Source of the DNA: Wallemia ichthyophaga EXF-994
Lineage: Eukaryota > Fungi > Basidiomycota
DNA length: 32,000 nucleotides
Reading direction: 5' to 3'
NCBI RefSeq assembly: GCF_000400465.1
Contig: NW_008806280.1
Span: 180,001 to 212,000, forward strand
This document shows positions 1 through 32,000 of the stretch, piece by piece; the stretch's first letter is position 1; every line of letters starts with the position of its first letter. A program made the position numbers and the translations under genes. The notes beneath the pieces are model-generated. The model saw nothing but the letters and a program-made list of their open reading frames with translations, searched no databases and was not told the DNA's origin.

Positions 1-71
1 CTTGTGTGTTGCACAAATAATAAATCAACACTGATTCACAGTACTCACTACTATACTCTTTTTGAGGCCAT
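1..71 (-). other. Possible first exon and intron of a minus-strand gene running off the left edge
   Basis: ACC-ATG-G context at 71, reading MASKR, then GTATAG/GTGAGT donor-like sequence; the rest lies outside the window. An in-frame TAG follows unless GTATAG is used as the donor. Confidence 0.25.
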
Positions 72-1073
72 GGTAAAGAAGCAAATGTGTTGAATGGAGC
101 GTGTTTATTTGACTGGAAAATTTTCAAGTTTCACCATGACCGTTCCACGTGGTCCACATGTTTGTGTCACCAAACATACATACTATCTTCAGCTCTGCAG
201 CTCTAACTAATTTTCAATTACTCTTTCAACCCCATTATTTTAAACTTTGAAATGCACCTTGTCTACCCAAACCCCCGATTTCACAGTTTTGATGACCCCC
301 ACTTCTCTATAGCTAGTTCTCTTCTTCAAATTATAAAGTGAGGCGAAATCGCAATAACAGTTCCCTTGTGCCATGTTCGAGTCCTGTAGACGCCACGCAT
401 GTAAACCGTTTGTCGCAGATATTGAGCCGAATAACTGATATTTTTAGGTATTTGTAGTATCCAAAATGCATAATGCTTTGGATTCATCTATTAAGCGCGT
501 TAAATCCTCTGTATCTATCATACAGGTGCTTCAGAGTGATTTCGGACCATTGCTTCCGACCAGCGTGTAGGGCGCAAGTCGGAGCTCCAGGGATCTAACT
601 CTGACAAAATCATACTCATCTAATCCAGAGCAACCAAGGAACCTCTTTTATTTGGAGATCGTCAAAAGTCGTAAATCACCATCTAAGATGGTGGATATTG
701 AGCGTAGGGTTGAGATGAGGACTTACTTGAAATGCTGAAATTGTCATACTAATGATGGTCTTGCTAGACTGTTCAAATTGGCAATAAATGGTATCCTTGC
801 GTTCACCTTCTCACTTTATTGGCTATTTGTAGGTTGAGCTGAGCATATTCAATGAAATGGATAGAGCTGCACTATCTATAAAATTCTAAAGAGCTGTAGC
901 ACACATTCAAACCCGTCTGCTATCCTTTGAAATCGGTGATTTAAGTCGCAGATAAAGTATTTCCGCATCACAAAGAGGGCAGAGTTGTTGAAATGAGTTC
1001 ATACATTTGAAGATAACTCGTTAAAGCAAATAAACATGAGACATTAAAAAACTGGTTAGACAGTACATGTAAG

Positions 1074-2725
1074 TCACACATATCTTCTCCCTTCTTGCAG
1101 CTTGCTAATGATGGTGGGATGTTCATATTTCCAATATGATCCATCTGGGTAAGTATATTTTTCGATCGATTCCTGATGCATTTCGATGCTATTGTGGGAA
1201 TGTGAGACTAGCAATGGGAATCCAAAACAACCCACCTATATCCACAACTTTTGTCCAGAGGTGCATTATATCTGCCATGTGAATTGACGCTTACCGGATA
1301 CTTGAAGTGTTCGTGTAGATGGTCGACCCACTCGACAACGTTGCGATCGAATGTGGGTGCTATGGAAATGAAATCGATCATGGACAAGTGAACAACGTAT
1401 TCACACAACCCGACACCACCAGCATGAGGACATACTTGAGAGTATTGAGTGTTAGTGAAGTGCGAGATTGAGGCTGAAACGATTTTGCCTACCTGGTACA
1501 CCGAACTTGGCAGCCAACAGCATCACTGCTAGGCATTCATTAACTCCAGCGAGACGACATGCATCTATTTGGAGAACATCTATAGCTCCTGCTTGAAGAA
1601 GCTGCTTGAATAGAACCCTGTTTGCGCAGTGTTCTCCAGTAGCTACTCCGATTCCGATATCTTTCAACCCTTTGCGTATTCTAGCATGACCCAAGACATC
1701 ATCAGGCATTGTGGGTTCTTCAATGAACCATGGTTTACATTGCTCGAGTTTCTTGACGTACGCTATAGCCTCTTCGACATCCCAAACTTGGTTTGCATCA
1801 ATCATTAAGACGTTGCCTGTGAATCAACGTGAGCAGGATAGACCAATTGCTTCTCAACTCACCAGTGGGACCTGCATTCTTCCCTTCAATAGTCTTAGCG
1901 TGTACCCGCTTATCCTTGTTCTGATACTGAGGATCGTCGATGATATCTCTGATCACCTTGGCTCGAGCCAAGTCATCATCCACTGAAACGCCGACTTTAA
2001 GTTTAAAATGGTTGAAGCCAAGATCGAGTGCCTCTTTTGTGAGTCTCTGAACCTTGTCGGTGGTGTAACCCATCCAACCGACACTAGTAGAATAAGCTCT
2101 TAAACCTTCTTGTAAAGCTCTTTTCTCGCGCTCAGTTTTGGTTGACTGCCTCTCGTGCAGCATTTGGACAGCTTCTTCAGGTGTAAGAGCATCGCTGAGG
2201 TATTTGAGAGAGCTACACTTGACAATCTCTTCAGGAGTCATGTCAACGATAAGCTTCCACAGAGGCTTATTGCGAGATCTAGCGTACATATCCCAAACAG
2301 CATTGGCTACAGCCCCAGTCGCAAGATGAATAACACCCTTTTCTGGACCAATCCATCGAAGTTGACTGTCTGAGGTCAGAAGCTCCCACATAGCACCCAT
2401 GTCAGAGAAAAGGCTCTCTATAGGCATACCGACGAGCTTATCTGAGAGCTGTTTGATAGCTTCGATGACTATATCGTTTCCTTTACCGATAGTGAAAGTC
2501 ATTCCAAATCCTTTGAGGGTATCAGAGGCAGCAGCATTAGAATCAGCATTGGGAGTAGTATTGAGGATGACATAAGCAGCAGAGTAATTGCAATCAGTGT
2601 TCATTGCGTCAGTGCCATCGCTGAGACGCGGTTGAGATAAGAGGGAGATGTGTAGGAACAACGCACCCAGAGAGAGAGGTGGGAAAGCGAATATCGTGAG
2701 TAGAATAGCCAGTAATAATAGACAT
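1074..2725 (-). CDS. Enolase-superfamily (mandelate racemase subgroup) acid-sugar dehydratase, L-galactonate/L-fuconate dehydratase (ENOSF1/lgd1-like), ~484 aa
   Basis: Exons 2725-2667, 2620-1863, 1816-1493, 1434-1236, 1188-1074 (1455 nt). N-terminus [33 protein letters not shown]; KxK motif (FKLKVG); metal ligands in MIDANQ, FIEEP, ATGEH; PHAGGVGL. Substrate cannot be fixed from sequence. Confidence 0.92.
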
Positions 2726-3057
2726 GCTTGTGATAATGATGGTTGAGGTTCCTGTCGATTGCGCTTAAATAGGCGGTGCTTCGTGGCATCATTCGACCGA
2801 GAGATAATCGGGGTTGATTAAGGGCTGAATTGAATTATAATCTTGATTTTGCGAACGATAGGATTTAATTTGATATTTAATAGCAGATGATATCTGCTGG
2901 AGTCGGTTGAATGATGGGACGAAGAGGTAGCAGCCAGTAAGGAGTAATCTATGACATTGAAATGACGCAGTACTACTCAATGAGCACGATAAGAATTTGA
3001 ATAATCGTACGACATCGTTGCTCTCTTGAACATAACACATCACAGTGAATTAGAATT

Positions 3058-3902
3058 ATGAAATTTATTTTGGTAGCTATAGCCGCGTTAATCGCTAATA
3101 CCGTGGCTACTATCGACTTAGTCAAAACACGTATCCACGGTGTGGATGAATTGGGTTCGGATGTCCATCACTCGTCTTTTGGCAGCAGCGTGCAGTTGGA
3201 GCGAGACGCGAATGTGCAATACACCTTCTACACAGCTGCAGATGGAGACACAGTCACACCACACAAATCCATCATCAGCTTCATCGATTACGCAACTGGG
3301 CAGTACTGGGAAGACGTCGTTAGTATTCGAGATTCTGATGGCAGGGGTAGATACACGTTGAGAACAGTCAAATTCCCACTCAAAGCGAGCAACTGTCTTG
3401 TTAGGTTGTTCGTCGCAGCCAATGGCGAAAGCAGCGCATTTGATATTGGCACGCTTTCTTTTTCTGAAGACGCAGCAGCGGAAACAACAACCGAAAGCAA
3501 GACACCAGAAAAATCTATCCTTGCACCACTCCCTGAGATAACACACACATTCAAAACTGAACCAAAACATACACCTCTAGCTATCAGTGGGTTGGCTGCT
3601 ATATTCATCAATGGATTACCTTTGCTTGTGCTTCTAGGAGCTGTAAGTTAAGCGTGTGATGTTTAATCTCAACTAACGTAACACCCCCTCAGATATCATA
3701 CATCCCGCTCAACCTCAGACAATCTCACAGCAATCTCGCTTTCATTGGCACTATAATAGCCTTTGAAGGTCTCCTGCTTACATACTGGGTCAAGCTGACA
3801 CTATTTCAATTCATACCATTCGCTGTGCTCAACGGTCTTGCTCTCTTCGTATCGGGAAATCGAGCTTTAAGAGTATTAAAGAAGAGGCGCGAGGTAGCGT
3901 AA
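3058..3902 (+). CDS. SWP1: Oligosaccharyltransferase subunit Swp1 / ribophorin II, ~264 aa
   Basis: Exons 3058-3642 and 3693-3902 (intron GTAAGT..CTAAC..CAG). Signal peptide MKFILVAIAALIA; family motif LAPLPEITHTFKTEPK; three C-terminal hydrophobic segments ending GNRALRVLKKRREVA. Confidence 0.85.
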
Positions 3903-3958
3903 AACATTTGTATTTCATTTACTCAAAATGCATTGATACTCTTCTCACCGCACTTTCA

Positions 3959-4762
3959 ATGTCCACTTGGAGAACAATCGCAGCGCTGCCGGAGCATCTG
4001 CAGCCAGTCGGCAGTGAAACTATAGACAGACTGCGATTCATGCATCTCATCGAATATGCCAAAACACAAAAGAGAACTGGCTGGCTGAGAAGTGGCGTGA
4101 ATGGTGCAGAGAGTATCAGCGACCATATGTGGAGAATGTCGATAATGAGTTTGGTGTGTGCTGACGAACGCATCGATCACATCAAGTAGGCTGCTATCAT
4201 TACACTTAGGCCATTTCTAATGCCCCCTTAGAGCTTCGCAGATGGCCATAGTCCACGATATAGCTGAATGCATGTGAGGATGGCCTGATTAGCAAAAAAT
4301 ATTGGCCTCGCTTACTCTTCCTCTTTATAGTGTCGGTGACATAGCCCCTTCTGATAACATAACAAAACCAGTGAAGAATAATCTTGAAAGGGTGCGTTAC
4401 ATTTACGTCGTGCCATAATCTCACCAGCCTCATAGCAAGCTATGAATGACATAGTGCATAAATATCTCCATGGAAGTTATCAGGCGAGATACTTGATGGC
4501 TATTTGGGAGGTGAGTGTTCAAAACACTCATTGCGTCATTCACATTACGCAGGAATACGAGCAGCAGTCTTCCGCTGAATCCACCTTTGTCAAAGATCTC
4601 GACAGACTTGAAATGTGTCTGCAGGCATTCGAATACGAAAGGATACAAAACATCAATCTAAACGGTTTTTATACATCACTAGAAAGCATTAAAAACGATC
4701 AAGTAAGAATATATGCGGAGCTGCTGATCCAAGAAAGGAAACATTTGTTCAATATTACTTGA
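3959..4762 (+). CDS. HD-domain 5'-deoxynucleotidase (HDDC2/YGK1/YBR242W family), ~204 aa
   Basis: Exons 3959-4185, 4232-4273, 4331-4391, 4436-4510, 4553-4762 (615 nt). Motifs KRTGW, ESISDHMWRM, VHDIAECIVGDI, FVKDLDRLEM. Confidence 0.92.
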
Positions 4763-4768
4763 TAGCAT

Positions 4769-7720
4769 CTACTTATCATTCCCGTCGACTTGATTGGCGT
4801 CATCGATTGCCTCCTCTATAATAGCCCCAGCTTCCCGTGTGGCTAACCATGCCTCTTCTGTCTTTGTGAGATTTTCTGCAGCTGCTACACCCTTTAATAT
4901 ACTAAGTTCACGTTTCTTGTGTTCTGTGCGACGAAGTTGACGGAGCATAAAGTCCTTGATGGAGATGAGTGGTGTGTCATTGGGAATTCTCGGTAGAGTC
5001 TGCTACTGTTAGCTCAACAAGTGCCGTCAATATTCAGCCTACCTCTAAGAAATTGAGATGCAAAGCTTGTGATCCTAGTAATGATGCTATCTCAGCAGAA
5101 AACACATCTCCATCAGCCATATAAACGTCCAATAAGATCCGCAAGAGGTGGCTTCGTAAAGGCGGCGCCACTGCCACCATTGAAGTGCGTGCCAGAGCAA
5201 CGAGCCAACAGTTGGAGAGGTGCGAATTGTCTATGCACTTTCTCGCCAAGCTACCGCTCAATATATAACCAGGAAAGGCGCAATAATGCTGCGATGTAAA
5301 TGTGTCTCTCAAGTTCCTTGCTAGTATATTTAAAGCTGCACTATGTTGCTCGAGCTGTGAATGGGCGTTAGCATGAGGTTGTCACACTTGCATGCTAAAC
5401 ACTTACCTTTCCAAGAATTACAGCCTTCTCGAATAACAACGTGCTCTCAGTGAAAGGGTGTAAAGCTGTTTCAATAGAATTCCAGTCAAGGTCGCTGGCC
5501 ATCTGTAAAAAAAGGAGTAATTTGAGACGAGAGATGATAGCATTCTTGGTCATTGGAGAGATTTCAGTGGTATCCAAAACTGCTGTGACATATTGAGCGT
5601 ATGACTGATCGTGCTTCTGCAACTTGTACTCCTCAATCAATCTCCACATATCCCCACTTATGTTACTGTCCTTCAATGCTTCGACGACATTCCCAATGAG
5701 CATGTCAAGAAGAGCCTGTCGCATTCCCGTATCTTCTCTGTTGCGCGCCAAGACGAGAATCTCAAGGTACTCCTGCTCAGCCACCTTGTCAGTCCGCCCA
5801 AGGGCTTCAAGTAATATTCCTTCGTCGATCGAAGTTCGCGGATGAGACGACAGCACTTGCAGACCAGCATTCCTGTCATACAAAATGAGCCATAAGCCGT
5901 ACTCAAGTAATAGATCCGCCTCTTCGACTCTGTTCAACAGCCGTATGATATCCCTAAGTGGATCAACCACGTCCTTATCAACGATTGTTTGTTCAATAAA
6001 TCTTTTGTGTATTTTGATAGCCTCTTTGATGTCTCCATGAGATTCATAGAGGCGGGATAGTGCAGCGTATCTGCCATATCTGGTGAACCAAGGCTCAGCA
6101 ATGGGTAGCAAGATGTTGTTGGAATTGTTTATAAACACGTTCAAAGCATTCCTATCTTTATCCGACCTCTCAGCAAATATAATAGCCAAGCACGTATCTA
6201 AAATCATGTCTGTATATGACTCTGATTCATGATAAGTCGCCTGCCTTGCTCGCCTCCTCCGTCTATGCTCCTTGCTGAGACATTCAAGTAGCATGCTTCT
6301 TGCATTTTCCATCAATGAGTCGTAAAGTTGTCGAACTGGCTCGTCGCTCTCAACGTTTAAATACGGCGAGTAGTTTTTTTCAAGATTGCCAACGATAAGG
6401 TCTTTTATTGTACGAGGTATATTTTCAATAAGATTGGCAATCCCCAAAGGAATCTTGACAAACTCATCCGGGTCGAATAAACCAGCGGTGAGGTCAGGAA
6501 ACCAGCTGAGGATGAGGCGAATGTCACATTGGGATTTAGAGAATAGAGCAGAGGCATCACTGAAGGATGTCGATCTAAATAGCTGGAGGGCTGCGTAAAG
6601 GTGAATGTAGTAACTTTCGAGTGAATCTGTAGGCAGACTGTTGGCGAGAGATAACGCCTGCTGTCTGGCGTTGTCGTTCTCCATATCCAGGAGGTATATT
6701 GATTGGTCGAAGATTGAGGGAGGAATGAAAGCGTGTATGCTGCCAGTGTCAGTTGCCAAGATGACTTGGGTCGATTCAAGCTGGGAAGAGGAGTTTGAAG
6801 GGCGGTTTGAAGCGTTTGAGTAGTCTACAGAGGTATTCAACAAAGGAAAAGAAACAAAGTGTAGCTGATTGGGTATTGATTGAGGAATGCTTAGACCGAG
6901 TGGAGTGGATTGGAGGAACATGGGATGTAAATGAGATAGGGATAGAGAATGAATAAGAGAATGTGTAATTGTGGAGTGGATCTGCAGAGTGTTGTTGCTC
7001 AGAAGGGTGAATAAGTGAGGGGATTGGTGCACAATGGATTTTATGGTTGAAGGGAATTGAAGAGGGCCGTGTTTGGGTTCACCAGAGTACGAGTCGATGA
7101 AGACACCAACAGCACCCAAATCGTTATGCGTAATCATTAAAAACTCGTCAGCGTCATCGATAGAGGTGATGGACGGAGAGCCTTCAAAGGGCAATAAGGG
7201 GAGGAGTACGGAGTTAGTGAGGTTGAGGAGGCTATACGTGTTTGCAGTATCAGCCAAGCAAATGACGTCATTGTTTATAGCTGAGTCTAAGTGAAGAGAA
7301 GGCAAAGGTAGTTCGTTGATGACGGTGAGTCTTGGACTGAGTTTGAGACGACCGATGCTGGACTGTCTGATGACTACGATTGAGTTGCTAGATTGAAGGA
7401 GTTTAATAACGTTTCTGATATTTGATTTCTGTGGGTTGTAGCCGTTCAAGTGGTATAAGACACCATCTGTATCGAGCATAACGAGCGAATTGTTGAATTG
7501 TAGAATCTGTTTAGGCGTAAAATCGAGGTTGATGTTATTGTACGTGTTATGCCTATAAGACTGGAATTGAAGCTGATTGGTCGATCCAACAATCAGCGAA
7601 TCATCTGCAAGCTGGGTCAGGGATGCAGAGGATGTAGCAATAGAACCGACTAAAATGGTACAAGATATTTATTGGTTTCGTTGTGTTTGTGAAATTATTC
7701 AGCTTGAATGGCTTGAGCAT
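4769..7720 (-). CDS. Vps39/Vam6/TGFBRAP1(Vps3)-family vesicle-tethering subunit (CNH-like N-terminus plus clathrin-repeat-like helical region), ~936 aa
   Basis: Exons 7720-7651, 7604-5407, 5354-5043, 4999-4769 (2811 nt). Long ORF 5395-7479 extended by splicing. N-terminus MLKPFKL..INILYHFNDSLIVGS resembles fungal Vam6-family starts; helical repeats such as WLILYDRNAGLQVL and EQEYLEILVL; LLFEKAVILGK-LEQHSAALNIL. No C-terminal Zn finger seen. Start at 7720 depends on predicted intron 7605-7650. Confidence 0.8.
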
Positions 7721-8118
7721 CTGATGGTCGTTGGTTGTTAAGCCATACGCTATATTGCTGCCTATGTAACGCTTGAATTACATCTTGGTGCTTTATAGAC
7801 TCTCTAAACTTAGGTTCCATCAGTAAATCCAAGTTGTGTAAGCAGTGCGGGTATGTTATGAATTTGATGTATTCGGGACTATTTATAAAGATCAGCTGGT
7901 TTATCTAAAACACCTTAAATTACCCACTCCCTCCAATAATTCAGGTACTTAATATATTTTATAAACTCCGGCTTATCAAAGTACCCTTGCTGGGCTAATG
8001 CGTGGAGATAGAATGGATGGGCCAGTGACTGCACAAACTCAAGCTCAATCTCAAATTTATTTCTATTTTCTGTTTTCTGTTTGTCTTGTGTATCATGTGT
8101 CTCTTTCTCCCCTTCCAT
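7695..8118 (-). CDS. MED31: Mediator subunit 31 (Soh1), ~124 aa
   Basis: Exons 8118-7928 and 7878-7695 (375 nt). Hallmark [52 protein letters not shown]; stop TAA at 7697-7695. Confidence 0.93.
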
Positions 8119-8172
8119 TTGTTGTTCCCCAGTGATGGTGATGGTTCAATCAATACATGTACGTTTACATCT

Positions 8173-10304
8173 TTATTCTTCTCCCTCTGCTTCCAAATCT
8201 AGTCCTACCAACTTGGGCGATGGCGGGAGTGGTTTACTCCACCTCTCCTCACTCGATACCTTGGGTGTTTCTCCTTCCGTCATCCCGAGCATCTCCTCCA
8301 GCTCTTTCTGTGCTTGATCCCACCTTCTCAACGAATCTTCTACAGGCGACCTCTCCTGTACAACTGTCTCTTGTGTTTTGTCATCACTCGACCTTCCTTC
8401 CCTCTCCTCGTTGTACTCTCCCCCTTTCACCTCTTTCTCATTTTGCTCCAAATCCACTTCCGTCTCTACCCGCCTCAATCCCTCTACCCCATTTGATTCT
8501 CCACTGTCTTCATCTTCATCCGATGAGCTAACGTCATCTACGTTGTACCCAAACGCAAGACTTGATCCCCTTGGTGCGATTATTGGTGCAGTTCTCTCGG
8601 GCTGTTTTTCTGATAACTGTGTATTTACCGTCGGTGTAATACCTGTGCTAACATATCCAACCGTCTCTGTCGGTGAGCGCAGCGTATCCAGCCACTCATC
8701 TTCACTGTCCTTTTGTGTAGCCTCTCGCCCAAGCGCTGCTTCATACATCCCGCTCCCTCCGTCGTCGAGATGATCATCTGTGCTTGAAGCATTCGCATTA
8801 GTTTTCTTCCTTATCCACCCCCTCCTATCTCGTCTCTTGTTTAATAACTTTTCTGTAAAGGGTGAGATACTCGATGTTCTTTGTGTTGATCTGAAAAGCA
8901 AACTTGTTCCTGAACTTGATGTCGATTGTTCATTTTGTACATCCCCAATATAGCTTCGACGTATTATCCTACCTAACCTCTCAACCCGGTCCTGACTTGT
9001 GTCAGATGCACGTATTGATGATACTACCAGTGACATCTGCTGCAGCCGCGGTATTGGACTAAAGGCACTTGTTTTGGGTTGCGTAGAGCTAGCCGCTATT
9101 GCTGCTGCTGTTGACGGTAGTGAATCTGGTATACTTTGGTAAGCAGACTTTAACGAACTAAGTGACTGCTTCGACTGTGGTCCCGATGTAGGTGTTACAG
9201 GTACAGCCTCATCGCATAAATCCATAAATAACCTCTCTAATTTTCCAAATAGTGGTATAATCAACTGATCTCTGAAACCCTTTATCACTGACTTGCGCAC
9301 ATTCATCACTGACGGTAATAACGCCACCTTGCTCGTTGATTCGTCGTTATACGACAGATTATGACTCGATCCATCCCCCGTTTTCGCAGAGTTTGCTGTT
9401 GATGATTTTGCTAGTGCCTGAATATGTGTATCTGTGCTATACGGTAGAAATACTCCTTCAAGAAGAGGTAAAACCTGACCGAAGAAGAATGTCCTGTTGT
9501 GAGCCCACTCAGTTGAGGTATTCTGATATGAAATTTAAGTCACCCTACCAAATTTCAACGGTACGTGTCGCAAAACGATCAGTACTCTCATCGACATGTT
9601 GAACAAGCTTGGCTCGAAGCGTAAGCATGCCAATACTGATCAGGTTGTTAAAATCAGTGGAAAGGCTTTCAATCACGCGCGATGGTTTTGAGCGAGCGAT
9701 AGTGTCTCTGATATGAATAATGACCAACGCGTTTAAATCTTCCAAAGATGTTATCTGCGTATGCGTCAATACGTCGACGTCGAGTGATAGAGAAAATGGA
9801 TTATAAAAGAACCATCAAACTCACCATGTTCTCGCCATTGAACAATGGCAGTACTTTGACGCATATCGCCTGCCAGGAATCGCCGTGGAGCTCAATGGCA
9901 CTAGCTATATCCTTACCCAAGCCGCCCTTGGCAGTGCTAGAGCTATTGCCACTACCACCAAACGCAGCGCTGTTGGAGGTTGCTGGAGCGTGCGAGAAAG
10001 AGGGTGACGTTTGATTGTACTTGCTGGAATTTCCTGGCTTTGATGACGCCAATTTGTGGAAAGTGCGATGAACTCTGGGTGAATGATGGATAGTGTGTGA
10101 GTGAGTTGAAGGATTTGGGGAACTGGGATTTGTTATTGGAGCTGAAATGCTGTTTGGATCGAGCTTCCGGCTGCTCGATGGGCTGGCAGGCGGCACATTC
10201 AGCAGCTGCGATCTCGATGGCGTTGAAGATGGAAATAGAGATGGTGAGATATTTGCAGATGAGTTTGGTATATTAAGCCGCAAATCACTCGGCTTGGTCG
10301 GCAT
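8173..10304 (-). CDS. HbrB-domain protein (TORC2-associated Bit61/PRR5-Protor-like), ~668 aa
   Basis: Exons 10304-9825, 9754-9549, 9493-8173 (2007 nt). HbrB motifs WQAICVKVLPLFNGE, LEDLNALVIIHI, WTFFFGQVLPLLEGVFLP, GFRDQLIIP; S/P-rich N-terminus and acidic low-complexity C-terminus. Confidence 0.8.
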
Positions 10305-10423
10305 AGTGGCGGGGAGATGGCTGTGGTAAAGGAGGAAAGAGGACCAGCCAAGGAAATAATTATTATTTACAATTTTGGTATTCTACGCTCAAATCCTTTT
10401 TATCTTCTTGATCCACTCCATCG
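10305..10423. promoter_or_regulatory. 119-bp divergent intergenic region between the HbrB-like gene and SLH1
   Basis: ATGs at 10304 (-) and 10424 (+); purine-rich then pyrimidine-rich flanks around a central AT-rich tract (aataattattatttacaatttt). Confidence 0.55.
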
Positions 10424-13400
10424 ATGGCTGATCAACTCGAGTCTTTCATTGACAGACTCACCGGTGCTGTAGCGCTGCAGGATAGCCCGCTACCATCTAT
10501 TGTCGCCGAGGATTCCTCCGTGTGGGTGAAGCGCTTTCTTCACCTCCGATCTCCGATCTTAACGCCTAGGCTTTGCAGAACACTCCCAGTTGAATCGCAA
10601 TATCCAACAGACAAAGACAGCTCAACAACAGTCACGCGCTTGATCAACGACAGAAAAGCTGCCTTGTCTCTTCAGGCGTCTACCGCTCAAGGCGGTCCCT
10701 CTGGCTCCACCGCCACGACAGACGCACTCAACAATCTACTCAAGTTTGTCGCTTGCTTTGTTTTTTAGTGGATTTTAATGGCTCACTGTTTCCAGCTTCA
10801 TCGGTTCTACCTTTGGCGATGCTGATATGCACGATAAGATTGTGTTTGAGGTGTCTTCGCTGCTCAATTCCCCACGTTCCACGGACGATATCTCTTCTGC
10901 TCTAGTCGACACGCTTGGCTTCGATGCTCTTGATCTTATCGCCCAAGTTCTCTCCAATAGGGCTGAAATCGGTCTTGGATTGAATGACGTCGTGAGTTTA
11001 TCCGGTGTGTTACCTCACCCCTGCTCATCCCAATAGATGTCCTTGAACGCTCGCAACGCCGAGCAGCACTCTAAATCTCACAAGCGTGAGAAAGCACGCC
11101 ACAATGACTTGGAGGGTGCGTTTCGTGGTCTCTATCGCCAATGTCTCACCTTCCTCAGAATCCTACCTCACAATCAGCCCCGAAGAAGCTCGCAGGAGAA
11201 AGGAGGAAGAGCGCCAGCTAAACTCAAAGCGTCCATTATTCTCAAATGAAGGAGGCGTATGTGTCTGCATTTATCACCCATCATCAGCTGACACACTACA
11301 AGTCGATCGAAGAGCCAAACTATCCACATGTCTACAAGAATTCGGCCAATGGTGGTAATATCCTCTCCACTATGGGTTCTCGCTATATGCTACCCTTAGG
11401 CACAACGAAAGACCATTTCGACGTGGGTTGCATTTTATTACTAGCTATACTATCTAATATTACATCAAGAACTACGACGAAATCACTATACCTCCCTCAA
11501 AACCTATTCCACCAAAGATTCATGAACGCATCGTCGAAATTGGAGAAATGGACGCTCTCTGTCAACGATCTTTTAAGGTGTGCATCGCTTGCAATCGACT
11601 ACAACTGCAACTCTAATCTTCTGTCAGGGTTACGAAAAGCTCAATAGAGTTCAGTCTGTGGTCTACCCTACCGCTTACACAACTAATGAGAATATGCTCG
11701 TCTGTGGTGTGTATTAAAAGCGCTTAAACGACACCCACTAACATATCATAAAGCACCCACCGGAGCTGGTAAAACAGACGTTGCTATGCTCACAATTTTG
11801 AGGGTTGTCTCACAGTTTGCGGATGAGAACAAACTTACTTTTGGTCCTGGAAAGGGCAAAGGGTCTGCAAGTTTTGGTGTTAGGCTGGATGACTTCAAAA
11901 TTATCTATGTCGCACCAATGAAAGCACTGGCCGCTGAAATCACAGCCAAACTCGGCAAACGTCTAAGTTGGCTCGACATCAAAGTGAGAGAGCTAACAGG
12001 TGACACACAATTAACAAAAGCGGAAGTCAATGCAACTCAGATTATTGTCACCACGCCAGAAAAATGGGACGTTGTTACACGGAAACCAACTGGCGAGGGT
12101 GATCTCGCCTCAAAGGTCAAGCTGCTTATTATCGATGAAGTTCACCTGCTCAATGAAGACAGAGGTGCAGTTATTGAAACTATAGTTGCCAGAACTTTGC
12201 GCCAGGTTGAAGCTACCCAGTCTCTTATTAGAATTGTCGGTCTCAGTGCTACTTTGCCCAATTATGTCGATGTAGCCGATTTCCTTAGAGTGTCACGATA
12301 CAAGGGACTGTTCTATTTTGATGGCTCCTTCAGGCCAATCCCGTTAGAGCAACACTTTATTGGCGTCAAAGGCAAGCCGGGAAGCTCCCAATCTAAGAAA
12401 AATCTTGACCAAGCAGCCTATGAAAAAGCTGTCGAGCTAGCTGAGCAGGGTCATTCAGTTATGGTGTTTGTTCATGCTCGTAAAGAGACAGTCAAGACTG
12501 CTGAAACGTTGCTCGAGTATGCTAAAAAAGACAACCAGTTGGAAGCATTCGACTGCTCTGAGCACCCCCGTTATCATATACACAAGCGTGACATTGCACA
12601 GTCGAGAAACAAAGAGATGAGGCAGCTATTTGAAAAGGGCTTCGGTATACATCACGCTGGTATGCTTCGTTCGGATCGTAATATGATGGAAAGAATGTTC
12701 GAAGATGGTGCTCTCAAGATATTGTGTTGCACCTCTACACTTGCTTGGGGTGTTAATTTGCCGGCCCACGCTGTCATCATTAAGGGAACTCAAGTTTACG
12801 ATAGCAGTAAGGGTGCTTTCTCTGATCTTTCCATTCTCGATGTACTACAAATATTTGGTAGGAGTGGTCGACCTGGCTACTCGACGAGTGGTGTGGCATG
12901 GCTGTGTACATCTTATGAAAAGCTCGATGATTATATTCAAGCTGTTCTGTCCTCCCATGCAATTGAATCCAAATTCCATACCGGAATCGTCGACGCTTTA
13001 AATGCTGAAATATCTCTAGGCTCTGTCTCTAATGTAAGTGAAGCTGTTCAGTGGTTATCGTTCACATATATGTTCGTGCGCATGAGGAAAAATCCACTAA
13101 TGTACGGCATGGATCACGATGAACCACTCAATGACCCGCTTCTTGGGAACAAGCGCAACATGCTGATAATGTCAGCTGCGCGTCAACTAGCACTAGCAAA
13201 GATGATCAAGTTTGATGAAAATGACATGATGTTCGAGTCGGACGATATGGGTAGAATTGCTTCAAGGTTCTACATATGTCATGAATCCATCAATATCTAC
13301 AATAAAGAGCTCAACCCAACTATGTCGGAGGCTGATATTATGAGTGTCTTGTGTCAATCAGTGGAGTTTGACCAGATACAGATGCGTGATTCTGAGGTGC

Positions 13401-15763
13401 CTGAGCTTAAGCATCTCATGGAAGACATCTGTCCGTGTCAAGTCAAAGGTGGCACAGATACCAGTCAGGGCAAATGTAACATTCTCCTGCAAGCTTACAT
13501 TAGTAGAGCCTATATTGATGACTTTGCGTTGGTGTCTGACTCCAACTATGTTGCACAGAATGGCGCAAGACTGATACGAGCCCTACTCGACATTGGTCTC
13601 AGTAAAAAGTGGGCGGTGACGACATCTGGAGTTATCTCAATGAGCAAAGCCCTAGAGCAACGTTTGTGGCCGTATGAGCATCCTATGAAACAGCAATTCG
13701 GTCTCAGAAACGAAGTCATTTACAATATTACTCGCTGGGCAGATGAAACTACGATACAAGAGTTAGCTGAGCTCAGTCCAGCGGAGCTAGGTAGTTTGAT
13801 TCATCTCAATGAATCACATGGAGCAGCTCTGCATAGGATTGTTAAGAGTTTCCCTACCCTTTCTCTCAGTGTATACTTGAAGCCGCTTAGCCATGAGGTC
13901 CTCAAGCTGCAAATACACGCAAAGCCAAAATTCGCCTGGAATGAAAGAATAAGTGGCACGATGGAAAATTTCTTCTTAATTGCTGAGAGCGAAGACGAGC
14001 TCGATATCTTGCAGTGGACCAACGTTCAAATCAGGCCCACTACGGAGGAAACTAGTATTGACTTCATTTTGCGTATAGAAAACGATAAGAAGCCAGACTT
14101 TATCACCTTGAGATCGGCTTCTGAGAGATGGCTAGGATCTGAAGATCTTGTGTCGGTGTCATTTGAGGATCTGATCATGCCGGCTTCACCTAGTCCTCCA
14201 ACGGAGATTATTGATTTGCCATTCTTACCAGTGTCGGGACTCAGCAATTTAAAGCTTGAGCAAGCCTTGAACAGTATAGGTATCCGTAATTTCAATCCAA
14301 TTCAGACTCAGTGCTTTGAGCCATTCTATGTCTACTCAGACAATGTGCTGCTATGCGCTCCTGTTTACGCAGGCAAGTCAATTCTTTCTCAATTATCGAT
14401 TTGGTGCGTAGTGCGCGTTATATGAGTGCATCTTTTGCTAAACGAAGCATTCAGGAAAGCATTCACATTACAGCGCAACACACGTGCACTTATAGTTACG
14501 CCAACAGCTACTTTGGCCCGTGAGACTGCCCACGTGCTTACTACAAAGTTTTCCAAAGCGATGAGTGTCAATGTCCTCAACCTGCATTCAAAGGCAGAGC
14601 AGCGGGAGTCACAGCTGAAGCAAAATAGGGTTGTGTTTGTTGCGAGTGCGAATGTGCTCCAAGATCTACTCTGCAGTGGACAGAAAGATCAGCTTCTGGA
14701 TGACCTGTCGATATTAGTTGCAGACGATTTGCATCTTATGGGCTCCGCTTATGAAATAGCTCTGTCAGTAGTGAAGCAATCTGTCTCAGATACACGCTTT
14801 ATCGGGATCAGCGCATCTCTCGATAACATTGAAGACCTGAGGAAGTGGCTGCGCGTTGATCCTGCGCTTACATACAATTTTGCACCAAAACATCGTACGC
14901 TGCCGATAAGCACTAATGTTCAATCGCACTCAGTCGTGCCAACGTCTGCTTTCATGAAAGCTCTTATTAAGCCAACGTACGCGCTCATCAAAATAGCTCC
15001 CAAAGGAGCAATAATATTTGTCCCTACACGCACTCAATGCAGAAGTGTTGCGTCAGATTTGATTACGCTCTCGGCAACGGATTCAGATTATATTGGACTG
15101 GCGACCGAAGAATCTGTAGCGCTGGAACCCTACCTCGATAGATTATCTGACAAGACTTTGGTGGGATATCTTGTCAATGGCATAGGAATTTACTACACTG
15201 GCTTGCCTTTAGAGGATCTAGCATTGATCTTGGAGCTTTTTTTGACGGGTGTGCTACGCGCATTGATCGTTCCCAGAGATATGTGCTGGTCGTTGCCGGT
15301 ACGCGCTTCAACAGTGTGTGTGATGAACACCCAGTACCTGTCTACAAAGAATGTCAAGGACAGCAGTGGACAGGAGAAGGCTGACAAACAGGTGCAAGAG
15401 TATTCACTTTCGGAGGTCGCTCATATGCAGGCATTCGCGAGCGCAGACGTTGAAGGCGATAGCGAGGCTACACGTACTTGTGTATTGATGGCGCAGGAAA
15501 ATGGGAACAAGGAGCTTTATTCGTACTTCCTCAATGCGGGTCTTCCACTTGAATCACGTTTGAGTGAGGATGATGAACTGCTCTATTATGTCAAGCACGA
15601 GAGGAATTACGGCAGGATAAAGGATGTTGGGCAAGTCGACAAGCTACTCAAGCAGACGTATTACGTCAGAAGATCTAAGACAAACCCAACTTATTACGAT
15701 GCCAAAGGCGATGGCGTTAGGGCATTGGCGAATAAGATATGGAATGCATCAAGTGATGTGTAA
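10424..15763 (+). CDS. SLH1: Ski2-like helicase SLH1/ASCC3 (RQT complex), ~1652 aa; intact first cassette plus Sec63 domain, degenerate and truncated second cassette
   Basis: Exons 10424-10743, 10796-10991, 11037-11115, 11159-11256, 11303-11422, 11470-11577, 11628-11706, 11754-14403, 14455-15763 (4959 nt). YPHVY; Walker A APTGAGKT (spliced); DEVH; [25 protein letters not shown], which fits Slh1/ASCC3 better than Brr2; motif [11 protein letters not shown]. Confidence 0.88.
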
Positions 15764-15929
15764 ATGCATTATTAGACAATTTTCTTATCTTAATTGAGAC
15801 AAATTGACAAGACAGAGGATATTGCGTGTTCGTCGAAATGAGTATTGGGCGCAGAGCTTTTGCTGTAAGCTATACGTATACATTGTGATTTCGTTTGAAA
15901 CATTCTTCCTTTATAACCATCAACGGAGA

Positions 15930-18900
15930 ATGCGCAGGCTAGGTTTCTTTCTGACAGCTTGCTTGGCTTATGTAAACGCTGATCTACACACGCCGCCCCC
16001 GGTACACGTAGACGTGCAAGCTAGTTGGAGCCAGCCGCCTTACTGCGAGATAGCGATGTGAGCAATGAAGCTGCAGTGCGATGCGTCTAACAAGACGAAG
16101 GGAAGCAGCCTACAGACTACAACCAGGAATGTTTGGCAGGCTATTGGATACCATTGATTGCACAAACACGCCAGAGAAGATATATACCCAAGTAAGAAGT
16201 GAAATCACTAAGTCGAAGCAGTCACTGTTCGATCTTCATATGGCCCTGGAATCAAGCTCACCGGCAATAATAGCCTCCAGAAGCATATTAGAGAGCGAAG
16301 GATTTTCATTTGATCCGGAATGCCCGAATTTTATCAGCTATCAAGGCCGCAAGATATGTGACGTAGACGAGGTTAGTACACTCGACCAACAAGCTTGGCC
16401 TGAATCAACGTGAGTTGCATTCACTGTCAAATTACTCCAACTAAAGGCATCAGCGCGATCGTTGATACCGCGATCGACCATATTCTCTCAGAGCCTTCAT
16501 CTGCAGCCCCGCCAACTATCATCCACTACGCAGACCCAACTGCGCACAATTTCAAAAGTTTCTATGACTTCTTTAAGAAGCGCACGAAAGTCTTGAAGTA
16601 CGTCATACGATGGGCACCCACCAACGCCTCGTCTCAGCCTCAAAAATTGGCGGGATGGGGTGTCAAGTTGGATCTTAAGAAGCGCGAGTATCTCTCACTC
16701 GACGATAGAACTGTTTCAAAGAGGGCTGATGATATCAAGACAAACGTAATATCCAGTGAGGACTACAATTTCCTGCCACGCAAGCTGCAAGAGGCTTTTG
16801 GCCAGTCTCTCGTCAATTTTGAAGGAAATGACAATATCAAGACATTGTCCAGCAACTTAATCGCTCTCTTGCAGCAATCAGACAATCAATTAGAGTTACT
16901 GAACACAATTTCCCAGAATCTCCCTCTGTTAGCCCCTGCTCTTGCTGATGGCGCTTTTGAAGGAGCAGAAAATGTGCTTAACGAGCTTTCATTCAATCAG
17001 GACAAGTACCTCAAAGCCGGACAGAATGCTATCTGGCTGAACGGACGTAGGATGTATGATAAAGACCTTGAGCCATTCACGTAAGTCTGAATCAACAAAG
17101 ACCACAACTCTAATAGTACCAGGCTTTTACGTCAACTGGAATCAGAGAATTTGCTCATTGGCGCTATCACAGATTTGGGTTTTTCTAGATCTGATGCGAT
17201 CAAAGTACTCAGTCATCGCGCTCTGTATGCATCTCAAATTATCAGACCAGATTCAGTAGCTGATGGCCTGGTTGATGCTTCAGATAGAATCGAAGAGGGT
17301 GGTGTAATTAGGTGGATGAACGATTTGGAGGATCACAAACAGTACAATGGAAAATTTTGGTCTCCCTATATGCGCAACCTGCTTAATCCTCTTGGAAAAG
17401 TAGCGAGAAACTATCTCAATGGGGTTCTCGTGATTGACTTATCAAACAAACAAGCAATTGAAATGTTATCAACAAACGTGAGAGCGTTCATCGATCGCGG
17501 CATCCCTGTGCGCTGGGGCGTTGTTCCTTACATTAATCCTCTCAATCATGACAGTAAGTCAGTTTGAGGTGCGGATTTGACTCACATACTGTTAGGTTTG
17601 ATGGCTGCAAAGCTGTTTTATGGCTTGATTGATAGCAGAGGAGTTGATACATGCCTAAACTACTTTGCTGAGGCTGTCGCTTACACAGGCACTTTTGCTG
17701 AAAGAGCAGAAGCTGCTTACTCTAATCTTCCAAGTGTGAATGGCACATTGTCTCAAGACGAGTTCGACACGACTGTGAAAAGCAAAGCAGTGAAAAATGA
17801 TTTAAAGAAAGCTCAAAGCTATACCAGACGTCTCGGCGTTAGTCCCGGTGAACATGAAGAGAGTTTTGCTGGTGAAATTTTTATCAACGGCCAACCTGTG
17901 CAGTTTGATGATGTGAGAGGCGCTTAGCATTCTCAAGCTCTACTGATAAGCTCCAGAAAACGATACTTACTCTTCAAGAACATATTACCTCGCAGACTGA
18001 AGCAATCACAAAGGCCGTTCGCAATGCTGAAATCGACGAGCGCAGTGATGTTTCTGTATTCTACTACGACAAGTCATCCACATTGAAACGCCGCAACAAG
18101 TATTTGCAACCCTCAAAAAAAAAAGCACACTATATCCAAACATATCCAAAATTGCTGGATGGTCCGTATGTTACTCCGGAGACACAAGATAGAACGGATG
18201 TAACGATATGGCTTGTTTCTGATTTCAACAAACCAGAAAGCCTTGAACTGATCAAACACGCACTATCAGGCATGATTATAAGTCCAACATTTAGGCTTGG
18301 CTTTGTGCACAATCCATCTGAATGTGAAACTGCTACTGGGACTATAAGTCAAATGTTAAGGATGCTGCCAGACAGAAGCTCGCCATTGGAATTTATCGAT
18401 GCGTTACAGAATCGTGGCGAGATTAGAGAAGATGCCGATGGGATAGTAAATGCTGGCGCTTGGATAAGCGAGACAGGAATCAACCCAGGTGATTCTGGAC
18501 TCATCGTAAATGGTCGCGTCATCGGTCCTATACCACCTAATGGCCTTGTCGAAGAAGATTATGTGTACTTATTCCAACGTGATTATGCGGAACGAGTGCT
18601 GCCGGTTGTCAAAGCCTTAGATGAGACATGCCCGCACCTACTCCAGGATGATCCAGACACTGTCGCTACTCTGCTGTCTAGGCTTGGCTCACTACTATGG
18701 AAAACCAATCAAAATGAGCAGCCAGAAGGAATTTACGAGCCTCCTTATACACCTAGAGCGCGCGTTTGGAATCGATTGCATACTAAATACACGTCTATAC
18801 AAGTAGGCAAAGAGCTGTCGTCCCAGTATTCGTTTGATGTGGTTTTGGATCCAATGAGCGAGCAAGGCCAAAAGCTGACAAAGATATTGATCGCTTTAGC

Positions 18901-20706
18901 TGAAACTGGAGATGCGCATATAAGAATAGCGTTCAATCCAGACATCAGCATTGAAAATCTTCCCACCAATCGCTTCTACAGATTTGCCATGAATTCAAAG
19001 CCGCACTTTAATCAATATGGCCAGAGCATAAATCAAGCCGTTCAATTCGTACAGATGCCAGCTGATGCATTGTTCACACTGGAACTCGACCCTCCACAAT
19101 CCTGGATCGCTAGACCTGTGTATGCACCAGTAGATCTAGACAATCTCAATCTTGTTACAGCGCCGTACAAAGACCTGAATGTAATCTTTCAGCTGGACAA
19201 GATAGTTGTTGATGGGCATGCCAGAGACTCAAAGACAAGTTTGCCTCCGAGGGGCCTTCAGGTTGCTTTGAAACACGGCCAAATTGATACACAAATAGTT
19301 GCAAATCTTGGTTATCTGCAACTAGCAGTGACGCCCGGTCAGTGGTCTCTCGAAATCAGAGAAGGTTATGGCAGGCAAGTATACGAAATCGAGAGTTTAG
19401 GAAGCCTAGGTTGGAATAGCCCCACAGTCGATGAAGGCTTCGAGACATTCATGTTGGATAGCTTTGAAGGCGTCAAGCTTTACCCAAGGTTTAAGAAAAA
19501 GCCAGGTATGGAGGGAGTTGACGTGCTTTCCGAGCAGCGCGAGACAGGTTTGGTACCTTATGCGAAGGCAGCTATTTCAACGTGAGTTTTTACGAATTTT
19601 GAAGCTTTTTCTTAGACGGTGACAGACTTAAATCGTTCTTGGGCTTCACATATGAGTCTGATCATGCGGATATCAATATTTTTACTGTAGCTTCCGGTCT
19701 GCTGTACGAGGTGAGCTCAGAAATTAGATGACCAAACGATTCTTACACAAACAGCGATTTGCTTCTATCATGATACTTTCGGTGCTAAAGCACACGAATC
19801 ATTCCGTCAAGTTTTGGTTCATCGAGAACTTTTTGTCGCCCTCGTTCATAGAGTTTTTACCACACCTGGCTAAGGAGTATGGCTTCAAGTATGAGCTTGT
19901 TACTTACAAATGGCCGAGCTGGCTACGTCCACAAAAGGAAAGACAAAGAATGTTGTGGGCATACAAAATTCTCTTCCTCGACGTCCTCTTTCCAATGAGT
20001 CTCGACAAGGTGATTTTTGTAGATGCTGATAACATAGTAAGAACAGATCTCAAACAGCTAATCGATGTAGACTTGCACGGTCGTGCTTATGGCTATCCGC
20101 CGATCGGGATGGATAGGGAGGAGATGGATGGCTACCGTTTTTGGACAGAAGGGTATTGGAAGGACTATTTGCGCGGTCGCAAGTACCATATCAGCGCGTT
20201 GTACGTGGTGGATCTGAAGAGATTCAGACAGATTGCCGCGGGAGATCGTTTAAGGGGGCAATATCAAGGTCTTTCTGCTGACCCTGGCTCACTTGCAAAC
20301 CTGGATCAAGATTTACCCAACAATTTCCAAACAGAAGTGCCTATCTGGACGCTTGACGGGTCTTGGCTGTGGTGTGAAACTTGGAACTCAGAGGAGAGCA
20401 TAACACAGGCAAAGACGATTGATCTTTGCAACAACCCAAAGACAGTGAGTGTCTCATCCGCTATATTCAAATATTCACAACGCACAGAAAGAACCCAAGC
20501 TAGAAAGAGCGCGCAAGATTCCCGAATGGACAGAATATGATGATGATATCCGACAATTTAGTGACAAGCTCGCAAAAGAAAAGCTAATTAAGTCATTGCT
20601 CGTTACAGAAACTGAAGAGCTGGCGCAAGGCCCGAAGGCAGCAGCAGAGGAAGCGCCGACAGCACCAGATTATTTCAAAGATAACCACAGAAAAGACGAA
20701 TTGTAG
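15930..20706 (+). CDS. UGGT: UDP-glucose:glycoprotein glucosyltransferase (GT24), ~1476 aa
   Basis: Nine exons (introns 16058-16100, 16410-16453, 17081-17122, 17554-17595, 17913-17956, 19582-19625, 19711-19754, 20445-20487; 4431 nt). Signal peptide [17 protein letters not shown]; GT24 motifs [65 protein letters not shown]; C-terminal KDEL. Confidence 0.95.
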
Positions 20707-20906
20707 ATAAAAATTAATTTGAAGCCGATCAGTTGACGCCATGTGCGTATACGCAGCAAGATCCTTATCGTGAGGTTGTGGGTGGTAGAGGAAATAAGCG
20801 AATCAAGGCAGCTACCAGCGTTGGAGTACTGTATGATACTCCAAGTGACTGCTGGCTGACTGCTGGGGATTGCCTCTCTCACCTCAACCACCATCACTTG
20901 CGACTG

Positions 20907-23900
20907 ATGAGTGCAATCGTGGTCCTTCCCAACGGCTCCACGCTTGATGTGTTACATACCAGCGCATCAGACGCCCTGCACGAGCTGTCGACTGTCCAAA
21001 TTTCGCTGACTTGGATACATGTAATTAGGAAGTACTGGCTCCTCGGAAAGCTGCGAGATGCCGAGACTATTTGCACTAGGGCTGCTGAATGTGAGTCCGC
21101 TGTCTTGGACCACCTGTTTCTCACAGCTCGCAGTATTCCAGCGCGACGCTCTTAGTATCTCCAAGCTGTCGACTCTCAAGGGAAATCTCTATTTGGACAT
21201 TGCAAGGGAATCCCCAAAGATTTTGCTATCAAATCCCAGTGAGGATGTCCACGCCGGTGACACCAAATGCCGCAAGGATTACATGCTCGCTGCCGCCGCT
21301 CAATTTGTTAGTGCCGATAAGTCGCTCCAAAGCATCGGTGAAGTCTCTCAGATCAATTCACCACTCTATCTGGGCAAGGCGTCCTTGCAATTGGCGCAGG
21401 GAAACCTTGATGAAGCCTTTAAAACGTTTAACGCCATTCTCAAGAACCATACTCGCAATGTCTTTGCTTTGATGGGCAAAGCAAGAATATTGCACGTCAA
21501 GCGTCATTACGCTGAGGCTTTGCGCGTCTATCAGGATATTCTTAGGATATCTCCTCGCGTAAAACCAGATCCAAGGATCGGCATTGGTTTATGCTTTTGG
21601 CAACTCAAATGCCCCCTTGAAGCAAAGGCTGCATGGGAAAGAAGCGCTGCTCTTGTGAGTCTATTCACACCCTTCTCAACGTCGCTTATTTGATTTAGAA
21701 CCCCAATTTGTACGCTCCACAGCTTCTGTTGGGTCTTCTGAACATCAACGACGCTAAAAAGCCTGATGAGCAAGATCACTACCGTGTTAAGGCGTACAAC
21801 AGGGGTATCAGATACGTACATACTGCATATAAACTCAACGAAAAAAACTCCAACGCCGCAAATGTTCTATCGTACTACTTCTTGGGTAAACGGAAGCTTC
21901 CAGTGGCAATAAAGTATGCTGAACGCGCAATTCAATATGCTGATGCTATACCCGTTCTTGTCGATGCTTACAACAATTTAGCACGCGTACACCACCTTAG
22001 CGGAAATACTGATGAAGCTCTTCGCTGCTACAAAGTCGCATTGGAGCGCTCTCCAAATAATATTGTGGCGCAGCTTGGTCGAGGACAGCTGCTTCTGAAC
22101 GATGAATCATTAACGCAGGCTGTTCACCATTTTGATAAGCTGGTTCAATCTCAGAGTCAAAAAGGATTGGCAAATCCAGAGGCTTTGTTAGTTCTCGCAA
22201 CTTTGCGCTCAAAAGTTTTGCCTGGTATATCTACGAATGAGCTACAAAAGAACAAAGAATCCGCTCGCGAGTTGTTCGATAAGTTTTTGAAAACGGTGTC
22301 GAAAGCATCCTCACCACATGAAACAGTCAGAGGTCTCGGTAACGAAGCTGAAACTTACGTTGAACTGGCTAGGCTTTGGGAGAAAGACAATATAAAGAAA
22401 TCCAGTGAGGCTTACGAGCGGGCATGTAATGTACGAAAAGAGCAAAATCTTTCTATGCCGATCGAGCTTTTGAACAATGTTGCAGTGCTTACAGCAAAGA
22501 TTGGCAATGTGGATAATGCAGTATCTTACCTCCAAGAGGCAGTTACTCGACTTGATAATGGTGAATCTAATACAAGAGACTTTTGCATTAGGAATATAGA
22601 TATCAAGCAACATATTTGTACTATGAAATACAACTTGGCGCGGATTCTTGAAGACGGAAAAGATGTTCAACATGCCAAGAAACTTTACATGCAAGTCCTC
22701 GAAATTCATCCAGAGTACTTTGAATGTAAAGTGCGACTCGCTTCACTTTATATGGATGAAAACATGCCAGATGAAGCTCACACATTACTCAAGGAGGTGC
22801 TCACAACGTGGAATGACCACAAGAACTTAAGAGCATTCTACACAAACTTCTTGATGCGATATGATATGTCGTCAGCCAAACGGTTCTGCGATGATACACT
22901 GAAGAAGGTCGCACCGAATGATATCTATGCACTTTGCGTGTCGGGCTGGGTTACTTATGTAAAATCAAGGGATATGCGCCCAAAAGTTGGAACCTCAGAA
23001 GTGAAAGACCGGGAAAGACAGTTCAGAGAGGCTATAATTTACTGGGAGAAGGCTTTGAGGTATGATCCAAAATGTGTTTATGCCGCTCAAGGACTTGCTA
23101 TCGCTATAGCAGAGAACGTTGTTCCAGATCCATCACGTCGAGATGGTCAAGAGCCAAGTGAAGAAGAAAATACTAAGGCCAGACGCGATGCGCTTGGAGT
23201 ATTTGCCAAAATAAGAGACTGTCTGGATGAGGCATCAGTTTATATCAACATGGGACATTGCTTCTACGCTCAGGATGAATTTGATAAGGCGGTTGAAGTC
23301 TACGAGCACAGCTTAGCTAGACATGAGGAGGTATCGTCGCTGTTACATGCTTGCAGGGCTAATTACAGCAAGGGAGTCCAAAAGTCGGATTTCAAATTTC
23401 TCGAGAAGGCACTGGCTTATGCTCAAACTGCAACAAAGAAGTCACCTAAGGACAAGTCTGTCAAGTACAATATAGCTATGATTGAGCAGAAAATGCTACA
23501 AGTAGTGCTGGATACACCAATCGAGAAGAGGGCTCTTAGGGATTTGGAGAGAGCTATAGAATTATCACCAGAATCACAGGAGTTATTCGGTCAGTTAGCT
23601 GCTGAGGAACCTGCAACAGTGCCATTTAGCATAGACCTTGCCGAGCAGCGTCAGGCGTTTGGTGAGGGACTCGCCGTGCGTGGGCCTGGTGAAATCGAAA
23701 AGCAGCAGGCGTATGAGGCAGAGAAGGTGGAGAAGAGTGAAAAGTACAAACTGGAGAAGGAGGCAGCTCAACAGAAAGCGAAGGAAGATGAGGCACACAG
23801 ATTAGATATGATCAAAAAGCGCAGCGAGGAGTTGGCGGAGAAACGCAAGCAGGCGCAAGAGGACATAAAGAATTTACGAGAAACACTTAAGGCAGAAGAA

Positions 23901-24340
23901 GAAGCCGAGGAGAGGAGTAAGAGCGAGAAGAAAAACAAGACCAAGAGGAAAGGCTCTGAGGATGGCCAAAGTGGTGATGAAGAAGCGCCAAAGAAACCTA
24001 AGCGCAAGACGAACAAGAAGAAGAAGCTTCGCAAGAAAGCGGGGTCAGACGGCGAAGAGAATGGAGCTGCACAGGACGAGAATGGCGCTAAGCAGGAGAA
24101 TAGCGCTAAACAGGAGAATCAATCAGCGTCTGAGGGCGAAGATGGGAACGATGGAGAGGAGAATGAGAAAGCAAAGCCATCCAAGCCAATGAGCCGGAAA
24201 AGACCGAGCTCAGTTTCAGAAGATGCTGAGAGGAAGAAAGCTAAAACGTCGTGAGTGCTAACTGATAACAGCGGAGACACAATTGACAGAAATACAGGCA
24301 GCTTTCCAAAGAGGTAATCTCAGATTCTGGAGAAGAATAA
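20907..24340 (+). CDS. CTR9: Paf1 complex TPR subunit Ctr9, ~1099 aa
   Basis: Introns 21091-21133, 21655-21698, 24251-24297 (3300 nt CDS). TPR repeats; PDPRIGIGLCFWQL; YAAQGLAIAIAE; VYINMGHCFY; K/E-rich tail; final exon SQLSKEVISDSGEE. Start codon inferred from similarity to the Ctr9 N-terminus. Confidence 0.9.
24057..24119 (+). repeat. Degenerate 18-21 nt coding minisatellite in the CTR9 tail
   Basis: GAGAATGGAGCTGCACAGGAC / GAGAATGGCGCTAAGCAG / GAGAATAGCGCTAAACAG / GAGAAT, encoding ENGAAQD-ENGAKQ-ENSAKQ-EN. Confidence 0.8.
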
Positions 24341-24397
24341 TTTTGTAAAGTTAAATATTTTATCTAACGCTTGACTTGACTTTGTGTAGATACGCTG

Positions 24398-25923
24398 ATG
24401 ACAACTGAATACGCGGGATCGTCAAACGAGGCAGTGGAAATTAGATTGCGTGGGTGCTTAATATGGAATCCTTGCTCTACTAAAATATTGCAGGTAGAAG
24501 CGAGGCTGATGAACGCCAGCTGGAATCCGAGGAAGAGTTGAGGCTGACGCGACCATGGAATCCAACATTCACGTATCCAATATTTGGTACAGAGGAGCAA
24601 ATTTATGGCTATAAGAATCTGAAAGTTACTGTGAGTCAACGCGCACACAGTCTTACACTGGCTTAAACGTCGTCCAGGTTGATATGGCTTCTGGCTCATT
24701 GAAATCTCAACTCAACGTAAATTACGGCGATAAGAAAGAGGATGCTGATAACGTTGTCGACAGTATCAAGGAATATTTACCATTAGGTGGGTTCTTTAGC
24801 CACGGGGAACGTCTTGAGTAACTCGGCGCAGAGGAAGGAGACTTTGAAGAGCTTTTGGACAGAGACGCGCGGGAATTCAAACCTTGCGGTGATCTTATTA
24901 AAACATACACACGCGCGTCCGCAAAATCTCAAGGCAAAGGTAAAGGAAAGAGAAGGAAGGTCGAAACGTCATCAGGATCAGTCGCGGGCGAGGAAGGCGA
25001 TGTTGTGTACGAGATATACAGAGCTAAGTGGGATACTCCCGGCTGGAAAGCTTTTAATAAGCGGATGCAATTCTTTTTGTTGTTGGTAGGTGCTTTTGTC
25101 TCAGATAGAATCAAAGCGTATTGACGTAAAAAGTTTATCGAAGCAGCAAACTATCTCGAAGAAGATGACGACAACTGGGAATTCTTCACTTTGTTCGAGA
25201 AGAGGAGCAGAGATAACGGAGAAAACACATATCACTTCGTTGGATATTCATCTCTTTACTCCTTCTATCACTTCCCTACTGGTCGTAGGCAACGTTTATC
25301 GTATGTTCTTCTTGTTTGATTGAGCATCATTTCTCATTCGCATTCGCTGCAGACAATTCTTCATCTTGCCTCCATATCAAAGACAAAGCCATGCATCTGA
25401 ACTGTATAACGCTATTCGCAGTGATGTGCTGTCTAGACAGGAGATTATTGAATTAGGTGTGGAGGATCCTTCAGAGTCATTTGACGTCCTTCGTGACGTG
25501 AATGATCTTCGTTGGTTGAGCGATGAGCACCTTCTAGACAATAAAACGGCTGCAGACATGAACAGGAATTGGATAGAACAAGAAAGACAAAAGCTTAAAG
25601 TGCCCAAGCGCCAGTTTCTGCGTTTGATCGAGATGCTTCTGCTTCACAAGCTGGATCCAAAGAATCAAGAGCAGTCCAAGAGGTTCAGACTTTTGGTGAG
25701 CTTTAAGTTAACTTGTTCAAAACATTTTAACAGACTCAATAGGTTAAAGATCGTCTTTACAGGTTCAACTACGTAGGTAACTCAGAAAATAGTCAATATA
25801 TCTCACAGTATACAGGAACAATTAATTGGTTTGACGCCAGAAGAGAGGAAAGCTGCTTTACAGCTGACTTATGAAGGTGTTGTTGACAACTACCGTGATG
25901 TACTTCTCAAAAGTCATATCTGA
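24398..25923 (+). CDS. HAT1: Histone acetyltransferase type B catalytic subunit, ~399 aa
   Basis: Eight exons (introns 24450-24493, 24631-24677, 24787-24831, 25086-25133, 25301-25352, 25696-25742, 25773-25815; 1200 nt). SNEAVEIRL; PTFTYPIFGTEEQIYGYKNL; RMQFFLLLFIEAANYLEEDDDNWEFF; RLSQFFILPPYQ; VEDPSESFDVLRDVNDL; VKDRLYRFN. Confidence 0.92.
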
Positions 25924-25998
25924 TGGTTGTGAGAACGAATTACATCTTGCTATACATTACATGAGAAAAGAAATGCAACCGAATTCTAAGAAATTTCC

Positions 25999-27462
25999 TT
26001 ATGTCGCAAAATCCTCACTGGCACTTTCATAATCCGACACATTTGCCTCGTGGACTTCACTGGCAGGTTTGCTATTGGCTGCGTTGGCTGCTACTGAAGC
26101 GTCCAAGGAACGATCAGAACTGAAGTCGAATTTCTTGAAGTCTTGAGAATCTTGAGAGACAATAGAGCCATTCTGCGCATCGGAATTTTCTTGAGCTCTT
26201 TCAGAAGCGTTTTGACCCAGCTTGCTAAATCTAGACATGGCCGTAACTGCTCTAATAGCGCTTCTCCATCTAAGATACCAGTCAGACGAGCTTTGGATCA
26301 CAAAGATCTGCATACTTCTCGCGACTGTTGAATGCATCCCGCAAACCTTCACTCACATCGTGTTCAGAGAGATTTTGATCTTTGAACCACTGGAAATGTT
26401 AGATGGATCAGGAAGGAAGGAATGTAAATACCTGGTGGTTGAGCGCTTGCTCAGCTGTGAGTCTTTTGGATGGGTCGGGTTGCAACAGAGCTTTAACAAA
26501 GTCCTTTGCTGGAGTGGAGTTAGAGTGCACGGAGATGAGGTTGTGACTCACCATGATCGCTGACTTTAGACCAGTATCTTTCGTGGAACTCAATCTTTCC
26601 TCTGTTAGTTTCTTTAATCAACTCACTCAGTTCTTCAGAACGGAAGGGAGAGTAACCACATAATAAGACATAAGTGACGACACCGATGGCCCAGAGGTCA
26701 ACAGGCTTACTGTGAGCATCGTTGTTGAGTATCTCTGGAGCAGCATAACCGACAGAGCCAGCAAGTGAGGTAATTTGAGCGTTATGACTGTCTAAACGCT
26801 GAGAAATACCAAAATCGGCAATAACAACGCCAGAGCCAGCATCTTTACTTTTGTAGAGAATATTTTCAGGTTTTATATCGCGATGCACGACATTATTTGA
26901 GTGCATATATGCAGTAGCATCGACAATAGACATGATAACGGTCGCAGCGTTTTTCTCCTGGGATGGAGAGTTAGGGGAATTGAAAGACAAGTCAAATAAA
27001 GCAATACTCACGGTAAACCTTCCCTTACGAGCGATTCTATCAAATAGCTCACCGCCAGTGGCAAGTTGGAAACTGAGGTACCAAGTGTCTCTCGATTCAT
27101 ACCACTCGTAGAAAGAAACGATATTGGGATGATTAAGATGTTTGAGTAGATTAGTCTCATCAAATATGGCACTCTCATTCCCCTGAGCCTTTTTCTTGGA
27201 AATCACTTTAACGGCAACGTCCTGCTTTCCATCTGGATGGTTATCCCACTCGGCTCGTACGACCTATAACGATTAGATAGACAGATATAAAAACACCAGC
27301 CCCACCTTTCCAAATGCACCTTCTCCTAACTGTGCGTGTGTGTGTCTGTGTAAGCTGTGTTTCGGTGGCAGCGTATTTCCTCACAACTTCACCAAAATTG
27401 TAGCTCTTCTTCTTGTAATAAGATTCTGGTTGTGGCAGCAATGTGTCCCTTAAAAAACCCAT
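25999..27462 (-). CDS. Calcium/calmodulin-dependent protein kinase (CaMK1/Cmk-type), ~393 aa
   Basis: Introns 27330-27384, 27264-27305, 26958-27011, 26509-26551, 26390-26431, 26270-26315 (1182 nt). LGEGAFGKV, VAVK, HRDIKPEN, ADFG, GSVGYAAPE, DLWAIG; calmodulin-binding-type segment KWRSAIRAVTAMSRF. Confidence 0.92.
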
Positions 27463-27530
27463 AAATCCAAGACCGTGATAAGCGTGATGGCCGTGTGTGT
27501 TGAACCTTGGCTGCGCTACATCATCATCTT
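27463..27530. promoter_or_regulatory. 68-bp divergent (bidirectional) intergenic region between the CaM kinase gene and CET1
   Basis: Minus-strand ATG at 27462 and plus-strand ATG at 27531; contains CGTG three times at a 9-nt period. Confidence 0.6.
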
Positions 27531-28736
27531 ATGAGCAGCGACAGCGACAATAGCGCAAACGATTTTGTTGGGAAACGTAAATCACCACCAGTGGATTCTC
27601 AGGAAATCCAAAACTCAGCAAAACGCCCAAACGATTCTGTTGGGAAGCGTAAATCACCACCCGTGGATTCTCAGGAAATCCAAAACTCAGCAAAACGCCC
27701 AAGAGTAGAACCTATGGATACCATTAAGATGGAGAAGAACATGTTTGGTCTTGATCCGAGCGATGAATTCATTAAAGAGATTTCCGATTGGATTTGGTTA
27801 AAGACCAAGAATTGCAAGCATAAAGTTGAGGTTGGTGGGCTTAGAATCACGTAGATATAGCTGAGACGGCTTGATTAGGTGGAGGCCAAAGTTGGACGAT
27901 TTTTAGATCAAAGTGCGCAGAGAGCAGGATTGCCTGTCGCAGTAGAGACCATTCTCTCTAATACAGACGGTTTAAAGTTTGAGTCGAATATGACAGAGGT
28001 GTGTTTATCTCACATGCTATATTCCATTCAATTGCACTCCTCACACAGAATCAGGCTCAACATAAGCATTACAATGGAATTCTCAATAAACGCGCATCGC
28101 AACTAAATCAAAACTTGCGTAGTAAAATAGACTGTGTCCACAATAAAGAGATAGACTCATTTCATTCGTCCGGTCGTGGCTCAGGTAAGGTTCGTGTAAC
28201 TAGAGATCAGGGCAAGACGGATATCAAAGAAATGATTGAAAAGGTGCGCGTAGCAGATTTGGCTATTTACTCACCCAAGAGGCTCTTCGATTGGAGGTTA
28301 AGCATAAACATGGAAGTGCCGCGTATGTTTAACCTAATTAATCCTCTGAGGAAGCCATGACACCATGTTTAGATAACGACCTGCCGAAACAAGACCCTTA
28401 TTATCAACGGAAAAAAGATAGAATGAGCTACACACAGCAGGAGATGCAAGTCGACCTAACGCAAGTATTTGCGAGGCCCGGTGAAGTGAGTCGGAGTTGT
28501 TTGTACAATGCTCTCGCTGACGCTGATTACAGCCACCGACGCACGAGCTCGAGCTTGAGATACGTAGGCCTAAATTTCTCATGGAAGAAGGCAAAAAACG
28601 CGAGCGAGGATTACCAAACATGTGTAAGCTCTATCGCACGCGTTTGTAATGACGTAAACTAAGAAAAATCCAAGACGACGAGTTAATCAAAGTATTTGTG
28701 AGCAACATAAGGATGCTTGTTAGGAATGGGATTTGA
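27531..28736 (+). CDS. CET1: mRNA capping RNA 5'-triphosphatase (CYTH/triphosphate-tunnel fold), short Pct1-like form, ~319 aa
   Basis: Introns 27831-27878, 27999-28048, 28323-28372, 28486-28532, 28624-28674 (960 nt). Motif A EVEAKVG; RVTRD; KVRVADLAIYSP..DWRLSINMEVP; RKKDRMSY; VDLTQV; motif C HELELE; C-terminus YDELIKVFVSNIRMLVRN. Confidence 0.9.
27558..27701 (+). repeat. Tandem duplication of a 72-nt (24-codon) unit in the CET1 N-terminal region
   Basis: Copies 27558-27629 and 27630-27701 differ at 3 positions (TTT/TCT, AAA/AAG, CCA/CCC); peptide ND[F/S]VGKRKSPPVDSQEIQNSAKRP twice. Confidence 0.97.
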
Positions 28737-29060
28737 ATTTATCTTGATGTAGCAAATATATTTTCTAACTCACGTAAAAAATTCACATTATTAAGTTGAG
28801 AACGCGTCTCAAAACCATCTTCATCATTATCAATCAACGGCATTTATCCAAGATAAAATAAATGTGAGTGAATTGATATATTCACGCGTATAATTACTCA
28901 CAGTATCTTACCAGCTAATTTCATATCGCCACGATGTCCGGAATGACAGTACGTCGATTGACGCGTCCAGCGTTCTTGACTAACATATGCACAAGGTTTT
29001 TAAGCGCGACGGCCGTAAAGAAAGCGTAGCCTTTGATAAGTGGGTTTTTCTAACACGCGT
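28638..29060. promoter_or_regulatory. Cluster of five MluI cell-cycle boxes (ACGCGT) at the RNR1 5' end
   Basis: Exact ACGCGT at 28638, 28802, 28884, 28961, 29055. RNR large-subunit genes are established MBF/MCB targets in ascomycete yeasts; function in this organism is inferred. Confidence 0.75.
28864..28914 (+). other. Predicted 5'UTR intron of RNR1
   Basis: Strong donor GTGAGT at 28864, branch-like TACTCAC near 28895-28901, acceptor CAG ending 28914 (51 nt; alternative CAG ending 28903). Ends 19 nt before the ATG. Confidence 0.55.
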
Positions 29061-31814
29061 AACCGTCTCTAAACGTGATTTTCAGAATCACAGCGAGAAT
29101 CAATAAGCTTTGCTATGGACTTGATTCAAATCACGTAGACCCAATTGAGATTACAAAGAAGGTCGTACAAGGTGTTCACCAGGGCATCACCACCGTCGAG
29201 CTCGACAATTTAGCTGCCGAAACGGCTGCATACCTCACTGTAAAAGTAGGTTGGTCACTGTACAATCATATACCCACGAATCTCACATCCATCACTAGCA
29301 CCCTGATTACGCTGTACTCGCAGCTAGAATAGCCATTTCAAACTTACACAAGGAAACCAAGAAGGCTTTTTCGGCTGTTATCGAAGATCTCTACAAATAT
29401 GTAAATCCAAGAAATGGCAAGCCAGGTCCACTTATTAGCGACGAGACGTATGATATAATAATGAAAAACCGCGGCGTACTTGACTCTGCTATCCTCTACG
29501 ATCGCGATTTTAACTACAATTTGTGAGTTGGGTTTTGTGCATACTAGCATCCTAACATTCTCATAGCTTTGGTTTTAAGACTCTTGAAAGATCATACCTT
29601 CTTCGTATAAATGGCAAGGTCGCAGAGCGTCCACAGCACATGTTGATGCGTGTAGCAGTTGGAATCCACGGTGCAGACATCGAGCGCGTTATCGAAACTT
29701 ATAACCTTATGTCAATCAAGGCATTTACGCACGCCAGTCCAACCCTCTTCAATGCTGGTACACCACAGCCTCAAATGTCCTCGTGCTTCTTGGTTACTAT
29801 GCAAGACGACTCCATTGAAGGCATTTACGATACTCTCAAGTCTTGTGCCCTTATTTCAAAGACTGCAGGTGGTATCGGTTTAAACATACACTGCATTCGT
29901 GCAACCGGATCTTACATTTCTGGTACTAATGGTTCTTCAAATGGTATCGTACCAATGCTCAGAGCATTTGATGCAACAGCACGTTACGTTGATCAAGGTG
30001 GTAATAAGAGACCTGGTGCTTTTGCCATCTACCTTGAGCCATGGCACCCTGACGTCTTTGAGTTCTTGGATTTGCGTAAAAACCACGGTAAGGAAGAAGT
30101 CAGAGCCCGTGATTTATTCTATGCTTTATGGATACCAGACTTGTTCATGCAACGTGTTCAAGAGAACGGTGACTGGCCTTTGTTCTGCCCACACGAAGCA
30201 CCTGGCTTACATGAGGTTTGGGGTAAAGAATTTGAGCAACTCTTCTTCAAGTACGAGAGAGAAGGTAGATCAAAGAAGGTGGTCAAAGCACAAAAGCTTT
30301 GGTACTCTATTCTCGACTCACAAGTCGAGACTGGTGGTCCATTCATGTTATACAAAGATCACGCAAATGCCAAGTCTAACCAACAAAACCTTGGTACAAT
30401 CAAGAACTCAAACTTGTGCACAGAGATTATTGAATACTCTGCGCCTGACGAAGTTGCCGTGTGTAACCTCGCTTCGATCGCTTTACCATCATACATCAAA
30501 GATCGCAGGTTCGACTTTAAGGAATTGCATAAGGTTACAAAAGTACTTACTCGCAACCTCAACCGTATCATTGATGTGAATTACTATCCAGTAAAGGAGG
30601 CTCGTAACTCTAACATGCGCCATCGTCCAATTGGTTTGGGTGTTCAAGGTCTTGCGGATGCATTCCAACTGTTAAGATTTCCTTTCAGCTCAGAAGAAGC
30701 AAGGTTACTCAACAAGCAAATATTTGAAACCATCTACCACGCTGCCGTTGAATCATCCACAGAACTTGCTACCGAATTCGGTCCATATGAGACTTATCAA
30801 GGCAGTCCAGCTAGCAAGGGACAGTTGCAATATGATTTATGGAATGTTCAACCCACTAATTTATGGGACTGGAATGATTTGAAGCAGAAGGTGGCTCGTT
30901 GTGGTTTGAGAAATTCACTTTTAGTCGCACCAATGCCAACAGCTTCAACATCACAAATATTAGGATTCAATGAGTGCTTTGAACCTTATACATCAAATAT
31001 TTACACAAGAAGAGTTTTATCTGGAGAATTCCAGATAGTAAACCCATGGCTGTTGAAGGACTTGTGTGAGTTGGGATTATGGAATGATGGTATGAAGAAC
31101 AAGATTATTGCGCACGGTGGATCAATTCAGAATATCTCAGAAATTCCATATGAGATCAAGGAACTGTACAAGACGGTTTGGGAAATAAGTCAGAAGGTTG
31201 TCATAGATTTGGCTGCTGATAGAGGGGCGTTCATTGATCAAAGTCAGAGTTTGAATGTTCATTTGGCGTCACCAACCCATGCACAGCTAACATCTATGCA
31301 TTTCTATGCTCACAAGAGAGGATTGAAGACTGGTATGTACTACTTGCGCACACGTCCACAATCAGCAGCTATTCAATTCACTGTCGACAAGGAAGCATTA
31401 GATGAGGCGAAGAGTGCACAAAGTGGCAAGTCAACACCAACAAGTGCACCAACACCACCCAATATACTCAATGGAGTTGAAAGAATGAAGTTGGAGGATA
31501 AGAATAGTAGCACGCGCTCGAATGCAGCGAGAAATGTTTCAACGCCAGTAAGAGCAGCCACCATTTCAAGAGCAGTGAGTGGAATTGAGAATACGTCATC
31601 AATCAAGCGCACGCTGTCTTCTCACATTGACATTGAGAATGATGAGAACAACCAACCAAGAGGAGAAGAAATAGTGGCTGGTGAAGAAACGGAAGATGAA
31701 GATGAAATTGATTTTGAGACAGCCAAAGCGAGAATGGAAGCTAAGCAACTCGAGCAAGAGAAGCTTATTTGTAGCATTGAGAACAAGGAAGCGTGTGTGA
31801 TGTGTAGCGGATGA
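28934..31814 (+). CDS. RNR1: Ribonucleoside-diphosphate reductase large subunit (class Ia), ~896 aa
   Basis: Introns 28949-28995, 29040-29085, 29246-29298, 29523-29566 (2691 nt). ATP-cone start [20 protein letters not shown]; SSCFL; NLCTEI; VCNLAS; PTASTSQ; GMYYLR; C-terminal CVMCSG. Confidence 0.97.
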
Positions 31815-32000
31815 AATTATATATTTTAACGAACTTGAATGTTAATATTTATATTTTACATTTTGTGTCTAGTATTTCCAATACGCCGGTTTAAACGTTG
31901 ATCTGTTTCAACCAAACAATGCAATCGCCGCAATGGAAAATTCATGAGTGAGTTAAATTTACGGCTTTGGATGGTGATTTGATAGTACATTTGTATTTCC

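Follow-up and report, generated by a model that had tools for sequence, protein, structure and literature searches.

The gene for the Mediator subunit MED31 and that for a protein of the Vps3/Vps39 family overlap by 26 nt of coding sequence, on the same strand and in different frames, in an arrangement that is real and kept across the genus Wallemia; this appears to be genome compaction at its extreme and not a new mechanism. As the comparisons below show, each of the two frames that share these nucleotides is a genuine and conserved coding sequence, and the overlap is kept in four Wallemia sequences, that of the window (the whole 32,000-nt stretch of DNA analyzed) being one of them. The explanation judged best, with a probability of roughly 0.62, is that two conserved genes came to overlap by loss of the spacer between them, with the downstream gene most likely being expressed from its own mRNA that starts inside MED31. 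Literature searches turned up nothing on the MED31/Vps overlap, nor on any coding overlap in Wallemia. The features of the locus are collected in Table 1.

Table 1. Features of the MED31/Vps-family locus and its neighbors, in positions of the window
Feature	Position	Strand	Support or remark
Upstream same-strand gene (HbrB family by synteny), stop codon, 54 nt before MED31 ATG	8173..8175	-	ORF 8173-9327
MED31 exon 1, start ATG 8118-8116	7928..8118	-	Translation, Pfam Med31; donor position agrees with spliced RNA contig L003
MED31 intron, 49 nt, GTGGGT..CTGAT..AAATAG	7879..7927	-	Splicing gives ...NYWRD/PEYIKF
MED31 exon 2, stop TAA 7697-7695	7695..7878	-	Same stop position in L001, L002, L003
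Two-codon uORF ATG-GCT-TAA, within MED31 codons S-V-W-L-N, 18 nt before Vps-family ATG	7738..7746	-	Conserved
MED31/Vps-family coding overlap, 26 nt	7695..7720	-	MED31 codons DAQAIQAE and stop; Vps codons MLKPFKLNN, different frame
Vps-family exon 1, ATG 7720-7718, 23 codons and 1 base (70 nt)	7651..7720	-	Frame conserved in L001, L002, L003
Vps-family intron 1, 46 nt, phase 1, GTCGGT..CTGAC..TTGCAG	7605..7650	-	Homologous 45-nt intron removed in L003 RNA
Vps-family exon 2, most of 694-aa ORF (5395-7479); internal Met66 = ATG 7479	5407..7604	-	Pfam Vps39_1, CNH scores
Vps-family intron 2, 52 nt, GTAAGT..CTAAC..CACAG	5355..5406	-	Protein colinear with RNA contig ORF
Vps-family exon 3	5043..5354	-	Protein colinear with RNA contig ORF
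Vps-family intron 3, 43 nt, GTAGGC..CTAAC..GCAG	5000..5042	-	Protein colinear with RNA contig ORF
Vps-family exon 4, stop TAG 4771-4769	4769..4999	-	Completes 936-aa product
Convergent HD-domain (HD_3) gene, last exon, stop TGA 4760-4762	4442..4762	+	Pfam HD_3 E=1.1e-9

The minus-strand MED31 gene specifies 124 amino acids, and its product is Mediator subunit Med31/SOH1, the match to Med31 (PF05669) being above the Pfam gathering threshold and nearly full length: residues 20-112 of the 124 align with positions 2-94 of the 95 in the profile (129.7 bits versus a cutoff of 25, E=4.2e-38). A homologue of its intron is present in the genomes L002 and L088 and absent from L003, an RNA contig from the same species as L088. 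Beyond Trp109 the tail is poorly conserved. The initial annotation had the second exon running unspliced to its stop, and the L003 RNA is indeed colinear with its genome through the tail, without a gap and identical at 228 of 228 positions. This bears on the alternative that MED31 ends earlier or is spliced differently, for instance from GTATGG at 7748, leaving its coding sequence short of 7720. While GTATGG (7748-7743) is donor-like, and L085, an AT-rich and distant relative, may carry a further 3′ intron directly after the conserved Trp, the same letters are the conserved Val-Trp codons of the Med31 domain, the Pfam alignment reaches residue 112, and the annotated W. mellicola MED31 models (125-130 amino acids, ending ...PPSDAETVQPK) all share one stop, the homologous TAA; with the colinear RNA this makes the alternative highly improbable. 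An apparent ‘141-aa MED31’ (L004/P0005) was discarded as an unspliced contig fused to Illumina adapter.

The Vps-family gene, likewise on the minus strand, has four exons and specifies 936 amino acids. Its first intron splits an Asn codon (A/AT) and joins exon 1 to DSLIVGST and the 694-aa ORF. Upstream of ATG 7720 an in-frame stop is met at 19 codons with no other ATG between, and the window sequence contains no ATG that would yield a longer product. The evidence for splicing comes from L003, the transcript contig of a relative whose protein is ∼66% identical. This contig has a single uninterrupted ORF colinear with residues 1-936 of the model, aligned in one tblastn HSP that starts at residue 1. 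Compared with its own-species genome, L088, it is without 12 short GT..AG or CT..AC introns, among them the 45-nt one that separates exon 1 from exon 2, with flanking sequence that is identical at 228/228 and 1606/1606 positions. The homologue of this intron in L002 occupies its positions 4954-4998; the P0035 contigs (L086, L087) span the C-terminal part of the gene only. Across Wallemia comparisons exon 1 has pN/pS of 0.17-0.42 at pS of 0.44-0.79, and codons 1-65 have pN/pS of 0.17-0.31 with a frame undisrupted in four lineages (for codons 24-65 and 1-65 L003 was used for its lineage in place of L002); by this measure exon 1 is under purifying selection.

What the exon encodes is pertinent. 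The window protein has the N-terminal motif P-F-x-L-x-x-[LIF] followed by SLIVGST, and remote homologues open with M-x(2-12)-P-[FY]-x-L-x-x-[LIV], after which comes LY[IV]G[ST]SDG. In its general form, M-x(n)-P-[FY]-x-L-x-x-[LIVF] and then L-[YIV]-x-G, the pattern is shared by at least 20 remote homologues and by yeast Vps3. The window motif aligns with PFTISTLL...IFLGTTTG of yeast Vps3, from Vps3 residue 130 onward, and exon 1 is predicted to supply the first strand region of an N-terminal beta-propeller (PFxLxxF ... SLIVGS). A profile of 34 family sequences matches the N-terminal propeller of yeast Vps3, a CORVET subunit (PDB 8qx8 chain E), with E of about 4e-39 to 5e-41 and 143.8 bits, beginning at PFTISTLL; it also matches the C-terminal half of Vam6/Vps39, represented by the yeast HOPS subunit (PDB 7zu0 chain E), with E=5e-24 and 87.6 bits, and the N-terminal domain of Chaetomium Vps39 with E=4e-17. 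Neither the single 936-aa protein nor a 3-ortholog profile had any match in a PDB sequence search even at E≤10. On the Pfam side, Vps39_1 (PF10366) is marginal, at 22.3-22.4 bits where the gathering score is 22, over residues 493-597 and the full profile; CNH reaches 21-22 bits, below its gathering score of 26; and Vps39_2 had no match at E≤0.1. Since the C-terminus of the family profile aligns to Vam6 residues 790-1018 (40.7 bits), the Vps39_2 region may be divergent and not absent. Compared with other fungi, the N-terminal region of the Wallemia family member is shorter. The N-terminus had initially been likened to Vam6/Vps39-family starts, and this stands at family level; among solved structures, however, the family profile matches yeast Vps3 best and not Vam6/Vps39. 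The downstream protein is accordingly described here as a Vps3/Vps39-family member, a label that spans both candidate subfamilies (Vps3/TRAP1 and Vps39).

Might exon 1 nevertheless be transcribed and spliced as 5′ UTR only, with translation from Met66 (ATG 7479) and no overlap at the protein level? Two NCBI models of W. mellicola (P0028, P0030) begin at the equivalent MLDTDG, and AUG 7720 is in weak context. Set against this are the purifying selection on codons 1-65 in four lineages, the family-wide motif that exon 1 encodes and its alignment to the start of the yeast Vps3 propeller, the retention of the homologous exon 1 ORF in L085, and the fact that scanning ribosomes reach AUG 7720 first. 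A Met66 start is very unlikely on these grounds, and the proposition that it would drop the start of the propeller agrees with the Vps3 alignment. Automated annotation had been predicted to truncate one of the genes, and has done so: the W. mellicola Vps-family models retrieved, all without exon 1, are of three kinds, 5′-partial ones that open at DSLIIG, ones with MLDTDG as their start, and a 606-aa fragment, so losing the first 24, 65 or >300 residues together with the start of the predicted beta-propeller, and some splice out real coding sequence. The reading of ATG 7720 and the 46-nt intron as the way into the 694-aa ORF is sustained by orthologous loci, selection on exon 1, the spliced RNA of the relative and the N-terminal motif.

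Turning to the shared nucleotides themselves, the placing of the MED31 stop 26 nt inside the Vps-family gene was verified in its coordinates. The ATG, the TAA, the 26-nt overlap and the position and phase of the intron are identical in three other Wallemia lineages (L001, L002 and L003), and because these features recur there and the splice is found in a relative's RNA, the overlap is far beyond chance. Six sites within it vary among the three lineages; in the MED31 frame every one of the six alters the amino acid, and in the Vps frame five of them are silent. Counted as differences, the MED31 frame has 3-5 that are nonsynonymous and 0 that are synonymous; the Vps frame has 0-2 and 2-4, respectively. 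Since the changes are nonsynonymous in the one and mostly synonymous in the other, the MED31 tail is a passenger. An alignment of orthologous loci for conservation of both frames, suggested with the initial annotation, thus gave a divided answer: start, stop and overlap are kept in the three lineages, but protein-level constraint over the six variable sites is seen in the Vps frame only.

The surroundings are scarcely more spacious. Orthologous neighbors of MED31 carry the HbrB domain (PF08539), and a Pfam search with the window ORF 8173-9327 gave no domain match. At the other end the stop of the convergent HD_3 gene is 6 nt from that of the Vps-family gene. With adjacent spacers of 54 and 6 nt, the overlap is therefore an extreme of general compaction, and transcripts that reach into the coding sequences of neighbors must be routine here. 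Wallemia genomes are ∼10 Mb. The window has a GC content of 44.3% and its homologues are those of Wallemia; for W. ichthyophaga a GC content of 45.35% has been reported, with coding sequence making up about three quarters of the genome (PMC3849046).

The origin of the overlap can be approached through L085, which has the same gene order and the phase-1 intron, and retains the homologous exon 1 ORF of the Vps-family gene, with a spacer of 133-246 nt and no overlap. Because synteny and intron are retained there beside that spacer, the overlap probably arose through spacer loss. The intervening DNA would have been lost in the Wallemia lineage, so that the Vps-family start codon and first eight codons came to sit within the unconstrained C-terminal tail of MED31, whose frame would then read on to a TAA made by the Asn-Asn codons (AAT AAT) of the Vps-family gene. 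Selection would act on the Vps frame, with the MED31 tail being carried along. A metagenome scan with MED31 gave 80 loci, none from Wallemia and none with a Vps-family gene ≤3 kb downstream, which is weak negative evidence.

From what mRNA is the downstream protein made? The initial annotation had named two routes, an mRNA of its own beginning within MED31 and a dicistronic mRNA. With spacers of +54, −26 and +6 nt, promoters, transcription start sites and poly(A) sites must lie in neighboring coding sequences. Most likely the Vps-family protein comes from its own capped mRNA with a 5′ end within the body of MED31, probably in MED31 exon 2, which would give a short leader. MED31 mRNAs would for their part be polyadenylated within the first exon, the intron or early exon 2 of the Vps-family gene, and the two genes would be tandem units of transcription that overlap, with ordinary scanning used on either mRNA. 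Multi-gene read-through RNAs may exist as well, but the Vps-family protein would not be made chiefly from them. An AATAAA for 3′-end formation of MED31 was sought as a conserved signal; the one in the window has no counterpart in the relatives. The invariant 11-12-nt runs before the Vps-family ATG were considered as an embedded promoter or leader element, a candidacy rejected on finding an equal run elsewhere in the exon.

The start codons in the region are informative about which templates could serve. AUG 7720 has C at both −3 and +4, which makes its context weak, and that of MED31 is in strong context (AACAAATGG; A at −3, G at +4). The two-codon uORF is conserved as ATGGCTTGA in L001, L002 and L003, itself in strong context with G at both −3 and +4. 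Being so strong and only 18 nt upstream, it would hamper scanning to AUG 7720 unless transcription starts within ∼24 nt of that AUG. If the Vps-family mRNA starts further upstream, the uORF would fall in its 5′ leader. Leaky scanning would have a fraction of the 40S subunits on a dicistronic MED31-Vps mRNA pass over the first start codon, that of MED31, and begin at 7720. Certain bicistronic mRNAs of eukaryotes and viruses are translated in this way, and the L003 contig is continuous over both ORFs. The stretch between the two starts, however, contains four AUGs in the window sequence and three in that of L003, including one that is an in-frame Met of MED31 and two that open minimal uORFs; these intervening AUGs, and the strong context of the MED31 AUG beside the weak one at 7720, disfavor leaky scanning to the point of making it extremely unlikely.

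A polycistronic mRNA that carries MED31 and the Vps-family ORF, and possibly the HbrB-family ORF too, deserves fuller consideration. Ribosomes would then reach AUG 7720 by reinitiation, either moving backward 26 nt from the UAA at 7697-7695 or resuming after the two-codon uORF. There is no spacer for a conventional promoter, either at the overlap (−26 nt) or before MED31 (54 nt); within the cluster, non-coding DNA of any size is confined to the divergent region that precedes the HbrB-family gene (131 nt in L002), and the L003 RNA contig begins in that region and spans all three genes. The start-before-stop geometry is moreover like that of termination-reinitiation cassettes. Yet reinitiation after an ORF of 124 codons, the length of MED31, is normally very inefficient in eukaryotes; TURBS motif 1 (TGGGA) is absent from the 159 nt upstream; and a backward move of 26 nt is long in comparison with known cassettes. 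Nor is the continuity of L003 across the HbrB-family, MED31 and Vps-family genes proof of a single molecule, because this short-read contig also takes in the HD_3 gene of the opposite strand and hence merges separate RNAs. Polycistronic transcripts are documented in other basidiomycetes, but the genes within such read-through transcripts are also transcribed independently (PMC4503453). On balance the polycistronic reading is unlikely, and the more specific notion of an operon-like unit of HbrB-family gene, MED31 and Vps-family gene, with one capped RNA from the HbrB promoter and reinitiation at the AUG 26 nt before the MED31 stop, is distinctly improbable.

The locus can be set beside several known systems. 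Overlapping transcription units are reportedly a feature of the compacted genomes of microsporidia and nucleomorphs, as described by Williams and colleagues in PNAS in 2005. As there, spacers in Wallemia are almost nil and promoters, transcription start sites and poly(A) sites would be placed inside neighbors; unlike there, the organism is a free-living basidiomycete, the overlap is a true two-frame one between coding sequences that is conserved across a genus, and the first exon of the downstream gene is set off by a spliceosomal intron. In fungi, overlap between adjacent transcripts, both same-strand 3′/5′ and convergent 3′/3′, is widespread and well documented for UTRs, and assemblers merge the transcripts concerned (CodingQuarry, PMC4363200). 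The fusion of four genes from both strands in L003 is a case in point, though the overlaps described there are of UTRs whereas that in Wallemia extends 26 nt into both coding sequences. Agaricomycetes have polycistronic read-through transcripts in which tandem same-strand genes share one long RNA, with an order conserved among relatives and a conservation that declines outside Agaricomycetes (Gordon et al. 2015, PMC4503453). The Wallemia genes are similarly tandem, same-strand and basidiomycete, with a continuity seen in a short-read contig; the agaricomycete ORFs, however, are defined as non-overlapping, in contrast to the 26-nt coding overlap here.

Viral termination-reinitiation, as with the calicivirus TURBS and influenza B M1/BM2, involves overlaps of 1-14 nt and needs an 18S-complementary motif. 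The Wallemia pair resembles these stop-start cassettes in having a downstream AUG that comes before or overlaps the upstream stop in another frame, and differs in being nuclear and intron-containing, with TGGGA not found. Only if the bicistronic reading were true would Wallemia offer a new kind of system; in its operon-like form this would be a cellular counterpart of the viral cassettes, kept genus-wide.

Irrespective of that, the locus is a dated example of compaction creating a coding overlap, with the tail of an upstream gene overprinted by the conserved N-terminus of the one downstream. The corrected four-exon Vps-family model is transferable across the genus, and Wallemia, being culturable, is tractable for the study of initiation and 3′-end formation without intergenic DNA, and of whether fungal multi-gene RNAs are translated at all.

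Two coding sequences that follow one another on the minus strand, those of MED31, a Mediator subunit gene, and of a Vps3/Vps39-family gene downstream of it, have 7720-7695 in common, 26 nt read in different frames. The initial annotation had proposed this from the window alone, and the overlap is now confirmed as real and as conserved in the genus Wallemia. Translation bears out that the MED31 frame stays open past the conserved HRQQYSVW to its TAA, giving a 124-aa product (Pfam Med31 129.7 bits, E=4.2e-38, residues 20-112), and the frames and a phase 1 splice agree with the proposed ATG at 7720 and the intron joining it to N-DSLIVGST and the long ORF. The frame of ATG 7720 is closed by a stop 19 codons 5' of it, and a check of the window's frames yielded no other ATG able to lengthen the 694-aa ORF. 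The model of this gene start (ATG, exon 1 and intron 1) is confirmed. The rest was completed with a relative's transcript as guide, and the product is 936 aa.

Coordinates of the exons and introns of the overlapping gene pair in the window
Feature	Position	Strand	Remarks
MED31 exon 1	8118-7928	minus	ATG 8118
MED31 intron	7927-7879	minus	49 nt, GTGGGT..CTGAT..AAATAG
MED31 exon 2	7878-7695	minus	stop TAA 7697-7695
Vps-family exon 1	7720-7651	minus	opened by ATG 7720
Vps-family intron 1	7650-7605	minus	46 nt, phase 1, GTCGGT..CTGAC..TTGCAG
Vps-family exon 2	7604-5407	minus	followed by intron of 52 nt
Vps-family exon 3	5354-5043	minus	followed by intron of 43 nt
Vps-family exon 4	4999-4769	minus	stop TAG 4771-4769

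Close homologs come from Wallemia alone (Wallemiomycetes, Basidiomycota): a Logan contig (P0001/L001) with 80% protein identity to the window and W. mellicola (P0002, P0003; L002) with 59-61%, both keeping the gene order HbrB-family, MED31, Vps-family, HD_3. Following both frames through orthologous loci, the check suggested at the outset, finds the same ATG, the TAA 26 nt later, an uninterrupted exon 1 frame and, at an unchanged codon, an intron of phase 1 in L001 (MLKPFNLNNFSNKQKSINLLYQY), in L002 and in a spliced RNA contig, L003 (both MLKPFNLNNFAKKNKSINLLYQY). Intron 1 itself has diverged (GTTCGT..CTAAC..CAG in L001, GTTAGT..CTAAT..TAG in L002), and exon 1 has a pN/pS of 0.17-0.42 at pS 0.44-0.79 (Nei-Gojobori counts). 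Six of the 24 shared coding bases vary among three lineages; in the Vps frame five of the six changes are synonymous, in the MED31 frame all six are nonsynonymous (one tail variant being DAETVQPK). Selection thus acts on the downstream gene: constraint lies on its frame only, and the MED31 tail is free of it. MED31 of other organisms extends no more than a few residues past the conserved Trp, and here the stop TAA is made by the Asn-Asn codons (AAT AAT) of the downstream gene.

That L003, a 5,883-nt Logan contig found through its full-length spliced MED31 (P0004), is an assembly of spliced RNA follows from its alignment to the conspecific genomic contig L088: identity is 99.5-100% apart from 12 gaps of 39-49 nt, whose edges are GT..AG or, in the HD_3 gene on the opposite strand, CT..AC, with the same pattern against L002. 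At its junction 2579|2580 (L088 6479|6525) a 45-nt intron (GTTAGT..TATAG), homologous in position to window 7650-7605, has been removed between flanks identical at 228/228 and 1606/1606 positions. L003 reads CCATCAGATGCTGAAACCGTTCAACCTAAATAA, its MED31 stop too lying 26 nt past the downstream ATG, and the 936-aa window protein matches it in one HSP, residues 1-936, at 2510-5320. A gene caller placed the ORF start at TTG 2567, past the end of MED31, which shows automatic methods sidestepping the overlap. In the L003/L088 species the MED31 intron can be read through in frame, having no stop codons, so that prokaryote-style gene callers give a 143-144-aa intron-retaining ‘MED31’ (P0016, P0019; L088 6001-6435). 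The 141-aa cluster representative P0005 (L004 2240-2267) was rejected as a true MED31, being partly an artefact with an Illumina adapter (AGATCGGAAGAGCACACGTCTGA) at the contig end fused inside MED31.

Searching exhaustively with a profile of exon-2 sequences gave 341 relatives of the downstream protein. The full-length ones span 900-1250 aa and carry the names ‘CNH domain-containing’ or ‘vacuolar sorting protein 39 domain 2-containing’; at the N-terminus they have M-x(2-12)-P-[FY]-x-L-x-x-[LIV], a variable insert, then LY[IV]G[ST]SDG, a pattern that window exon 1 and the start of exon 2 (...SLIVGST) fit. A 34-sequence family profile matches yeast Vps3 (8qx8_E, E=5e-41) from the motif PFTISTLL (Vps3 residue 130) through IFLGTTTGDLLHY; it also matches the C-terminal half of Vam6/Vps39 (7zu0_E, 5e-24) and the N-terminal domain of Chaetomium Vps39 (7zty_A, 3e-20). 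As a single sequence the window protein barely reaches Pfam Vps39_1 (22.3 bits vs 22) and falls below CNH (21-22 bits vs 26). Initiation at the next ATG, 7479 (Met66), would, as anticipated, remove this conserved N-terminus. The profiles place the protein in the Vps3/Vps39 family at family level (Vps3/CORVET or Vps39/HOPS); the original Vam6/Vps39-family label holds at that level, the strongest profile match to a solved structure being Vps3.

From what RNA is the downstream protein made? L003 runs continuously across the HbrB-family, MED31 and Vps-family genes, as one RNA would; it also fuses the opposite-strand HD_3 gene, so its continuity is no proof of one. Assemblers are well documented to merge overlapping fungal transcripts (PMC4363200), and genes on polycistronic read-through RNAs of Agaricomycetes have independent transcripts too (PMC4503453). 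Leaky scanning on a dicistronic RNA is disfavoured by the strong context of the MED31 AUG (A at -3, G at +4), the weak one of AUG 7720 and four more AUGs ahead of the latter in the window (three in L003). Termination-reinitiation would follow an ORF of 124 codons, require a 26-nt backward move and do so with no TGGGA in the 159 nt upstream that were searched; a bicistronic or reinitiation reading is improbable. These points, the L003 fusion artefact and the fungal precedents lead us to favour separate overlapping mRNAs, the downstream one having its 5' end inside MED31 exon 2. A two-codon uORF, ATG GCT TAA (7746-7738, minus), lies 18 nt 5' of the Vps-family ATG in strong context (G at -3, G at +4). 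Three relatives retain it as ATGGCTTGA, since it falls within the MED31 codons for S-V-W-L-[ND]. Given this uORF, the leader would be shorter than ~24 nt, or reinitiation after the mini-uORF would add to Vps-family translation. Nucleotide invariance 5' of the ATG (AGCGTATGGCTT, CCATCAGATG) is no greater than elsewhere in the exon and was discarded as evidence of an embedded element. A canonical AATAAA (7669-7674, minus), 24 nt past the MED31 stop, sits in Vps-family exon 1 (codons P-I-N); as a conserved MED31 poly(A) signal it was rejected, being missing there in L001 and L002.

A distant relative, the metagenome contig L085 (2030-2830; assembly ERZ27248865; 28.7% GC, the window having 44.3%; ~43% protein identity), keeps the four-gene order; exon 1 has a homolog there (MKSDLAPYVLNDFLNINDL), and a phase-1 intron of 66 nt comes directly 5' of N-S-L-Y-I-G. 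MED31 of this contig ends at 2407-2409 or, with an extra 3' intron, at 2520-2522; with the downstream ATG at 2656, the two genes do not overlap and are 246 or 133 nt apart. The candidate intron (GTAAAT..ACGTAG) may add a 20-residue tail. The simplest reading is that the overlap arose through loss of such a spacer on the lineage to the four Wallemia sequences examined.

The neighbourhood is similarly tight. On the same strand, the gene preceding MED31 (assigned to the HbrB family by synteny) has its stop at 8175-8173, 54 nt 5' of the MED31 ATG (44 nt in L003, 41 nt as annotated in W. mellicola), and must also be overlapped by the promoter or 5' end of MED31; the convergent HD_3 gene stops (TGA 4760-4762, plus) 6 nt from the Vps-family TAG, and the 3' UTR of each must extend antisense into the coding part of the other. 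UTRs, promoters and poly(A) sites must thus generally fall inside neighbouring coding sequences, and the 26-nt overlap is the extreme end of a compaction continuum. Long ORFs at 11786-15763 (plus) are, by synteny, those of a large gene for a Brr2-like DEAD/Sec63 helicase, which in L001, L002 and L088 is divergently oriented to the HbrB-family gene; the spacer between these two (131 nt in L002) is the cluster's sole sizeable non-coding stretch.

The forecast that annotation would truncate one gene holds for W. mellicola, where none of the public models retrieved has exon 1 (L002 5001-7923; P0002, P0027, P0028, P0003): some are ‘5'-partial’ and start at DSLIIG, that is exon 2 (838 or 877 aa), others start at MLDTDG (797 aa), and one is a 606-aa fragment (XP_006957149). 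Several also drop internal coding sequence found in the RNA contig, P0002 skipping the ~60 residues that the RNA-derived ORF P0036 has between ...NLNNSR and SVVHQSPHLF; these models contain spurious introns. The overlap adds a well-supported new case to the gene overlaps already known from compacted eukaryotic genomes, and would be remarkable only were the bicistronic or reinitiation reading true; it is of use for annotation, and as a system in which to study transcription where intergenic DNA is absent.

What the first reader, a model, noticed from the sequence alone, without database searches (positions are those of the whole stretch)
28624..29085. RNR1 cell-cycle boxes sit mostly inside introns, including an intron of the neighbouring gene
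Seen: five exact ACGCGT sites in 423 bp. 28638 is in the last CET1 intron (28624-28674), 28802 is intergenic, 28884 is in a predicted RNR1 5'UTR intron, 28961 is in RNR1 coding intron 1 and 29055 is in coding intron 2. By rough base-composition estimate about 0.1 site is expected in this span, and I noticed only two others elsewhere (9727, 21983). Established: ACGCGT is the MBF (Mbp1/Res-Cdc10) element and RNR large-subunit genes are classic G1/S targets. Inference: with only 197 bp between the CET1 stop and the RNR1 ATG, the enhancer has been distributed one box per ~50-nt intron across two genes, an intron-housed promoter architecture.
Basis: partly seen in the sequence, partly recalled or inferred. 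Interest (0 to 1): 0.8.

Follow-up and report, generated by a model that had tools for sequence, protein, structure and literature searches.

The report
Cell-cycle boxes inside RNR1's first introns
The ribonucleotide reductase gene of the salt-loving fungus Wallemia ichthyophaga has five copies of the G1/S cell-cycle box ACGCGT around its start, four of them in short introns; two intronic copies are conserved in a distant sister species, and other basidiomycete RNR1 genes show the same intronic enrichment.

Summary
The window is Wallemia ichthyophaga. Five exact ACGCGT lie at 28638, 28802, 28884, 28961 and 29055; 0 of 3000 simulated sequences gave such a cluster. The window's other two copies are exonic.

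The gene models hold: the last intron of CET1 (mRNA triphosphatase) at 28624-28674, RNR1 ATG at 28934, and introns 1 and 2. The 5'UTR intron (28864-28914) is a prediction without transcript evidence.

In W. mellicola (CET1 58 % identical) three boxes sit at the same offsets from the ATG (-129/-48/+27 against -132/-50/+27). Two of these are intronic. In six control introns no hexamer is conserved (0 of 208). The CET1-intron and intron-2 boxes are specific to W. ichthyophaga. A third Wallemia-like lineage keeps only the intergenic box and adds an exonic one.

In seven other basidiomycete RNR1 genes, ACGCGT is about 17-fold enriched in 5' introns (6 seen, 0.36 expected), as much as upstream. It is absent from 3' introns, even where upstream spacers are long.

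Best reading: an MBF-type G1/S element set on both sides of the transcription start, like fission-yeast cdc22. Genome compaction is not the cause. Binding and periodic expression are untested. New variant of a known kind, moderate interest.

The parts
27531..28736 (+). CET1-like mRNA triphosphatase gene: 6 exons, 319 aa, last exon 28675-28736
   Evidence: Spliced model. Hits named mRNA-capping enzyme subunit beta, Pfam PF02940.
28624..28674 (+). Last CET1 intron (51 nt), holding MCB 1 and a conserved ATGACGTAA
   Evidence: The downstream exon is conserved in three lineages.
28638..28643 (.). ACGCGT box 1, at -296 from the RNR1 ATG; specific to W. ichthyophaga
   Evidence: Absent from the orthologous intron of W. 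mellicola and of the third lineage.
28649..28657 (+). ATGACGTAA, a CRE/ATF-like element conserved in this intron in all three Wallemia lineages
   Evidence: TGACGTAA is unique in each 14-15 kb orthologous locus.
28802..28807 (.). ACGCGT box 2 (ACGCGTCT), intergenic at -132; conserved in all three lineages
28820..28839 (+). Block TTCATCATTATCAATCAACG, near-identical in W. mellicola; candidate core promoter / start-site region (inferred)
28864..28914 (+). Predicted RNR1 5'UTR intron: 51 nt, GTGAGT...TTACTCAC...CAG
   Evidence: A unit of the same length and signals exists in W. mellicola (5932-5982 of L001). TTACTCA is one of the few conserved intron hexamers. There is no transcript evidence.
28884..28889 (.). 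ACGCGT box 3, at -50; conserved in W. mellicola at -48
28934..31814 (+). RNR1 (ribonucleoside-diphosphate reductase large subunit) coding region: 5 exons, 896 aa
   Evidence: 91 % identical to W. mellicola RNR1, Pfam ATP-cone/RR_lgN/RR_lgC. N-terminus identical to EOR01426.1.
28949..28995 (+). RNR1 coding intron 1 (47 nt)
28961..28966 (.). ACGCGT box 4, at +27, 13 nt into intron 1; same offset in W. mellicola
29040..29085 (+). RNR1 coding intron 2 (46 nt), at the FDK|ITAR position shared across Basidiomycota
29055..29060 (.). ACGCGT box 5, at +121. Absent in W. mellicola and the third lineage; the orthologous intron carries ACGCGT in Agaricus and Calocera

Best explanation
The five ACGCGT are MluI cell-cycle boxes (MCBs). 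These are double-stranded DNA sites for the fungal MBF/SBF-type G1/S factor, which pairs an APSES/KilA-N DNA-binding subunit with a Swi6/Cdc10-type partner. They would drive G1/S and replication-stress expression of the RNR large-subunit gene.

The boxes form two groups on either side of the transcription start. The upstream group is 28638 and 28802. The downstream group lies in transcribed DNA: 28884 if the 5'UTR intron is real, and certainly 28961 and 29055.

The factor reads DNA, so exon or intron status does not matter for binding. Downstream boxes end up in introns because the first exons are tiny (15 and 44 nt) and constrained by the protein. Only the KERV codons can encode the box, as seen in other lineages.

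The arrangement is not a side effect of Wallemia's compact genome. It matches a pattern seen in RNR1 of other Basidiomycota, and it parallels fission-yeast cdc22, which has one MCB cluster upstream and one in the transcribed region.

Shown: the cluster, the gene models, the conservation and the cross-species enrichment. Inferred: the identity of the binding factor, the position of the transcription start, and the regulatory output.
For: Cluster statistics: 0 of 3000 simulations reach it. All other ACGCGT in about 59 kb of Wallemia-lineage DNA are two exonic copies.

Orthology and synteny: CET1 followed by RNR1 in W. mellicola and in a third lineage.

Conservation:
- Offsets are -132/-50/+27 in W. 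ichthyophaga against -129/-48/+27 in W. mellicola.
- The proteins are deeply diverged: CET1 58 % overall and 66-72 % in the core.
- In ten aligned orthologous introns only 10 of 347 internal hexamers are conserved. They cover the two MCBs, one branch site and ATGACGTAAA.
- Six control introns have 0 of 208 conserved hexamers.

Seven other Basidiomycota RNR1 genes:
- upstream 500 bp: 10 observed, 0.69 expected
- introns in the first 500 bp: 6 observed, 0.36 expected (P = 2e-6)
- 3' introns: 0 observed, 0.51 expected
- 3' exons: 2 observed, 3.3 expected

Specificity: ACGCGT ranks first of 180 same-composition permutations both upstream and in 5' introns.

Other fungi: two Pezizomycotina-like metagenomic RNR1 loci also carry an intronic ACGCGT.

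Literature: ACGCGT is enriched in G1/S and DNA-replication promoters of the basidiomycete Cryptococcus neoformans (PMC5137879). All fungi, except perhaps Microsporidia, retain SBF (PMC4862756).
Against: - There is no expression, binding or start-site data for any Wallemia.
- The presence of an APSES/Swi6 pair in Wallemia was not checked here.
- Two of the five boxes are not conserved in either other lineage.
- The third lineage has no intronic box at all.
- The cross-species sample is small: seven genes, three of them Agaricomycetes that share intron positions. The counts are therefore not fully independent.
- The 5'UTR intron is unverified.
Confidence: 0.75

Rival explanations
1. Compaction spill-over. 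With only 197 bp between the genes, the RNR1 enhancer was pushed into whatever non-coding DNA was available, including the neighbour's intron. The intronic position is then a Wallemia-specific consequence of a 9.6-Mb genome.
For: The intergenic distance is 197 bp. 42 % of the 462-bp span, and 57 % of its non-coding part, is intron, so four of five boxes in introns is unremarkable. The CET1-intron box exists only in W. ichthyophaga.
Against: Coprinopsis, Agaricus and Cystobasidium have about 660, 960 and at least 1500 bp free of called genes upstream of RNR1. They still carry ACGCGT in 5' introns, as well as upstream in Coprinopsis and Agaricus.
Confidence: 0.12
2. Only the upstream box or boxes work. 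The intronic ACGCGT are neutral by-products with no regulatory role.
For: Two intronic boxes (28638, 29055) are not conserved. The third lineage manages without intronic boxes.
Against: Two intronic boxes are kept at the same offsets although the surrounding intron sequence is randomised. Intronic ACGCGT is 17-fold enriched in 5' introns but absent from 3' introns in other Basidiomycota. It ranks top among 180 composition-matched controls.
Confidence: 0.07
3. The 28864-28914 unit is not spliced and the transcription start lies downstream of it. Box 3 would then be an ordinary promoter element at -50, and only boxes 4 and 5 would be intronic.
For: No transcript evidence could be obtained. 5'UTRs in compact fungal genomes are often short (general knowledge).
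Against: The donor GTGAGT, the branch-like TTACTCA and a YAG acceptor are conserved at the same spacing in W. mellicola, in a unit of the same 51-nt length. A GTGGGT...TTAAC...CAG unit exists in the third lineage. This rival changes the anatomy, not the main explanation.
Confidence: 0.25
4. The motif acts in the pre-mRNA (ACGCGU), for example as a splicing or intron-retention signal, rather than in DNA.
For: The downstream copies are nearly all intronic. In Calocera the box abuts the 5' splice site.
Against: The same hexamer is equally enriched in untranscribed upstream DNA. It also occurs in exon 2 (KERV codons) in the third lineage, in Coprinopsis and in L016. It is a palindrome matching a well-known DNA element.
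Confidence: 0.03

Closest known systems
Schizosaccharomyces pombe cdc22+ (RNR large subunit) with MCB clusters MCB1 and MCB2 (Maqbool et al. 2003, Mol Genet Genomics 269:765, PMID 12898217). The reference was seen. Its content is recalled from memory because the paper is not held.
   Same: It is the same gene family and the same hexamer. It has two groups of boxes, one upstream and one inside the transcribed region, and both bind the MBF/DSC1 complex. As I recall it, the transcribed-region cluster is the major activating one.
   Different: As I recall it, the downstream cluster in S. pombe lies in the untranslated leader, not in spliceosomal introns downstream of the start codon. The Wallemia boxes are single and about 80 bp apart rather than tightly clustered. 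Function here is untested.
Saccharomyces cerevisiae MBF (Mbp1-Swi6) targets with upstream MCBs, RNR1 among them (general knowledge)
   Same: The ACGCGT core, a DNA-synthesis gene, and several copies per gene.
   Different: In budding yeast the boxes are upstream of an intron-less gene.
Cryptococcus neoformans G1/S regulon (Mbs1/Mbs2), with ACGCGT enriched in promoters (PMC5137879)
   Same: It is a basidiomycete, with the same motif at DNA-replication genes.
   Different: That study searched promoters only and did not address intronic sites.
Intronic transcription-factor sites and 5'-proximal intron enhancers in general, for example the p53 site in intron 1 of mammalian p53R2/RRM2B (recalled from memory)
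   Same: A regulatory DNA element for an RNR gene housed in a 5' intron.
   Different: The factor, kingdom and intron scale (kilobases against about 50 nt) all differ.

Membership tests
MCB/MBF-controlled G1/S gene | Several ACGCGT cores close to the transcription or translation start | tested here: met
   Five sites between -296 and +121, far beyond chance.
MCB/MBF-controlled G1/S gene | The gene belongs to the DNA-synthesis class of known targets | tested here: met
   RNR large subunit: 91 % identical to W. mellicola RNR1, about 70 % to other fungi, Pfam ATP-cone/RR_lgN/RR_lgC.
MCB/MBF-controlled G1/S gene | The sites are conserved in orthologous regions above the neutral background | tested here: met
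   Three of five are at the same offsets in W. mellicola, and one of five in the third lineage, which adds new copies. Control introns have 0 of 208 conserved hexamers.
MCB/MBF-controlled G1/S gene | The organism encodes an APSES/KilA-N DNA-binding subunit and a Swi6/Cdc10 partner | not tested
   Only literature supports this: all fungi, except perhaps Microsporidia, retain SBF (PMC4862756). A Wallemia protein could not be pulled out with the capped searches.
MCB/MBF-controlled G1/S gene | Periodic G1/S (and hydroxyurea-sustained) transcription that depends on the boxes; factor occupancy | not testable with these tools
   This needs expression series, ChIP/EMSA and reporters.
cdc22-type bipartite MCB architecture (upstream plus transcribed region) | At least one group of boxes lies downstream of the transcription start | tested here: met
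   Boxes 4 and 5 lie in coding introns downstream of the ATG. The status of box 3 depends on the unverified 5'UTR intron.
cdc22-type bipartite MCB architecture (upstream plus transcribed region) | The two groups have distinct roles (downstream activating, upstream restraining) | not testable with these tools
   This needs deletion reporters.
Intron-dependent enhancer (intron needed for expression) | The regulatory effect requires the element to be inside a spliced intron | tested here: inconclusive
   The placement is intronic, but no more so than the local share of intron DNA predicts (p = 0.11-0.29). Exonic copies occur in other lineages. 5' introns are enriched and 3' introns are not, which fits proximity to the start rather than intron identity.

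The most novel reading that the evidence does not exclude
A bipartite MCB layout, with one group upstream and one group just downstream of the start inside the first short introns, is an ancestral and selectively maintained feature of the RNR large-subunit gene across Dikarya. The fission-yeast cdc22 MCB2 cluster would be its intron-less remnant. The small 5' introns of this gene would then be retained partly because they house these sites. In Wallemia the regulatory region would also reach into the neighbour's terminal intron, which carries a three-lineage-conserved ATGACGTAA element.
Probability: 0.3. Interest if true: 0.6.

Novelty: new variant of a known kind. Interest (0 to 1): 0.45.

Why it matters
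MBF/MCB control of RNR genes is textbook. Motif searches in fungi, however, normally look only upstream of the start codon. These data show that in intron-rich fungi a substantial share of the RNR1 boxes sits in the first introns. Those boxes are as enriched as the upstream ones and are conserved where the rest of the intron is scrambled.

If this holds more widely:
- Promoter-only scans under-count G1/S targets in Basidiomycota.
- The odd transcribed-region cluster of fission-yeast cdc22 gains an evolutionary context.
- 5'-biased short introns gain one concrete function.

The analysis also corrects two GenBank gene models.

Tried and rejected
- Transcript evidence for the 5'UTR intron and the start site was not obtainable.
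- The JGI metagenome scan for further Wallemia species gave only distant eukaryotic RNR1 (at most 77 % identity).
- The CET1 homologue search found only W. ichthyophaga and W. mellicola.
- Within-species polymorphism is too low to be informative.
- The phylogenetic position of the third lineage is unresolved, since the three lineages are about equidistant. It is therefore open whether the intronic boxes were gained or lost.
- The literature held no report of intronic MCBs and nothing on Wallemia MBF. The key cdc22 paper is not held.
- An idea that TGACGTAA is a general Wallemia intron motif was rejected: the window's other three copies are not in introns.
- Presence of an APSES factor in Wallemia was not tested, because a heterologous query would not bring Wallemia into the 120 listed hits.
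Full report
**Source and gene models**

The spliced RNR1 protein built from the window has 5 exons and 896 aa, with its ATG at 28934 and its stop codon ending at 31814. It is 91 % identical to Wallemia mellicola RNR1. Its first ~890 residues are identical to GenBank EOR01426.1 of Wallemia ichthyophaga EXF-994. The window is therefore W. ichthyophaga.

The upstream gene is an mRNA triphosphatase (CET1-like, Pfam PF02940). I modelled it as 27531-28736 with five introns, the last being exactly 28624-28674. The GenBank models of both Wallemia species read through this last intron to a stop (P0122, P0137). Even so, the 62-nt exon behind it encodes YDELIKVFVSNIRMLVRNGI, which is conserved with synonymous changes in two other lineages. 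The gap from the CET1 stop to the RNR1 ATG is 197 bp.

**The observation**

ACGCGT occurs seven times in the window. Five copies are at 28638, 28802, 28884, 28961 and 29055. The other two are exonic: 9727 and 21983, inside the 848-aa ORF.

Shuffles give 3.9 sites per 32 kb, or about 0.05 per 423 bp. None of 1500 first-order and 1500 third-order Markov simulations reached five in 423 bp.

Relative to the RNR1 ATG, the boxes lie as follows:

| Box | Window position | Offset from ATG | Compartment |
|---|---|---|---|
| 1 | 28638 | -296 | CET1 last intron |
| 2 | 28802 | -132 | intergenic |
| 3 | 28884 | -50 | predicted 5'UTR intron 28864-28914 |
| 4 | 28961 | +27 | RNR1 coding intron 1 |
| 5 | 29055 | +121 | RNR1 coding intron 2 |

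The 5'UTR intron is the one unverified piece. It has a GTGAGT donor, a TTACTCAC branch-like motif and a CAG acceptor. W. mellicola has a unit of identical length (51 nt) and matching signals, and the third lineage has a GTGGGT...TTAAC...CAG unit. I could get no transcript evidence.

**Sister lineages**

W. mellicola loci L001-L006 keep the order kinase, CET1, RNR1. A third Wallemia-like lineage recovered from metagenome assemblies (L007-L014) does the same.

The three lineages are deeply and about equally diverged. RNR1 is 90-94 % identical between them, the CET1 core 66-72 %, and whole CET1 58 %.

- W. mellicola has exactly three ACGCGT in 15 kb, all at RNR1, at -129, -48 and +27. These are the same three compartments and offsets as boxes 2, 3 and 4.
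- The third lineage has two ACGCGT in 13.7 kb, again both at RNR1. One is the intergenic ACGCGTCT, next to ACGCGC and TCGCGA. The other is in exon 2, formed by the codons for KERV.
- Boxes 1 and 5 have no counterpart in either other lineage.

**Conservation against the intron background**

I aligned ten orthologous intron pairs between W. ichthyophaga and W. mellicola. Of 347 internal hexamers only 10 are conserved without gaps:

- ACGCGT in the 5'UTR intron
- GACGCGT in intron 1 (two overlapping hexamers)
- TTACTCA, the branch site of the 5'UTR intron
- ATGACGTAAA in the CET1 last intron

The six introns without boxes (CET1 introns 1-4, RNR1 introns 3-4) have 0 of 208 conserved hexamers.

**Are introns preferred, and is compaction the cause?**

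Within 28624-29085, 42 % of all bases and 57 % of non-coding bases are intronic. Four of five boxes in introns is therefore not significant (p = 0.11 and 0.29).

To test the compaction idea I fetched RNR1 loci of nine other Basidiomycota, chosen before seeing their sequences. Exact exon-intron maps could be built for seven of them. The pooled ACGCGT counts are below.

| Compartment | Observed | Expected | Note |
|---|---|---|---|
| Upstream 500 bp | 10 | 0.69 | |
| Introns in the first 500 bp after the ATG | 6 | 0.36 | 17-fold, P = 2e-6 |
| 5' exons | 1 | 0.33 | |
| 3' introns | 0 | 0.51 | |
| 3' exons | 2 | 3.3 | |

ACGCGT ranks first of all 180 permutations of the same six letters, both upstream and in 5' introns. 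The runner-up, TGACGC, is the flank of the extended box.

The intronic copies by species:

- Coprinopsis: +138, plus an exonic KERV copy at +160.
- Agaricus: +95 and +186.
- Cystobasidium: +102 and +152.
- Schizophyllum: +434.
- Calocera: +235, by eye, at the donor of the FDK|ITAR intron. This is the same intron position as Wallemia intron 2.

Several of these genes have 660-1500 bp free of called genes upstream. Two Pezizomycotina-like metagenomic RNR1 loci (L016, L018) also carry ACGCGT in an intron, together with upstream copies.

Caveats: the sample is small, and three of the species are Agaricomycetes with shared intron positions.

**Interpretation**

The simplest account is that these are MBF-type MCBs placed on both sides of the RNR1 start.

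- ACGCGT is the enriched motif of G1/S and replication genes in the basidiomycete C. neoformans (PMC5137879).
- All fungi, except perhaps Microsporidia, keep SBF-family factors (PMC4862756).
- Fission-yeast cdc22, the orthologous gene, has one MCB cluster upstream and one in the transcribed region. This is Maqbool et al. 2003; the reference was seen and the content is from memory.

The factor binds DNA, so 'intron' matters only as unconstrained sequence close to the start. The enrichment in 5' introns but not 3' introns fits proximity to the start. The occasional exonic KERV copy shows that introns are not obligatory. Boxes 1 and 5 look like lineage-specific additions to a homotypic cluster that turns over, not chance: two extra perfect hexamers in 460 bp are unlikely at 0.05 expected.

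**What is not shown**

I have no data on the transcription start, on splicing of the 5'UTR intron, on the presence of the factor in Wallemia, on binding, on periodic or hydroxyurea-responsive expression, or on the effect of mutating the boxes.

**Verdict**

This is a known regulatory system at a known target, with a placement variant (conserved boxes in very short 5' introns) that I did not find described in the literature I could search. That placement seems general for basidiomycete RNR1. I rate the interest as moderate.

Noticed in passing
window 28649-28657; L001 5728-5736; L007 5091-5099: ATGACGTAA, a CRE/ATF-type (M26-like) site, is conserved in the last CET1 intron of all three Wallemia lineages. 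TGACGTAA occurs only once in each 14-15 kb orthologous locus. It may be a stress or ATF input to RNR1 or CET1, or a splicing element.
   Followed up: partly
window 27531-28736 and 28934-31814: The public gene models are wrong here. CET1 is terminated inside its last intron in both Wallemia species (P0122, P0137). W. ichthyophaga RNR1 is fused to the downstream mitochondrial-carrier gene (EOR01426.1, 1242 aa) or to still more neighbouring sequence (TIB59303.1, 1995 aa).
   Followed up: yes
window 27556-27702: A 72-bp tandem duplication (2.0 copies, 96 % identical) in the N-terminal coding region of CET1 repeats a 24-residue KRKSPPVDSQEIQNSAKRP-type segment. Strain variants differ here (P0122, P0135, P0136).
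   Followed up: partly
window 28820-28839 and 28774-28786: The block TTCATCATTATCAATCAACG just after box 2 is near-identical in W. mellicola, and an A-rich GTAAAAAATTCAC lies about 30 bp before box 2. These are candidates for a start-site region and a TATA-like element.
   Followed up: no
L007 5386-5446 (also L009, L012): In the third Wallemia-like lineage the predicted 5'UTR intron holds three copies of a 9-nt repeat (CATTACGTT), with copy-number and SNP variation between metagenome contigs. The nearby CGCG cluster is invariant.
   Followed up: partly
L007-L014 (ENA and Logan metagenome contigs): This is an apparently unannotated third Wallemia-like lineage. The locus is 32 % GC, a zf-RING gene is inserted after RNR1, and there is an extra intron in the large RNR1 exon. 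It is about as far from W. ichthyophaga as from W. mellicola.
   Followed up: partly
window 28934-28948; L001 6001-6015; L007 5473-5487: The first 15 nt of RNR1 (ATGTCCGGAATGACA) are identical in all three lineages. The second Met aligns with the start of other fungal RNR1 proteins (M-x-V-F-K-R-D-G), so the true start codon may be 28943.
   Followed up: no
window 15661, 17127, 25122, 28650: TGACGTAA occurs four times in the window against 0.75 expected from shuffles. The three copies outside the CET1 intron are not in introns.
   Followed up: partly
L099 1501-1740 (Coprinopsis), L103 1501-1730 (Agaricus): The annotated first intron of RNR1 (about 120 nt) probably hides a 4-nt micro-exon (ATGG, restoring ...KRDGRKE...). 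The annotated proteins read KRGTRKE or KRGIRKE instead.
   Followed up: no
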